Of a stretch of DNA of 64,000 nucleotides, positions 1 to 64,000 are shown piece by piece. The position numbers were made by a program, and so were the translations under genes. The notes beneath the pieces are model-generated. The model was not told the DNA's origin, did no database searches, and saw only the letters and a program-made list of their open reading frames with translations. The stretch's first letter is position 1. The number at the start of each line of letters is the position of its first letter. This stretch comes from Burkholderiales bacterium (GTDB lineage: Bacteria; Pseudomonadota; Gammaproteobacteria; Burkholderiales; Casimicrobiaceae). Location of the stretch: contig JAYVNO010000207.1 of the NCBI GenBank assembly GCA_043758415.1, positions 562-64,561 of the forward strand, written 5' to 3'.

Positions 1-14
1 GTCGCGGCGTTGAC

Positions 15-329
15 TTGATTACTGTTGATGATTGCGGCAAAGCATCAGACTTTGTTCAAGATGCGTTCATCGAATCAAACATCGCGTACGAGCATCTCGA
101 AGTGTCGTCCCCCGGCATGGATCGCGCACTCACCAAGCGAACGCATTTCTTGCGATTCGCTGGTGAAAATGTGAAGCTCACTGTTGAGCCACCGTTAAAC
201 GGTTTGCGCAAACTCGTGGGCAAGTTAATCGGCTTTGAAAACGAAGAGGTTGTTCTCGACATCGAAGGTGTTGAGACCAGGGTTCCCTATGCAAATGTCG
301 CGCGTGCTCGCGTGCAGCCGCAGTATTAG
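15..329 (+). CDS. rimP: Ribosome maturation factor RimP (5' part lies outside the window)
   Basis: LEVSSPGMDRAL motif and C-terminal ...VPYANVARARV; directly upstream of nusA. The true start is probably before base 1. Confidence 0.9.
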   Translation: MITVDDCGKASDFVQDAFIESNIAYEHLEVSSPGMDRALTKRTHFLRFAGENVKLTVEPPLNGLRKLVGKLIGFENEEVVLDIEGVETRVPYANVARARVQPQY

Positions 330-341
330 TTGGAGAGACAA

Positions 342-1904
342 ATGAATCGAGAAATTTTAGTTCTGGCTGACGCGTTGGCGCGTGAAAAAAGCGTTGCCAA
401 AGAGGTGATCTTTCAGGCGCTTGAGCAGGCGCTTGCATCCGCAACCAAGCGGTTGAACAAAGAACGAATCGAGGCGCGTGTCGAGATCGATCAAGAGACC
501 GGCGACTACAAGTCGTTTCGTCGCTGGCTGATTGTTCCAGAGGACGAATTTGTTGATCCAGACAACCAGATGATGTTGCGCGAAGCGCATGAATTCGACA
601 CTACAAAATTGATGGGCGAATTTGTCGAAGAGCCATTGGAGCCGATTCCTTTTGGTCGCATCGGTGCTCAGGCCGCGAAGCAGGTAATCCTGCAACGCGT
701 GCGTGATGCTGAGCGTGACCAGGTGCTCGAAGAATTCCTCGCTCGTAACGATCAGCTGATTAACGGCACCGTTCGCCGCATTGATCGCGGTAACGTCATC
801 GTCGAATCTGGTCGCGTCGAAGGCGTGATTCCGCGTGACCAGCTCATTTCCAAGGAAAACTTCCGTGTCGGTGATCGTGTTCGTGCGTACGTGTTGCGTA
901 TTGATCGTCAGGCACGTGGCCCGCAGCTCATTTTGTCGCGCACTGCGCCGCAATTTGTTTCAGCGTTGTTCGAGCTTGAAGTACCTGAGATCGAAGAAGG
1001 CGTTATCGAAATCAAAGCGGTTGCACGCGACCCTGGTTTGCGTGCCAAGATTGCAGTGAAGTCGAACGATCCGCGTCTTGATCCTCAAGGCACTTGCATT
1101 GGCATGCGTGGCTCACGTGTTAACTCTGTAACTAACGAGTTGGCCGGTGAGCGCATCGACATCATTCTGTACGCAGAAGACACCGCACAGTTTGTTATCA
1201 ACGCGCTGGCTCCGGCTCAAATCACGAGCATCGTTGTTGACGAGGAGCGCCACGCGATGGATGTAGTCGTTAACGAAGACAACCTCGCGCTGGCTATCGG
1301 CAAAGGCGGTCAAAACGTTCGCCTCGCGTCCGAGTTGACCGGGTGGCAGTTAAATCTGATGAGTGAAGAGCAGTCGGCGACGAAGGCGGGAGCTGAGTCG
1401 ATTCGGTTGCGCGATGCGTTCATGGCAAAGCTTGACGTTGACGAAGAAGTCGCGCAAATTCTGGTGGACGAAGGCTTCTCGACGGTTGAAGAGGTTGCCT
1501 ATGTGCCAGTCGCTGAATTGCAGGCGGTTGAAGCGTTCGATGAAGACACCGTGCAAGAACTGCGCACGCGCGCTCGTAACGCCGCGTTGACTGACGAAAT
1601 CGCGAAAGAGGAAGTACTTGAGAATGCTTCGGATGATCTGAAAACGCTGGAAGGCGTGGACACTGAATTGCTCATGAAACTCTCCCGCTTCGGCATCACC
1701 ACGCGTGACGCGTTGGGTGACCTTGCGGCTGATGAACTGTGCGCCATTCGCGTGCTACCCGAGGAGCGTGCGCGCGCACTCCTCGACAACGACCTTTCTG
1801 ACTTGACGGATGAGGAGCGCCATATGATGGGCCGCTCGGACGCCAAGGCAGCAACACAATTGATTGCCCGTGCTCGCGAATCCTGGTTCGCGGCGGTGCA
1901 GTAA
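342..1904 (+). CDS. nusA: Transcription termination/antitermination factor NusA
   Basis: MNREIL start at 342 (ORF track starts at 330); S1/KH motifs [34 protein letters not shown]; acidic repeats at the C-terminus. Confidence 0.97.
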
Positions 1905-1918
1905 CACGAGGGGGCCGC

Positions 1919-4846
1919 TTGAGCATCACTAAAACAACGGTTACTGAGTTCGCGGGCGAACTAAATTTGAGTCCAGAAGCACTGCTGAAACAGCTTGGCG
2001 CCGCGGGTGTTAACGCAGCTTCAATGGACGCGGATTTGTCGGCCTCCGATAAAGGCAAGCTACTTGAGTATTTGCGCAAGCAACATGGTGGAGCAGACGA
2101 GAGCGCGGGGAAGCGAATCACGCTTGTGCGTAAATCGACCAGCGAACTGCGTACTGCAGACGCTACGGGTCGCTCGCGAACCGTGCAGGTAGAAGTGCGA
2201 AAAAAGCGCGTGCTCGTGACGCGTGTAACTGAAACCGCAGCGCCTGCGGTTGCCGCAGTTGATGCGCCAACAACAACTGCTAAGCCTCTGTTGTCCGCAG
2301 AAGAAATCGCATCGCGCGAAGCGGAAGCACAGCGCGGCAATGCGTTGCGCGAGATTCAGGAGAACGAACAGAAGCAAAAGCAAGATCGCGTGGCCGCACG
2401 CGCGGAAGCGGGTGAAGCAACCCATGCCGCGAACGCAAAGCCCGCAAGCGATGAGGCACAAGCCGTTGCCTCTGAAGTTACGCTACCAGACGCTGTCGCG
2501 GCAACGGAATCAGTGCCAACACCACCCGTTGTTACGAGCGCCGCGCCAGCACCGATGATCGGTGCCGCTGCGTTGATTAAACCAATAGCTCCTGCCAAGG
2601 TGGCCGTACTGGCTGCTGGTGTTGTAACCGCGCAGCCAGCTGCGGAACTACAAGCCGCAACACCTGTATCGGCTAAGGCTGCCACTCCTGCAATCGCGTC
2701 CGTGCCCACCAAATCGGCACCATCGGCAGCGGTCATTGCCAATCGCTCGCGCATCGGTGAGCGCGTTGATATGACCCCGGTGCCGCCAAAACCTAAGTCG
2801 ACCGAAAACACCCTGCATCGTCCGACCAAGCCGGGTGTCAAGCCTGATGCCAAGGGCGCGCCGGGTACGGCGCGTCCTGCCGTCGCCAAACCGGGTGACA
2901 AAAAGCCAGCGGCGTGGCAGGAAGACGCTGCTCGTAAAAAGGTCATGAAGACTCGCGATGCGCCGCCTGACGCGGCAAAAGCTGGGGCATGGAAGGCGGG
3001 TACACGTGGTGGTGGCCGTGGACATGCCGGCAAACGTAGTTCAGCCCCTGAGCAAACGACGCAGGTTGATCAGTCGGACGCAATCCTTAAAGAGATCGTG
3101 GTGCCCGAGACCATCACCGTGGGCGAGCTCGCGCACAAGATGTCGATCAAGGCCGCTGAACTGATCAAGAGCATGATGAAGATGGGCCAGATGGTCACCA
3201 TCAATCAAGTGCTTGATCGCGATACCGCGATGATTCTGGTTGAGGAAATGGGCCGCGTTGCGGTTGCGGCGAAGGACGACGATCCTGATTCTGCGTTGAC
3301 CGATCACGCGACCGACTCTGACGCGAAGATGGAAACTCGCCCTCCGGTCGTGACCATCATGGGCCACGTCGATCATGGCAAAACCTCACTGCTCGACAAG
3401 ATTCGCAGCGCACGCGTTGCCAGCGGCGAAGCAGGTGGGATCACGCAGCACATCGGTGCGTATCACGTCACCACGCCGCGCGGCATCATCACCTTCCTTG
3501 ATACGCCAGGTCACGAAGCCTTTACGGCAATGCGCGCGCGCGGCTCCAAGGTCACCGACATTGTGATTTTGGTGGTTGCAGCCGACGATGGTGTGATGCC
3601 GCAAACCAAAGAAGCTATCGCGCATGCGAAAGCCGCGGGCGTGCCGATCATCGTTGCTGTCAACAAAATCGACAAGCAGGGTGCGAATCAAGAGCGCGTC
3701 AAGCAAGAGCTGGTCACCGAAGGTGTAGTGCCCGAAGAGTATGGCGGTGAAGCCATCTTCGTTCCGGTGTCTGCGCTGACCGGCGAAGGTATCGACTCGT
3801 TGCTGGAAACGATTCTGCTGCAAGCTGAAGTGCTTGAGCTTAAAGCGCAAATCGATGCGCCAGCACGCGGTATCGTGATCGAGGCCCGACTCGACAAAGG
3901 TCGCGGCCCCGTGGCTACCGTGTTGATCACCAGTGGCACGTTGAAGCGTGGCGATATGGTGTTGGCGGGTTCGGTGTTCGGTCGTGTTCGCGCGATGAGT
4001 GATGAAGACGGCAAGAACATCGTCACGGCAGGCCCCGCGATCCCTGTTGAAATTCAGGGCTTGTCGGATGTGCCAGGTGCGGGTGACGACATTCTGGTGT
4101 TGGGTGACGAGCGTAAAGCGCGCGAAATCGCGTTGTTCCGTCAGGGCAAATACCGTGACGTCAAGCTCGCCAGACAGCAAGCTTCGAAACTCGAAAACGC
4201 GTTCGCCAACATGGGCGAAGCGGCAACCAAATTGCTGCCGCTCATCATCAAGGCTGACGTGCAGGGCTCGTACGAGGGCTTGTCCTATGCGCTGGGCAAA
4301 CTGTCAACATCTGAGGTTCGTGTGCAAACGGTTCACAGCGCGGTCGGTGCCATCACCGAATCTGATGTGAATTTGGCTGCCGCATCAAAGGCCATCATCA
4401 TCGGCTTCAACGTGCGGGCCGATGCGGCCGCCCGCAAGCTTGCTGAGAATGAAGGCGTGCAAATTCGCTACTACGACATCATTTATGAAGCCGTGGATGA
4501 CGTTCGCGATGCGCTGTCCGGCATGCTCGCTCCAGAGCAAAAGGAAAGCGCACTCGGTGTGGTCGAAATTCGTCAGGTGTTCCGCATCTCAAAGATTGGC
4601 GCGATTGCCGGTTGCTACGTGCTCGAAGGCGTGGTCAAGCGCAGTGCCCTGGTGCGTTTGCTGCGCGACAATGTTGTTGTCTGGTCTGGCGAGCTCGATT
4701 CGCTCAAGCGCTTCAAGGACGACGTCAAGGAAGTCAAAGAAGGCTACGAGTGCGGTCTGTCGCTTAAGAATTACAACGAGATTCAAGAGGGCGACAAGCT
4801 CGAGATCTACGAAATCGTTGAAGTTCAACGCTCTCTGGCGCAGTAA
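1919..4846 (+). CDS. infB: Translation initiation factor IF-2
   Basis: GTPase motifs [21 protein letters not shown]; follows nusA. Confidence 0.98.
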
Positions 4847-4865
4847 AGCAGCAAAGCAGTAAGGC

Positions 4866-4934
4866 ATGGCAATGAAACAGGGGTTCTCGCCACGAGCACC
4901 GGATTTCACGAACGCGCGGCAGACTAAGGTATGA
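4866..4934 (+). CDS. Putative 22-codon upstream ORF MAMKQGFSPRAPDFTNARQTKV whose stop overlaps the rbfA start
   Basis: Hand translation; residues MKQGFSPRA are identical to the RbfA N-terminus; TGA at 4932-4934 overlaps ATG at 4931. Expression unproven. Confidence 0.4.
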   Translation: MAMKQGFSPRAPDFTNARQTKV

Positions 4935-5365
4935 AGCAAGGCTTTTCTCCGCGCGCGTTACGAGTCTCCGAGCAGGTTCAACGCGAACTTGCGCAGATGC
5001 TTTCGCTTGAGGTGCGCGACCCGCGCGTCAAGGGCGTCACCATCACGCAAGTGGAGGTGACCGCCGACCTGTCGCACGCGATGGTGCGCTACGTGCATCC
5101 TGAAGGCTACGCGGGACAGTCTGCGGCCGATGCTGGCTTCAAGAGCGTCAACGGTTTTTTGCGGCACGGTATTGCCGAGCGCCTGTCGATATTCAAAGCG
5201 CCGAATCTGCGCTTTGAATACGATAAATCATTTGAAGACGGCATGCGACTGACTGCGTTGATTGATACGGCGCGGGCTGATGACGCACGTGTGGTTGCAC
5301 CCGATGATGCGCGCGTCATTGCACCCGATGACAGCGCGGTCAGCGCTGCCGAAAACCCCAAGTAA
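4931..5365 (+). CDS. rbfA: Ribosome-binding factor A
   Basis: RVSEQVQRELAQML...VRDPRV...ITQVEVTADLSHA...PNLRFEYD; position between infB and truB. Confidence 0.95.
   Translation: MKQGFSPRALRVSEQVQRELAQMLSLEVRDPRVKGVTITQVEVTADLSHAMVRYVHPEGYAGQSAADAGFKSVNGFLRHGIAERLSIFKAPNLRFEYDKSFEDGMRLTALIDTARADDARVVAPDDARVIAPDDSAVSAAENPK
5279..5344 (+). repeat. 24-bp imperfect tandem repeat (about 2.7 copies) encoding DDARV(V/I)AP in the RbfA tail
   Basis: gatgacgcacgtgtggttgcaccc / gatgatgcgcgcgtcattgcaccc / gatgacagcgcggtcagc. Confidence 0.8.
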
Positions 5366-5373
5366 TTCGCGTC

Positions 5374-6318
5374 ATGGCCCTGCACGGCGTCGCGCTGGTG
5401 GACAAGCCAGCGGGCATGTCCTCGTTTTCAGTCGTATCCCGGCTACGACGAATATTCAGGACGTTGGGCGTAACAAAAGCGGGGCATACCGGCACGCTTG
5501 ATCCGTTGGCGACGGGCTTGCTGCCGATCTGCATCGGCGAATCTACCAAGTTTGCGCAGCGTCTGCTTGATGCAGACAAAGGTTACTTTGCGACCGTCAA
5601 GCTGGGCGTTGCGACGACGACAGCAGACGCAGAAGGCGAAATCACCGCTCGCAGTAATGTGCTGATAGACGCGCCGACCTTCGAGGCAATGCTCGCCCAA
5701 TTTCACGGCAAGATCGTGCAGGTGCCGCCGATCTACTCTGCCCTGAAAATTGATGGCAAACCAGCGTACGAATATGCGCGCGCCGGTCAAGCCGTCAAGA
5801 TCAAATCACGCGTTGTTGAAATCTACTCCGTCGAATTGGTTGCAGCACGTTCTGAACTGCAAGAGTTCGCCATCAACGTTCGTTGCAGCAAGGGCACGTA
5901 CATCCGAACGCTCGCTGTAGACATCGCGCTGGCCCTGGGCACAGTGGGTCACCTGGCTGGCCTTTGCCGTACGCGAACTGGCGGATTCGATCTGGCCGCC
6001 GCGCATCCGCTTGAGGCGTGGATGGAAACGGATGACGCCACGCGTCTCAGCTGGTTGTTGCCCACGGAATCTTTGGTCGCCGAATTGCCGTCGCTCGATT
6101 TGACGGCGCAGCAGGCGATTGATATTTGCAACGGCAAAGTTGTGGCGGTGCGGACGGAAACGGCAAATCAGGCTCCTGAGGCTTCGGACGCCAAACCGGA
6201 CGGCAATGTAGCGCTCTTGCGGCTTCAAGATGCTCACAAGGGCTTTCTGGGCCTTGGCGCGCTATCCGCAGGCGGCATGCTTCGCGCGGAACGGCTGTTA
6301 TCGACTCAATCGGCCTAA
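5374..6318 (+). CDS. truB: tRNA pseudouridine(55) synthase TruB
   Basis: VDKPAGMSS, KAGHTGTLDPLATG, CSKGTYIRTLA motifs. Confidence 0.97.
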   Translation: MALHGVALVDKPAGMSSFSVVSRLRRIFRTLGVTKAGHTGTLDPLATGLLPICIGESTKFAQRLLDADKGYFATVKLGVATTTADAEGEITARSNVLIDAPTFEAMLAQFHGKIVQVPPIYSALKIDGKPAYEYARAGQAVKIKSRVVEIYSVELVAARSELQEFAINVRCSKGTYIRTLAVDIALALGTVGHLAGLCRTRTGGFDLAAAHPLEAWMETDDATRLSWLLPTESLVAELPSLDLTAQQAIDICNGKVVAVRTETANQAPEASDAKPDGNVALLRLQDAHKGFLGLGALSAGGMLRAERLLSTQSA

Positions 6319-6618
6319 CCAAGCACCAGTTTTCGCTATCAGCTTTTGTCTGAGAGTACCGTATCAATTGGGCGTTTCTGCAAATTTCGCAGAATGTCGA
6401 TTTTCCGTTTTTTCACGTGCCAAGTCCCAATTGAATGGGCTTTAATGGATGTGCTGGCGAAGAGTTACTAGTGTCGGACGCATCCGTGAATAGGCGTGCG
6501 CAGGCAACAGGCGCTGGCGCAATTTCCGCATGCGTTGCGTCCTTAAGGGTCTAGACGGGGTGTTTTTCGTTGTCGACTGCGGCGACCCAAGCATCACGAA
6601 CATGAGGGGAGATCGATT

Positions 6619-7737
6619 ATGGCCATCAACGGTTCCACCCTGGGTATCGCGCTGTCGGGCGGCGGCTTTCGCGCGACGCTGTTCAGTCTGGGTAGTTTGT
6701 GGCGGCTCAACGACGCCGGGCTGCTCGGCAAATTGGATCGCGTGACCAGCGTTTCCGGTGGCTCGATCCTCGCTGGGATTGTGGCCAGTCGCTGGAAAAA
6801 CTTGCAGTTTGTCGATGGACGTGCGGCCAATTTCGTCAGCGAAATTGTTACTCCGACGCAGACATTTTGTGCTGACAGCGCTGACATCGAAGCGGGCATT
6901 CTGGGCTGGATTACGCCGTTCAAAAGCGCGGGCGATTACTTGCGCGGGCACTACGAAGACGCGCTCTTCGGCGACACCCTGTTGCGCGATATCCCGGCAC
7001 CGGACGTGGACGGCAACCCAACGTTTATTTTCTATGCAACCAATATGCAAACCGGGCGCAACTTTCGCATGCGTCAGGACTACATCGCCGACTCCCGGCT
7101 TGGCGTATCGCGCCACACCGAGCTCACACTGGCCGCTGCGGTCACCGCCTCGAGCGCGTTTCCGCCGATCTTCTCGCCGATCATTTTGAACACTGACCCG
7201 GCCGACTGGCAGGACGAAGGCGGCCTCGGCGGCCTGGCGGACGACGTCGACTCCCTACGCAAAAAAATCATTCTCGCCGATGGCGGCATCTACGACAACA
7301 TGGGCCTTGAGTCGCTGATCGGCCACATCGACATCGCACTGATCAGCGACGCCGGTGCGCCGTTCGCTACCGAGCCATCGGTGCGCGGCGATCCGTTCAG
7401 CCAGCTCGGTCGGGTGCGCGACATATTGATTGATCAAACGCGGGCGCTGCGAAAGCGTCATGTGATTGACGAGTTCGACGCCGGGCGCAGACGCGGTGGC
7501 TATTGGGGCATCGGCACCCGGATCGGTAAATATCAGGCCGCCAACGCGCTGGCAATCGATAACGCGACGAGCCTCTCTTTGGAGGCGGAACCGACGCGAC
7601 TGGCAAAGATTGAGCCCGAGCGGCAGGGGCAGTTGATTAACTGGGGCTACGCGCTCTCCGATGCGGCGCTGCGCGTGCGCGCGCAACTGACGCTGCCACC
7701 GGTGACGCAGTTGCCGTTGCCGCAGTACCCGTTGTAG
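6619..7737 (+). CDS. Patatin-like phospholipase
   Basis: Gly-rich ALSGGGFRA, nucleophile motif TSVSGGS, catalytic ADGGIYDN; RBS-like gagggggag upstream. Confidence 0.9.
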   Translation: MAINGSTLGIALSGGGFRATLFSLGSLWRLNDAGLLGKLDRVTSVSGGSILAGIVASRWKNLQFVDGRAANFVSEIVTPTQTFCADSADIEAGILGWITPFKSAGDYLRGHYEDALFGDTLLRDIPAPDVDGNPTFIFYATNMQTGRNFRMRQDYIADSRLGVSRHTELTLAAAVTASSAFPPIFSPIILNTDPADWQDEGGLGGLADDVDSLRKKIILADGGIYDNMGLESLIGHIDIALISDAGAPFATEPSVRGDPFSQLGRVRDILIDQTRALRKRHVIDEFDAGRRRGGYWGIGTRIGKYQAANALAIDNATSLSLEAEPTRLAKIEPERQGQLINWGYALSDAALRVRAQLTLPPVTQLPLPQYPL

Positions 7738-7759
7738 TGCGCGTCGCAATCGGGAGCCT

Positions 7760-10609
7760 GTGATGGATCGGCTGCATCTAAAGCGCTGGAGCATTGATCT
7801 CGACGACCACGCATTCGCGCGCGCGTTGGCCGCCGTGGGTGTGCTGCGGGCTGACCGGACGGCGCGCGTCCTGACACCCACGCACCTCGCCGCAGGCAAT
7901 GCCGGTGGCCTGGGTTCGCGACTACTGTGGCAGCTACCGACAGGCGATTTAACCGGCGCGACCAGTGCACGTGACGCGGCGGACAGATGGTCAAGAATTC
8001 GTAGCGAATGCGCAAACCCCATTCGGCTGACGCTGATCGACTCGCCCGTCCATGAGCTTGCGATCTGGTCACGTTGGCTTGCTACGATCACTGAGATCGA
8101 CGGCCTCTGCATTGCCCCCGAACCTGCGTTCAAAGGCCGATCCGAGTGGCGGCTGCCGTTCACCGTGTCCACGCTTGCGTCGGACGCCCTTGCCGTGCCG
8201 CTTCGAGATCGGCGAAGCTTTGATCCCGCGAACTGGCCGTTTCGCTTTGTGACTGCGGGCCGCGCCCATGATCGCTGCGAAATCCTGGTGTTATCGCTGC
8301 CCATCGCAGCGGCGCTGGCAGCGCTGTTGCAAAGTGGTCTTCGCCTGCGCGCCACGCTGGTCATGGTCGCGGGCTTGGGCGGGGACTCTATGGAGAGCGC
8401 GTGGCCGCTGATCGTCGCGGTTGCGGCGCGGGTGTCGGCGAGCGGCGTAGCGATAGCGCCCCCGGGCGACGCCGTGCGGTTGGCTGATCAGGTGAACAGC
8501 ATGTGCTTTGATCTGTCGCACAACGCGCCGATTGACGCCGCGCTGTGGCAAGCCTTCGGTCGTGCTGCGCAATTGTTCGCCAGTCGCGAATTGATCGACG
8601 CCAGTCAGGTCAGTGCTCAGGTAGAAAAACTCGGCAAGCGAATAGAGGCGCTGCGGTCAGGGGCCACGGCTGCTCTGGGTGGTCGATCACGCGCGCTGCT
8701 GACGCATGGCGCGCGGCCTAGCCCATCGCCGCGCGCGGGCGAGGGTGCCTTGCGCGAAGCGATGGCCGCGTCGGCACCCACCTTTGAGTTCGCCCATGAA
8801 AGCGGGGAGGCTGCGGCCATGACCGAACTCGCAGACGTGGTGCGCGTCGCCAATGCGAAAGCGGTCGCTGCAACACGCTCGGCCCGCTTCATTCAGCAGC
8901 GCTGCTTTGGTGGCGACCGCAATGAATCCAGCAACCCATTAAAGGAGATTCACGACGCCTTCGCGGTCGGTGAAGCGGTACTGGCGAGGATTCGCATTGG
9001 CGACGTCGCCGACGCGCTTTGGGTCAGCAGCAACGTGGCCTTTCCCGATCACAAGCTGCCGCCGAATGAGACCGGCCATCGCTTGCAGGTCATGTTCTTC
9101 GAGCCGCTTCAGTTTGCCGCGCCGCTGCTCGCCGACATTCATCTCCCGGTACTCGGCGCAAGCAGTGAGGCCGAATTTCTGTTCACGCCGAGGGCTGCCG
9201 GAGCGTTTGAGGCGCGCATCACCATCGTGCATCGCGGCCGCATTCTGCAAACCGCGCTGATGCAGGCGCGGGTGTTGGTCAAGCGCGGCGCGCGCAGGGT
9301 AGCGACGCAAAGAATCACCCTGCGCGATGAGGCTCTGGTTCGTCGCGACTGGACGGCGCTTGAGCAGCGACCCCGCTTTGATCTGGCGATGGTGTGCAAC
9401 CACGATGGCCAGCACACACCGCGCATGACCGCGCTGTCGGACAGGCGCGCGTGGGCGAAGGATTTGACCGCCATTGATGAAGTGGTCAAGGCGATTAACG
9501 TTGAGCTCTCCGCAGTGGCCAGCAATGTGCGCGATTACGCAGACGGACTCGACAAGGGCGAAAACCCGAAGCTGCTGGTCAATCTCGCGGGATTGGGCAC
9601 CGAGCTATTCCGGTCGCTCATTGAGGATCAGATTGCCAAAACCGCCGTCGGCGGGCTCGATGTCACCCTCGATGCGGTCACCCACATCCAGATTGTCAGC
9701 ACCCGCTCCGACGCCGTGGTGCCGATCGAATTTGTCTACGACTACGGCATGCCCGACGACAGCATCGCCACCGTGTGCCCGGACTTTCGCGATGGGCTGA
9801 AGAGCGGCACCTGCAAGACGACCTGCCCCGGCCGCACCGACCCGTCAAAGCACGTCTGCCCGATGGGCTTCTGGGGTATCCGCAAAGTGATCGAGCGGCA
9901 TGTGTTTGAAAGCACGCAGGAGAACCCCGACAACGCGGCGCTGATTGTGCAAAGTGAAGTCAGCGCCGAGCGCGATACGCTCAACATCCTTGACAGCGCG
10001 GTGGTCGGTTACAGCAACCGGGTCAAGCCGGCGAGCGTCAAGGCGCTGCTCAAATCGATGCGGGCATCAGTCCATGGCAAGGTCGTCGAAGTCAAGACCT
10101 GGGACGACTGGAGCGCGGCGGTGCAGAAAAACTCGCCGCAACTGCTGGTGGCGTTCCCGCATCATGACGGCATCAACCTCAATGCGAAACTGGAAATCGG
10201 CAATCAGCCGATGAGCACGTTGCGGCTGCTGACTTACGGCAAACCGACGAAAACGGCGGGCGGCATGCCGATCCCGATCCATGTGCGGATGCCCAATGCG
10301 GCACCGCCGATGGTGTTGCTGCTCGGCTGCGACGTGGCGGGCACGGCGCAGCAGTTTGGCAATCATGTGCGCAATTTCCGCATGGCGGGGGCGGCCATTG
10401 TGCTGTCCACCATCGCCACGGTGTTTGGTGAACATGCGGTTGCCGTGGGCACATCGATGGTTAAAAAACTGGTCGATCAACGCGGTCGCACGGCCGATAA
10501 CGATCAGTTCGGTGAGATTTTGCGCGATGCCAAAAGACAGGCGTTGCTCGATAGTCTGCCCATGGCGCTGTGCGTGGTGGCGTACGGCGACGCCGACTGG
10601 AAACTGTGA
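7760..10609 (+). CDS. 949-aa protein: unknown N-terminal region, beta-sandwich-like middle, C-terminal CHAT (caspase-like) domain
   Basis: C-terminal LLVAFPHHDG (His) and MVLLLGCDVAG (Cys), then RMAGAAIVLSTIATV...EILRDAKRQ...CVVAYGD, matching the CHAT/peptidase C14-like layout. Confidence 0.7.
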   Translation: MMDRLHLKRWSIDLDDHAFARALAAVGVLRADRTARVLTPTHLAAGNAGGLGSRLLWQLPTGDLTGATSARDAADRWSRIRSECANPIRLTLIDSPVHELAIWSRWLATITEIDGLCIAPEPAFKGRSEWRLPFTVSTLASDALAVPLRDRRSFDPANWPFRFVTAGRAHDRCEILVLSLPIAAALAALLQSGLRLRATLVMVAGLGGDSMESAWPLIVAVAARVSASGVAIAPPGDAVRLADQVNSMCFDLSHNAPIDAALWQAFGRAAQLFASRELIDASQVSAQVEKLGKRIEALRSGATAALGGRSRALLTHGARPSPSPRAGEGALREAMAASAPTFEFAHESGEAAAMTELADVVRVANAKAVAATRSARFIQQRCFGGDRNESSNPLKEIHDAFAVGEAVLARIRIGDVADALWVSSNVAFPDHKLPPNETGHRLQVMFFEPLQFAAPLLADIHLPVLGASSEAEFLFTPRAAGAFEARITIVHRGRILQTALMQARVLVKRGARRVATQRITLRDEALVRRDWTALEQRPRFDLAMVCNHDGQHTPRMTALSDRRAWAKDLTAIDEVVKAINVELSAVASNVRDYADGLDKGENPKLLVNLAGLGTELFRSLIEDQIAKTAVGGLDVTLDAVTHIQIVSTRSDAVVPIEFVYDYGMPDDSIATVCPDFRDGLKSGTCKTTCPGRTDPSKHVCPMGFWGIRKVIERHVFESTQENPDNAALIVQSEVSAERDTLNILDSAVVGYSNRVKPASVKALLKSMRASVHGKVVEVKTWDDWSAAVQKNSPQLLVAFPHHDGINLNAKLEIGNQPMSTLRLLTYGKPTKTAGGMPIPIHVRMPNAAPPMVLLLGCDVAGTAQQFGNHVRNFRMAGAAIVLSTIATVFGEHAVAVGTSMVKKLVDQRGRTADNDQFGEILRDAKRQALLDSLPMALCVVAYGDADWKL

Positions 10610-10621
10610 GGGAGAAGCGTC

Positions 10622-11743
10622 ATGCCAACGAAGAAGTTTTTTCAGATTGAAATGCTGCGCGCGGCGCACGGCGATTGTCTGTGGCTTGAATACGGCACGG
10701 CGACGCGCACCCGGCGCATCCTGATTGATGGCGGGCCGATTGGCCGCTGGGAGTCGCTCGAATCGCGCATCGCGCAACTTGAAGACGGCGCGTCCACCTT
10801 CGAGTTAATTGTGCTCACTCATGTCGACACCGATCACGTCGATGGGCTGGTGCGCCTGTTCGCACCGAAAAAGAATACCTGGAAGTTCGACACGAAAGAC
10901 GTTTGGTTCAACGGCTGGAAGCATTTGCAGGATCAAAATCTGGGCGGCAATCAAGGCGAGTTTTTCAGCGCGCTGATTGAAGCGCGCATGGGGTCTGCCA
11001 AATGGAATGCGGAGTTTGACCACAAGACCATCGTCGTTCCCGATGAGGGCGAGCTGCCCACAGTCAAGCTTGCCGACGACTTTCGCATCACGCTGTTGTC
11101 GCCGACACCGGCGAAGCTTAAGAAGATGAAAAAGGCGTGGGAAAAAGACGTCAAAAACTTCGCACCGGGTGACCTGGACGCCGCGTGGGAAGCGCTGGCG
11201 ACGCAGAAGAAATATCTGCCTGATGACGGACTGCTCGGGTCGACACCGGGCATCGATGCCGAGCTCGAACGGCAATCACGCCCTGACAATGCCGCCGCCA
11301 ACGGCGCGACCATCGCATTTTTGGCGGAGTACGCGGGCATGAGCGCGCTGTTCCTGGGCGACGCCCATCCTGACGCCGTTGTCGCATCGCTGTCGCGACT
11401 GCTTGCGGCGCGCGGCGTCGAGCGCTTGCAGGTTGACGCGGTGAAGATTGCGCACCACGGCAGCAAGGGCAACACCACCGATGCGCTGCTGGCGTTGCTT
11501 GACAGTCCACGCTTTTTGATCAGCAGCAGCGGCGCAATTTTCAAGCATCCCGATGCCGAGGCGATCAAGCGCATCATCAGTCGCAGTCATCATCAACCGC
11601 CGACGCTGTACTTCAACTATCGCAGCGAGTTCACCGAGATCTGGGACGACGTCGCGCTGCGCAAGAAACTCAAGTATTTGACGGTGTTTAACGAGACCGA
11701 CGACACCGTCAACGCGCCGCTGACCATTCGCCTGACCAGGTAG
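10622..11743 (+). CDS. ComEC/Rec2-type metallo-beta-lactamase-fold hydrolase
   Basis: HGDCLWL, ILIDGG, THVDTDHVDG (HxDxDH), LFLGDA, KIAHHGS motifs; no signal peptide or membrane segments seen. Confidence 0.85.
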   Translation: MPTKKFFQIEMLRAAHGDCLWLEYGTATRTRRILIDGGPIGRWESLESRIAQLEDGASTFELIVLTHVDTDHVDGLVRLFAPKKNTWKFDTKDVWFNGWKHLQDQNLGGNQGEFFSALIEARMGSAKWNAEFDHKTIVVPDEGELPTVKLADDFRITLLSPTPAKLKKMKKAWEKDVKNFAPGDLDAAWEALATQKKYLPDDGLLGSTPGIDAELERQSRPDNAAANGATIAFLAEYAGMSALFLGDAHPDAVVASLSRLLAARGVERLQVDAVKIAHHGSKGNTTDALLALLDSPRFLISSSGAIFKHPDAEAIKRIISRSHHQPPTLYFNYRSEFTEIWDDVALRKKLKYLTVFNETDDTVNAPLTIRLTR

Positions 11744-11875
11744 CGCACGATGGCGGTTGCTGCAAGGGTATCGCTGAGTACATCGCCGCCCCGGTGAAGG
11801 CTGGGAGCGAACGTTTTCGCGGACCATCTGATTCCGTTTCTACGTCGTTACGGAAATAAATAGGCTCAATTTTCC

Positions 11876-11990
11876 GACGCAGATTCGCGCAGATTCGACG
11901 CCGATGACCGCAGATTTTCTTGATTGTCTGTAATGGAGAATATTCAAAAAATCTGCGGCAATCTGTGTTAAATCCGCGTTAATCTGCGTC
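11876..11990. repeat. Nested inverted-repeat element built from GCAGAT/ATCTGC units
   Basis: gacgcagatt (11876-11885) pairs with aatctgcgtc (11981-11990); inner ccgcagatttt (from 11908) pairs with aaaatctgcgg (11947-11957). Confidence 0.75.
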
Positions 11991-12040
11991 AAAAATCAAT
12001 GCTGTTTTGAAATAGAAGTGGAATGAACTGTATGCCGCTC

Positions 12041-13771
12041 CTACTTGGCTTGCGCATGCAGCTTGTCATACGCCGCGAGCAACTTGCCGTGCATCACACA
12101 ACCGTCCATCGTGAGCCCCGGTGCCGAGAGTCCCATGAAGCGGTTCTTCTTCGCGAGAAGCGTCTGCGCTTGCTGCACCGTATCGGCACCGTAGAGCAAG
12201 GCGAGCGCGTTCAGATACGATTTCACGTCGCCCAAATCGTCCAGATTGATGAGCTGCTCAATGCAGGCGTAAACGATACGCCGCTTCGGATTCAGTTGAT
12301 CGAAATGGCGAATCCAGTCGCAGCCTTCCAGCGTGGCTTCTCTGTCGCCAATGGCGAGTGCCAGCAGCGTCTTGAGCTCGCCCACACGCAGGTCGGCCCA
12401 GAAGGAATCGGCGTCTGCCGCCATGCCAATCAACAGCGGCAACGGACGCACATCCGCGAGCCCGGATTCGTTCAGGGTGGCGAGCAGATCGGCGCACTCA
12501 TCATCATCCAGATCGGTGAGATTGAGAACGGCCTCGCGGAAGTGATTGGCGACACTGTTGTTCTCATGCTCCAGATCGTCAATGGGATAAATCTCCGACA
12601 TGCCCGGCACCAGGATGCGGCAACCGTAGACGCCCAGATGCGTGAAGTCGGCGATGTAAATGTCGTAATCGTCCTTGTGAATGCGATCCACGGCCCAGGC
12701 GTAGTCTTCGGCGGTGGTGGTGCCGAAGTTCCAGTCGCAGAATTCATAGTCAGGCGTGTCGCCGAGGAAGTTCCAGTGAATGACACCGCTCGAATCGACG
12801 AAGTGAATTTCGATGTTCATCGAACTCGCCGCTTCGTCGAGATCAAATCCGGGCGGCGGAAAGCCCGCCAGCGAGTCGAGCGCACGGCCCTGTAGCAGCT
12901 CGGTCAACGCACGTTCCAGCGCAATTTCAAAACGCGGATGGCCGCCAAAACTGGCGAAGCAACCTTGATCGTCCGGGTGCAACAGCGTCACATTCATCAC
13001 CGGATATTGCCCACCCAGTGACGCATCTTTCACCAGAATGCCAAAGCCCGCCGCGCGCAATGCGGCAATACCTGCGGCGATGCGCGGATAGCGCGCGATC
13101 ACCGTCTCCGGCACGTCAGGCAGACAGATGCCTTCGGCGATGATGCGGCCCTTGATGTGCCGCTCGAAAATTTCTGACAGCGCCTGGGTGCGTGCCTCGG
13201 CCTGTGTGTTGCCAGCCGACATGCCGTTGCTCACGTACAGATTGCCGATGATGTTGACCGGGATATAGGTCACCGCACCATCGCGCTCACGCACATACGG
13301 AATGGCACAAATGCCGCGCTCGACGTTGCCGGAATTGAACTCAACGAGGCTCGTAGCGTTGATCGTGCCGTCGGGGTTATAGAACGCGTGCAGCTCCGGG
13401 TTCAATATCGCCCCGGGCCAACTGCCGTCGTCGGTCGCCGCAAACCATTTTTCCTGCGGGTAATGCACGTAAGGTCGCGCGGCAATCACCGGCCCGAGGT
13501 AATAGTGGGTCCAGAAATAGTTGGTCGACAAGCGCTCAAAATATTCGCCGAGCGCGCTGGCCATGCAGGCGAGCTTTGTCGCGCCCTTGCCGTTGGTGAA
13601 CAGCAACGGGCAATCGCGATCCCGAATGTGCACCGACCAGATGCCGTCGACCGGGTTTAACCAACTGCGCTCCTCGATGTGAAAGCCGAGCGCCAAAAGC
13701 TTGCCGGTTAGCGTCTCGATGGTCGATTCAAGCGAGGCGTCTTTGCCGGGGATAAAGTGTTGCGCATTCAT
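12041..13771 (-). CDS. ycaO: YcaO-family protein (S12 methylthiotransferase accessory factor type)
   Basis: IPGKDASLE...TNGKGAT...SALGEYFERL...SNGMSAGN...LTELLQGR; start placed at MNAQHF (13771) rather than the ORF-track start 13882. Confidence 0.88.
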   Translation of the reverse strand: MNAQHFIPGKDASLESTIETLTGKLLALGFHIEERSWLNPVDGIWSVHIRDRDCPLLFTNGKGATKLACMASALGEYFERLSTNYFWTHYYLGPVIAARPYVHYPQEKWFAATDDGSWPGAILNPELHAFYNPDGTINATSLVEFNSGNVERGICAIPYVRERDGAVTYIPVNIIGNLYVSNGMSAGNTQAEARTQALSEIFERHIKGRIIAEGICLPDVPETVIARYPRIAAGIAALRAAGFGILVKDASLGGQYPVMNVTLLHPDDQGCFASFGGHPRFEIALERALTELLQGRALDSLAGFPPPGFDLDEAASSMNIEIHFVDSSGVIHWNFLGDTPDYEFCDWNFGTTTAEDYAWAVDRIHKDDYDIYIADFTHLGVYGCRILVPGMSEIYPIDDLEHENNSVANHFREAVLNLTDLDDDECADLLATLNESGLADVRPLPLLIGMAADADSFWADLRVGELKTLLALAIGDREATLEGCDWIRHFDQLNPKRRIVYACIEQLINLDDLGDVKSYLNALALLYGADTVQQAQTLLAKKNRFMGLSAPGLTMDGCVMHGKLLAAYDKLHAQAK

Positions 13772-14030
13772 GTTAACGAGCATAGCGCACGCCGCTGATC
13801 GCTCAAGCTGCCCGCAAGGGGCGAAGCGAATTCGTGGCTGCGGGCAACGCGCATCGCGCAGGGTGCAATGACCTGGAGACAAAAATTTGATCTTCGCAGC
13901 AATAAGTGCTAAGGTTCGCTTGTCCCCGATGAAACGATTGGAGGTTGCTATTCCGAACGAATTTATTTTCCAGCTCTGCTAACTTTTGCAAATGCGCGTA
14001 AGCGCAGCACAGCGCTCTTAAGCGCAATAG

Positions 14031-14056
14031 AAAAAGCGCCCTCAAGGCGCTTTTTC
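14031..14056. terminator. Hairpin resembling a bidirectional intrinsic terminator
   Basis: aaaagcgcc-ctcaa-ggcgctttt, flanked by A and T runs. Confidence 0.5.
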
Positions 14057-14199
14057 ATTGCCAGCGCCGCGAATGCAGGCGACGAGACAACACCCTGCGG
14101 GGTTGCGACAGGATCGTCGTCAGCAGACTCCGTCCACGCCGGATTGAAAAATTAACAGCTCTAACCTGAAAGTCATCGTACATAGGGGACACAGCCGCG

Positions 14200-14277
14200 T
14201 TTATGCATAAAGTCGGTTTTATCGGTAAAACGGGTTGTATCCCGCAGGCATGCGAGGTTTCAGTTTAGAGTTGTTGC
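14200..14277. repeat. Bipartite dispersed motif TTTATGCATAAAGTCG...TTAGAGTTGT, copy 1
   Basis: Same two boxes at near-identical spacing at 57107-57183. Confidence 0.6.
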
Positions 14278-14395
14278 CACACGAGAAGACGCAGCCAACC
14301 GGAAGTAAGGCTGCGCAACCCCACCATTTCGCTGGCAAGTGATGCACAATCACGCCACGACAAGCACTAAAGCTTGTCACACCAAGGAGATCAAA

Positions 14396-15010
14396 ATGAA
14401 ACTCGCCCCCGCTATCAGGATAGCGCTGTTCGTCGTCGCCGCCATGTTGCTCGGCTGCTCCAGTATGCCCAGCCAACCGGGATGGACTACGCTGGTTGAC
14501 GGCGCATCGGGCCTTGACAATTTTGATCGTGTCGGCGACGCCAACTGGCGCGCCGAGAACGGCGCCATCGTCGCTGACAAAGCAAGCGTGGCCAGCTATC
14601 TGGTGTCGAAGAACAGCTACAAGGACTTCCAGATCAAGGCTGAATTCTGGGCCGATCACACCACCAATAGCGGCGTTTTCCTGCGCCTGTCTGATCGCAA
14701 AAATGTCACGGCGGCGAACTCATACGAGGTCAATATTTACGACCAGCGTCCCGATCCGAATTACGGCACCGCAGCCATCGTCGATATTGCCAAAGTGGTC
14801 CCGATGCCCAAGGCCGGTGGCAAATGGAACTCCTTCGTCATCACCGCCAAAGGCAACCGCCTGATCGTCGAGTTCAACGGCGTGCAAACGGTCGACGTGC
14901 AGGACAGCAAATTCGCGAGCGGCCCCTTCGCGCTGCAATTCGGCAATGGCCCGAAAGACGCGCCGGGCGGCGTCATCAAGTGGCGCAAGGTGCAGATTAG
15001 TTCGCTGTAG
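14396..15010 (+). CDS. DUF1080 (3-keto-disaccharide hydrolase family) lipoprotein
   Basis: Lipobox LLGC; YLVSKNSYKDF, NSGVFLR, GKWN...ITAKGNR, GPFALQ; RBS aaggag before ATG 14396. Confidence 0.85.
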   Translation: MKLAPAIRIALFVVAAMLLGCSSMPSQPGWTTLVDGASGLDNFDRVGDANWRAENGAIVADKASVASYLVSKNSYKDFQIKAEFWADHTTNSGVFLRLSDRKNVTAANSYEVNIYDQRPDPNYGTAAIVDIAKVVPMPKAGGKWNSFVITAKGNRLIVEFNGVQTVDVQDSKFASGPFALQFGNGPKDAPGGVIKWRKVQISSL

Positions 15011-15105
15011 CGATCAGCGAACCGGCGATCACCACTCAGCCGCGCGTTCGCGCAAAATACGGGAACATACCCGTATTTTTTCGCCTGCTTTGAAGGACTT
15101 ATTCC

Positions 15106-15828
15106 ATGGCCGTTGATCCGCTGCCTCTCGACCCGGCCATTGTGCGCACGCTTCAGGGCGTGACCACGGCGACGCTGACTACGGTGCTCTTGAAGAAGGG
15201 CTTGCGCAACATCTGGATGCGCGGCGCGAAACCGTTGCGGTCGGGGCAGCCGCGTGTGATCGGGCGCGCTTTCACGCTGCGCTTCGTGCCTGCGCGTGAA
15301 GATCTGGCAACGCCTGCCTCCTGGGGCTCACCGACATCCACGCGCGCAGCGATTGAGGCGATGCCGCAGGGGGCCGTCGCTGTGGTCGACGCCATGGGCA
15401 CCACCGATGCTGGCATCTTCGGCGACATCCTCTGCGCACGCATGCAAAAGCGCGGCGTGGCAGCGCTGGTCACCGATGGCGTGGTGCGCGATCTCGACGG
15501 CGTGCTCGGCACCGGGCTTCCGGTGTGGTGTCAGGGCACCGCCGCCCCGGCGTCGGTCAATGGCCTCACCTTCGTGAGCTGGCAAGAGCCGATTGGTTGC
15601 GGCGGTGTGGCGGTGTTCCCGAACGACATCGTGGTTGTCGATAGCGACGGTGCGGTGTTGATTCCCGCCGCCTTGCTCGATGACGTGGTTGCCGCAGCCG
15701 TGGAGCAGGAACGCCTCGAAGGCTGGATCATGACGCAGGTTGATGCAGGGCTGCCGCTGCTTGGCCTCTATCCGCCGAATGACGAAACCAAAGCGCGCTA
15801 CGAGGCGTGGGCGAAGGCGCTGCGCTGA
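15106..15828 (+). CDS. RraA/HMG-aldolase family protein
   Basis: GRAFTLRFVPARED, GIFGDILCARM, GVAALVTDGVVRD, PNDIVVVDSDGAVLIP. Confidence 0.88.
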   Translation: MAVDPLPLDPAIVRTLQGVTTATLTTVLLKKGLRNIWMRGAKPLRSGQPRVIGRAFTLRFVPAREDLATPASWGSPTSTRAAIEAMPQGAVAVVDAMGTTDAGIFGDILCARMQKRGVAALVTDGVVRDLDGVLGTGLPVWCQGTAAPASVNGLTFVSWQEPIGCGGVAVFPNDIVVVDSDGAVLIPAALLDDVVAAAVEQERLEGWIMTQVDAGLPLLGLYPPNDETKARYEAWAKALR

Positions 15829-15861
15829 GGCCGCATCCACGCCGCGCTGATCGGCGTGCGT

Positions 15862-16800
15862 TTACTTGATCATGCCGAGCCTGCGCGCCAGCGGCAGCGA
15901 GTTTTCAGCGCGGAGTTTCAGGAATGCGGGCACCTGATCGTAGGTGATGTCGATCTGCTCGAAACCGGCGTCGGTCATCTGCTTGCGATGCTCTGGGTCC
16001 TTGTTGATTTTTGCGAAGAGATCGGACACCTGCCTGCGTACAAGCTCGGGTGTCGCCCGCGGCACGGCAACGCCGCGATAGGCACCATCGACCCAGTCAA
16101 ATCCCAGCTCCCTGAAGGTGGGCGCAGTGGGAAACTGGGCCAGGCGGCTCGGTGTGCCTACAGCAAGCACGCGGGTCTTTTCCTTGTTGGCGATGGCGAG
16201 CGTGGTGAAGGTCATCGCCGCATCCACATGTTTGCCCAGCAACTGGGTGATGATCTCGCCGGTGCCCTTGAGCGGGATGTAGGTGACCTTCATGCCGCCC
16301 TGAAGCTCAAGTCGCGCTGTGGCCATATGGGCAGGCGAGTTGGTGGCGCTGCCCGCCACATTCAGCTTGCCCGGATCGGCTTTCGCCGCCGCCGCAAAAT
16401 CGGCAAAAGTCTTAAACGGGGAATCGGCGGCGACCACCAGCGCGTCCGGCGTGAAATGAAAGAAAAATACGTTGATGACGTCTTCGGTCTTGTACTGTGC
16501 CTGTGCTTCGAGCGGTTGTAGCAGGATGTGCGGCAGATTGGTGCCCATGACGGTGTAGCCGTCGGCAGGCAGGGAATTCAACTGCGCCCAGGCCACGGCA
16601 CCGCCCGCGCCGGGCTTGTTCTGCACCAGAAAGTCTTTGCCGGTCAGCTTGGCGGCCACCTTGCCCTGCAGGCGTGCGGCGATATCGCTCTCACCTGCAG
16701 GGACGAAAGGAATGACATAAGTAATGGCGCGCTCGGGGTACTCCGCGTGAGCGAGCGTCGCAGCAAGCGTGACGGCCATCGCGGCAAATAGCTTTCTCAT
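15862..16800 (-). CDS. Tripartite tricarboxylate transporter substrate-binding protein (Bug/TctC family)
   Basis: Signal peptide, YPERAITYVIPFVPAG..D, NKPGAGG, ADGYT; start MRKLF at 16800. Confidence 0.9.
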   Translation of the reverse strand: MRKLFAAMAVTLAATLAHAEYPERAITYVIPFVPAGESDIAARLQGKVAAKLTGKDFLVQNKPGAGGAVAWAQLNSLPADGYTVMGTNLPHILLQPLEAQAQYKTEDVINVFFFHFTPDALVVAADSPFKTFADFAAAAKADPGKLNVAGSATNSPAHMATARLELQGGMKVTYIPLKGTGEIITQLLGKHVDAAMTFTTLAIANKEKTRVLAVGTPSRLAQFPTAPTFRELGFDWVDGAYRGVAVPRATPELVRRQVSDLFAKINKDPEHRKQMTDAGFEQIDITYDQVPAFLKLRAENSLPLARRLGMIK

Positions 16801-16930
16801 CCCGATTCTCCTGATCTTGTCATCTACGTAGTGTAAGGTGGAATTTGCCCGTGCCGTTAACCGCAATGGGACGTGGCCAGCGCGGACCTTAAACAAACGG
16901 CTACGCTATACGAACCTCTGGCCGAAGGCG

Positions 16931-19660
16931 CTATTGGCGCTTTCTTTGCTTGTCGTTCGGCAACGGGTTGCCCTCATCGTCTACTTTTTCATCTCTCTTC
17001 TCTTCGATGATCTTGGGTCGTTTTTCAGCGCTGGCCTGCTTGGCTGGCACCGCCGCCGCAGGGGGTTCGCCCGGTCGCGCGGCTGGTTCGACGGCAGGCG
17101 CAGCAGGCGGCTGCGGTGGCCGCGCCGCTGGCGGCAGCCGCGCCGGTACCGCTGGCGCTGCCTGCACGGTCGGGGCAGCGGGCGGCACGTCGCGTTGCTC
17201 GCGACCGGGATTACCCGGCCGTGCCGACGCCGGTGGCGCTGCTACCGGTGCCGACGGGGCCGCTGCTGCCGGTGGCGCGAGCACGGGTCGACCGGGTGCC
17301 TCGGACGCCCTGTTGCCCGGCCTCGGTGCGTCCGGCGCAGGAGGCGCAGGTGCCCGGGCTGCGGGTTGCGGCGCTGCGACCGGGGGGGTAGGTACGATGG
17401 GCGGCGGCGGAGCAACGGGTGGCGGCAATTGTGGCGGTGGCATGGTGCGTGCTGGCGTGTTCGGTGTAGCAGCTGCTGGCGTCTCGCGTTGTTCGCGCCC
17501 AGAGTTGCCGGGACGCGTGGGCGTTGGCGGTGGCGTTGCCACAGCGTCGGGCGTAACGGGCGGCGCGGCAGCCGGTCGACCCATGCTCTCGGTAGGCCTA
17601 ATGCCGGGTCTTGCTGCATCCTGGACAGCCGAGACCGGAGCACGTGCAGCGGGTTGGGCTGGCGTTACCGGAGGAGCGGCCTGAGGTTGCGCCGAGGGCA
17701 GCGCGCGAAGCGGGGCGGGCGGCGTGTCACGTTGCTCACGGGCCGGATTGCCCGGACTGGTTGACATGATTGGCGGCGGCGCTGGGGTGACCGTTGCTGG
17801 CTGCGCAAGAGGCGCAGGCGGTGCAATCACGGGGCGACCAAGCGCCTCGACGGGTCGGTTGCCAAGTCTGGCCGTGTCCGGAGCGACAGGGACTGGCGGA
17901 CGGCTGCCCGGCACCGCTACAGCCGGTGCAGGCGTAGGCGCTGGTTGAGCTTGCGCAGCGGGCGGGATTGATTGCGGCACACGTTGTTCGGCGACGCCAC
18001 TTCGGTCACCGGGAGCGCGTGGCGGCGGCGCAACGATGGCCGCGCCCGCCGCGCGCGCCTCGGGCACGATTTCTACTCTGGGAGCAACAATCGCCGCCGA
18101 CGGACTTACGGGATTGCCCGACGTGCCTCGCATCAGAGGCGCAGCCGGAGGCCTGAGCGTGGCCAGTACCGCCGTTTCGACGGGCTTGCCAGGATTCGCG
18201 GCGAGCGCGCGTTCGCGTACGGCGAACGGGACAGGCGCAGCGGGTGGCTGACTTTGTGCAACAAACCGTTGCTCGGTGACTTGTGGCGGCAGGGAACGCG
18301 GCGACGCCGCTCCAAGCACGCTCGACTGTATCGGTGCAACGGCTGCAAGTGCGATCACCGGTGCCGCCATCAGCGCGGCTTCCGGCACTCGCATGGCAGC
18401 ACGAGCGACGGGCTGCGCCTGAACAAAGGTAGAGGTTGGTACTGCCACGATGGCGCCGGGCACGCTTTGATTGACAAACACGGTGTTGGCAAACACCGTT
18501 GTGGCGTTGCGGTTGTCGTAGTTGTTGATGATCGTCGTATTGTTAATGGTCGTGTTGCTGATATTTACGTTGGTAAAATACTCACGGCTAACCGCGTACG
18601 CGGGACGGTACACCTCACGCGGTCCCAGCGGAAACCAGCCGACTGCACCCACGTTACCGCTTGCAGCCGAGACCTGAAAGTTGCTGCCGCCGACGAATGC
18701 GACCAGCGCGGGCGCATAAACTGCGCGCGCAGTCACCGGGCCGGGTACCCAGCCCCAGCGTCCAGCGTCGTTGATCCAGCGTCCGTAGTGCGAGACTGCG
18801 AATCCCCATGGTAGATCGTCGACCCAGGTCCAGCCCCACGGCTCGACCCATGACCAATGGCCGTCGCGATAGGGTGCCCAGTTTGACGCCACGCGGGTGG
18901 GTGTCCAGACATTGCCATATTGCGGCAGTGAACGCCAGCTGCCATATTGGTCGAGATCCTGATAACCAATCACATCGCGCGATACGTAGCGTGCTGAAAT
19001 CGATGTTTCGTAGCGGCGATCACGGCCCTGGCACCAGCGTTCAAACTCATCGGCACGCGGCATCATCAGCACCTCGTAATCGGTTAGGCCTGCACCATAA
19101 AACCGGTAGGCACGACCCAAGCCGACGGTATAGCTCGCCCCTTTGCCGAACACCTCGGCACGACCGCTGCGCGTGCGCACCTCCGTTGAGTCGCGCGCGG
19201 CATCAACGGTTATCCGATATTCACCTTCCTGACGGATCACAAAGGCAAGATTCGGCGTGTCAACCTCAACCACCTGGTTGCGTTCCAGTCGGCGCACGCG
19301 CAGATGGATCGTACCGTCCTGCAAATTCATTTGCGCGATGCGGTCATCAAGGTTGGTCAAAGTGAACAGTGTGCGAGCGCCCAGGCGTACCATTGCACTG
19401 CCGATTTGCAATTCGACGCGACCGCGATCATCCGCCCACAGTCGGTCGCCGGTGACAACTGGGCGGTTGAGCGTGCCCGCCACCCAAGTCGTTTCGCCAG
19501 CGGGAGAAAAACTGATGGCACCGCTGAAATAACCCAGCCGTGCAACGCGCATGGGCGGGTCTGCCAGCGCGAGGCCCGCGAACGTGAAAGCCAGCGAAAT
19601 TCCGATGCAGCGCAGAACGATTGCGGTGAAGCGGCGTGAGTTGGTCTGGTGTGGTTGCAT
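16931..19660 (-). CDS. Exported DUF6600/FecR-like protein with W/G-rich repeats and a long Pro/Ala-rich repeated tail
   Basis: Signal peptide, DPPMRVARL, W-rich WAPYRDGHWSWVEPWGWTWVDDLPWGFAVSHYGRW; RBS aggag before ATG 19660. Confidence 0.75.
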   Translation of the reverse strand: MQPHQTNSRRFTAIVLRCIGISLAFTFAGLALADPPMRVARLGYFSGAISFSPAGETTWVAGTLNRPVVTGDRLWADDRGRVELQIGSAMVRLGARTLFTLTNLDDRIAQMNLQDGTIHLRVRRLERNQVVEVDTPNLAFVIRQEGEYRITVDAARDSTEVRTRSGRAEVFGKGASYTVGLGRAYRFYGAGLTDYEVLMMPRADEFERWCQGRDRRYETSISARYVSRDVIGYQDLDQYGSWRSLPQYGNVWTPTRVASNWAPYRDGHWSWVEPWGWTWVDDLPWGFAVSHYGRWINDAGRWGWVPGPVTARAVYAPALVAFVGGSNFQVSAASGNVGAVGWFPLGPREVYRPAYAVSREYFTNVNISNTTINNTTIINNYDNRNATTVFANTVFVNQSVPGAIVAVPTSTFVQAQPVARAAMRVPEAALMAAPVIALAAVAPIQSSVLGAASPRSLPPQVTEQRFVAQSQPPAAPVPFAVRERALAANPGKPVETAVLATLRPPAAPLMRGTSGNPVSPSAAIVAPRVEIVPEARAAGAAIVAPPPRAPGDRSGVAEQRVPQSIPPAAQAQPAPTPAPAVAVPGSRPPVPVAPDTARLGNRPVEALGRPVIAPPAPLAQPATVTPAPPPIMSTSPGNPAREQRDTPPAPLRALPSAQPQAAPPVTPAQPAARAPVSAVQDAARPGIRPTESMGRPAAAPPVTPDAVATPPPTPTRPGNSGREQRETPAAATPNTPARTMPPPQLPPPVAPPPPIVPTPPVAAPQPAARAPAPPAPDAPRPGNRASEAPGRPVLAPPAAAAPSAPVAAPPASARPGNPGREQRDVPPAAPTVQAAPAVPARLPPAARPPQPPAAPAVEPAARPGEPPAAAVPAKQASAEKRPKIIEEKRDEKVDDEGNPLPNDKQRKRQ

Positions 19661-19864
19661 ATAAATCTCCTGCATATGGGCCGGATTTGCCTGATGGGTC
19701 AGCACGCTGATGAGTGCTAGGCACGCACTATCTATCGTAGACATCAGGCTGCTTAACGATGGTGAGTCAGAACTGGCCTACCCAGGTAGCCCCGTTATGC
19801 CAATTTCGCATTTACTGCGCGTTGCGCAGCGTACGTGGAACTCGCCTGGTAGAAAGTTGTCCGG

Positions 19865-20266
19865 CTAGTCGTAGCGCGGCTCGGCAACTGCGGTGCCAAC
19901 CATTTGTGGGGTCGGGAGGGGCATCAAAAGAAAGGCATTGACCACGACCGGATCCGCTTCATCGTCGTCTTCGTCGGCTGCGGCAGCATGGGCTGTTGAC
20001 GACACGAGTGCACGCTCGACACGTGCCTTTGGTTTAAGTTGAACAGCTTCTTCACTCGTGGGCTGCACGCGATGCATGCCCGACATGTCGAGCGCTGCCA
20101 GCGCGCCAGTGAGCGTGAAAATGGTGAGCGTCAGACCCAAAGATTTCATGCGTGACTCCAATCTGTTGCGTAGTGCGACTGCGCGATGCAGGTTTTTCAT
20201 ACAATTATTTTTAGCTACGACGTCGAGCCTGCTCATCATCCATCGGCGGATACGGGTGTAGGACAT
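19865..20266 (-). CDS. Hypothetical protein (start uncertain)
   Basis: 133-aa ORF with a hydrophobic segment and acidic patch; no recognised motif. Confidence 0.3.
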   Translation of the reverse strand: MSYTRIRRWMMSRLDVVAKNNCMKNLHRAVALRNRLESRMKSLGLTLTIFTLTGALAALDMSGMHRVQPTSEEAVQLKPKARVERALVSSTAHAAAADEDDDEADPVVVNAFLLMPLPTPQMVGTAVAEPRYD

Positions 20267-21079
20267 GGCCCCTAGCCACGCCCCGTGTATCGTGTATGTC
20301 GGGTGGGCTTACGGAGGTGCACGGTGTCGGTGGCAACTGCGATGCGTTGATCGTGACTGGCGACAGCACGATGCATCAGGATGCCGACGCATTCGAGGGT
20401 CGGGTCCACCCGCTCGTAGTCGAGCCGACGGGCATCATTCATCGACCGCCGCAGACGCCGCACTGGGCGGCAAACACCCGCGATGGCTCACTTTGCAGGT
20501 TAGGCGCAGTGCAATCTCGCCCGGCTCAACAGTCGCCCGCCCGGCCAATACATTAGCGCGGCGCAAAAGCTGCTTAACCGCGTACGTTTCGTCGGCTTCG
20601 CCGAAAATCGCGTGTTGTCCGTTTGACTACTTGGCAAGCGCAGCGCGAATGGCTTTCTCGTAGGCACCCGCTTCGGGGAGACCTTTCGGCGAACTGAACG
20701 CAATTTGCACTTGCTGGACAGTGGTCGTTTTCGTAGTTGACGGCAGCAAATCTCTGGCTTGTCCGTCCGTTGTCGGCCCCAAGCCATAAGTACAAAAAGT
20801 AAGTGAGCTATTCTTGATTGGATACGAGGCGAGGTCGTTTCCCAATACCGAAAGGACGTGCTGATAGACCGGCTCGGGACAGGCGAAGAACAAACCGGAA
20901 TTGCAGAGCGCTTCGCGCTCTAGCAAATGCCCTTTGTAGATTAATCTCTAAGGGTTGAATTCCCCGCCGCTTGCGGCGAAGCATTCGTTTCGCTGGCACC
21001 CTTCGCAATACCCCGCCCCTTGGGGCGGGGAAATTTATTGTATTGACAGCAATTTCAGATTCGCCAAAATAAAACTGTA

Positions 21080-22278
21080 CTGCGCCCCGTCGAAATTTGA
21101 GCCTTTGCTGCCAGCTAGCGAAAAACGCGAGGCGTTGGCTGAGCGTGCGCATGCGATACAAAGGCTGACGTTGGTGGCGGCTGGGCGGGCGGATCACAGC
21201 GTGATGTTGTCGCTTTGGCCGATGCTGCGGTCGATGAATTCGTATGACACGAACAAGATTGATGGGCAGCACACGTTGCCCATCGAGATTGAGCAGGCGA
21301 TGCGGTACGAGTTTTCGTCTGAGCAGGATGTGCAGCGCGAACAGCGCATCGCGCGGTCGCACATGGAGGCTGAACAGGCGGCCGAACCGCAACTGGCGCC
21401 GTTGGGTGGCGGGCGTTGTTGTCGGCTGAAACCATCACGACGTTGCATCGTTCTCTGTTCGAATCGTTACCGCCAGAAGATTGCGTGCGTGCGGACGGCA
21501 GGCTGTTTCAACCGGGCCAATTGCGAACACGTGAGGTGCGTGCGGGCCAACACATCAAACCAGGTGCGCAATCGATTCCCGCATTTCTGGATCGATTCGC
21601 GCAGTGCTACGGCACCGTTCGCGACGGCGAACTCTCGGTGTTGGCCGTCACCGCAGCGCATCACCGTCCGGCCTGGATTCATCCGTTCGAAGACAGCAAT
21701 GGGCGCGTTGCGCGGCTGCATTCACACTTGCTGTTGTGTGCGATGGGACTGACCAACGGCATCGGGTCGCCGCTCAGACGGCTCGCACGAAATCAAACGG
21801 AATATTACGCGCGACTCGCCAAGGCGGATCAAACGCGCCGAGGTGATCCCGACGGAGGCGGCAATTTCACGGAGAGTGGGCTCATCGAGTTCATCGATTT
21901 TTTCTAAGCGTGTGCATCGACTAGGCGCAGTTCATGACGCAGAGGTTCGACATGCAGACGATGCCCGATCACATCGCGGCGTGTCTGGCGCTCTACAGCC
22001 ATCGCGCAGACTCGCAGTTGCGCATGGCGGCGCTGCAACCGCTGCGAGTGATGTTCATGACCGGTGAGTTGGAGCGCGGCGATTTCAAATTAATGACGGG
22101 ACTGCAAACCTGCACCGCCGAGCGGCTGCTGCGAGGGTTGTTCTACTTGCGACCGGTAGTTTCGGATTCGCCAAAAGGCCAGCTGCGGTTGGGTGTATCG
22201 CTGCATGCGCTGCGGTTTTGTTCTCTGGCGCTGTGGCCCGACGCGTGGGGCAGTGTGGAGCGGTACATAGCGCGTTGA
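21080..22278 (+). pseudogene. Frameshifted Fic-domain protein
   Basis: Pieces in three ORFs: KFEPLLP...LRSMNSYDTNKIDG (20955 frame), WIHPFEDSNGRVARL (21416 frame), TGELERGDFKLMTGL...SDSPKGQLRLG (21934 frame). 5' limit approximate. Confidence 0.75.
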
Positions 22279-22283
22279 TTTTC

Positions 22284-22355
22284 TGTAGGAGTGGACTTGG
22301 CCGCGAATGTCACTTTGCTGACGAACGGGTGATCGCGGCCAGGGCCGCTCCTATA
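22284..22355. repeat. REP-like GTAGGAG palindromic doublet (degenerate)
   Basis: tgtaggagtggacttggccgcga...tcgcggccagggccgctcctata; same family as 26023 and 46597. Confidence 0.65.
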
Positions 22356-22363
22356 AAGCTTGG

Positions 22364-25300
22364 CTACTTCAATGCGAAGAAAAACTCGCGCACCATGCGT
22401 GCCCTGTCTGCGAGCAACGGCACCGGGCGCTCAATCTTGACCTTGTCCTGCCCGTGTAAACGATATCGCCCATCTTTCTGAATGAGTGCAATCAATTTGA
22501 GCGGCTCGAAGTTCGGTTTCGGCTTAAACGAGATGATGGTGCGCTCCGGGGCGCTGTCGATTTTCTTGACGCCTAACGCCTTGCCCGCGATGCGCAGTTG
22601 ATGGGCAGCGACGAGCGATTCGGTGGGTGCAGGCAGCAGCCCGAAGCGGTCGATCAGCTCTTCTTTCAGGTCGTCTAGTGCGTCATCAGATTCACAGTTG
22701 GCCAAGCGTTTGTAGATCACCAGTCGCTCGTGGACGCCCGCACAATAATCGGCGGGCAACAGCGCGGGCACGTGCATGTTCACCTCGGTGGTGATGCCCA
22801 GCGGCTCATCAAGATCAGGCTCGCGGCCGGCTTTCAATGCGCGCACAGCCTGGTTGAGCATTTCGCTGTACAGCGCGAAGCCGATCTCCTGCATTTCACC
22901 CGATTGATTGTCGCCAAGCACCTCGCCAGCGCCGCGAATTTCGAGGTCGTGCATCGACAGGTAGAAGCCCGCGCCGAGGTCTTCGAGCTGGGTGATCGCC
23001 TCAAGGCGTTTCTTCGCGTCAGGGCTGATTGCGTCCTCGCCAGGGATGAGCAAATACGCGTACGCCTGATGGTGCGAGCGGCCTACGCGACCGCGCAACT
23101 GGTGCAATTGCGCAAGGCCAAATTTGTCGGCGCGATTGATGAGAATGGTGTTGGCGTTGGCCACGTCGATGCCAGTTTCGATGATGGTTGAGCAGAGCAA
23201 AATCTGGAAGCGTTGCTGATAGAAGTCACGCATCACGCCTTCAAGCTCGGTGCCGCCCATTTGGCCGTGGCCAACGCGAACGCGGGCCTCGGGAACGAGC
23301 GCTTCCAGCCGCTCTCGCATGTTCTCGATGGTCTCGATTTCGTTGTGCAGAAAGTACACCTGACCGCCACGTTTGAGCTCGCGCAGAATCGCTTCACGAA
23401 TGATGCCGTCACCGCCTTTGGCGACGAATGTTTTGATGGCGAGACGCTTTTGTGGGGCGGTAGCAATTACGCTGAAATCGCGGATGCCCTCTAAGCTCAT
23501 CGCCAGCGAGCGCGGGATCGGCGTGGCGGTTAGCGTGAGCACATCCACCTCGGCGCGCATCTTTTTCAACTGCTCCTTTTGTCGCACACCGAAACGATGT
23601 TCTTCGTCGATGATGACGAGACCCAGGTCTTTGAATTTGACGTCGGGCTGAATCAGTTTGTGCGTCCCGATCACCAGGTCGACCGTGCCCGCCTCAAGTC
23701 CGGCAATCGTCGCCCTCACCTCCTTGGCGGAGCGGAAGCGCGACAGCTCTTCGATGCGAATCGGCCACGCTGCGAAGCGATCTTTGAACGTGTTGTAATG
23801 CTGTTCGGTCAACAGCGTCGTCGGCACCAGAACGGCGACCTGTCGTCCACCCATCAGCGCAACGAACGCTGCGCGCAGGGCCACCTCCGTTTTGCCAAAT
23901 CCCACGTCACCACAGACCAGTCGATCCATCGGCTTAGCTGCAACCAAATCCTGGATCACGGCTTGAATCGCAGCACTCTGGTCAGGCGTTTCTTCGAATC
24001 CGAAACCGCTGGCGAAGTTCTCGTAGTCGCTCCAGTCCACCTTAAAGGCATGACCGACACGGGCGGCACGTTGCGCATATATGTTGAGCAGTTCGGCCGC
24101 CGTATCGCGCGCCTGAAGCGCCGCTTTTTTCTTTGTCCTTTCCCAGTGGCCGGAGCCCAGCGTATGCAAAGGCGCATGCTCGGGTGACGTGCCGCTATAG
24201 CGCGAGATCAGGTGCAGGTTTGCCACCGGCACGTAGAGCTTGGCCTCGGAGGCGTACTCCAGATGCAAAAACTCGTTCGCTCCGTCACCGAGGTCAAGCG
24301 ACACCAGCCCGCGATAACGCCCAATGCCGTGTTCTTCGTGCACCACCGGATCGCCGACCTTGACCTCGGAGAGATCCTTCAACATGGAGTCGATGTTGCT
24401 CGTCTTCGCCCGCTTTTTGCGCGCGGCTCGCGTGGTGCTTGGATACAGTTCTGCCTCGGTGACGAAGCTCAGCTTTTCTTCGACGAGGATGGTGCCGGAG
24501 AACAGCGGCGCAGGCGTGATGCAGAACGATTCCGCCGCGGCCATGAAGGCCGCGAAATCGTCGACACGGTGTGGCGAGAGGCCGTGCTCGACAAACATGT
24601 CCTGCATGGTTTGCAGACGACCTGCGCTCTCGGCGCAGAGCAACACGCGACCTTTATTTTGTGTGGCGTTGGCAAGGAAGTCGGCGAGCGGACCGAGTGG
24701 GCGTTCTTTGCGGCGGTCGATTTCGAGGGGGGGTACGCGATGCGTCGCCGATACTGCCGCTTGTCGCCTCTCCCCTTGCGGGAGAGGATTTGGGTTAGGG
24801 TGAGTGGTTTGGTGTGTTGCGGATGTGTCTTGGCTTTGCGAGGCCGCTTCCCCCGCTCCCTCATCCTTCTCCCGCCGGGGGAGAACGGAGTTTTTCAGCT
24901 CATAGCGTGAGTAATTTTTAAGCGCGTGCAAAAAATCATCTCGCCCGAGGTACAGCTCCGCCGGCTCAAGCAGCGGTCGCGCGCTATCGCCACGCAATAA
25001 ACCCCAACGCTCTTTCGTCTCCTTTTCAAAGTCCGTCAGCACAGCGTGCGCATCGCCCAGTACGGCGAAAACGGCGTCGGTCGGTGCGTGATCGAACAGC
25101 GTTTCCGCAGCCTCGAAAAAAAGCGGCAGATAAAACTCCACGCCGCCCGGAAAGATTCCGTTGGTAACGTCTTTATATGCGGCAGCTCGTGACGGATCAC
25201 CCTCGAACACTTCGCGAAATCTTTGACGAAATTGCGTTCGACCCGCCTCGTCGGTTGGGAATTCCCGCGCGGGTAACAGTGAGAGTTCGTTGACCGGATA

Positions 25301-25921
25301 CAACGTGCGCTGCGTGTCTGGTTCGAACGCCTTGATCGATTCAATTTCGTCGTCGAACAGGTCGAGTCGCACCGGCAATGTGCCGCCGGTGGGATAGATG
25401 TCGATGATGCCGCCGCGCACCGCAAATTCGCCTTGCGACACGACTTGCGTGACGTGGGTGTAACCGCCGAGCGTCATTTGCTGGCGCAGTTTGTTGACGT
25501 CGAGTTTTTGTCCTTTTTTCAGTTGGAACGTGCGCGCTGCGATGTAGCTGCGTGGGGATAGCTTCTGGGAAGCTGTGGTTGCCGCCACGATCATCACGTC
25601 GCAGGTGTTGGTGGCCAGCGCATATAGCGCTTTCAGGCGATCACTGACGAGATCCGGGTGCGGCGAGAAATGATCGTACGGCAGCATCTCCCAGTCGGAA
25701 AATTCACGCACGCGAAGCGTCGGGTCAAACCATGCGATCTCAAGTGACAGGTGATGCACGTCCTGGGCGTCGGCACAGGTCACGATCAGCGTGCGTTTGA
25801 CCTCAGTCAAGGATTGCGCGAGGCGGACGAATGCGAGCGCTGCGGCGCTGCCGGCGGGGCGGGCCAGTTGCGCGCGTTCGCCAGTGCGCGGAAGCGGGGG
25901 CAATAAAGAAATAGCGGGCAA
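22364..25921 (-). CDS. mfd: Transcription-repair coupling factor
   Basis: UvrB-like N-terminus, RID, CGDVGFGKTEVA, IIDEEHRFG, QLRGRVGRS, TRCF C-terminus. Confidence 0.98.
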   Translation of the reverse strand: MPAISLLPPLPRTGERAQLARPAGSAAALAFVRLAQSLTEVKRTLIVTCADAQDVHHLSLEIAWFDPTLRVREFSDWEMLPYDHFSPHPDLVSDRLKALYALATNTCDVMIVAATTASQKLSPRSYIAARTFQLKKGQKLDVNKLRQQMTLGGYTHVTQVVSQGEFAVRGGIIDIYPTGGTLPVRLDLFDDEIESIKAFEPDTQRTLYPVNELSLLPAREFPTDEAGRTQFRQRFREVFEGDPSRAAAYKDVTNGIFPGGVEFYLPLFFEAAETLFDHAPTDAVFAVLGDAHAVLTDFEKETKERWGLLRGDSARPLLEPAELYLGRDDFLHALKNYSRYELKNSVLPRREKDEGAGEAASQSQDTSATHQTTHPNPNPLPQGERRQAAVSATHRVPPLEIDRRKERPLGPLADFLANATQNKGRVLLCAESAGRLQTMQDMFVEHGLSPHRVDDFAAFMAAAESFCITPAPLFSGTILVEEKLSFVTEAELYPSTTRAARKKRAKTSNIDSMLKDLSEVKVGDPVVHEEHGIGRYRGLVSLDLGDGANEFLHLEYASEAKLYVPVANLHLISRYSGTSPEHAPLHTLGSGHWERTKKKAALQARDTAAELLNIYAQRAARVGHAFKVDWSDYENFASGFGFEETPDQSAAIQAVIQDLVAAKPMDRLVCGDVGFGKTEVALRAAFVALMGGRQVAVLVPTTLLTEQHYNTFKDRFAAWPIRIEELSRFRSAKEVRATIAGLEAGTVDLVIGTHKLIQPDVKFKDLGLVIIDEEHRFGVRQKEQLKKMRAEVDVLTLTATPIPRSLAMSLEGIRDFSVIATAPQKRLAIKTFVAKGGDGIIREAILRELKRGGQVYFLHNEIETIENMRERLEALVPEARVRVGHGQMGGTELEGVMRDFYQQRFQILLCSTIIETGIDVANANTILINRADKFGLAQLHQLRGRVGRSHHQAYAYLLIPGEDAISPDAKKRLEAITQLEDLGAGFYLSMHDLEIRGAGEVLGDNQSGEMQEIGFALYSEMLNQAVRALKAGREPDLDEPLGITTEVNMHVPALLPADYCAGVHERLVIYKRLANCESDDALDDLKEELIDRFGLLPAPTESLVAAHQLRIAGKALGVKKIDSAPERTIISFKPKPNFEPLKLIALIQKDGRYRLHGQDKVKIERPVPLLADRARMVREFFFALK
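24767..24885. repeat. Palindromic CCTCTCCC-N5-GGGAGAGG repeat pair inserted in frame within mfd
   Basis: cctctccc-cttgc-gggagagg (24767-24787) and ttctccc-gccgg-gggagaa (24867-24885); translates within LPRREKDEGAGE...PNPNPLPQGER. Confidence 0.75.
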
Positions 25922-26022
25922 AACACAACCTCACGAGAGGCGCTGCCTCACGCGATATATGGGTAAATCGAGGAAGAGGATTATAGGAGGCGGGGCGGTC
26001 GCGCTGCCGTGGTGTGCCGACG

Positions 26023-26088
26023 GTAGGAGCGGCTCTGCCGCGACCCGACGATGGCGGTGAAATCGGGCCGCAGCAGAACCGCTCCTAC
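26023..26088. repeat. REP-like GTAGGAGCGGCTCTGCCGCG palindromic doublet
   Basis: gtaggagcggctctgccgcgacc...cagcagaaccgctcctac. Confidence 0.8.
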
Positions 26089-26103
26089 AAAACGGCCTGA
26101 GCG

Positions 26104-26565
26104 CTACTGCGGCGCAGACCGCAGCGGCGTCACTCTGCCATTACCAATCAAAAACTCAACGCGCAACGTCGCGTCGCCTTTTTCATCTTTGAACGTGTAA
26201 CCGACCACTGCGATTTTTTCGCCTGGTTTGATCGGTGCCACTTTCCACGCGTCCATGCGCGTGATCGGAGCAAATTCAACTTCCCATACGGCGTCTTTGC
26301 GCGTGGGTGCTTTGGCGGAACCGATCACGGTCACTGCGTCGACAATCGCTGATTGCTTCGGTATTGCAAAGCGGGCGAGCGCTGCGGGAGGGGCCGCGCG
26401 GTTGACCTCCAGCATCACCTCAGCGTGCGGGTTTTGCCACTTGACGCTTTTCACCACGCCTTCGAGATAGATCGGTTTGGTTTCATCAAAACTGCTCCAG
26501 CCGTGATGCGCAGACACCACGCCGACGCAGAGCGCGAGTAGGACTGTGAGTAATGCACGAATCAT
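26104..26565 (-). CDS. DUF6152-family exported protein
   Basis: Signal peptide then AHHGWSSFD...GVVKSVKWQNPH...IKPGEKIAVVGY; start MIRALL at 26565. Confidence 0.8.
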   Translation of the reverse strand: MIRALLTVLLALCVGVVSAHHGWSSFDETKPIYLEGVVKSVKWQNPHAEVMLEVNRAAPPAALARFAIPKQSAIVDAVTVIGSAKAPTRKDAVWEVEFAPITRMDAWKVAPIKPGEKIAVVGYTFKDEKGDATLRVEFLIGNGRVTPLRSAPQ

Positions 26566-26581
26566 GGAGACTCCTAAAAAG

Positions 26582-27091
26582 TTACACATACGCGATCCAG
26601 CGACCACACACGATGATACCGATCCACAGCAGGATCGAGACGAGCGCTTGCACGCGCGTGGCAATGCTCGCCGAATCAAGCGCGCCACGACTATGCAGGA
26701 TGGCCGCGTTGGTGCCCGCAGTGAACAGCAGCAACATCTTGACCAGAAACGCGCTGTTGCCAATGAAGTCGCTCGCGCGCGCGAGAAACATCAGGCTGCC
26801 GACGGTCGCGGCGAGCGTGAAGCCGAGTAGCGTCCACGGCAAGGTGGCCTTGGCCAACACGTTGGCATTGATCGATGACAAGCCAAACAGCCGTACGCCC
26901 AAAAGCCGCAAATCAACCATCCACAACGATCCGAACGTGATCGCGATGGCGATAATGTGAACGGCCTCCAGCGTCGGATAAACCAGCGGCGCGGAGCGTA
27001 ACCAGACCGCAAATGGCCAGTCGTGCAGGGCTTGGGTGATGAGCGGATTCAATGCGTGAGATTGGTGCGAACAAGCGTTGCATTGTTTCAC
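26582..27091 (-). CDS. DUF6644-family membrane protein
   Basis: YPTLEAVHIIAIAITFG...VDLRLLG...SILLWIGIIVCGRWIAY; adjacent to the DUF6152-like gene. Start uncertain. Confidence 0.75.
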   Translation of the reverse strand: MKQCNACSHQSHALNPLITQALHDWPFAVWLRSAPLVYPTLEAVHIIAIAITFGSLWMVDLRLLGVRLFGLSSINANVLAKATLPWTLLGFTLAATVGSLMFLARASDFIGNSAFLVKMLLLFTAGTNAAILHSRGALDSASIATRVQALVSILLWIGIIVCGRWIAYV

Positions 27092-27229
27092 GCGACAGCG
27101 TGCTGGGTTACCCCGGCGTGTGGCGATGCCCGCGGTGGCTCACCATCCGTGTGTGCAATTCGGTGATCGCGTTGCTGCCCGCTTTTTCGAACGCGAACGG
27201 TAACAGCGCATGTACAAAGCACCGCCTCG

Positions 27230-27433
27230 GTCAGCGCGATCCCCGAGGTCGTCGAGTTCTATCGCATGAGCGGAGACATCGATTATCTGTTGCGCGTGGT
27301 CGTGGCCGACATCGCGGGCTACGACCTCGTCTACAAAAAACTGATTCGCTCAGCAGAATTGTTTGACGTCAGTTCATCGTTTGCGATGGAGCAGATCAAA
27401 TTCACGACCGCGTTACCGGTGTCGGCGGCGTGA
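27230..27433 (+). pseudogene. C-terminal remnant of an Lrp/AsnC (DecR-like) regulator
   Basis: Hand translation VSAIPEVVEFYRMSGDIDYLLRVVVADIAGYDLVYKKLI...SSSFAMEQIKFTTALP*; no intact HTH upstream. Confidence 0.8.
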
Positions 27434-27563
27434 CAAAGTGACTATCAACTTTTTGTGTAAAGCCGCCTTTAATATGGGCTTACAGCGATAAATCGCTTGT
27501 AGTCGATAATTAACCGATTAGGACTCTAAGTCCTTATAAAACATAGCTTACAGCAAAAAGCTG

Positions 27564-28757
27564 TTACCGCCCAGATAGCATTTTTTCATCGCCTAGCCGC
27601 TGCGCAAACAGGGACAAAGCAACCGCACACACCAGCGCGGGCACCGCCCACATGGCAGCCCAATCGCCGCCAGCAATCGCCTCCGAACGCAGCACTTTTG
27701 ACAGCACCGCGTACTGCCCGTTGACCGGCACCCACACGTCCCACCACGGCGCTTTGGTTTGCCGGAAGAAGCTCATCAGCGGCAGCAAACCTACCAGCGA
27801 CACGCCCATCGACAGCGAGCTTTGCGCCTCTTTTGCGGTCTTTCCCGCCGATCCGAACACCAGCATCACGGCGGGCACCATGAACGCAAACGGCACCAGC
27901 ACCGCCATAAATCCAGCGAATTCGCGCGCGCCAAAATTGAACGGCACGCCCAGTTTGCCGAGCGGCACCAGTTGCAACGCCAGCAAAAATCCAACCAGGG
28001 ACGTGGTCACCGCGAGCAGGTTGATGCCGCTTACCGCAAGCCACTTGCCGATAGAGAGTTCATACACGGTGACGGGTGTGGCCAGCAGCGGCTCCAGCGT
28101 CTGCCGCTCACGCTCGCCTGCGGTCACGTCAAGCGCGGCGGCAATCGCCCCCATGAGCCCGGCAAACAGCGCGTAGAAGCTCATGATTTGCAAAAATCTT
28201 GAGCCGCGCTGTTCAGCGGTGGCCAAATCGAGCGTCTCGACGCGTACCGGGTTGGCGACGGTCGGCGACACGCCGCGAAGCAGCAACCGCTCCTTGCCGA
28301 TTTGATCGGCATAGGCATCAATCTCACGTGCCAATTTTCCTGCGATGGGAGCAGAGCGGTCCCGGCTTGATTCGGTGATAAGCGTAATGCGGGCGACACG
28401 ACCGCTCGCCAGCGCCGCCGCATAGTCAGGCTCAATGACGATAACGGCGTCGAGGTCTCCGCTTTTCACCCGAGTTTCATAGTCTTTTGGATCAACGTCA
28501 ATCTTGATGCCGCGACGTTCCAGGTGACGAACGAGATCTGGCGCGAAATGCGCGTTGACGATGGGTGCGGTGGTTTTATCGATGCGATCAGTGACCGATT
28601 GCAAGACGAAATACAGGATGCCCACTACCAGCGGCCCCGAGATCGCCACCGCGAAAAGCGCCCAGAAAATGCTCTTGCGATCACGCAGCAGATCAGTAAA
28701 TTCTTTGCGGGCAACGAGTGCCAGTCGCGCGACCGAGAACGCAGAAAACACGCTCAT
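27564..28757 (-). CDS. ABC-2 type exporter permease (NatB-like)
   Basis: KEFTDLLRDRK, AGERERQTLEPLLATPV, several TM segments. Confidence 0.88.
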   Translation of the reverse strand: MSVFSAFSVARLALVARKEFTDLLRDRKSIFWALFAVAISGPLVVGILYFVLQSVTDRIDKTTAPIVNAHFAPDLVRHLERRGIKIDVDPKDYETRVKSGDLDAVIVIEPDYAAALASGRVARITLITESSRDRSAPIAGKLAREIDAYADQIGKERLLLRGVSPTVANPVRVETLDLATAEQRGSRFLQIMSFYALFAGLMGAIAAALDVTAGERERQTLEPLLATPVTVYELSIGKWLAVSGINLLAVTTSLVGFLLALQLVPLGKLGVPFNFGAREFAGFMAVLVPFAFMVPAVMLVFGSAGKTAKEAQSSLSMGVSLVGLLPLMSFFRQTKAPWWDVWVPVNGQYAVLSKVLRSEAIAGGDWAAMWAVPALVCAVALSLFAQRLGDEKMLSGR

Positions 28758-29533
28758 GCAAACAACCCCTCGTCGCTGCCGATCAGTTTCACGAAGGCGT
28801 CCTCGAGCGAGGCGAGACCGGTCGCTTGTAGCACTTCATCAGGCGCGCCTTGAAACACCACCTGCCCCTTCGCAATGATGATGATGCGGTCGCAGAGCGC
28901 TGCCACTTCCTGCATGATGTGCGATGAAAACAGCACGCATTTGCCCTGCGCGCGCAGGCCGCGAATCAGCTCGCGCATACTGCGGGTGGACATAATGTCA
29001 AGGCCGTTGGTCGGCTCGTCTAGCAGTACGGTTTGCGGGTTGTGGATCAGCGCGCGTGCGATGGCGACCTTCATGCGCTCGCCTTGCGAATAGCCCTGCG
29101 TCGGCCGATCGGCGAGCACAGTCAGACCAAGCTCTTGAATAAGCGCATCGGCACGGGCCGCCGCCTCACCCGCAGACAGGCCGTGCAAACGCCCGAAGTA
29201 GCTGATGTTTTCGCGTGCCGACAAACGCCAGTACAACCCCTTCGCATCGCCCAGCACGCCGAGGCTGCGGCGTACCGCACTTTGTTCCGAGGCGAGGTCT
29301 TTGCCGTCAATGAGCGCGCGGCCCGCATCGGGCGTCAGCAGCGTGGAGAGCATGCGCAACGTGGTCGTTTTGCCAGCGCCGTTCGGACCGAGCAGACCGG
29401 TCACCTCACCGTCATTCGCCGTAAAGCTGACGCCGTTAACCGCCGCTACTTGACGCGTCGTCGCACGCAAAGCGAGTACCGATTTGCGCTCGCTCACGTT
29501 GAAATATTTGCACAGCCCGTTAACGGTAATCAT
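28754..29533 (-). CDS. ABC exporter ATP-binding protein (NatA-like)
   Basis: Walker A GPNGAGKT, signature YSQGE, Walker B LLDEPTNGLD. Confidence 0.92.
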   Translation of the reverse strand: MITVNGLCKYFNVSERKSVLALRATTRQVAAVNGVSFTANDGEVTGLLGPNGAGKTTTLRMLSTLLTPDAGRALIDGKDLASEQSAVRRSLGVLGDAKGLYWRLSARENISYFGRLHGLSAGEAAARADALIQELGLTVLADRPTQGYSQGERMKVAIARALIHNPQTVLLDEPTNGLDIMSTRSMRELIRGLRAQGKCVLFSSHIMQEVAALCDRIIIIAKGQVVFQGAPDEVLQATGLASLEDAFVKLIGSDEGLFA

Positions 29534-30999
29534 GGCTGTGCCTCCAGTGCGTTGACGTAGAAGAGCGGGCGCGGCAAATTGAGTTCAGGCTCGCAGGCAT
29601 GGCTGGCGGCAGCAATGTTGCCTATCTCGATAAATTTGCTCATCAGTCGTCGCGAACAGGGGTGAATGGTGACGATATGGCCCATGCCGCCGACGACAAT
29701 ATGTCTGCTTTGCGTTAACGTGCTGGCGACGAGCGCGCCTTGAGACGGTGGCGTCACCGGATCGAAGGTGCCCGAGAACAAAAGCGTCGGAATATCACTC
29801 GTCGTGGGCGCAAAAAATTCCGGGTTTACCTTGCCGTGCGGCAGATTTTTGCAGAAGCCGTAGAAGGTGTCGCTGAGCGATTTGAATCGCTCCATCGCGG
29901 GCGCAGATCGACCCAGCATGTCCTCGGCGCACATCACCGCGAAGCGTTGCACGATGGACAGGTCGGTCTCGGAAATTGAGCTCGCCGTGGTCGTCGCTGC
30001 CAGTGGCGCGAAGTTTCCGGCGGCGGCTGATCTGACTAGCTCTGGGATCATTCGCGCCGCCTCGGGTTGGTAGAGCAGGGGCCACAGAAACGAGATCACG
30101 GTGCGGTCGGTGACGGTGCCGGTCAACGGCTTTGCGGTCGCGGGGTGGCTAAGCGTGACTGTTTGGGGCTTCGCGCGCAGTTTTTCCAGTACCGCATCAA
30201 GGGTTCCGCTCATGTTTGGGTAGGCATTCGCGCATGCCTTCGACGCTGCGCACGCGGCAATCGCGGCCTTCAACTGCACCTCGCTGCTGGCCATGGCGTC
30301 GTCAGGCAGGCGCAGCGACGTGGGCGCGACGCCATCGAGCACCGCCGTGCGAATACTGCCCGAAAAGCGCTTCATGTAGCGCAGCGCCACGCGGCTGCCG
30401 TAGCTTCCACCCCACACGTTGATTTTGTCGTAACCGAGACCCTTGCGCACGAGTTCAAGATCGTCGATGTAGTCATCGGTGCGGTGCGTCGCCGGGTTGC
30501 CTGTCATCGTCCTTAAACATTTCGCCCAGTCTTTTTCCAGGGCCGCAGCATCGGCGTTGAACAATTCGACAAGCGGGTCTTGTGCAGGCGATTCATGGGC
30601 CGTGTCACAGTTGAGTGTTTTGCTCTTGCCGGTGCCACGTTGATCAACCAGTACGATGGGCCGCAGTTTGCGTACATCGTTGAAAGCGGCAGCAACACGG
30701 CCAAGGTCTGACGCCGCCTGCCCCGGTCCTCCGGCGAACATAAACAGCGGATCAGCTTCCGGTCGGCGCGCAAGCGACGGCAGCACGGCCAGGAAAATCT
30801 CGATACGTTTGCCGTTCGGCTGAGCGTGGTCTTCCGGCACCGAGACGGTTGCACATCGCGCGACACCGTCAAAATTTTTAACGCGGCAGTCGGACAGTGC
30901 AATGGTCGCAGCCGATTGGGTAACGGCGCTGCCGCTGCATGCCGACAACAGGGCTGCGAACAACGCTATCGTCAGCGATGAATGGATTGTTTTTTTCAT
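29530..30999 (-). CDS. Exported alpha/beta hydrolase (TAP-like peptidase family), lipoprotein
   Basis: Lipobox LSAC, AGGPG, DQRGTG, nucleophile GGSYG, GTFDPVTP, GMGH; start MKKTIH at 30999. Confidence 0.85.
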   Translation of the reverse strand: MKKTIHSSLTIALFAALLSACSGSAVTQSAATIALSDCRVKNFDGVARCATVSVPEDHAQPNGKRIEIFLAVLPSLARRPEADPLFMFAGGPGQAASDLGRVAAAFNDVRKLRPIVLVDQRGTGKSKTLNCDTAHESPAQDPLVELFNADAAALEKDWAKCLRTMTGNPATHRTDDYIDDLELVRKGLGYDKINVWGGSYGSRVALRYMKRFSGSIRTAVLDGVAPTSLRLPDDAMASSEVQLKAAIAACAASKACANAYPNMSGTLDAVLEKLRAKPQTVTLSHPATAKPLTGTVTDRTVISFLWPLLYQPEAARMIPELVRSAAAGNFAPLAATTTASSISETDLSIVQRFAVMCAEDMLGRSAPAMERFKSLSDTFYGFCKNLPHGKVNPEFFAPTTSDIPTLLFSGTFDPVTPPSQGALVASTLTQSRHIVVGGMGHIVTIHPCSRRLMSKFIEIGNIAAASHACEPELNLPRPLFYVNALEAQP

Positions 31000-31189
31000 G
31001 GCCACAATCGTAACGATTTGTCGTGGACCGGTGCAGGAATGCGACGAACCACGATAAAGTGGCCCGCAGTAGCGCCTGATCGGCTTGAATGCGCTACGCA
31101 GATGCGGCACTGCCGTGACGCTGCGGTCGCCACGTGTGAAAGTGGTGGCGGAGAAGCGCCGACAAAACCCCAGCGGTAACGCCTGATCG

Positions 31190-31783
31190 CTAGCGCGTAC
31201 CCTCCGCCGCGGCGCGCACCGCATCCAGAAAGCGCTGCCCGGTGTCAGCGCCGAGTTGACGAGCCAGAGTTTGCCGGATTTCAGTGATGGCGATGCGCAA
31301 CTCTTGTGCATCCTTACAGCGATCAAGCTTGACAACCAGCACGTCGGCGTCCGGGCCAAGCAGTTCGTGCAGCGTGCGAACGCCGGTGCGTCGCACAGCA
31401 AGCAGCTGTGCAGCGGTTGGCTCAAGGTTCGTGTGGGCAACACCCGCTGGGACCGCAGGAGACGGCTCGAGCGAGGGTGCTATGCCCTGCGTCACTGACG
31501 TCACAAGCGCTACCGGGGCGGGCGATAACGCGGGCGATGCGATGGGCTGACCGCCGGCAAGCGGCGCGTCCATCCGTGTCGTGACCAGTCCCTGGTACTC
31601 AAGCTCAGCGATCACATGATCAATTTCCGAACCGCGGACGAAGAGCGCCAGCCGACTCAGCGGCGTTTTACCGTCCACCAAAATCAGCAAGCGTCGCAAT
31701 TCCGCGCGAAGGCCGAGCGCACGCGCCTTGACCTCGTCCATTCCGGCCTCGGTTTTGAAATAAACGGTATTGGGGTTCAGCAT
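31190..31783 (-). CDS. Conserved-looking hypothetical protein
   Basis: N-terminal YFKTEAG..E...LRRLLILVDGK pattern; clean 197-aa ORF. Confidence 0.65.
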   Translation of the reverse strand: MLNPNTVYFKTEAGMDEVKARALGLRAELRRLLILVDGKTPLSRLALFVRGSEIDHVIAELEYQGLVTTRMDAPLAGGQPIASPALSPAPVALVTSVTQGIAPSLEPSPAVPAGVAHTNLEPTAAQLLAVRRTGVRTLHELLGPDADVLVVKLDRCKDAQELRIAITEIRQTLARQLGADTGQRFLDAVRAAAEGTR

Positions 31784-31989
31784 GAGATGTATTTTTTACG
31801 CTGCGACGTGGCTAAATTGGGCCGCTCGTCGTGTCGGGCGTCGGCAATCGAGTGAATGGGTGCAGTTTCAAGCGTTTTAATATAACGTGGACGGGCACGC
31901 TAACTGGGCGTCACGACGCGCCGCGCAGCACAAGCGACCCGGCCACCGAGGCCCGGCAAGGCCGACGCAGGCTCCTGATAGGGGACGGT

Positions 31990-32200
31990 CATGCGTGTGC
32001 TTTAAATCGTGCTGAATCTCGCGCAGACTCTGCGCATCATGCTTCGCCTTGGCCGCGAGCAGTTCGTCAACCCGCAACTTGCGTCCCGGATGCGCCCATT
32101 CGCCGCTGATGAAATGCGGATAGTCGTTGCCGTGAATACGCTGGTTGGTTGTGGCAAAAAACGTGTCAACCGGCTGCTGTGGCATGTGCATAAAACCAAC
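31990..32200 (-). pseudogene. Fragment of a penicillin acylase (Ntn-hydrolase) gene
   Basis: [51 protein letters not shown] resembles the acylase beta-chain; limits approximate. Confidence 0.55.
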
Positions 32201-32323
32201 GGCGAATGCCGGATCACGCTCGGATTTCGCCGCAATCGTCGGGCCCAAGTTGATGCATATCAGTTGAAATGGCTTCAATCCCACCCACATTACCGGGCAA
32301 ACACGAACCAGAAGTCACACCCC

Positions 32324-34918
32324 ATGCGTTTCGACAAACTTACGACCAAATTTCAACAGGCCATCAATGAGGCACAGTCTATCGCGGTCGGTCTCGATGG
32401 CTCGCAGATTGAGCCGCAACACTTGCTGATGGCCCTGCTTGAACAGGAAGACGGCGGCACCAAATCGCTGCTGCAACGTGCTGGCGTCAATGTCGCCAAG
32501 TTGACCAAGGATTTGCAGGCGAGCATCGAGCGGCTGCCGCGCGTGCAGGGCAGCGACGGCAACATCAACGTCGGGCGCGACCTCAATGGGTTGCTCAACC
32601 TGACCGATAAGGAGGCGACCAAACGCAACGATCAGTTCATCGCCTCCGAGCTTTTTTTGCAAGTACTCGCGAGTGACAAGGGAGAGACTGGGCGCATCTT
32701 CAAGGACGCCGGGGCCAACGCCAAAACGTTGCAGGCGTCGATTGATGCTGCGCGCGGTGGCGCTGGCATGGACTCGCAGGAGGCTGAGAGTCAGCGTCAG
32801 TCGCTCGATAAATACACCGTTGACCTGACTCAGCGCGCACGCTCTGGCAAACTCGATCCGGTGATTGGTCGCGATGATGAAATTCGCCGCGTGATTCAGG
32901 TGTTGCAACGCCGCACCAAGAACAATCCCGTGCTCATCGGCGAACCGGGCGTAGGCAAAACCGCCATCGTTGAAGGTCTCGCGCAACGCATCGTCAACGG
33001 CGAAGTGCCGGAAGGGCTCAAAAACAAACGCGTGCTGTCGCTCGACTTCGCGGCCATGCTCGCGGGCGCGAAATATCGTGGCGAGTTTGAAGAGCGCTTG
33101 AAGGCGGTGCTCAAAGACTTGGCGAAAGACGAAGGCCAAACCATCGTCTTCATTGATGAGCTGCACACGATGGTCGGCGCGGGCAAGGCTGAGGGCGCGA
33201 TGGATGCGGGCAACATGTTGAAGCCTGCGCTGGCGCGCGGCGAGCTGCATTGCGTGGGCGCAACGACGCTCGACGAATATCGAAAATACATCGAGAAGGA
33301 TGCCGCGCTGGAGCGGCGTTTCCAGAAGGTGCTGGTGGGCGAGCCATCGGTCGAATCGACTATCGCCATCCTGCGCGGGCTGAAAGAAAAGTACGAAGTG
33401 CATCACGGCGTGGACATCACCGACGCCGCGATCATCGCTGCTGCGGAACTGTCGCATCGCTACATCACGGATCGCTTTTTGCCGGACAAGGCGATTGATC
33501 TGATTGACGAGGCTGCGAGTCGTATCAAGATGGAGATTGACTCCAAGCCCGAGGTCATGGACAAGCTGGATCGGCGCATCATTCAATTGAAGATTGAACG
33601 CGAAGCGGTGAAGAAAGAGAAGGACGCTGCGTCGCGTAAGCGCCTCGATTTGCTGGAGGACGAAATCCTCAAGCTGGAGCGCGAGTACGCCGACTTCGAC
33701 GAAATTTTGCGTGGCGAAAAGGCAGCCGTGCAAGGCACGCAAGGCGTGAAGGAACAAATCGAAAAACTCAAGCTCGACATGGACGAAGCGCGCCGTCGCG
33801 GCGACTTCGCGCGTATGTCGGAGATTCAGTACGGATTGTTGCCAGACCTTGAGAAAAAGCTCGCAGAAATTCTGCCGCAACCGGTGGCTGAAGGGTCAGA
33901 CAGTCATGGCATAACGAAGCTGTTGCGCACGCAAGTCGGCGCTGAAGAAATCGCAGAAGTCGTCTCACGCGCCACGGGCATTCCCGTGAGCAAGATGATG
34001 ACCGGCGAGCGCGACAAATTGCTGCACATAGAAGACGCGTTGCATAAGCGTGTAATCGGACAGGATGAAGCGGTGTCACTCGTTGCCGACGCGATTCGTC
34101 GTTCGCGTGCAGGACTCGCCGATCCAAATAAACCGTATGGCTCGTTCCTGTTCTTGGGCCCAACCGGCGTCGGTAAAACCGAGCTCACGAAAGCACTCGC
34201 TCAGTTCCTGTTCGACAGTGAAACCGCGTTGATCCGCATCGACATGAGCGAATACATGGAGAAGCATTCCGTCGCCCGCCTTATCGGCGCGCCGCCCGGT
34301 TATGTGGGCTTTGACGAGGGTGGCCAGCTCACCGAGACGGTACGTCGCAAGCCGTATTGCGTGATCCTGTTTGACGAGGTGGAGAAGGCGCATCCTGACG
34401 TGTTCAACGTGCTCTTGCAAGTGCTTGATGATGGCCGCATGACTGACGGGCAGGGCCGCACTGTGGACTTTAAAAACACGGTGATCATCATGACCAGCAA
34501 TCTGGGCGGAGCCAAGATTCAGGCGATGGTGGAAGACCCGCCAGAGCTCGTAAAGCTCGCGGTGATGGCCGAGGTGAAAGACCATTTCCGCCCCGAGTTC
34601 ATCAACCGCATCGACGAGATTGTGGTGTTCCATGCGCTCGGCAAGGACAACATTAAGGGCATTGCTCGCATCCAGTTGAAGCGACTTGAAGAGCGTCTTG
34701 CCAAGCTCGATCTCAAAATCGAAGTGTCCGAGTCAGCGCTTGACGCGCTGTGCGAAGCGGGCTTCGATCCGGTGTTCGGTGCTCGTCCGCTTAAACGTAC
34801 GATTCAACAGTCAGTGGAAAACCCGCTGTCCAAAGAATTGCTCGCAGGCAAGTTTTTGCCGGGCTCGACCATTGAGGTTGATGCGCGGAACGGGGAGATT
34901 GTGTTTGCAGCTTCCTAA
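32324..34918 (+). CDS. clpB: ATP-dependent chaperone ClpB
   Basis: [11 protein letters not shown] start at 32324; two AAA+ modules ([16 protein letters not shown]) and coiled-coil M domain. Confidence 0.98.
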
Positions 34919-35040
34919 CGTGATACCGCCGGTTAGGATTCCTTTCTCGGATTTGGGGGAGGCCTACTGACAAGTGAGTGTGTCGCGTCCTACGAAACGG
35001 AAGCGTTGTTGGAGACGCGTTCCGAAACGAAATATTCCCG

Positions 35041-35457
35041 CTAAATGATGCGTGACGTTGATAATTTAGCGCGGCAAGCAGCCTGTGCCTGCCGCGCGTC
35101 CGATGTCACAAATCGATCTGCATCAATTGCCAGCGCTGCGGCTACATGCAACGCATCCATCGCCCGCAAGTTCGAGCCCGCTAGCAATGCAATCGCCTGC
35201 GCTTCAATCTCAGGTGTCCACCGCGACACTTCAAAATCCACCAGCTCTTTCTCAAAGTCAGCGACGGCTGCGCGATAAACGGTCGAGGTGATTTGTTTGG
35301 TCAGGCGCATGCGATTGAACGCCGAATGCATTTCCACTCGACAGTGATGCGCGATGTGAAGAGACGTTGCTGCGTCAAAGATGGGTTGCAATTCCGCGCC
35401 ACCCTGAATCGCAACGTAGCGCTTGACCAGTGCAGAGGTGTCGATGGCGACGCGCAT
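35041..35457 (-). CDS. vapC: PIN-domain toxin (VapC family)
   Basis: MRVAIDTSALVKRY...LRAMDALHVAAA...FVTSD; start 35457 overlaps the antitoxin stop. Confidence 0.88.
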   Translation of the reverse strand: MRVAIDTSALVKRYVAIQGGAELQPIFDAATSLHIAHHCRVEMHSAFNRMRLTKQITSTVYRAAVADFEKELVDFEVSRWTPEIEAQAIALLAGSNLRAMDALHVAAALAIDADRFVTSDARQAQAACRAKLSTSRII

Positions 35458-35705
35458 CAGTACGCTTGCTCTTCGCGCTCTGCAATCACCGGATTCGTCG
35501 CTACTTTGTCTGTGTTCCTCGATAGCGGATGCGGCTTCAACGCGCGTTTCCACATCGGCGCAGCTTCAGGTTTCATCGGATTTACAGGACGCAGCTCGAT
35601 GACTGCGATGCCTCGCCGCGTTACCTGAACACGCTCGCCTTGAATCACGCGGTCAAGCGTTTGCGCGAGCTGTGCGCGGAAGACGTGAAGCGGTAACGTT
35701 TGCAT
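35457..35705 (-). CDS. Phd/YefM-family antitoxin
   Basis: FRAQLAQTLDRVIQGERVQVTRRGIAVIEL; coupled to the PIN toxin. Confidence 0.85.
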   Translation of the reverse strand: MQTLPLHVFRAQLAQTLDRVIQGERVQVTRRGIAVIELRPVNPMKPEAAPMWKRALKPHPLSRNTDKVATNPVIAEREEQAY

Positions 35706-35754
35706 GATTTTCTATCTGTACAAGTAATTTGTTAATTGTACAGATGAAATTCCC

Positions 35755-36495
35755 TCACCGCACCAACGGCCTAACCGCCGTAAACCCACCATCCACGGTC
35801 CACGTCTGCCCGGTCACGCGGCGCGCTGCATCGGACAACAACCAGAGCATCACCTCCGCTATCTCGTCTGCCGTGCCGATACTGCCCAGCGGATACTGCT
35901 TTGCGCTGGCCTCGCGTAACGCAGGGGATGACAAAAACTTCGCGCCTGCGGGCGTGTCCATCAGGCCCGGTGCGACGGCGTTGAAGCGCATGCCGCTGCT
36001 TGCGTAGGTCGCAGCGGCGGACCGCACCATCGCTTCCAGCCCGCCCTTGGCAGCGGCCACGGCTTCGTGGTTGGCGATGCCGATGCCTGCTGCGATCGTG
36101 GACACGAAGCACGCCGACGCAGGGATCGCGGCGGTGCGTGCCGCTGCGACGAACGCACCGAGCGTGAAGAACGCGCTGTCGAGATTGGCGCGCATCACAT
36201 CCCGATATTGCGCCTCGGTGGTACGTGCCACGGGCGCGAGCAAAATGTTGCCGACGCAGTGCGCGAGCATGGTTGGTGCGCCCAACGTTTCAACGCAACG
36301 TTTGACGGCGTGTTGCGCGCCTTCAAACGTTGAGACATCAGCGACGATGTGCGTGTGTGCCTCGCCGAATGCGTCAACGATGTGTTGCGCGTCGCGGCTG
36401 ACCACCGCGATTTTCGCGTCCGTCAATGCAGCGCGAGCAACAATGGCGCGACCGAGTCCGCCCGCTGCGCCGGTGACTAAAAGAACATGTGTCAT
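35755..36495 (-). CDS. Short-chain dehydrogenase/reductase
   Basis: VTGAAGGLG, NAVAPG..DT; HEAVAAAK at the catalytic position instead of YxxxK. Confidence 0.88.
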   Translation of the reverse strand: MTHVLLVTGAAGGLGRAIVARAALTDAKIAVVSRDAQHIVDAFGEAHTHIVADVSTFEGAQHAVKRCVETLGAPTMLAHCVGNILLAPVARTTEAQYRDVMRANLDSAFFTLGAFVAAARTAAIPASACFVSTIAAGIGIANHEAVAAAKGGLEAMVRSAAATYASSGMRFNAVAPGLMDTPAGAKFLSSPALREASAKQYPLGSIGTADEIAEVMLWLLSDAARRVTGQTWTVDGGFTAVRPLVR

Positions 36496-36555
36496 GTTGA
36501 GCCTTGAGTTTTTTTTGCTCCCTGAGACTCAATTGTCTCGCACCTCAGCGTTTCC

Positions 36556-37530
36556 CTAAAGCACGTCCCGCTTGAGATCCGGAAACACCTTGCCCACTTT
36601 CGCCAGCACGTAATCGCCATACGTGCCATCAAAACTGTGTACGCTCGCGCCGTCCCAGCGCGATGCTGCGTCATCCGTTTGCAGCGTGCGAATCGGCTCG
36701 ATGCGCGCGTCAAAATCCGGGTCGAAGAACAACGGGAACGACAGGCGGTCACGACCGCTCGTGTTGATGCGCACACGATGCGGCGTGCTCTTGTACAGCC
36801 CGCCGGTCATGCGGTCCAGCATGTCGCCGATGTTGCACACGAACGACGCGGGCACCGGCGGCGCCTCAATCCAGCCGGTCGCCGTTTTCACCTGAAGGCC
36901 GCCCACCGTGTCCTGCCGCAGCAGCGTCAGCAGGCCATAGTCCGTGTGCTCACCCACGCCATACAACGCGCCCACGTCGGCAGGCACTGGACGACTCGGG
37001 TAGAGAAATACGCGGAATAGAATCAGCGGATCGGCCGTATAACGACTCGAAAAGTAATCCGGCGCAAGCCCCAGCGAGCCAGCAATCGCCTCCATCACGC
37101 GATGCCCCAGTCGCGTCACCTGATCAATGTACTCAAGCACCGTGCGACGAAAGTCAGGCAACACATCATCGTCGGGAAGCAGGTTTGCACCATGCAGCGG
37201 TAAGCCCGCACGCACTCGCGGATGCTCGTCCGGCAGTTCAGTGCCGAGGTACAAACCCTCCTTCCAGTCCGGCCGACCCGATGTCAGTTCGCCACCCAGC
37301 CGAAACCAGCCGCGCCACGCCGGCCCTCCCAGCGTCATCGCAAACTGCGCCTTGGTCGCCTCCGGCAGCGCGAAGAACTGATGACTCAGCCGCTCCAGCC
37401 GAAGCGCCAGCGCCTCGTCAACGTCATGCCCCACGACATAGAAAAAGCCATGCGCTTGGCACGCATCCGCGATCTGCTGCGCCAGCTCGGGTTTCGGTGC
37501 TCGTAAGTCGATGATGGGAAGGTGGGTCAT
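36556..37530 (-). CDS. 2-oxoglutarate/Fe(II) oxygenase (IPNS-like family)
   Basis: LPIIDL, HGFFYVVGH, EHTDYGLLTLL (HxD), STPHRV, RLSFPLF; start MTHLP at 37530. Confidence 0.9.
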   Translation of the reverse strand: MTHLPIIDLRAPKPELAQQIADACQAHGFFYVVGHDVDEALALRLERLSHQFFALPEATKAQFAMTLGGPAWRGWFRLGGELTSGRPDWKEGLYLGTELPDEHPRVRAGLPLHGANLLPDDDVLPDFRRTVLEYIDQVTRLGHRVMEAIAGSLGLAPDYFSSRYTADPLILFRVFLYPSRPVPADVGALYGVGEHTDYGLLTLLRQDTVGGLQVKTATGWIEAPPVPASFVCNIGDMLDRMTGGLYKSTPHRVRINTSGRDRLSFPLFFDPDFDARIEPIRTLQTDDAASRWDGASVHSFDGTYGDYVLAKVGKVFPDLKRDVL

Positions 37531-37673
37531 GACAAACTGCTTTGGATCGGTTGTGATTTCGCAAGTGATGATAAAGAACCGCATACCTTGGCGCCGTGTT
37601 GTTCGCGTGTGCAGGCGTATACGTCAGCTCGAGTTTCTCTCACGAGCTTGCGGGCAACGAGACACACGAGGCG

Positions 37674-40600
37674 CTAATCTTCGTCGTCAATTTCACCTGA
37701 ACGTTCGGCAATTTCCTGCTCGGCTTTTTTGAGGATCATTTCATAGAGTTGATACGTCGCTGAGAAGCGATTCGCGGTGGACAATATCTGTCGCGACTTT
37801 TCTCTAGCCTCTAAGTCTCGTGGGAATGGTTGTCCGTACGTGCCCGAACGCGCACCGTATGCAGCAGCTTCGTATAGCTCGCTCATTACCTCTTTGAGCA
37901 TCGGCGGCCCGTGAGCGGTTGCAGTGTCCAAGAAAAAACTCACAAGAGCTTGTCTTTCCAGTACCTGCTTGTGCCCCGTCTTGGCGAACGCTCTCACCGC
38001 GAGAGAGAAGTCATGAATACCCAAGCGTGCCCTTGCTTTTAGGAAGTCAAAGTAGAAATCGTCAAACGGCCGGAACATCACGGCGAATAGCTGAAGCCCA
38101 TCGTGCTCAAAAGCAGAGTTCTCCTGCGCCCTATGCCGAAGCCAGCTCCAGACATTTTCAATTAACGAATCCACAACTGACGATTCTCGAAATTGAAGTA
38201 AAAGTTGGTGGTCATCAAATCCCGCATAACCGCGCGCGTATGCATCGCTTGCCGACGCGCTTTCAACGCGAGCCATTAGAAAAGCTGCCGTGGTTACTGG
38301 CGTAAGCTTCGATGCCTTTGTCAAAAACTCTTGAACCCAGTGTTTGTCTATGTGTGAAAGTTTCATCAAAGCCCTGAAAATCGCTTGAATTTGTTCGTCA
38401 CGCAGCGACTGAATTGAGCCGATGTTGTCTTCAGTTAATTGCTCAAGCACTTGATCCGCAACGGCAGGACTTTTTGACATGTCTATCTGAAGCAACATCG
38501 AGAGCGCGAGCGGCTTGTCGTGTTTCGCGAGAGCTCGAAGTGAGTTAATCGCAAGAACAACAACTTGCTCCTCAGAACTAACCAGCATTTCTTGCAAGTA
38601 ACCCAAGGCGGCAGGGTCGGCACCTCCCTTTTCTATGATGTTGGGAAGTGCGCAGGTAGCCTCAATGAGTAGCGTGCGGTCGCCGCTATCAAGAAGGTTA
38701 CGAACAAAGCTCATCGACGCTTTATCACCAGCGTCATAGAGCATACTAAGCGCTAAGCCCACGAACTGATTTGTGGGGAGAGAAAAATCCGTCAACGACA
38801 CTTCAATCACCTGCTTCGCGATAGCTTGCGACCGCTTAAAAAGATGAAAAAAGAAGATATTAGGTGAGTGCGTCTCGCGGACATACTCGCGGCGAATGTG
38901 AGTCAATCGCGCACATAACGCCGCGTGAAGAACAGCTGGATCAGAATGTTTTTTTATCGTTTTTGCTGCCAGATTGGCTAGCGCTTCATCCCATGATTTC
39001 TTACGCGAAATGTAGTCAGTTTCTTCGCGCAAATGGCCATACCCGTCTACTAACGCCACGGCAATTAGATACTGTAAGGACTTCGGCTGAAGCGCGAGTA
39101 TTCGCCGCGCAACATCTCCTGTCGGTGAGTGTGAAAATTTTGCCTGATACGAGACAAGTCTCGCAATTCGCAGCACGACCAAATCGTCTAAATTATTTGT
39201 GATCAGGTATCGCTCAATTTTCTCGAGCGTTTCCTGAAATTCACCTGACCAGCTTTCGCTGGCTTCGGCAAACTCCGACTGTCCCATGAATGTCATAGGC
39301 GGACGAAGTGCGTTCTCGAGAAATGCGACGGAGCGTACAGCGCGACTCACATGCTGACAGGAGAAGCGCTGAATTGCCGCATCGATTACCAATGTCCGAA
39401 GACCCCGTACCGCTTCCAGCCGAACAAAGTAAGGCGTAAACGCAAACCCTGCGCCGCTCCACGTTGTGTCATGCCCTTGGGTTCTCAGGATCCCCTCTAA
39501 GAAGTCATAGGGCGTTAGAGTAGGCATCCATGCGTGGTTGTCGTCCAACAGCTTGAGGCCATACCTGACTACTGCCTCACAGTATTCCATCGGCTTGTCG
39601 CGTGTGACCGAGCACAGCTCCGTGAGTTTGGCAAGTGCAGTTGACTTCTTTCCGCCACGATCTGTTTCGCTTCGTGCACTTAGTTCCCACAGCGATTCAC
39701 ATGCGCGAGGCACGTATTCGAAGTTATGCGCGGCGTGAGCAATGATTGTGGGTAACTCGTCAAAGCTTCGGTTTTCTCGTATGACTTGCTCGACAAAATC
39801 AAGTGCTCGCTTCGGGTAGTAGTACGCGACGGATGACAGGGCTTTTGTATGAGGGTCGTAGCTGGTGCCCGAGGGCTCGAGTTTTCGCCAAACTTGGCTA
39901 ACGAGGTCACTCGTTCCCGTGTCACCGCTGGAACGAATCCAGTCGAGCTTGCCTAGGTTCACCAGAATATTCTCGATGAGGTATGTCGGTGCGGCATCGA
40001 AGACTCGCTCGGCATAGCCGGTAGATGAGCCGTTTACGTTAATACAGGTCTCATCGAGGATGTGATCTGCAAGAAGATCTGGGGAAATACGTGTGCGCCG
40101 CCCCTGCTTTATGAGTATCCCCGCGTCGACATACAGTCGCGTCAATCGATGCGTGTCTACTTCATCAATCTCTTCAATGGTCAAACTCAGTTTTGCTATG
40201 GCCGCGTCATCGAGAGAAAAAGGCTGAACTAGTGCAAGCAGTCGGAGCAGTTTTTTCGCCGACGCTTGGTCTGACGGGGCTGCAATGCTTCCAGTAATTA
40301 CATCCTGAAACTTGGACAGCAATGAATCTCGAAAATCACGATCTCCTTTAATGCGACTTGGAACAATCAGTTTGCGAGCGACGACGTACGACCCAACGAC
40401 AGTTGCAAGTGGGCAATCGTATGTCGCGTTGGCAATGTCTTCCGCGATCCAATCTGGACCGTTATGTGCTTTTAGTACCTCAAGTGCCAGTTCTTTCGCT
40501 TCACTTCTAGTAAGCGGCTCTAGTAGTGACTCCGATACTCGCTGCTCTATGAGTCCCACAGCCGCGGCGGTTTCTCGAACCTTTGTGCGCCCGTGTGTAC

Positions 40601-41690
40601 GAGTGGAGAGGAGAACACGCGTCTGATGCTCGGGTACTGCAACATAGCCGAATATGGCCATTAGGTCTTCACGCTCGTGAGCATCGTCAACGACGATGAG
40701 TTTGGGTTGTGTGCCGAGCGTGTCGAGCGTGTCTCTCGTAACTGTTTCCGTTTTGGGGAGAACGTGAACGGATGTACCTTGAAGGCGTTGGCTAACAAGC
40801 TGTAAGACGCTTCGGAGCATGCGTGTTTTCCCCACTCCGCCTTTACCGCCCACTATGACTATTGATACGTCTGGTGAAACGGTAGCAGCAGCGATGCGTT
40901 CGGCAATCGTCGTCCGCCCCACCAGAGTCCAACCTTGGTATGTTGGATTCTCTTTCACCATGAACGGTGCAAAATATTCCTCGACGGTTTGCCAAGGGCC
41001 GCGTTCTCGTATGCCCAACAATGGAAAGCGATGCCCTGGAAAGAAGGTGTCTACAAGTTGGATTTGCTGTTCGCGACTGAGTTTTCGGATGCTGCGCGAA
41101 ATATCTTCAAGATCCCAAAGCAACCAATCAGCGTGCCGTGACACCGCATCTCGTGCGGCAGGTGTTGCTACGCGTGCTAGTAAGAGCACTTTTTTGTGTG
41201 CGACAGCAGTGTGCGCCGCGACGGCTATGTCAACTTTAGCGGGGCCAAATGTCTGCTCTCGTTTGCACTGATATGTGTATCGGACGCCATCTGGGAACAC
41301 GGCTTCGATATCGATTCCGGATTGCGTATGCCCAGTACTGCCGTATCTATGAACCTGCGCGTCGGAATGTTGGTAGCTGAGCCACGCAGCGCAGAAGCGC
41401 TCAAAACTGTCGGAGTTGAGCGCGGCAACCGGAAATGGGGCGTCAAACGAAGTTGTTACGACTGGTGTGCCGTGCGCAATTGCTGAGGTAAGCACGTCTA
41501 CGTGTACACCGAGGGCCTGCGCAAGGCGATTCAGCTCTGTTGCGCGTGGACGTGAGGTTCCTTTTTCCCATCGACTTATTGACTGTTGCTTTACTTCAAC
41601 TAATCGGGCCAAGTCAGCCTGATAAGCGATTCCGGCTTTTTGACGCAGTTCGGCAATGAGTCGCCCAAACGCACTGTAAATAGCCTTCAT
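37674..41690 (-). CDS. XRE-HTH + PD-(D/E)xK nuclease + P-loop NTPase (STAND-like) + long C-terminal region
   Basis: QADLARLVEVKQQSISRWEKG (HTH); FERFC...QSGIDI...YQCK (nuclease); GKGGVGKT and LIVVDDAH (Walker A/B); start MKAIY at 41690; visibly AT-richer than flanks. Confidence 0.8.
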   Translation of the reverse strand: MKAIYSAFGRLIAELRQKAGIAYQADLARLVEVKQQSISRWEKGTSRPRATELNRLAQALGVHVDVLTSAIAHGTPVVTTSFDAPFPVAALNSDSFERFCAAWLSYQHSDAQVHRYGSTGHTQSGIDIEAVFPDGVRYTYQCKREQTFGPAKVDIAVAAHTAVAHKKVLLLARVATPAARDAVSRHADWLLWDLEDISRSIRKLSREQQIQLVDTFFPGHRFPLLGIRERGPWQTVEEYFAPFMVKENPTYQGWTLVGRTTIAERIAAATVSPDVSIVIVGGKGGVGKTRMLRSVLQLVSQRLQGTSVHVLPKTETVTRDTLDTLGTQPKLIVVDDAHEREDLMAIFGYVAVPEHQTRVLLSTRTHGRTKVRETAAAVGLIEQRVSESLLEPLTRSEAKELALEVLKAHNGPDWIAEDIANATYDCPLATVVGSYVVARKLIVPSRIKGDRDFRDSLLSKFQDVITGSIAAPSDQASAKKLLRLLALVQPFSLDDAAIAKLSLTIEEIDEVDTHRLTRLYVDAGILIKQGRRTRISPDLLADHILDETCINVNGSSTGYAERVFDAAPTYLIENILVNLGKLDWIRSSGDTGTSDLVSQVWRKLEPSGTSYDPHTKALSSVAYYYPKRALDFVEQVIRENRSFDELPTIIAHAAHNFEYVPRACESLWELSARSETDRGGKKSTALAKLTELCSVTRDKPMEYCEAVVRYGLKLLDDNHAWMPTLTPYDFLEGILRTQGHDTTWSGAGFAFTPYFVRLEAVRGLRTLVIDAAIQRFSCQHVSRAVRSVAFLENALRPPMTFMGQSEFAEASESWSGEFQETLEKIERYLITNNLDDLVVLRIARLVSYQAKFSHSPTGDVARRILALQPKSLQYLIAVALVDGYGHLREETDYISRKKSWDEALANLAAKTIKKHSDPAVLHAALCARLTHIRREYVRETHSPNIFFFHLFKRSQAIAKQVIEVSLTDFSLPTNQFVGLALSMLYDAGDKASMSFVRNLLDSGDRTLLIEATCALPNIIEKGGADPAALGYLQEMLVSSEEQVVVLAINSLRALAKHDKPLALSMLLQIDMSKSPAVADQVLEQLTEDNIGSIQSLRDEQIQAIFRALMKLSHIDKHWVQEFLTKASKLTPVTTAAFLMARVESASASDAYARGYAGFDDHQLLLQFRESSVVDSLIENVWSWLRHRAQENSAFEHDGLQLFAVMFRPFDDFYFDFLKARARLGIHDFSLAVRAFAKTGHKQVLERQALVSFFLDTATAHGPPMLKEVMSELYEAAAYGARSGTYGQPFPRDLEAREKSRQILSTANRFSATYQLYEMILKKAEQEIAERSGEIDDED

Positions 41691-41854
41691 TATTTTTTTG
41701 AACACAAGAAGCGTGTGGCAAATATACCGCACACATTAAAAGTGTGCCAAAATAAATGGTGCGAGGGGGCAATCATGATCGCTAGCGGTGCTGGCTGTAC
41801 TTCGCAAGACAGTTGGCGCAGTGCGCCTGTCGCTGCAAATTGCGGAGAATTGCG

Positions 41855-41886
41855 CGTTAATCTCCGCATTGATGCGGAGATTAACG
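41855..41886. promoter_or_regulatory. Perfect 15-bp inverted repeat (putative operator) between divergent genes
   Basis: cgttaatctccgcat-tg-atgcggagattaacg; further TGCGGAGA-like copies nearby. Confidence 0.6.
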
Positions 41887-41926
41887 TTGACGCTGCGGAG
41901 AATATGCGTCATTATCTACGCAGAAT

Positions 41927-43075
41927 ATGCGGAAAATAACGTACATCCATCAACATAGCGACTGGCCCAGATTTACGTGGAATCACGAAAAACTGGGGCC
42001 GATGCTTGCCCATGTTCGGCATCGTCAGGGGCGGCTGATTGGCCGCATGGAAGGGCTTGGGTTCGTCAACCAAAACGAGGCTGTGCTGGCGACGCTGACG
42101 CAAGACGTGCTGAAGTCCAGCGAGATTGAAGGCGAGATTCTGAACCCCGATCAGGTGCGCTCGTCGATTGCGCGGCGGCTGGGCATCGACATCGCGGGCG
42201 CGATTGCGGCTGATCGCGATGTGGAGGGCGTGGTGGAAATGATGCTGGACGCGACGCAACATTTCGCGGCGCCGCTGACTCACGAACGGCTCTTTGGCTG
42301 GCATGCGGCGTTGTTCCCCACGGGGTACGGAGGCATTCATCCGATTTGTATTGGCGCGTGGCGTGATGACTCAAAAGGCGCGATGCAGGTGATCTCGGGG
42401 CCGATCAGCCGCGAGCGGGTTCACTTTGAAGCGCCCGCCGCGAAGCGGCTTCAGCATGAAATGGATGCGTTTCTGGCGTGGGTGAACAGCGCCCGCAATG
42501 CCCACATCACCAGCAGCGCCAGCGGCGCAGACGTGATCGACCCGGTACTCAAGGCGGCGGTTGCGCATTTGTGGTTTGTGACGATCCATCCGTTTGATGA
42601 CGGCAATGGTCGTATCGCTCGTGCCATCGCGGACTGGGCGCTGGCCCGATCTGAAGGTAGCTCGCAGCGGTTCTACAGTATGTCTTCGCAGATCAGGGCA
42701 GAGCGCAGCGCGTATTACAAAATGCTGGAGCGCACGCAAAAATCAACGCTCGATATTACGGACTGGCTGGAGTGGTTTCTAGCGTGTCTCGACCGGGCGA
42801 TTACGGCGACGGAGACGACGCTTGGCGCGGTGTTTCGCAAAGCGTCATTCTGGGACAAACACTCGGATGGGACGATCAACGAGCGGCAAAAGAAAATGCT
42901 CAACAAACTCTTCGATGGGTTCGAAGGCAAGCTGACGTCAACCAAGTGGGCGATCATCGCGAAGTGCTCGCAAGACACGGCGCAGCGCGACATTCAGGCG
43001 CTGATTGATCAAAGCATTCTGGTGAAAGACGCTGCGGGCGGGCGGAGTACAAGTTACTCCTTCGTGGACCGTTAA
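41927..43075 (+). CDS. Fic-family protein (DUF4172-type N-terminus, Fic domain, C-terminal wHTH-like region)
   Basis: YIHQHSDWPRFTW, intact HPFDDGNGRIAR motif, CSQDTAQRDI...GGRSTSY tail. Confidence 0.92.
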   Translation: MRKITYIHQHSDWPRFTWNHEKLGPMLAHVRHRQGRLIGRMEGLGFVNQNEAVLATLTQDVLKSSEIEGEILNPDQVRSSIARRLGIDIAGAIAADRDVEGVVEMMLDATQHFAAPLTHERLFGWHAALFPTGYGGIHPICIGAWRDDSKGAMQVISGPISRERVHFEAPAAKRLQHEMDAFLAWVNSARNAHITSSASGADVIDPVLKAAVAHLWFVTIHPFDDGNGRIARAIADWALARSEGSSQRFYSMSSQIRAERSAYYKMLERTQKSTLDITDWLEWFLACLDRAITATETTLGAVFRKASFWDKHSDGTINERQKKMLNKLFDGFEGKLTSTKWAIIAKCSQDTAQRDIQALIDQSILVKDAAGGRSTSYSFVDR

Positions 43076-43189
43076 CGACGTGGCTTGCGAAGTCGACGAT
43101 TGGTGGCGTCTGCGATCCATTCGCTCTGGCCCTCCGCAGCTATGCAATGGGTGTGAGCATCGTCCATTGAAAGCGCTACGATTCGCCGC

Positions 43190-44062
43190 ATGACCAAATC
43201 ACGCGCGCCACGAGTCACCACCATTGATCCCAGGTCGCGTGCGCTGACGTGGCTGCGCGATCACGGCTCGCCGCGATTGGTGATGTCGATGATGTTGGCC
43301 TCGACCATTGGCTGCGGCTTTCTGGCGTCGGTAACGCTCTACAAGGTTGGCATCACTGCGCCGTTGATTCGCTACCCGATTGCCGTGTTCGCTGCGTGGG
43401 CGGTGTTCCTCGGGCTGGTCAGCGTTTGGGTGTGGTGGCAGCGGCGCGCGAATGCCCGGACGGAAACGCCGGAAACTGCGCGCGGCGTCCGGCAGGGTAA
43501 GTCGTCGAAAGGCACGGACTGGACCGGTGGAATCGGACCGGGCGGCGGTGGCGGAGGAAGTTCTGGAGGTGGCGGCGGCAGCGCATCGTGGGGCGGTGGT
43601 GGCGGACGATTCGGCGGCGCTGGCGCCAGTGATTCGTTTGCCGAAGCGCCTGCGCAGGGCTTTGCGAGCGGTTTCGCGTCCGGTAGCACGAGCAGCAGCG
43701 GCGGTGGCAAAGGCGGCGGTTGGGATCTCGATTTTGGCGGCGACGAGGTCGGGTTCGTCGTGCTGCTGATTGGCATCATCGTCGTCGCGGCTGCCGTGTT
43801 TGGCGTGGTGTTCTACGCCGTGTACAGCGCGCCGACTTTCTTCGCGGAACTGCTGATTGACGGCGGCGTGGGCACCTGGTTGTACAAGCGCGCCGACGTT
43901 GCGCATCGACCGGATTGGATGAGCACGGCGATGTTGCGCAGCGTTTGGCCGGTGGTGATTTTGCTGGTGCTGTTTGTGGCGCTGGCGCTGGTGATGCGAC
44001 ACGTTGCGCCGGGTGCGACGACGCTGGAGCAAGCTTGGCAGGTGGTCAGCGCGGGGCAGTGA
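43190..44062 (+). CDS. Membrane protein with a Gly/Ser-rich loop
   Basis: Several hydrophobic segments flanking a GGGGGGSSGGGGGSASWGGGGGRFGGAGAS tract. Confidence 0.65.
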   Translation: MTKSRAPRVTTIDPRSRALTWLRDHGSPRLVMSMMLASTIGCGFLASVTLYKVGITAPLIRYPIAVFAAWAVFLGLVSVWVWWQRRANARTETPETARGVRQGKSSKGTDWTGGIGPGGGGGGSSGGGGGSASWGGGGGRFGGAGASDSFAEAPAQGFASGFASGSTSSSGGGKGGGWDLDFGGDEVGFVVLLIGIIVVAAAVFGVVFYAVYSAPTFFAELLIDGGVGTWLYKRADVAHRPDWMSTAMLRSVWPVVILLVLFVALALVMRHVAPGATTLEQAWQVVSAGQ

Positions 44063-44220
44063 ATCGCGGTCGCTTTTTGCTAACAGCTTTTATGTACATT
44101 TTCGTGGATGCTCCGTTGTATTGGGGCTAGATCGATAAATGTCAAAAAAATAGCCAAAGTCGATTTTAACAAATTTTAACCTTTAGGCCCAATTGCATTG
44201 GGGCTTTCAGCAAAAAGCTG

Positions 44221-45573
44221 CTACTGAATCATGCCCGCCGCAGCCGTCGCGTTGGTGCCCGGATCGACTATCACGAATGCGCCGAGCGCGGCGCTTTTTG
44301 CGAACGCTGCGAGCGGTAGCGCCTGCGCAAATTCAATCTCGGCACGAACGAGGTCGTTGGCTTTCACGTCAGCGGGCGGCCCGTCGTTCTCGCCTGCGAT
44401 AGCGTCACGCCATTGGCCGTTGGCGAGATCGAGTCGCGCTGATATTGCGCTGACACGAGCAGGCAGCCAACGTGCGCCATGACGCACGACGTAGCGACGA
44501 CCGATGGTCAGCGGCGCGTTGTCGAGCCAGGCAATCGTTGCTTGCGTTTTTTGGGTGAGCACTTGCGCGTCCGAGTTGCCCGCGATGATCCAGTCGCCGC
44601 GTGCGACGTCCACTTGTCGGTCGAAACGAACGGCCACGGCTTCACCGGGTTTGGCGGAATCGACAATGCCGCGACCGGTGCGTATTGCGGCAACGATTGC
44701 CGACGCGCCGCTCGGGAATACGCTGATCGCGTCGCCGACGGACAGCGTGGATTCAGCAAGATCGCCTGTGATCCAACGCAGGTGATCGTCCGACTCGTCG
44801 CGCGTGACCCACTGAACCGATAGGTGCGCGTGCTTTGCGGCGATGTGCGCAGTCGTGCCTCCGCGAGCTTCACTCAGTTCAAGTGATTCAAGATGCGGCA
44901 GCAATGCTGGGCCTTGAAACCACGACGTGCGTTCGGTATGCGCAACGACGCCATCACCATCGAGTGCTGACATCGGAATCGCGGTAAACGCGTTGATGCC
45001 GAGCGACGCAGCGAGCTCAAAGAAGGCATTGACGACGCGCTTAAATTTTGCAGCGTCGAAGTCGATCGCATCCATCTTGTTTACCGCGACCACAATGTGC
45101 TGCAAGCCTAGCAAACCCGCCAAAGCCACATGGCGCTTGGTTTGCGGCAGTAGGTTTAAGGTCGGCTGCGAGAAGTCCAACTTCATCACATCAATGAGCA
45201 ACACGGCCACGTCGCTCTTCGATGCGCCTGTGACCATGTTCCTCGTGTACTGCTCGTGGCCCGGTGCGTCGGCGATGATGAACTTGCGCTTCGGCGTGGT
45301 GAAGTAGCGGTACGCGACGTCAATGGTGATGCCTTGCTCGCGCTCGGCCTCCAGCCCATCGGTGACCAACGACAAATCGATCTGACCGTTCTTGCTCTGC
45401 GCGCCACGTGCCAGTTTTTTTGTAGAAACCGCGAGGGCATCAAGCTGATCGACCATCAGGGCTTTGCTGTCGTACAGCAGACGACCGATGAGCGTGCTCT
45501 TGCCGTCGTCGACGCTGCCGCAGGTGATGAAGCGGAGGGGTCTTGAATGACCTAAAAATGCTGCCGTACCCAT
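44221..45573 (-). CDS. cysN: Sulfate adenylyltransferase subunit 1
   Basis: LRFITCGSVDDGKSTLIGRLL, EREQGITIDVAYRYF, ADAPGHEQYTRNM; start placed at 45573. Confidence 0.93.
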   Translation of the reverse strand: MGTAAFLGHSRPLRFITCGSVDDGKSTLIGRLLYDSKALMVDQLDALAVSTKKLARGAQSKNGQIDLSLVTDGLEAEREQGITIDVAYRYFTTPKRKFIIADAPGHEQYTRNMVTGASKSDVAVLLIDVMKLDFSQPTLNLLPQTKRHVALAGLLGLQHIVVAVNKMDAIDFDAAKFKRVVNAFFELAASLGINAFTAIPMSALDGDGVVAHTERTSWFQGPALLPHLESLELSEARGGTTAHIAAKHAHLSVQWVTRDESDDHLRWITGDLAESTLSVGDAISVFPSGASAIVAAIRTGRGIVDSAKPGEAVAVRFDRQVDVARGDWIIAGNSDAQVLTQKTQATIAWLDNAPLTIGRRYVVRHGARWLPARVSAISARLDLANGQWRDAIAGENDGPPADVKANDLVRAEIEFAQALPLAAFAKSAALGAFVIVDPGTNATAAAGMIQ

Positions 45574-45574
45574 A

Positions 45575-46522
45575 CTAAAAATACCCTTCTTTCTTCCGCC
45601 GCTCCATTGCCGCGTCGTTCGCGCGATCATCCATGCGCGTGGCGCCTCGCTCTGACGCCGTCGCGGCAATCGTTTCCACAATCACATCATCCGCATTTGC
45701 GGCCGTGCTCGCAACGGGGCACGTACATGAGATGTCACCCACGGTGCGAAAGCGCACGTCACGCGTGACGACCGTTTCACCCGCACGCGTTGGTGTGATG
45801 TCGGTGACCGGCACCAGCAACCCGCTGCGCTCGACCACCTCGCGTTGATGCGTGTAATAAATCGACGGCAGAAGGATGTTTTCGCGCGCGATGTAGTTCC
45901 ACACATCGAGCTCGGTCCAGTTTGAAATCGGGAACACGCGGAAGTGTTCGCCCTGCGTGATGCGCGTGTTGTAGAGGTTCCACAGCTCGGGGCGTTGCGC
46001 GCGCGGTTGCCACTGGCCAAAGCTGTCGCGATGCGAGAACACGCGCTCTTTGGCGCGCGCTTTTTCCTCATCTCGCCGTGCGCCGCCCACCAGCGCGTCG
46101 AAGCGGTTCGCTTCAATCGTTTCCAGCAGCGTGATGGTCTGATACGGGTTGCGGCTTTCCAGCGGATGCGCGAGGCGAATAGTGCCTTTGGCAATCGAAT
46201 CGTCGAGGTGGCCGACGAGCAATTGAACGCCGTGTTTTTTGACGAATTCTTCACGGAAAGAAATCACCTCGGGAAAGTTGTGCCCCGTGTCCACATGCAC
46301 AATCGGCAACGGTAATTTACCCGGTGCCGCAGCCTTCATCGCAAGGTGCAACACGACTAGCGAGTCCTTGCCAAACGAGCAAAGAATGGCAGGCCGCTCA
46401 AAGCCGCCAAACACTTCACGCAGAATGCTGATGGCCTCGTCTTCGAGCCAGTTCAGGTGGTCGTTAGTTACTGAGTTTTCAGTAATGGTGGGGGCGTCCA
46501 AAAATGCGTCACGGGCGGTCAT
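45575..46522 (-). CDS. cysD: Sulfate adenylyltransferase subunit 2
   Basis: SFGKDS, HVDTGHNF, GGARRDEEKARAKER, VRFRTVGD. Confidence 0.96.
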   Translation of the reverse strand: MTARDAFLDAPTITENSVTNDHLNWLEDEAISILREVFGGFERPAILCSFGKDSLVVLHLAMKAAAPGKLPLPIVHVDTGHNFPEVISFREEFVKKHGVQLLVGHLDDSIAKGTIRLAHPLESRNPYQTITLLETIEANRFDALVGGARRDEEKARAKERVFSHRDSFGQWQPRAQRPELWNLYNTRITQGEHFRVFPISNWTELDVWNYIARENILLPSIYYTHQREVVERSGLLVPVTDITPTRAGETVVTRDVRFRTVGDISCTCPVASTAANADDVIVETIAATASERGATRMDDRANDAAMERRKKEGYF

Positions 46523-46596
46523 GGAAATCTTTCGTTTTTGCTGGTCGATGGTTGGCCGCGCGGCAAGTTTTTACTAAGCAAGCTGTTCGATGTACT

Positions 46597-46662
46597 TGTG
46601 GGAGCGGCTCTGCCGCGACCCGCTGGCTGCCGAGGCTAGGTCGCGGCAGAGCCGCTCCTACA
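46597..46662. repeat. REP-like palindromic doublet
   Basis: ggagcggctctgccgcgacc and ggtcgcggcagagccgctcc form a perfect 20-bp inverted pair. Confidence 0.85.
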
Positions 46663-46699
46663 AGGGCGCACGTCCGAGACCGAAATCGATTCACGGATT

Positions 46700-47491
46700 T
46701 CATTGAGCACCCACCACCACATCTTGATGCACCACATGAATGCCACATTCAGTGGACGTGCCCGTAGCAGTAGCCTCCCACCACCATCGTCCGGCACGCG
46801 GATGCTCATCAAACCGAATCGGTCGCGTGCACGGTTCGCAACCAATACTCGCGTAGCCTTTCGCATACAGCGCGCTCACTGGAATGTCTTCGCGGTCAAT
46901 GAAATACCAGAGCGCCTCATCCGGCCAGTCCGCCAGCGGATTGAATTTCTGCAGCCCAAAGGCTGCATCCCACTCCTGATGCGGCACGGTTGCGCGACCC
47001 GCGCTCTGCGCGCGACGCAGGCCCGTGACCCACGCCGCCTTGCCTGCAAGCATGTGCCGCAACGGCTCGGTTTTGCGCACCGTGCAGCAGCGTTCGCGGG
47101 CGGCCTTCGTTTCGTAAATGTCGCGCTCCGACTGCATCGCGTCAAGCACCCGAAGGCGATGATGATCTGGCTCAACACATTCAATGCGGCGTCCGTAACG
47201 CGACTCGGCGGTCGCCCACAAATCGAGTGTGGCCTTTGGCAAACGTTGGGTATCAAGCGCAAACGTCTGAATGTTCATGGCTTGACCCTGCTGCGCGCGA
47301 TTGATCAAGTGAAACAACACCATGTCTTCAGCGGACAAGCTGCTCGCGAAGACGCACGGCGCGTGCTCCGCTGCGCGCGCGAGCACGGCAACGGTGTCTG
47401 CGAGCAATGCGTCAAAACCATCAGGTACAACGCTCACGTGGGGTCGTTGATACCAGCGTTTGGCGGTGGAGGAGAGGGTTTGTGTCGTCAT
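46700..47491 (-). CDS. cysH: Phosphoadenylyl-sulfate (APS-type) reductase
   Basis: SSLSAEDMV, RCCTVRKTEPL, YASIGCEPCT, ECGIH; start MTTQT at 47491. Confidence 0.92.
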   Translation of the reverse strand: MTTQTLSSTAKRWYQRPHVSVVPDGFDALLADTVAVLARAAEHAPCVFASSLSAEDMVLFHLINRAQQGQAMNIQTFALDTQRLPKATLDLWATAESRYGRRIECVEPDHHRLRVLDAMQSERDIYETKAARERCCTVRKTEPLRHMLAGKAAWVTGLRRAQSAGRATVPHQEWDAAFGLQKFNPLADWPDEALWYFIDREDIPVSALYAKGYASIGCEPCTRPIRFDEHPRAGRWWWEATATGTSTECGIHVVHQDVVVGAQ

Positions 47492-47506
47492 ATTTTCAAA
47501 ACATTC

Positions 47507-47610
47507 GTCTCCCCGGCGAAGGCCGGGGTCCATGGTTGCTTTTGCTCTCAAGTCACGTTGGCCATGGCTCCCGGCCTTGTCACCCCGGCGCATGCCGGGG
47601 CGGGATGACG
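47507..47610. repeat. CCCCGGCGAAGGCCGGGG-type palindromic dispersed repeat
   Basis: ccccggcgaaggccggggtccatgg...ccatggctcccggcc...ccccggcgcatgccgggg; related copy at about 60312-60410. Confidence 0.7.
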
Positions 47611-47636
47611 AAAAAGCTAAACACGTCCTGGTCTCC

Positions 47637-48431
47637 TCACGCAACCAGCTTCACGCCAGCAAAACTGAGTGCAGCCACCAGCAGGCTGCGTGTCGCAATT
47701 TCAGGAACGCGTTTCGACAGCCGCGCGCCGAGCAAAATGCCGGGCACCGAACCCACGAGCAGGCCGACCAACAGGTTCACATCAAGGTGCCCAACGCTCG
47801 CATGGGCAAGCCCCGCCGCAGCCGTGAGCGGCACGGCGTACGCGATGTCGGTGCCCACGACGCGCGTGATCGGCAGTGACGGATGCAGCAGCAAAAGCGC
47901 GGTCACGCCAATCGCGCCTGCGCCAACGGAGGAGAGCATCACCACCGCACCAATGGCGATGCCCAGCCCGACGGTCGCCCAAAGGTTGCCCTGCACATCG
48001 TGCGCGGAAGTGGCCACCGCATACGTGCGGCGAAATTTCAGCAACCAAGGACGAATCAACAACGCGAATGCCGTGACAAACAGCGCAACGCCCAGAGACG
48101 TTTTGATGACCTTGTTCAGCGCATCAATGTTCGGCTGCAATTCGTGAATCAACGCGAACGCCAGCGCCGCACCGGTGAGGCTCGACACAATCAGCACACC
48201 GAGCAGACGCTTCGCCACGTTGCCCATACGCCAGTGCGCAACCGCGCCAAACGACTTGGTGATCGACGCGAACAGGAGGTCGGTGCCCACGGCAATCGCA
48301 GGCGGAATGCCCAGCCCGCCCACCAGAATGGGCGTCATTAACGAGCCACCGCCGACGCCGGTCAAACCGATAATGATGCCGATGGCAAACCCGATGGCGG
48401 GCAAATGAATGAATGAGAAAAGCTCTGGCAT
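47637..48431 (-). CDS. Sulfite exporter TauE/SafE (TSUP) family protein
   Basis: GLTGVGGGSLMTPIL, AVGTDLLFA, VVGTDIAYAVPL. Confidence 0.9.
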   Translation of the reverse strand: MPELFSFIHLPAIGFAIGIIIGLTGVGGGSLMTPILVGGLGIPPAIAVGTDLLFASITKSFGAVAHWRMGNVAKRLLGVLIVSSLTGAALAFALIHELQPNIDALNKVIKTSLGVALFVTAFALLIRPWLLKFRRTYAVATSAHDVQGNLWATVGLGIAIGAVVMLSSVGAGAIGVTALLLLHPSLPITRVVGTDIAYAVPLTAAAGLAHASVGHLDVNLLVGLLVGSVPGILLGARLSKRVPEIATRSLLVAALSFAGVKLVA

Positions 48432-48562
48432 GCCAAGGATGGTAGGGGCGGGTCTGCAGTTGGTAACGCGTCATAATGAAATTACTTCATGTGCTTTTCT
48501 ACATAAGCGACGCGCGCTGAATGCAGCCGTTTGCGTGTAGCAGCTACAATTTGGCAAATGCA

Positions 48563-48653
48563 GGAGGGTTGGATGAGTGGTTTAAGTCGCACGCCTGGAA
48601 AGCGTGTTTAGGTTAATTGCCTAACCGGGGTTCGAATCCCCGATCCTCCGCCA
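48563..48653 (+). tRNA. tRNA-Ser(GGA)
   Basis: Acceptor stem GGAGGGT/ATCCTCC, anticodon arm GCACGC-CTGGAAA-GCGTGT, long variable arm, GGTTCGAATCC T-arm, encoded CCA. Confidence 0.96.
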
Positions 48654-48830
48654 AGAACATGTTTGTAGAAGTCCTTAGAAGTCCATCAAGCTAAGCAAAA
48701 GCCCCGTAAATCGGGGCTTTTGTGTATGTGGACGTTCGATAATGTTTGTTGGCATCCGGCGGAATTGGGGGTACATTACGGGGGTATCAGTCTCGCTACC
48801 CCCAATTGTTTGGGAAAGTGATACCCCCAG

Positions 48831-50051
48831 ATGGTCAAGTCAGACACCAAGTTTCGCAACGCCAAGCCTGAAGCGAAGCCCTACAAGCTTTCTGATGAAC
48901 TGGGGCTGTATCTGCTGGTCAACCCAGTTGGCTCGAAATACTGGCGTCTGAAATTCCGCATTGACGGCGTCGAAAAGCTGCTCGCTCTGGGAGTGTATCC
49001 CGATGTGACGCTGAAAACAGCCCGCGCCCGTCGTGACGCCGCCCGCGTGCTGATCGCGCAGGGTATCAACCCGGTGCAGGCCAAACAAGACACAGAACGC
49101 GCCAAACAGGCGGCAACGGTGGATACGTTTGAGGCGCTCGCCCGCGAGTGGTGGGCAAACTGGAAAGGCGACCGTACCGCACGGCACGCCGATTACGTGC
49201 TGCGCCGGTTAGAGTCCGACGTGTTCCCCGCCATTGGCAAAAAACCTATCGCAACCGTGCGCCCGCGTGACCTGATCGCGATTGCTCGCGCTATCGAAAA
49301 ACGCGGCGCTCTCGACATTGCGAAGCGGGCGCTGGAAACCGTTGGGCAAGTGTTCCGCTACTGCATCCAGACTGAGCGCGTCGACATCAATCCATCGGCC
49401 AATCTTTCCGGCGTCGTCAAGGCCCGCCAAAAAACCAACTACGCCCGCCTGACCGAAAAAGAGCTGCCGGAACTCATGGGCAAGATCGCGAACTATTCCC
49501 GCGACGGCGGCGCGCTGGCGACTCGCATTGCCCTGCAATTGATGGCCCTGACGTTTGTGCGCACGTCGGAGCTGATCGCCGCCCGCTGGGAAGAGTTTGA
49601 TTTTGAGCGGGCGCAATGGCGCATCCCCGCTGAACGCATGAAGATGCGAGAAACGCACATCGTGCCGCTCACAAAACAGGCGCTGGCACTACTCGCAGAA
49701 TTGAAAATTGTGACCGGGCATAGCGTGCTGCTGTTCCCCGGCGAACGCGACCACGCCAAGCCCATGAGCAACAACACAATCCTGTTTGCGCTGTACCGCA
49801 TGGGGTATCACTCACGCATGACGGGGCACGGCTTCCGGGGCATTGCGTCGACGCTGTTGCACGAAATGGGCTTTGACCACAACCACATTGAATTGCAGCT
49901 CGCCCACAAGGAGCGCAACGCCGTGAGCGCCGCTTACAACCACGCCACGTACTTACCGCAGCGGGCGAAGATGATGCAGTTCTGGGCGGATTACCTTGAC
50001 CAGGTGACGACCGGCAAAGTCATCGCCGGAAAGTTCGGCAAGGCGGCATAG
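48831..50051 (+). CDS. Tyrosine integrase (P4/Arm-DNA-binding type)
   Basis: KPYKLSDELGLYL...LALGVYPDVTL, VRTSEL, HGFRGIAST, LAH, AYNHATYL. Confidence 0.96.
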   Translation: MVKSDTKFRNAKPEAKPYKLSDELGLYLLVNPVGSKYWRLKFRIDGVEKLLALGVYPDVTLKTARARRDAARVLIAQGINPVQAKQDTERAKQAATVDTFEALAREWWANWKGDRTARHADYVLRRLESDVFPAIGKKPIATVRPRDLIAIARAIEKRGALDIAKRALETVGQVFRYCIQTERVDINPSANLSGVVKARQKTNYARLTEKELPELMGKIANYSRDGGALATRIALQLMALTFVRTSELIAARWEEFDFERAQWRIPAERMKMRETHIVPLTKQALALLAELKIVTGHSVLLFPGERDHAKPMSNNTILFALYRMGYHSRMTGHGFRGIASTLLHEMGFDHNHIELQLAHKERNAVSAAYNHATYLPQRAKMMQFWADYLDQVTTGKVIAGKFGKAA

Positions 50052-50112
50052 AGAAAAACCGCGAAGCCCCTACGCGCGATATTTGGGGCGAAAACTTGAA
50101 CGAGGGATAAAA

Positions 50113-50394
50113 ATGCCAAACGTAGATAGTCAAAATGCCGTAATGTTCAGCGCGATGAAGAGCGGAGAAATTCTTGGCTACGCACTATCGCTGATCGAGG
50201 AAATCGACGATACGAAGGCCAAAGCGTACGCAGTTGCCAGCGGCGGTGTCGCGTTCACCAGTCGAGATGAGGATGACATCGTGCAGAAACGGATGTTCGA
50301 AGTTATCGAGGGCACGCTGAGCACGGCGCACGCGGAAAATAGCTTACAGACGGCACTCAGTGAGCTTTTGAAGCGTGAGCAGCTCGCGTGCTGA
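50113..50394 (+). CDS. Hypothetical protein
   Basis: ATG at 50113 after gagggat; no motif recognised. Confidence 0.55.
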   Translation: MPNVDSQNAVMFSAMKSGEILGYALSLIEEIDDTKAKAYAVASGGVAFTSRDEDDIVQKRMFEVIEGTLSTAHAENSLQTALSELLKREQLAC

Positions 50395-50523
50395 TATTTG
50401 TTATCAGGCCATTTCTTGCGCGCTGAACTGGCGCTGGATGTGGCCTATCAAATTGAGGCGCTGTGCCCGTGCGTCGCAGGCACTTTACAGATTTCACCGC
50501 GCTAAATTTAAAGGAGTGCAAAC

Positions 50524-51060
50524 ATGACTGTTATCAACGGGGTGATTTCCACCTGTTGCGCATTTCTGCTTGCTTCAACTAGCGACGCTCAGGCCTTTCG
50601 GTGTGTTGAGGGCGGTAAAACCGTGTACCAAGATTCGCCGTGTGCGCAGGGTAGCCAGTCCGCTGTGCAGTTGAATGAACGGTCACCTACGGACTTTGCG
50701 ACGGAGTTCAACCGCAGTCGCGATTGGGCGAACAACGTGTTGAAAAGTTGCAAGCCCGGAAGCGCGGAATGTGCCCGCGCCAAGCGCGCCTTGGAACTCG
50801 TCAATCAGGGCGATGCAGCCGTGGCTGCGATGCGAGAGACAGCACCAAAGCTAGAACTGAAAGATGATGTGGAAAAGACAGACGCGCGGATCAACTTTCG
50901 CGTCGCAAAGGACGACTACGATCGCGCGTCGAAGTTGGTCGAAGCATCCTACGGCAGTGACAACTTCTATGCAGTTCTAGCCTCTCGTACTGCGGCGCAC
51001 GACCGGCTGTCGAAGGTTAGATCGGCTTATTTCCGCGCCTACAAACAGTGGCCTGACTAG
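50524..51060 (+). CDS. Exported DUF4124-like protein
   Basis: Signal peptide followed by AFRCVEGGKTVYQDSPC. Confidence 0.65.
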   Translation: MTVINGVISTCCAFLLASTSDAQAFRCVEGGKTVYQDSPCAQGSQSAVQLNERSPTDFATEFNRSRDWANNVLKSCKPGSAECARAKRALELVNQGDAAVAAMRETAPKLELKDDVEKTDARINFRVAKDDYDRASKLVEASYGSDNFYAVLASRTAAHDRLSKVRSAYFRAYKQWPD

Positions 51061-51720
51061 GTGAAGCTCTACGAAGGGTCAGCCGCATGGCAAGAATTGC
51101 GAATTCATCAGTCTGGTGCTGGCACAAAGATTGAGTCTCGATATCGCGCGCACTTGAGCGTCTTAATTTGGTACGAAGTATGTATGCGCATCTGGGATGC
51201 CGGGCCATACAAAGCACCAGTCGAAACTGATATTTTGGTGGCGTTAGTGACGCGCCTTAAGGAAATCGGCATCGTTGATGCTGACGTTAAAGCATGCGAG
51301 CTTCGCCACCATAAACTGATCGAAGACGAAGCGAAGGCTCAAGAAATCATACGGTCCGCAGCCGACGTGGTACTGGTGCGCATCACGCGTGCGAGAAATG
51401 CTGAGACGGAGTTGAGCGCGTGGCCAGAACTATGCGAGGCCTCGTTCTGGGACGGCACGATTGGGGCACTGATGCAGGCGGCGGAAAGTCGCAGGCTTGG
51501 GGCGCAACTAAAAGGGCGTAGTGATTGGTTGCGCAGGGCCAACGCCCGTCTTCGCTTGATGTCAGAGGTTGAAGCCCTTGAGGGCCTATCTAAAAACAAA
51601 CAGGCGGAAGCGTTGGGCAAGGCGAAAACACCCAAGGCTGACGGTGGCAAAGCAAACAGAAGCGAATTTGATCTGAACGCGAGCGTGGTTCGAAAAATGC
51701 TCAAAAAAAAGCCTTCATAA
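51061..51720 (+). CDS. Hypothetical protein
   Basis: 219-aa ORF ending just before the alpA promoter region; no motif recognised. Confidence 0.55.
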   Translation: MKLYEGSAAWQELRIHQSGAGTKIESRYRAHLSVLIWYEVCMRIWDAGPYKAPVETDILVALVTRLKEIGIVDADVKACELRHHKLIEDEAKAQEIIRSAADVVLVRITRARNAETELSAWPELCEASFWDGTIGALMQAAESRRLGAQLKGRSDWLRRANARLRLMSEVEALEGLSKNKQAEALGKAKTPKADGGKANRSEFDLNASVVRKMLKKKPS

Positions 51721-51749
51721 CGACGCGTGGTGCGGGGGAGGTTGGGGTA

Positions 51750-51799
51750 GGAATTCGCGCGAATTCCGTATGCGTGGCCTTGGAATTCGCGCAAATTCC
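51750..51799. promoter_or_regulatory. Two tandem 18-bp palindromes upstream of alpA
   Basis: ggaattcgcgcgaattcc (51750-51767, perfect) and ggaattcgcgcaaattcc (51782-51799, one mismatch). Confidence 0.65.
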
Positions 51800-51870
51800 A
51801 CATTCTCTAAATGAAATTCTTTTCTTAGCCTGACAGTACCGCATCTTCGCGGTTTTCTGAAAGACTAGAA

Positions 51871-52104
51871 ATGCAAAAGCAAACGCTACCGGATGCGTTA
51901 AACGCTGCCGGTTTGGTGCGACTTCCCGGAACCATGCAGTTCTCCGGACTAGGTCGCAGCGCGCTCTATGAAGCGGTCAAACGAAAGGAGTTTCCGGCCC
52001 CCGTGAAACTCACTCCGAGCGGGCGAGCGGTCGGCTGGCGAATCGCCGATCTTCAAAGCTGGGCCGCTGCTCGCTGCAACAAATCTGCACCGGGTGCGGC
52101 ATGA
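51871..52104 (+). CDS. alpA: AlpA-family regulator/excisionase
   Basis: LVRLPGTMQFSGLGRSALYEAVKRKEFPAPVKL...AVGWRIADLQSW. Confidence 0.9.
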   Translation: MQKQTLPDALNAAGLVRLPGTMQFSGLGRSALYEAVKRKEFPAPVKLTPSGRAVGWRIADLQSWAAARCNKSAPGAA

Positions 52105-52724
52105 GCAGCGCCGAGCCACTGCGAACCGCGCGAACGCCGACAACAACGAATGAAGAGGCTACGGAAAGTAGTGCTAACAAAACAGAGAAAAACGCTAAAC
52201 CTACTGATAACAAAGAGGCAGAAGATACAAATTTCACTCTCTTAAGGGTTGTCTGGATACCTCAAGATTGCTGGCCAAAGGCATCGTTTCCGATTCTGCC
52301 GCGCATTGGTATCGCTCGCCCGCGCCACGTCCCGCCGCCGCCTGACTTTCAATCGCCGGCGAGCCCTGTAGACGATGCACACTATCGCGAAAACGTACAC
52401 GCACAAAGCCGTGAATGGGTTACGGCTAACGAAGGGGTTGGTTTTCCGGATATCGCGGATTGGCCGTTGTTGCGTGAGCTGCAACAGCTATTCGACGTTG
52501 CCGCATGGAGCATTGAACACAGGCATGCTAAGGAGTGGGAATGCTTTGCTGATCGTCGAGGCATTTCGGCGAAGTGCTCACAGCGCTTTCGCTTTCGCGG
52601 TGCGGATTGGGGTTGGCGGGCGTGCCTTACCCAAGATTCTGCATTGGTAGTTGTGTCGGATGAAGTAACGCCCGGTCGCCAACTGGCATACGAAAAGTGG
52701 AGCGTGTGCCATGAGACCGCCTGA
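52101..52724 (+). CDS. Hypothetical protein overlapping alpA and the primase gene
   Basis: ATGA overlap with alpA and 14-bp overlap with the primase ORF; no motif recognised. Confidence 0.5.
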   Translation: MSSAEPLRTARTPTTTNEEATESSANKTEKNAKPTDNKEAEDTNFTLLRVVWIPQDCWPKASFPILPRIGIARPRHVPPPPDFQSPASPVDDAHYRENVHAQSREWVTANEGVGFPDIADWPLLRELQQLFDVAAWSIEHRHAKEWECFADRRGISAKCSQRFRFRGADWGWRACLTQDSALVVVSDEVTPGRQLAYEKWSVCHETA

Positions 52725-55509
52725 CCTAGCGCAATGCCGCGCGATGCTTGCATGCATCTCCGCTGCGGATCGTGACACGTGGGTGCGCATGGGCATGGCG
52801 TTGCACTCCGAATACCCTGGCACCGATGGCTTTGCCGCGTTCGATGCATGGAGTCAGACGGCCGAAAGCTACGACACGAAGGCAACGCGCGCTACATGGA
52901 AAAGCTACAAGCCGGGACCGGTCAAAATCGGCACGCTGATTGATGAGGCAAAGCGGCACGGCTTCACGTTTGAAGTCGACGGGGCGAACGCACCGGCAGA
53001 ATCGCCCGATGACATCGCACGGCGGAACGCTGAACGCGAGCAACGCGCGAAGATCGAGAAAGCCGCGATAGCGAAGCGGCAAGAGCAAACGGCGAAAACT
53101 GCGCAAACGGCCCTACAGGGCGCGAGCGACACCGGGACAAGCGAATACCTCGCCCGCAAGCGCTGCGGCGCGTACGGCTTGAAATTCGCCCGCGACGGGG
53201 CAGTGCTGGTGCCTATGCAGGACGGAAGCGGTGCAATCCTCAATGTGCAACGCATCCTGCCTAATGGCGAGAAGCGTTTTCTTCCGGGCGGGCGTAAGTC
53301 TGGTTTGTGGCATTGGGTAGGGGCGATACCAGCGGACAACGATTACAACGGCCCGCTATTGATCGCGGAGGGGTACGCGACAGCGGCAAGCCTTTACGAG
53401 GCATGCGCGCTGCCGTGCGCGGTGGCGCTTGATTGCGGCAACCTGATGCGCGTCGCGCATTCCGTTCGCGGGCGATTCCCGAACGCCCGCATTGTGGTGT
53501 GTGCCGACGATGACGCAAACAACAAAACTAAACACCCAGATGGCAGCAACCCCGGCCTGACCAAGGCGCGTGCTGCGGCGAACGGAATACGCGGCATGGT
53601 CGCAGTGCCCGCTGTGCTCCCGGATGGAATGACGGATTTCAATGATTTATCGCTGCACGCGGGCGCGCCCGCAGTCAAGGCATGCGTCACGCTCGCGCTG
53701 ACCGAAAACCGATCCGCCCAAGGCACACCAGCGAACGCGCCAAACGACGATAGCGCGGATCGGTTCTCGGTCACAGAGGAAGGCGTGTTTGTCGAAGCCT
53801 ATGACCCACAGTCAAAGCGTGCCTACCCGGCGCGTGTCTGCCAGTCGCTTTGGGTGCCCGCCCGCACACGCAACAGCGACGGTGGCGAATGGGGCTATCG
53901 ACTCGAATTCAACGACCCGCAAGGCAAGCGCAAAGCGTGGGTGCTGCCGTCACGCATGCTCGCTGGCGAAGGAACAGACTATCGTGCACAGTTGGCATCG
54001 CTCGGCTTCGCACCACCACAGGGTCAGCGCGAGCGGCGATGGTTGACTGACTACATCCTGTCCCGCCAAGTTGTGACGTTCGCGAAGACAGTGCGCCGTA
54101 TCGGGTGGCATGATGAGCGCAACGTGTTTGTGCTGCCAGGCGAGGTGATAAAGAGCGATGAAGGCGAGCCCGTGTATCTGCAAAGCGATGGCGACCACGA
54201 CCAGGCGTTTTGCAAGCGTGGCACGTTGGACACATGGCGGGCGCAAGTAGCGGCCCGCGCGGTGGGTAATTCGCGCTTGATCTTTGGGATTAGTTGCGCG
54301 CTGTCCGGGCCGCTCCTTGAACCTGCGCAACAGGCGGGGGGAGGATTCAACCTAAAAGGTGACTCGTCTGAAGGCAAGACCTCCGCGCTGCATGTAGCTG
54401 CGTCGGTATGGGGTGGGCATTCGTTTGTGCTCACGTGGCGCGCGACGGATTCAGCGTTAGAGCATGTGTGCGCGTCGCGCTGTGACACCTTCCTACCTCT
54501 CGATGAATTGAAGGAAATCGAACCTACCAAAATCGGGGCGGTCGCCCTTATGATTGGTAACGGCGCTGGGAAATCGCGTAGCAATCAGGGCGGCCCCAAC
54601 AGGCATCGGCATGAATGGCGAGTACATTACCTGTTGATCGGTGAAATCAGCGTTCAGGATCACATCCGCGAAGGCAATGGCAACGTTCACGCTGGGCATG
54701 AAGTCCGGGTTCCAGATATTTCATCGAACGCGGGCGTAGGGCTCGGCATCTTCGAGCAACTACATGGAGACGCGGACGGCAAAGCGTTTTCGCAAACGCT
54801 GGCCAACGAGACTCGCAATCACTTCGGACACGCTGGGCCCGACTTTGTGCGCTGGCTTTTCAAGTATGCGGACAGACTCGACGAGGGCATTCGCGAACAG
54901 GTAAAGCGCGTAAGCGGGGAGATTGGCCCAGCGGGTGCGTCGCACCAAGTGGCACGCGTTGCGGATCGCTTCGCATTGGTAGCGGTTGCGGGCGAGTTGG
55001 CTACTAAGGCGGGGATCACGGGATGGGAGAAGGGCGAGGCCACCCATGCGGCGCGGGCGTGTTTGAACGCATGGATTGATGCGCGCGGCGGGCTACAAAA
55101 CCGCGAATCGATGGAGGCGGTATCTCACGTGCGCAAGATGATCGCGGCGCACGGTCGCGGGCGATACATCGCATGGGAGCGAACCAACGATAGCAAGGCC
55201 CCAACGTGCCTAACGCGCTCGGCTGGCGACGCAAGCTGGCTGTTGCCGGCGGTGTTGTCGAATACGAGAATTACAACTCCACGGGCGACGGCGGACGCGA
55301 GGTCGAGTACGTTCATGAGCGCAGCTTGTTTCGACAAGAATTCTGTCTTGGTAAGGACGAGAAATTCGTGTTGGCGATACTCAAGGCGCGCGGATATTTG
55401 CGCTTCAACAACGGGGCGCAACACACTTGCGGTGCGTCTACCGGGCATGGATGACAAGAAGCTGGCACAGTGCATCGTGATCACGTCGGCCATACTTTCC
55501 GATGATTGA
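52711..55509 (+). CDS. PriCT-2 + TOPRIM primase + DUF927 helicase fusion (two compensating frameshifts near the C-terminus)
   Basis: DRDTWVRMGMAL...FDAWSQ (PriCT-2), LIAEGYATAAS and VCADDD (TOPRIM), KGDSSEGKT (Walker A), LPLDEL; alternative-frame segment 55206-55412. Confidence 0.85.
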   Translation: MRPPDLAQCRAMLACISAADRDTWVRMGMALHSEYPGTDGFAAFDAWSQTAESYDTKATRATWKSYKPGPVKIGTLIDEAKRHGFTFEVDGANAPAESPDDIARRNAEREQRAKIEKAAIAKRQEQTAKTAQTALQGASDTGTSEYLARKRCGAYGLKFARDGAVLVPMQDGSGAILNVQRILPNGEKRFLPGGRKSGLWHWVGAIPADNDYNGPLLIAEGYATAASLYEACALPCAVALDCGNLMRVAHSVRGRFPNARIVVCADDDANNKTKHPDGSNPGLTKARAAANGIRGMVAVPAVLPDGMTDFNDLSLHAGAPAVKACVTLALTENRSAQGTPANAPNDDSADRFSVTEEGVFVEAYDPQSKRAYPARVCQSLWVPARTRNSDGGEWGYRLEFNDPQGKRKAWVLPSRMLAGEGTDYRAQLASLGFAPPQGQRERRWLTDYILSRQVVTFAKTVRRIGWHDERNVFVLPGEVIKSDEGEPVYLQSDGDHDQAFCKRGTLDTWRAQVAARAVGNSRLIFGISCALSGPLLEPAQQAGGGFNLKGDSSEGKTSALHVAASVWGGHSFVLTWRATDSALEHVCASRCDTFLPLDELKEIEPTKIGAVALMIGNGAGKSRSNQGGPNRHRHEWRVHYLLIGEISVQDHIREGNGNVHAGHEVRVPDISSNAGVGLGIFEQLHGDADGKAFSQTLANETRNHFGHAGPDFVRWLFKYADRLDEGIREQVKRVSGEIGPAGASHQVARVADRFALVAVAGELATKAGITGWEKGEATHAARACLNAWIDARGGLQNRESMEAVSHVRKMIAAHGRGRYIAWERTNDSKAPTCLTRSAGDASWLLPAVLSNTRITTPRATADARSSTFMSAACFDKNSVLVRTRNSCWRYSRRADICASTTGRNTLAVRLPGMDDKKLAQCIVITSAILSDD

Positions 55510-55547
55510 GGCCATGCGCACCGCGCCTGCGTTGAGGCAACGCGCTG

Positions 55548-55602
55548 GTGTTAGCGTGTTTGCGTGAAACGGTGTGCGTGTTCGCGTGTGCGTGCGAACA
55601 CC
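55548..55602. repeat. Short GTGT(T)NGC iteron-like array (putative origin)
   Basis: gtgttagc gtgtttgc gtgaaacg gtgtgc gtgttcgc gtgtgc, then inverted gcgaacac, directly after the primase-helicase stop. Confidence 0.55.
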
Positions 55603-55886
55603 AAGAGCCTCTTGCAGTAAGGCTTGCAGGCCGATATTGATGGTTGTTAGCACGTTAGCGGTGCGAATAAGGCGGAGCGGGAGCGCGGGCGCGGGTGGCG
55701 CGCTGCGCCATGAAAAATATTGCGCGCAATTGCACTGCAAAGGATGTGAGCGAACGCTTGCCATTTGGTTGACCGGGCAAGGTCGTCCGCCAAAGCGAGT
55801 TGACGACGCTACACCACACAGGGCACACTGTCACGCATTCAAGTTGCACCGTGAAATCGCGGCGCGCTACTTTTTTGGAGCGAATC

Positions 55887-56435
55887 ATGTTGCGATTTTT
55901 GTGGGCTTTCACTATCGTGGTCGCAGCTCCATCGATGGGTCAAACGATCTACAATTGCTCCGATGCCAACGGGCGACTTGCGCTTCAAGACATGCCTTGC
56001 GTGGGCGGCGAGAGGCGGCAAGTTAGTCCCGCGTCGGGCAGCGACGAAAAGCCTACGGCAAACACCAGCAAGATAGTGGACGCGGCGAGACCCGACGCGG
56101 GCAACGACCTTGACCTCTTGCGCAACAGCGTTGGTAAAGACGCCGCGGCTCGTAAATTCAAAGATGCTGACTATGAAATCGGCGTTTACAACCAACGCAT
56201 TAACAACTTTCCGATCTATCGCGCAACAACGCTTAAACAGCGGGCAAAGTATTACAACTGCGGCACGGCAAAATACCCGATGTTGTGCGAAGACATGGAC
56301 AACTATCGCGCCGTCGACGCCGAACTCAGCGTCGAACTCAACCATATGCGCGACATGCGCACCAACACTGAAGCCGTTAAACGTGCCGCCAACAAAGAGC
56401 ACTTCGCCATCACAAAGAAATGGCTGGATGAATAA
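55887..56435 (+). CDS. Exported DUF4124-like protein
   Basis: RBS ggag, signal peptide MLRFLWAFTIVVAAPSMG, then TIYNCSDANGRLALQDMPC. Confidence 0.65.
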   Translation: MLRFLWAFTIVVAAPSMGQTIYNCSDANGRLALQDMPCVGGERRQVSPASGSDEKPTANTSKIVDAARPDAGNDLDLLRNSVGKDAAARKFKDADYEIGVYNQRINNFPIYRATTLKQRAKYYNCGTAKYPMLCEDMDNYRAVDAELSVELNHMRDMRTNTEAVKRAANKEHFAITKKWLDE

Positions 56436-57106
56436 CTCACGTTGCGCCGCTGCGCGAAGTGTGCGCGGTTCGTCGATTGGATGATTGTCGGGTTCAGTGG
56501 CAGCAATGCGATCCCCAAACTGGGTAGGTTCTCCCCGCCCCCTCCCCATCATCCGAGGGTAATTCGCACCCCGATTGCGCTCTATTTTTTTCACCTTTTA
56601 GGGTGAGGGTTGTGTTGTGAACGCTAACCCATGAAGGGATAGTCTTGGGATTGGGGGTATTTTTGGGGGTATGTGCAATCGCGCGAACGTCGCAGCGCGC
56701 CTATCCGTAGGGCACAGCGCGAATGATGTGAATGTCCGATCCCATCCAGTGAGGCACTTGCCCAGAGCTAGCCCGTCGTGAGAAGCCTTCACATCACGCC
56801 AGACCCCGGACGCATGAGCGGCACGCCCTGCTGTATGGATGGGGTTCACGCAACGCTGGTTGCTGCTAGCGCTTAACGATTGAACCGGTTCGCGGCCTAC
56901 GGGCCAGTAGGCGTCGCTTTTCCGGTTTAGAGTGCGGCAAGAGCGCAAATCGGGTGAAAGCGCTACGCTGGGGGTGGGTCGCATCCGAAGCAACGTCCCG
57001 TTGGCGCGCTGCGACGGAGTTGTGGCCCAACGACGTCCAAAGCGGCGTGATGGAAGTGTAAGCAACTTTATATTGTAACGACCATTTAATCAGGGCAAAG
57101 CGCTGG

Positions 57107-58511
<1,405 letters not shown>

Positions 58512-58866
58512 CGGGGGTAGGGTGGCGAGTTTTGCAAATGCGCCGTGCCCACCAAACCGTGGCCAGTCGATCCTTTCTGGAATGGCAACGTCCGGGTGGG
58601 CGCGGCAAAGCAGGCTTGCGACAAGCGTGTCGCGCCACCCTACGGAATTCGACTCTGCGTAATCGGTGTATCGGGCGGCAAGCATGATCGAACAATTCTT
58701 CGCGACAATCAAGGGCACTTCTAGAAATTCATTTTTCGGGATGAAATGCAAGGCGCACGGCGCGCAGCAACCGGAATGTACGCCCTGGTACATGAGTTGC
58801 GAGCACTGTGCAACGCCGCAGTTCGCCCGACAAATGAATTTATAGGAGCGCCCTCAACTGAATGCA

Positions 58867-60258
58867 ATGCGGCTCGTTGGTCGCAGAGTCGGCGCTGATC
58901 GCAGCGGGGATCGTGCGATCGCGGTGCATAACCCGTACACCGAAAAGCAGATCGGAACCGTGCCGAAAGCGACGCTCGAGGAGGTGCGCGGCACCTATGC
59001 CGCGATGCACGCCTACCGGTCGACACTCACGCGCTTTGACCGAGCCGCCATTCTCAACCGCGCAGCGGACATCGCGAAGCGACGACAAGCTGAAATTGCC
59101 CGGCTGATTTCCGCTGAGGCTGGTCTCTGCGTGAAAGACGCCGTATACGAGGCCGGTCGCGTGAGCGACGTTTTTCTGTTCGGTGCCAACGAAGTGCTTA
59201 AGGATGACGGCCAGATTTTCAGTTGCGATTTGACACATCACGGCAAGAAGCGGCGCGTCTTTACGCAGCGCTCACCGCTACTGGGCGTCATCACGGCCAT
59301 CACGCCGTTCAATCACCCGATGAATCAGGTGGCGCACAAAGTGGTGCCGAGCGTGGCGACCAATAATCGCATGCTGTTGAAGCCATCGGAGAAAGTACCA
59401 TTTTCGGCCATCCTGCTGGCGGACTTTCTGTATGAAGCGGGCTTGCCGCCGGAAATGCTCAGCGTGATTACCGGAGACCCTCGCGAAATTGCGGATGAGC
59501 TGCTCACGAACGTTCACGTTGATCTGATTACGTTCACGGGCGGAGTTTCGATTGGCAAATACATTGCTAGTAAAGCGGGCTATCGGCGCATCGTGCTGGA
59601 GCTGGGCGGCAACGACCCCATTATCGTGATGGAAGACGCCGACATCGACGAGGCGTCAACACTTGCGGTGCAGGGATCCTACAAAAATTCCGGCCAGCGC
59701 TGTACTGCGATCAAGCGTATGCTGGTGCATGAATCGGTCGCCAATGAGTTTGTTGAGCAGGTGGTGGCCAAGACTCGTACGTGGTCTTACGGCGACCCCT
59801 CCGATCCCAAACTCGACATGGGCGCGGTGATTGATGAGCCTGCCGAGCAGCGCTTCGAATCTCGTGTCAATGAAGCCATCGCGCAGGGCGCAAAACTACT
59901 GGCGGGCAATGTTCGTCGCGGCGCACTGTACTCGCCAACGGTGCTTGATCAGGTGCGACCCGAGATGACCGTTGTGATGCAGGAGACCTTCGGTCCGGTG
60001 TCACCCATCATTCGCATCGCGGACGGAACCGCATACGGGTTGTCCAGCGCCGTATGCACTAATCGTCTTGACTACATCACGCGCTTCGTCAGCGATCTTG
60101 AAGTCGGTACGGTGAACGTGCGCGAGGTGCCCGGCTATCGGCTTGAGTTAACCCCGTTCGGTGGTATCAAGGACTCCGGGCTTGGCTACAAGGAAGGCGT
60201 GCAGGAGGCCATCAAAAGCTTCACCAATATCAAAACGTATTCGCTGCCGTGGGTGTAG
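58867..60258 (+). CDS. phnY: Phosphonoacetaldehyde dehydrogenase (short internal deletion suspected)
   Basis: IFSCDLTHHGKKRRVF, ITPFNHPMNQVAHK, LELGGND, SGQRCTA, PFGGIKDSGLGYKEGVQEA; next to phnA. Confidence 0.88.
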   Translation: MRLVGRRVGADRSGDRAIAVHNPYTEKQIGTVPKATLEEVRGTYAAMHAYRSTLTRFDRAAILNRAADIAKRRQAEIARLISAEAGLCVKDAVYEAGRVSDVFLFGANEVLKDDGQIFSCDLTHHGKKRRVFTQRSPLLGVITAITPFNHPMNQVAHKVVPSVATNNRMLLKPSEKVPFSAILLADFLYEAGLPPEMLSVITGDPREIADELLTNVHVDLITFTGGVSIGKYIASKAGYRRIVLELGGNDPIIVMEDADIDEASTLAVQGSYKNSGQRCTAIKRMLVHESVANEFVEQVVAKTRTWSYGDPSDPKLDMGAVIDEPAEQRFESRVNEAIAQGAKLLAGNVRRGALYSPTVLDQVRPEMTVVMQETFGPVSPIIRIADGTAYGLSSAVCTNRLDYITRFVSDLEVGTVNVREVPGYRLELTPFGGIKDSGLGYKEGVQEAIKSFTNIKTYSLPWV

Positions 60259-60485
60259 AGTCATGTGGTTGTGCCTTCAGAAAGCGCTGAACAAATTCAG
60301 TCCACTGCTAAACCGGCGAAGGCCGGTAGCCACGCCCTTAAGCGTTATCAACCACCTGCGCCGGGCGTGGACCCCGGCCCGATGTCACTCCGGTGCAGAC
60401 CGGGGCGGGTTGGCCATTTGTTCAGTACTTCCATGAATCTCGGCGTCACTTCGACTTCGCGCGACGCGCTTAGCGCATCAACGCC

Positions 60486-61327
60486 GTGACGCTAACGTGG
60501 CCAATTATCGCCATCGTGTTGTTCGGCGCGCTGCTGCATGCAAGCTGGAACGTGATGGTGAAGTCAAGCACCGACAAGGCGCTCGACACTGCACTCATTC
60601 ATTTGCTCGGCTCGTTCATCGCGCTGCCGCTGGTATTGATCATTGGTTGGCCGCCGGCCGCCGCGTGGCCGTACATCGTGACCTCGGTCATCATTCACAT
60701 TGCTTACTACGTTGCCTTGACGGGGCGTACAAGCACGGTGACATGGGACTGACCTACCCGTTGATGCGCGGCGCGGCACCTTTGCTGGTGGCGCTTTCGG
60801 CAGCGTTTACCTTCAACGAACCGGTGTCGTTACTGGCGTGGGCTGGCGTGATCGGTATCTGCGCGGGCGTGCTGGTGCTCGGCTTGAGTGGCCACGCGCT
60901 CGACAATCGGCGAGCGACGTATTTCGCTTTGGCAAATGCCGTGGTGATCGCTGCATACACCGTCGTTGATGCGCTGGGCGCACGCGCGTCCGGCAACGCG
61001 TTGCAATACGTCGTGGCGCTGTTCGTGTTGGATGGCTGGCCGTTCGCGGCGATGGTGTTGGCACGACGCGGTCGCGCTGCGTGGCCGTATGCGAAGGCGC
61101 AGTGGCCGATGGCGATGGGCGGCGCGTTAGCGTCGCTTGGCTCCTACGGGATCGCGCTGTGGGCCATGACTCGCGCGCCGGTTGCAACGGTTGCCGCGCT
61201 GCGCGAGACGTCGGTGTTGTTCGCCGCGTTACTCGGAAGCTGGTTGCTGAAGGAAAAATTTACGCCGCGTCGCGCGCTCGGTACCTGCGTGATTGTGGGC
61301 GGCGTAATGGCGTTGCGGCTGGGTTAA
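60486..61327 (+). pseudogene. EamA/DMT transporter, frameshifted at a G run near 60722-60725
   Basis: ALLHASWNVMVK...YYVALTG in one frame continues as AYKHGDMGLTYPLMRG...ALRETSV in another. Confidence 0.8.
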
Positions 61328-61563
61328 ATTTACGGAGCAGCTTTGCGATGTAATGACGGCGTTGCGGGGGTTAGCGACAGCTTATGCGAAAAGTCGATAA
61401 ACAGCTCATTTGCGCTTTATGCCCTGTGCAATGGACGTTTTAGAGAAAAGTTGATAAGCCGATTGAGCAGCGCAAAACTCGACGGTGAGTCGCAAAAATA
61501 GCGCTGGCTTAACCGTGACGACGATGCGTATTCTGAAGCAAGTCCTACGGAGAAATTGCTGAG

Positions 61564-63162
61564 ATGAGTCTTCCGTCACGCGCAGAGATCGTCATCGTTG
61601 GCGGCGGTATCGCGGGCTGCTCGACCGCGTATCACCTCGCAAAACTCGGCAAACGCGACGTGCTGCTGCTGGAGCAGGGCAAGCTCACCTGCGGCACCAC
61701 ATGGCATGCGGCGGGACTCATCGGGCAGATGCGCGCTAACCGCAACATGCCGAGCATGAGCAAATACGGCATTGAGCTGTACTCGACACTGGAAGCCGAA
61801 ACGGGCCTTGCAACGGGTTGGAAGCAGTGTGGCAGCGTTAACGTTGCCAGCACGCTTGAGCGCATGAAAGTGCTGCGAAAACAGGTGGCGTTGGCGAAGA
61901 GTTTTGGCGTGGATGTTGAGGAAATATCGCCGCAGCGGGCAGGCGAACGCTACCCCGTCATGCGCACCGACGACCTTCACGGCGCAATCTGGATTCCGGG
62001 CGACGGTAAGGCCAATCCGGCTGACCTTGCGATGTCGCTGGCGAAAGGCGGGCGCAATGGCGGCGTTCGAATCGTCGAAGCCATTGAGGTGACCGGCGTT
62101 GTCCGAGAGCGCGGTCGCGCTGTTTGCGTACGAACAGCTCAAGGCGACGTGCGCTGCGAGGTCGTGGTCAATTGCGGCGGCCAGTGGGCGCGCCAGTTCG
62201 GTCGGCTCGCAGGCGTCAATGTGCCGCTGTACTCGGCGGAGCATTTCTATGTCGTCACCGGCAAGATTGACGGCGTGCATCCGATGCTGCCGGTGATGCG
62301 TGACCCGGACGGCTTCATTTATTACAAAGAAGAAGTGGGTGGACTGGTGATGGGCGGCTTCGAGCCCAAAGCAAAACCGTGGAAGGTTGATCCGATTCCG
62401 TCGACGTTTCAGTTTGAATTATTGGGCGAGTATTGGGATCAATTTGAGCCATTGATGACCAACGCGATTCATCGCACGCCGTGCCTGGAAACGGCTGAGA
62501 TCAAGATGCTGCTCAACGGGCCTGAGAGCTTCACGCCGGATGGCAATTTCATCCTCGGCGAAGCACCGGAATTACGCAATTATTTTGTCTGCGCGGGATT
62601 CAATTCGGCGGGTATCGCCAATTCTGGCGGCGCAGGTCGATTGATTGCCGAATGGATTGTCGGCGGTGAGGAAAGCAGTGATTTGTGGGACGTCGACACT
62701 CGTCGCTTCGGCAGTTTCACCGGCAATCGCAAGGCGCTGTTTGATCGCACGGCAGAGACGTTGGGCCTGCACTACGCAATGCGCTGGCTGCGGCAGGAGC
62801 TTGAGACGCCGTGGGAGGCGGGCTTGAGCTACGCCGTGAAACTCGATAAACCTTCGCAGTTTATCGGCAAGGCGGCGTTGTTGAACGCGCAAAGCCAACC
62901 GCTGCGCAAGAAACTCGTCACCCTTGTGCTCGACTCGGCAGAACCGTTCGCCTGGGGCGGCGAAGCCATCGTTTTCGACGGTGAAACCGTCGGCGAGATT
63001 TCGTCCGTTGGCTGGAGCGTGCTTGCCAACGCATGCGTTGGGCTCGGCTACGTGCGTGGGGCAGGAGCGAACGCGCTGCATGACGGCACGGCGGCGCACA
63101 TTGAGCTGTGGGGGGACGCAGTTCCCGTCAAGCTTTATGATCGCTGGCCTCTACGTCAATAG
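61564..63162 (+). CDS. GcvT-family FAD-dependent oxidoreductase (sarcosine/dimethylglycine dehydrogenase-like), central folate-binding domain apparently deleted
   Basis: GGGIAG, GTTWHAAG, NGPESFTPDG, then an abrupt junction RQELETPWEAGL into the GcvT C-terminal domain. Confidence 0.8.
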   Translation: MSLPSRAEIVIVGGGIAGCSTAYHLAKLGKRDVLLLEQGKLTCGTTWHAAGLIGQMRANRNMPSMSKYGIELYSTLEAETGLATGWKQCGSVNVASTLERMKVLRKQVALAKSFGVDVEEISPQRAGERYPVMRTDDLHGAIWIPGDGKANPADLAMSLAKGGRNGGVRIVEAIEVTGVVRERGRAVCVRTAQGDVRCEVVVNCGGQWARQFGRLAGVNVPLYSAEHFYVVTGKIDGVHPMLPVMRDPDGFIYYKEEVGGLVMGGFEPKAKPWKVDPIPSTFQFELLGEYWDQFEPLMTNAIHRTPCLETAEIKMLLNGPESFTPDGNFILGEAPELRNYFVCAGFNSAGIANSGGAGRLIAEWIVGGEESSDLWDVDTRRFGSFTGNRKALFDRTAETLGLHYAMRWLRQELETPWEAGLSYAVKLDKPSQFIGKAALLNAQSQPLRKKLVTLVLDSAEPFAWGGEAIVFDGETVGEISSVGWSVLANACVGLGYVRGAGANALHDGTAAHIELWGDAVPVKLYDRWPLRQ

Positions 63163-63173
63163 ACAACACCATC

Positions 63174-63968
63174 ATGCTGCAAACGCCACCGGACTGGGTG
63201 CTTCGCCTGCGAGCCGCCGCCGATCAACCGCCGCTGCGCGAACGCATGTCTTTGCGCTGGGGGGGCATCGAAATTGGTCACGCCGAGAACGCGGTGTTGC
63301 AACAGATTGAGCGCGCGTTCAGCTATCAACGCCTGAAGGTGTTGCGGTACGACGTAGCGGGTTGGCATGTGGACGGCAATCTCACCGAGAGCCTCGCGCG
63401 AATTGCGCTCACCATGCGCGACTTGAACATTGCAGATAAGTGGCGCAATGAGCAATTGCCGGTGATCGACGGCGGCGAGCATGTGCTTGGCACCGTCGAG
63501 CGCGCGGCGGCGTATCCGCTAGGCCTGCGCACGCGGGCGGTGCATCTGGTGGGTGAAACGTCAGAGGGTCAGTTCTGGGTGCAGCAGCGCGCGATGAACA
63601 AGGCCAATGATCCAGGCCTTTGGGACACCCTGATGGGCGGCATGATCACCGCAGTGGACACGCTGGAAAGTGCGTTGGAGCGCGAGACTTGGGAGGAGGC
63701 AGGATTACGCATTCACGAGTTGTTCGGGCTGACCTACGGCGGCATGGTGCGCATTCATCGACCCACGACGGACGGCGTAGGCAGCTACATCAGCGAACGC
63801 ATCGACTGGTACCGCGCGACTATTCCAGCGGACAGTGCGCCGACCAATCAGGACGGCGAAGTCGCGCAGTTTGCCAAAGTGCCGCGTGAGTCGATGATGG
63901 CGGGCATTGCTGCCGGAAAGTTCACGCTGGAGGCGGGCTTGGTGACTGCGGCAGCGTTGGGCTATTGA
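63174..63968 (+). CDS. NUDIX hydrolase (DUF4743-like)
   Basis: WRNEQL, RAVHL, DPGLWDTLMGG and Nudix box LERETWEEAGL. Confidence 0.85.
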   Translation: MLQTPPDWVLRLRAAADQPPLRERMSLRWGGIEIGHAENAVLQQIERAFSYQRLKVLRYDVAGWHVDGNLTESLARIALTMRDLNIADKWRNEQLPVIDGGEHVLGTVERAAAYPLGLRTRAVHLVGETSEGQFWVQQRAMNKANDPGLWDTLMGGMITAVDTLESALERETWEEAGLRIHELFGLTYGGMVRIHRPTTDGVGSYISERIDWYRATIPADSAPTNQDGEVAQFAKVPRESMMAGIAAGKFTLEAGLVTAAALGY

Positions 63969-63971
63969 GCC

Positions 63972-63996
63972 GTAGGGTGGGCACCCCGTGCCCACC
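63972..63996. repeat. REP-like GTAGGGTGGGCAC...GTGCCCACC palindrome
   Basis: gtagggtgggcaccccgtgcccacc; degenerate relative at 58517-58553. Confidence 0.7.
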
Positions 63997-64000
63997 GGCC

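Follow-up and report, generated by a model that had tools for sequence, protein, structure and literature searches.

The three-gene cassette that lies between truB and ycaO in the window (the whole stretch of DNA analysed, 64 kb in length) is, with a probability of roughly 60%, a self-contained and horizontally transferred abortive-infection module, in which a nuclease is gated by a CHAT protease and to which a patatin is added as an optional third element. It belongs to the caspase-nuclease kind of system that has already been described, though with another protease, a sensor-CHAT protein in a single chain, and with a phospholipase in addition; it is not a wholly new system. An earlier sequence-only reading had held that the operon matches no named system, a statement overtaken by the publication in 2025 of the Canu (caspase-nuclease) loci, whose prototype is CanABC of Klebsiella aerogenes (Tuck et al., Science 2025; PMC12799240), and of their equivalent, the 'MBL clade 2' found beside caspase-like proteases (Evans et al.; bioRxiv 10.1101/2025.11.14.688446).

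The cassette consists of three intact open reading frames on the plus strand, which encode, from the truB side to the ycaO side, the patatin, the CHAT protein and the MBL hydrolase (Table 1). The coordinates given in that reading were confirmed, and so were the gaps of 22 bp (patatin/CHAT) and 12 bp (CHAT/MBL) for the genes as called. Nonetheless, since the orthologues open with MDRLHLKRW, the start of the CHAT gene is more likely the ATG at 7763, with GGGAG in front of it at 7752-7756; this start sets the first gap at 25 bp. The leader contains a terminator-like hairpin 3' of truB (6376-6394) and, ahead of the patatin gene, the RBS GAGGGGAG (6603-6610); the presumed promoter was not found in it, a scan of 6319-6618 for the sigma-70 consensus giving no match. 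The cassette is preceded by nusA-infB-rbfA-truB and followed by ycaO on the minus strand, and its neighbours in the window are housekeeping genes; the operon encodes neither a cyclase nor a STAND ATPase, as had been noted, and no cyclase is present in its flanks either. The GC content of the cassette (0.61-0.65) stands above that of the flanks (0.55-0.58), and no direct repeats or att sites were found flanking it. In the closest relatives (G009, G014 and G005) the synteny breaks right after truB, where sugar-transport, GH31 or glycosyltransferase genes are found instead, so that the site beside truB qualifies neither as a clean empty site nor as a defence hotspot.

Table 1. Coordinates of the cassette and of its features, in positions of the window.
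Feature	Position	Strand	Size or basis
Intergenic leader of the cassette	6319-6618	+	sequence and hairpin/promoter scan
Patatin gene	6619-7737	+	372 aa
CHAT protein gene	7760-10609	+	949 aa
CHAT residues 1-375, alpha/beta N-terminal region without recognisable family	7760-8884 (start more likely ATG 7763)	+	AlphaFold2 secondary structure
CHAT residues 376-568, all-beta Ig-like (CARDB/ASF1-like) sandwich	8885-9463	+	AlphaFold2 strands
CHAT residues 569-745, helical with four-Cys cluster	9464-9994	+	conservation in 100 sequences
CHAT residues 746-949, CHAT/separase-like catalytic domain	9995-10609	+	Foldseek, invariant His801/Cys857
MBL hydrolase gene	10622-11743	+	373 aa
MBL-fold pro-nuclease, Avs1a / LmuA-MBL / HamM / CanC family	10622-11743	+	PADLOC, NCBIfam, KaeCanC alignment
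Predicted gating-loop cleavage motif 1, Leu107-Gly108 (NLGGNQGE)	10940-10945	+	aligns with KaeCanC G104
Predicted gating-loop cleavage motif 2, Leu205-Gly206 (DGLLGS)	11234-11239	+	aligns with KaeCanC G189

Given that the CHAT protein has no homology to CanA at the profile level (in hhalign, its 100-sequence profile reached a probability of only 0.3% against KaeCanA and 0.1% against KaeCanB), the transfer of a mechanism from the known systems is based on the MBL and on the fold class of the protease. The MBL hydrolase matches Pfam Lactamase_B (8e-7) and keeps its metal ligands (HVDTDH 67-72, D247 and H249 in DAH 247-249, HH 278-279, and H309 in HPD 309-311), and it carries approximately 90 inserted residues relative to the Pfam MBL core, its residues 28-296 corresponding to 176 profile positions. 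In PADLOC, by which it had been proposed to judge the trio, the MBL is matched over its full length by LmuA (PDLC03854, 1.8e-68), Avs1a (4e-46) and RTasMBL (3e-40), whereas the patatin and the CHAT protein have no match. The NCBIfam Avs1a model is also hit, at 228.7 bits and under its cut-off of 420, and the alignment with KaeCanC extends over the full length (29% identity in 369 columns, E 7e-48); the MBL scores about the same against the trypsin-associated LmuA-MBL (157 bits) as against KaeCanC (153 bits), and so is about equally distant from both. The MBLs of Hachiman HamMAB, AVAST Avs1/2/4 and KaeCanABC are gated pro-nucleases that a partner protease activates, zymogens that two cuts by this protease turn into a Zn-dependent dsDNase (PMC12799240; bioRxiv 10.1101/2025.11.14.688446). 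The protection that KaeCanABC confers against T4 depends on the Cys of the caspase, on the His of the nuclease and on the two Gly sites, and the mutation of G104 in KaeCanC abolishes defence (PMC12799240). Judging from the alignment, the two gating-insertion glycines of KaeCanC have conserved counterparts in the MBL: within the family alignment of 74 sequences, the Leu and the Gly of the first predicted motif are kept in 74 and 73, respectively, and those of the second in 71 each.

The protease itself had been assigned to the CHAT class from a His/Cys pattern. The CHAT protein has no match in Pfam, NCBIfam, PADLOC or PHROG, and therefore its own sequence offered no way to check that assignment; searches of the PDB sequences with the protein and with its 100-sequence profile gave no match either. 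The structural approach and the relatives of the protein bear it out. With the alignment of 100 sequences, AlphaFold2 yielded a confident model (pLDDT 89.9, pTM 0.90), while only eight sequences led to an unusable one (pLDDT 49). The best PDB matches of the model in Foldseek, with a probability of 1.00, are separase (5fby, 1.2e-8) and the TPR-CHAT protein Csx29 (7zoq, 7y85 and 8eex, ~1e-8 to 1e-7), to neither of which the CHAT protein has detectable sequence similarity, and further matches include gingipain and DdvA. His801 (codon 10160) and Cys857 (codon 10328), each of which follows a strand in the model (E795-799 and E851-854, respectively), are invariant in 100 homologues. Moreover, Pfam CHAT or Peptidase_C25 matches are present in 5 of 39 distant family members and cover the same residues; in particular, the CHAT profile (PF12770) detects two relatives with 25.6 bits (L091; cut-off 24) and 23.4 bits (L103), in regions that map to residues 750-928 of the CHAT protein, and the most divergent members show the canonical CHG and NACET motifs at the aligned positions. 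The C-terminal domain is thus confirmed as a caspase-fold CHAT domain of clan CD with an intact His/Cys dyad, and the invariance of this dyad argues for an active protease.

Regarding the rest of the chain, residues 1-375 evolve fastest (26% mean identity vs 35-39% for the remainder of the protein), and among near-identical orthologues the substitutions cluster in this N-terminal region and in the Ig-like domain; the N-terminal region is a putative sensor. The Ig-like domain corresponds to secondary Foldseek matches to CARDB and ASF1 over ~140 columns, which were placed by us on residues 376-568, as those matches come with no residue ranges. The helical segment that follows contains four cysteines (C673, C685, C689 and C700, in a ...VCPxGFWG context), with the first and the last invariant and the other two conserved in at least 90% of 100 sequences, probably forming a zinc-binding knuckle.

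The partnership between protease and MBL is reflected in their conservation. The CHAT+MBL pair is almost invariant in 78 related loci from at least eight phyla, including Proteobacteria, Actinomycetota, Acidobacteriota, Bacteroidota and Verrucomicrobiota, among others (this set was gathered with an eight-sequence CHAT alignment, the 100-sequence one having no conserved stretch). The MBL gene lies directly downstream of the CHAT gene and in the same direction in 72 of the 75 loci that could be judged, and the distance matrices of the two proteins are strongly correlated (Mantel r=0.95). With the same order of the pair, and in many cases of the trio, kept in more than 70 loci and in unrelated neighbourhoods, the association of the genes is far above chance. 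The co-occurrence that had been proposed as a check on the whole trio applies to this pair and much less to the patatin, which is found directly upstream of the CHAT gene in only 36 of 61 judgeable loci (~60%), and the conserved unit is the two-gene CHAT+MBL pair, with the patatin often absent. The CHAT family had appeared to be rare, with seven relatives in a word-indexed homologue search, but this was an artefact of the index and is refuted by an exhaustive profile search, in which 2,737 clusters at 50% identity match the family profile. Its members occur in many phyla, are annotated everywhere as 'hypothetical protein' and fall outside PADLOC 2.0 and NCBIfam 20.

Taking these data together with the known gating of the homologues, the 949-aa protein would combine sensor and protease in a single chain. 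The N-terminal alpha/beta region and the Ig-like domain would detect an infection cue, and this detection would probably lead to oligomerisation and hence to the activation of the C-terminal CHAT protease, which would then cut both gating loops of the MBL, at L107-G108 and L205-G206. The two cuts would open the Zn-dependent dsDNA nuclease, with the destruction of phage and host DNA as the outcome. The notion of a sensor-protease that switches on the hydrolase and/or the lipase was already part of the sequence-only reading; its MBL half is supported, as the characterised homologues are gated in this manner and both KaeCanC glycines are conserved, while the candidate site for a cleavage of the patatin, a Gly-rich insertion, is not conserved. 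But does the CHAT protein cut the MBL at all? It could have another substrate, act on the patatin only or serve as a scaffold, and the MBL could be regulated by binding or be constitutively active on a specific substrate, which would be in line with the missing homology of the CHAT protein to CanA and CanB and with the equal distance of the MBL from its trypsin-associated and caspase-associated relatives. Such a scenario is very improbable in view of the near-invariant Leu-Gly at both positions whose mutation kills the defence by KaeCanABC, of the very tight pairing and co-evolution of both genes and of the invariant dyad; furthermore, since the pair lacks the patatin in ~40% of the loci, the MBL is the sole constant candidate substrate.

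The patatin is a member of its Pfam family (PF01734, 62.7 bits, cut-off 27.7), with the oxyanion motif GGGFR at residues 14-18 and an intact dyad formed by the nucleophile Ser46, in SVSGG, and by Asp221, in ADGG. Hence the catalytic motifs are present in all three proteins of the cassette, as had been proposed, and those of the patatin are kept in 40 cassette-linked patatins. The SVSGG sequence is a GxSxG-type motif with Ser in place of the first Gly. This accessory third gene has come and gone repeatedly: on the gene tree, 10 changes of the patatin label are needed, and the starred branches alone force at least seven gains or losses. In the loci that lack it there is no recurrent substitute, the upstream genes being unrelated (ThiC, SulP, MFS, GMC oxidoreductase). 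As to cleavage sites, the GGLGG insertion (residues 201-205) was discarded as a cleavage loop because it occurs in this copy only, and hydrophobic-Gly dipeptides at 24-25, 161-162 and 228-229, though conserved, because they are not diagnostic; no conserved cleavage loop was identified in the alignment of cassette-linked patatins. The latter, together with its absence from ~40% of the loci, its repeated gains and losses and a correlation with the CHAT distances that is looser than that of the MBL (r=0.80 vs 0.95), could mean that the patatin stands outside the mechanism, as a passenger or as an independently acting gene that travels with the pair. This is nevertheless unlikely, since a patatin, wherever it occurs, always directly precedes the CHAT gene on its strand, separated from it by a short gap or overlapping with it, even in unrelated contexts and at CHAT identities down to ~30%, and since its phylogeny is strongly congruent with that of the pair (Mantel p=0.001) and its catalytic motifs are conserved. 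We favour instead that the patatin would be an optional second executioner, co-inherited with the pair and directed against the membrane, which most likely would be under the control of the CHAT protein too, by either cleavage or binding.

The cassette is horizontally mobile, as indicated by its patchy presence (within the genus, 4 of 34 genomes have it, with 40-61% identity), by the incongruence of the gene tree with taxonomy, by the existence of plasmid-borne copies beside IS66, HNH, TIR and caspase genes and by the GC offset mentioned above. No copy was found in the phage genomes and prophages searched. A linkage to defence islands, which had been suggested as a check, turned out to be weak: the 125 genes next to the cassette in 32 loci include few of a defence type (three caspase, two TIR, one type I R-M, PDC-M05 and mad2) and are mostly ordinary. 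The cassette lies only rarely within such islands. The predominance of ordinary metabolic and regulatory genes around it would also suit a protease-gated nuclease/lipase module that is real but not antiviral, devoted to stress-related or developmental cell death, to plasmid or mobile-element addiction or to inter-bacterial conflict. We consider this decidedly unlikely, because all the characterised relatives of the MBL (HamM, the MBLs of Avs1a/Avs2/Avs4 and CanC) serve phage defence, a patchy, HGT-like spread and the rapid evolution of the N-terminal half are what is typically seen in immune genes, and a minority of the loci do adjoin TIR, caspase, R-M or Avs-like genes.

If the cassette is an immune module, as we propose, where does it fit among those described? 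It resembles Canu in the gene for a clan-CD cysteine protease placed immediately upstream of a homologous MBL pro-nuclease, in the conservation of both Gly cleavage positions, in an Ig-like domain that accompanies the protease, in the number of genes (three) and in the mobility of the loci. It differs in the protease, a chain of ~950 aa with an N-terminal region of unknown nature, an Ig-like domain ahead of the four-Cys knuckle and the CHAT domain at the C-terminus, whereas CanA is a MALT1-like paracaspase of 390 aa with a C-terminal Ig fold, and also in the third gene, which is not of the CanB type but a patatin, mentioned in neither of the two papers on Canu/MBL systems. The published definition of canu is loose, with loci 'variable in organization' and 'caspase-/CHAT-' proteases (PMC12799240), and thus the missing homology to CanA and CanB excludes orthology to CanABC, not membership in the broad class. 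The modules that combine a trypsin-like protease with an MBL (AVAST type 1 Avs1a/b/c, Avs2/Avs4, Hachiman HamMAB, Lamassu LmuA-MBL and DRT UG9) employ the same family of pro-nucleases and the logic proposed here for the cassette, in which a sensor-fused protease cuts two gating loops and frees the DNase. Unlike the cassette, with its cysteine CHAT domain, they use a trypsin-like serine protease, encoded downstream of the MBL rather than upstream, and they contain a STAND NTPase, the helicase HamB, the SMC protein LmuB or a reverse transcriptase, none of which the cassette has. AVAST type 1 was accordingly rejected (sub-threshold Avs1a score, no NCBIfam or PADLOC match for the CHAT protein, no STAND or trypsin gene in the operon), and so was the LmuA-MBL variant of Lamassu, as PADLOC LmuA is matched by the MBL alone and the neighbourhood has no SMC-like gene.

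The protease half comes closest in structure to Csx29 of the Craspase and to eukaryotic separase. Both of these are clan-CD proteases that rely on a His/Cys dyad and are tightly gated and site-specific, a likeness that the CHAT protein would share according to its model; type III-E CRISPR differs from the cassette in the TPR array, Cas7-11 and Csx30/31, which are missing here, the candidate substrate being an MBL nuclease. The patatin, with its intact Ser/Asp dyad and its presumed role as a membrane-destroying effector, recalls CapV of CBASS; a CapV-type CBASS was discarded, for the patatin has no PADLOC match or nucleotide-sensing domain and no cyclase is present in the operon or its flanks. 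A double cleavage by a caspase-like protease also licenses a lipase-like hydrolase zymogen in the LcCaspase/LcHydrolase pair of Lysobacter capsici (bioRxiv 10.1101/2025.11.14.688446). LcHydrolase has an alpha/beta-hydrolase fold, in contrast to the patatin of the cassette, in which no cleavage sites were identified.

Not until 2025 was it established that bacterial immunity repeatedly employs protease-gated pro-nucleases as an effector module, and of the caspase-linked systems just KaeCanABC has been tested so far. The CHAT family pairs a separase-like CHAT protease with an unknown sensor, and its main clade adds a phospholipase. As a tentative extension, against which we would still lay the odds, the single-chain sensor-CHAT protein might be a kind of 'initiator caspase' that licenses two unrelated executioners (the gated DNase and the patatin) in a branched cascade, and its fast-evolving N-terminal half, with the alpha/beta region and the Ig-like domain, a new class of phage sensor without relation to those of STAND, Hachiman and Lamassu systems. 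The study of the cassette therefore bears on whether the logic of licensing by two cuts holds regardless of the type of protease, on whether a single protease can arm two effectors and on what the new sensor domain recognises. Besides, the characterisation of the CHAT family would improve the annotation of defence systems.

The three co-directional ORFs of the cassette, which the sequence-only reading had described as a trio between truB and ycaO, were found exactly where it had placed them, separated by gaps of 22 bp and then 12 bp, with nusA-infB-rbfA-truB on the 5' side and ycaO, on the opposite strand, on the 3' side. Their GC content is 0.61-0.65, versus 0.55-0.58 in the flanks. For gene 2, the ATG at 7763 is a likelier start codon than the GTG at 7760, because orthologues start with MDRLHLKRW; a GGGAG is located six bases before that ATG. 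A terminator-like hairpin 3' of truB (6376-6394) makes a separate promoter for the cassette probable, although a scan of the leader detected no sigma-70 consensus. A ~146-bp imperfect palindromic element (11860-12005; 59-nt arms at 11871-11929 and 11937-11995, with GCAGATT/AATCTGC repeats), MITE/REP-like in appearance, lies in the gap that separates the MBL stop from the ycaO 3' end; it is dispersed over about 25-30 loci of the same genome at 90-96% identity, just one copy adjoining the cassette. Several copies are found at contig ends, so the element probably breaks the assembly. Further downstream (16500-18500), GC climbs to 0.67-0.73, and both GC skew and AT skew are strong, within a 937-aa minus-strand ORF with DUF6600 (16931-19744), possibly a low-complexity or repeat-rich protein.

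Features of the cassette (window positions) and of its CHAT protein (residues)
Feature	Position	Strand	Length	Remark
Patatin ORF (P0001)	6619-7737	+	372 aa	
CHAT protein ORF (P0002)	7760-10609	+	949 aa	
MBL ORF (P0003)	10622-11743	+	373 aa	
N-terminal alpha/beta region, P0002	residues 1-375			without recognisable family
Predicted Ig-like sandwich, P0002	residues 376-568			
Helical segment, P0002	C673, C685, C689, C700			four-Cys cluster, conserved in the homologue alignment

The sequence of P0002 has no match in Pfam, NCBIfam, PADLOC, PHROGs or PDB sequences. An AlphaFold2 model from 8 sequences was unusable (pLDDT 49), and one from 100 homologues reached a pLDDT of 89.9 and a pTM of 0.90. Its top Foldseek matches in the PDB (E 1e-8 to 1e-6, probability 1.00, ~440-520 columns) are the separase protease domain, Csx29/TPR-CHAT of the type III-E Craspase, human and yeast separase, gingipain R and the CHAT anti-sigma factor DdvA, with CARDB/ASF1-type Ig sandwiches as secondary matches. 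His801 and Cys857 are invariant in the 100 homologues and each is preceded by a beta-strand in the model, the pattern of clan CD proteases. Of 39 diverse members of the family, three reach Pfam CHAT and two Peptidase_C25, a Streptomyces member (L091) clearing the gathering threshold for CHAT (25.6 vs 24); the CHAT matches correspond to P0002 residues ~750-928, and canonical CHG and NACET motifs occur at aligned positions in the most divergent members. Fold matches, invariant residues and the relatives' Pfam matches thus bear out the earlier assignment of gene 2 to CHAT. The N-terminal region is the least conserved (mean identity 26% vs 35-39% elsewhere), and substitutions between near-identical orthologues cluster in the N-terminal and Ig-like parts (95% identical vs 99-100% in the remainder in one orthologue, 80% vs 92-95% in another); such fast divergence is as would be expected of a sensor.

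P0003 is an MBL-fold protein whose best matches are to defence MBLs rather than beta-lactamases (PADLOC LmuA, 1.8e-68; Avs1a, 4e-46; RT-associated MBL, 3e-40); ComEC/Rec2 is a weaker NCBIfam relative. This MBL family has been shown in two 2025 papers to comprise pro-nucleases: in Hachiman HamMAB, AVAST and Avs2/Avs4 the active site is occluded by two loops, both of which are cut by a partner trypsin-like protease, yielding a Zn-dependent dsDNA nuclease, and MBL clades also adjoin caspase-/CHAT-type and subtilisin-type proteases (PMC12799240; bioRxiv 10.1101/2025.11.14.688446). Caspase-linked MBL loci were named canu by Tuck et al. (PMC12799240), who reported that CanABC of K. aerogenes protects against T4 and that protection needs the caspase Cys, the nuclease His and the gating-insertion glycines G104 and G189. 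P0003 aligns over its full length with KaeCanC (29% identity, E 7e-48; sequence from Table S1 of Tuck et al., PMC12799240) and is about equidistant from it (153 bits) and from the trypsin-linked Bacillus LmuA-MBL (157 bits). Alignment of P0003 to the Pfam MBL core implies ~90 residues of insertion. In a 75-sequence alignment, G104 corresponds to P0003 G108 (G in 73/74, preceding L in 74/74) and G189 to G206 (G and preceding L each in 71/74). On the simplest reading, the CHAT domain would cut the MBL at these two Leu-Gly sites, and the two cuts would release a DNase; we put the probability that the cassette is a protease-gated-nuclease defence system at about 0.6.

A word-indexed search for P0002 relatives returned only 7, and an exhaustive profile search 2,737 representative clusters at E<=1e-3 (1,111 at <=1e-30), mostly 930-1000 aa long. 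A genome scan gave 78 loci, in Betaproteobacteria (Thauera, Accumulibacter, Rhodoferax, Brachymonas and others), Gammaproteobacteria, Actinomycetota (Streptomyces), Acidobacteriota, Bacteroidota, Verrucomicrobiota, Gemmatimonadota, Chloroflexota and Myxococcota. In 72 of them the MBL is the next co-directional gene 3' of CHAT; of the exceptions, contig ends truncate three, two belong to the most distant members, and in the last, L100 from Actinomadura, the MBL goes with a second, inverted CHAT-family copy. The patatin, on the other hand, is immediately 5' of the CHAT gene in 36 of 61 judgeable related loci, concentrated in one well-supported clade (32/35 judgeable loci, the window counted in) and sporadic outside it; the gene tree requires 10 changes of patatin label, at least 7 being forced by the starred branches alone. 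Patatin-less loci carry unrelated upstream genes (ThiC, SulP, MFS, GMC oxidoreductase and others), with no recurring substitute found. Given the near-constant MBL and the variable patatin, the CHAT+MBL pair is the conserved unit and the patatin is accessory. Over 32 complete cassettes, pairwise distance matrices correlate (Mantel p=0.001 each) with r = 0.95 for CHAT-MBL, 0.80 for CHAT-patatin and 0.81 for MBL-patatin, the CHAT protein evolving ~1.4x as fast as either enzyme.

Several individual loci vary this layout. In L100 (Actinomadura physcomitrii, NZ_WBMS02000018, 1408-12681), one MBL is clustered with three CHAT proteins. The family member at 4663-7596 is directly preceded by a TPR-CHAT protein (Pfam CHAT 2.9e-24), and a shorter second member (10756-12681, minus) with its own MBL (9629-10759, minus) is convergent on that family member. 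In Paucibacter sp. PLA-PC-4 (L081), a trypsin-like protease-STAND/NACHT NTPase fusion (Avs-like, 2702-5356) overlaps the CHAT gene start, and therefore one MBL adjoins two protease types. A patatin-less Acidobacteria MAG (L086) has a neutral/alkaline ceramidase-like gene directly 5' of CHAT (4097-5362, Pfam 9.8e-20), which may be a different lipid hydrolase in the patatin position. In a betaproteobacterial MAG (L001, READ01000041, 14230-16324), the orthologous trio is followed closely on its 3' side by an ATP-dependent DNA ligase gene and, on the opposite strand, by another patatin of 400 aa that is unrelated to the first; an ISL3-type transposase fusion lies on the 5' side.

The role of the patatin is the least certain part of the cassette. 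P0001 is a patatin (PF01734, 62.7 bits vs a cut-off of 27.7) with GGGFR at 14-18, Ser46 and Asp221, motifs kept in 40 cassette-linked homologues. Its intact catalytic residues, tight linkage where present and co-inheritance with the pair, together with the precedent of a lipase-like alpha/beta-hydrolase whose zymogen is activated by a caspase-like protease (bioRxiv 10.1101/2025.11.14.688446), are compatible with a second effector under control of the CHAT protein, to which we would give roughly even odds. Neither PMC12799240 nor bioRxiv 10.1101/2025.11.14.688446 mentions a patatin. Comparison of the cassette-linked homologues found no conserved cleavage loop: a GGLGG insertion in P0001 is not conserved, and conserved hydrophobic-Gly dipeptides were uninformative. 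Alternatively, the patatin might act independently as a co-effector, or be a passenger. The earlier proposal that the protease switches on the lipase and/or the hydrolase is partly supported, the support coming from KaeCanC homology and the aligned Leu-Gly sites and falling on the gated hydrolase.

Patchy presence, a taxonomy-discordant tree and plasmid copies are evidence that the cassette is mobile. Within the genus just 4 of 34 genomes carry it (40-61% identity), and within the order one further family does. In the gene tree, for example, members from Verrucomicrobiota and Bacteroidales fall among those of Betaproteobacteria, and distant copies, annotated as hypothetical, lie on plasmids, with IS66 and HNH neighbours in Sinorhizobium. 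The distant CHAT+MBL pair of Mycobacterium sp. JS623 plasmid pMYCSM01 (L106, 1-15515), likewise annotated as hypothetical, sits in a region rich in conflict genes (two TIR-domain proteins, one caspase-family and one WD40 protein). No copy was found in phage genomes. The closest relatives have sugar-utilisation or glycosyltransferase genes after truB, and no clean empty site was found there. Linkage to defence islands, proposed earlier as a test, is weak: the 125 immediate neighbours from 32 loci are mostly ordinary genes, and the few defence-type ones are three caspase, two TIR, one type I R-M set, PDC-M05 and mad2.

Regarding known systems, Lamassu was rejected because no SMC-like gene is nearby, CBASS because operon and flanks have no cyclase, Craspase because a TPR array, Cas7-11 and Csx30/31 are absent, and AVAST type 1 on an NCBIfam Avs1a score of 229 bits, under the cut-off of 420. 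Profile comparison of the CHAT protein with KaeCanA and KaeCanB found nothing; with its different architecture it was rejected as a CanA orthologue, and the cassette as a CanABC orthologue. Canu and the trypsin-MBL modules share its proposed working logic, and the cassette falls within the caspase-/CHAT-associated gated nucleases, a class that is broad and loosely defined; the earlier statement that it matches no named system is out of date. What is new with respect to the accessible literature is the single-chain order of ~950 aa (N-terminal region, Ig-like, four-Cys helical segment, separase-like CHAT), how large and how widely spread this CHAT protein family is, and the recurrent patatin beside the CHAT+MBL pair.
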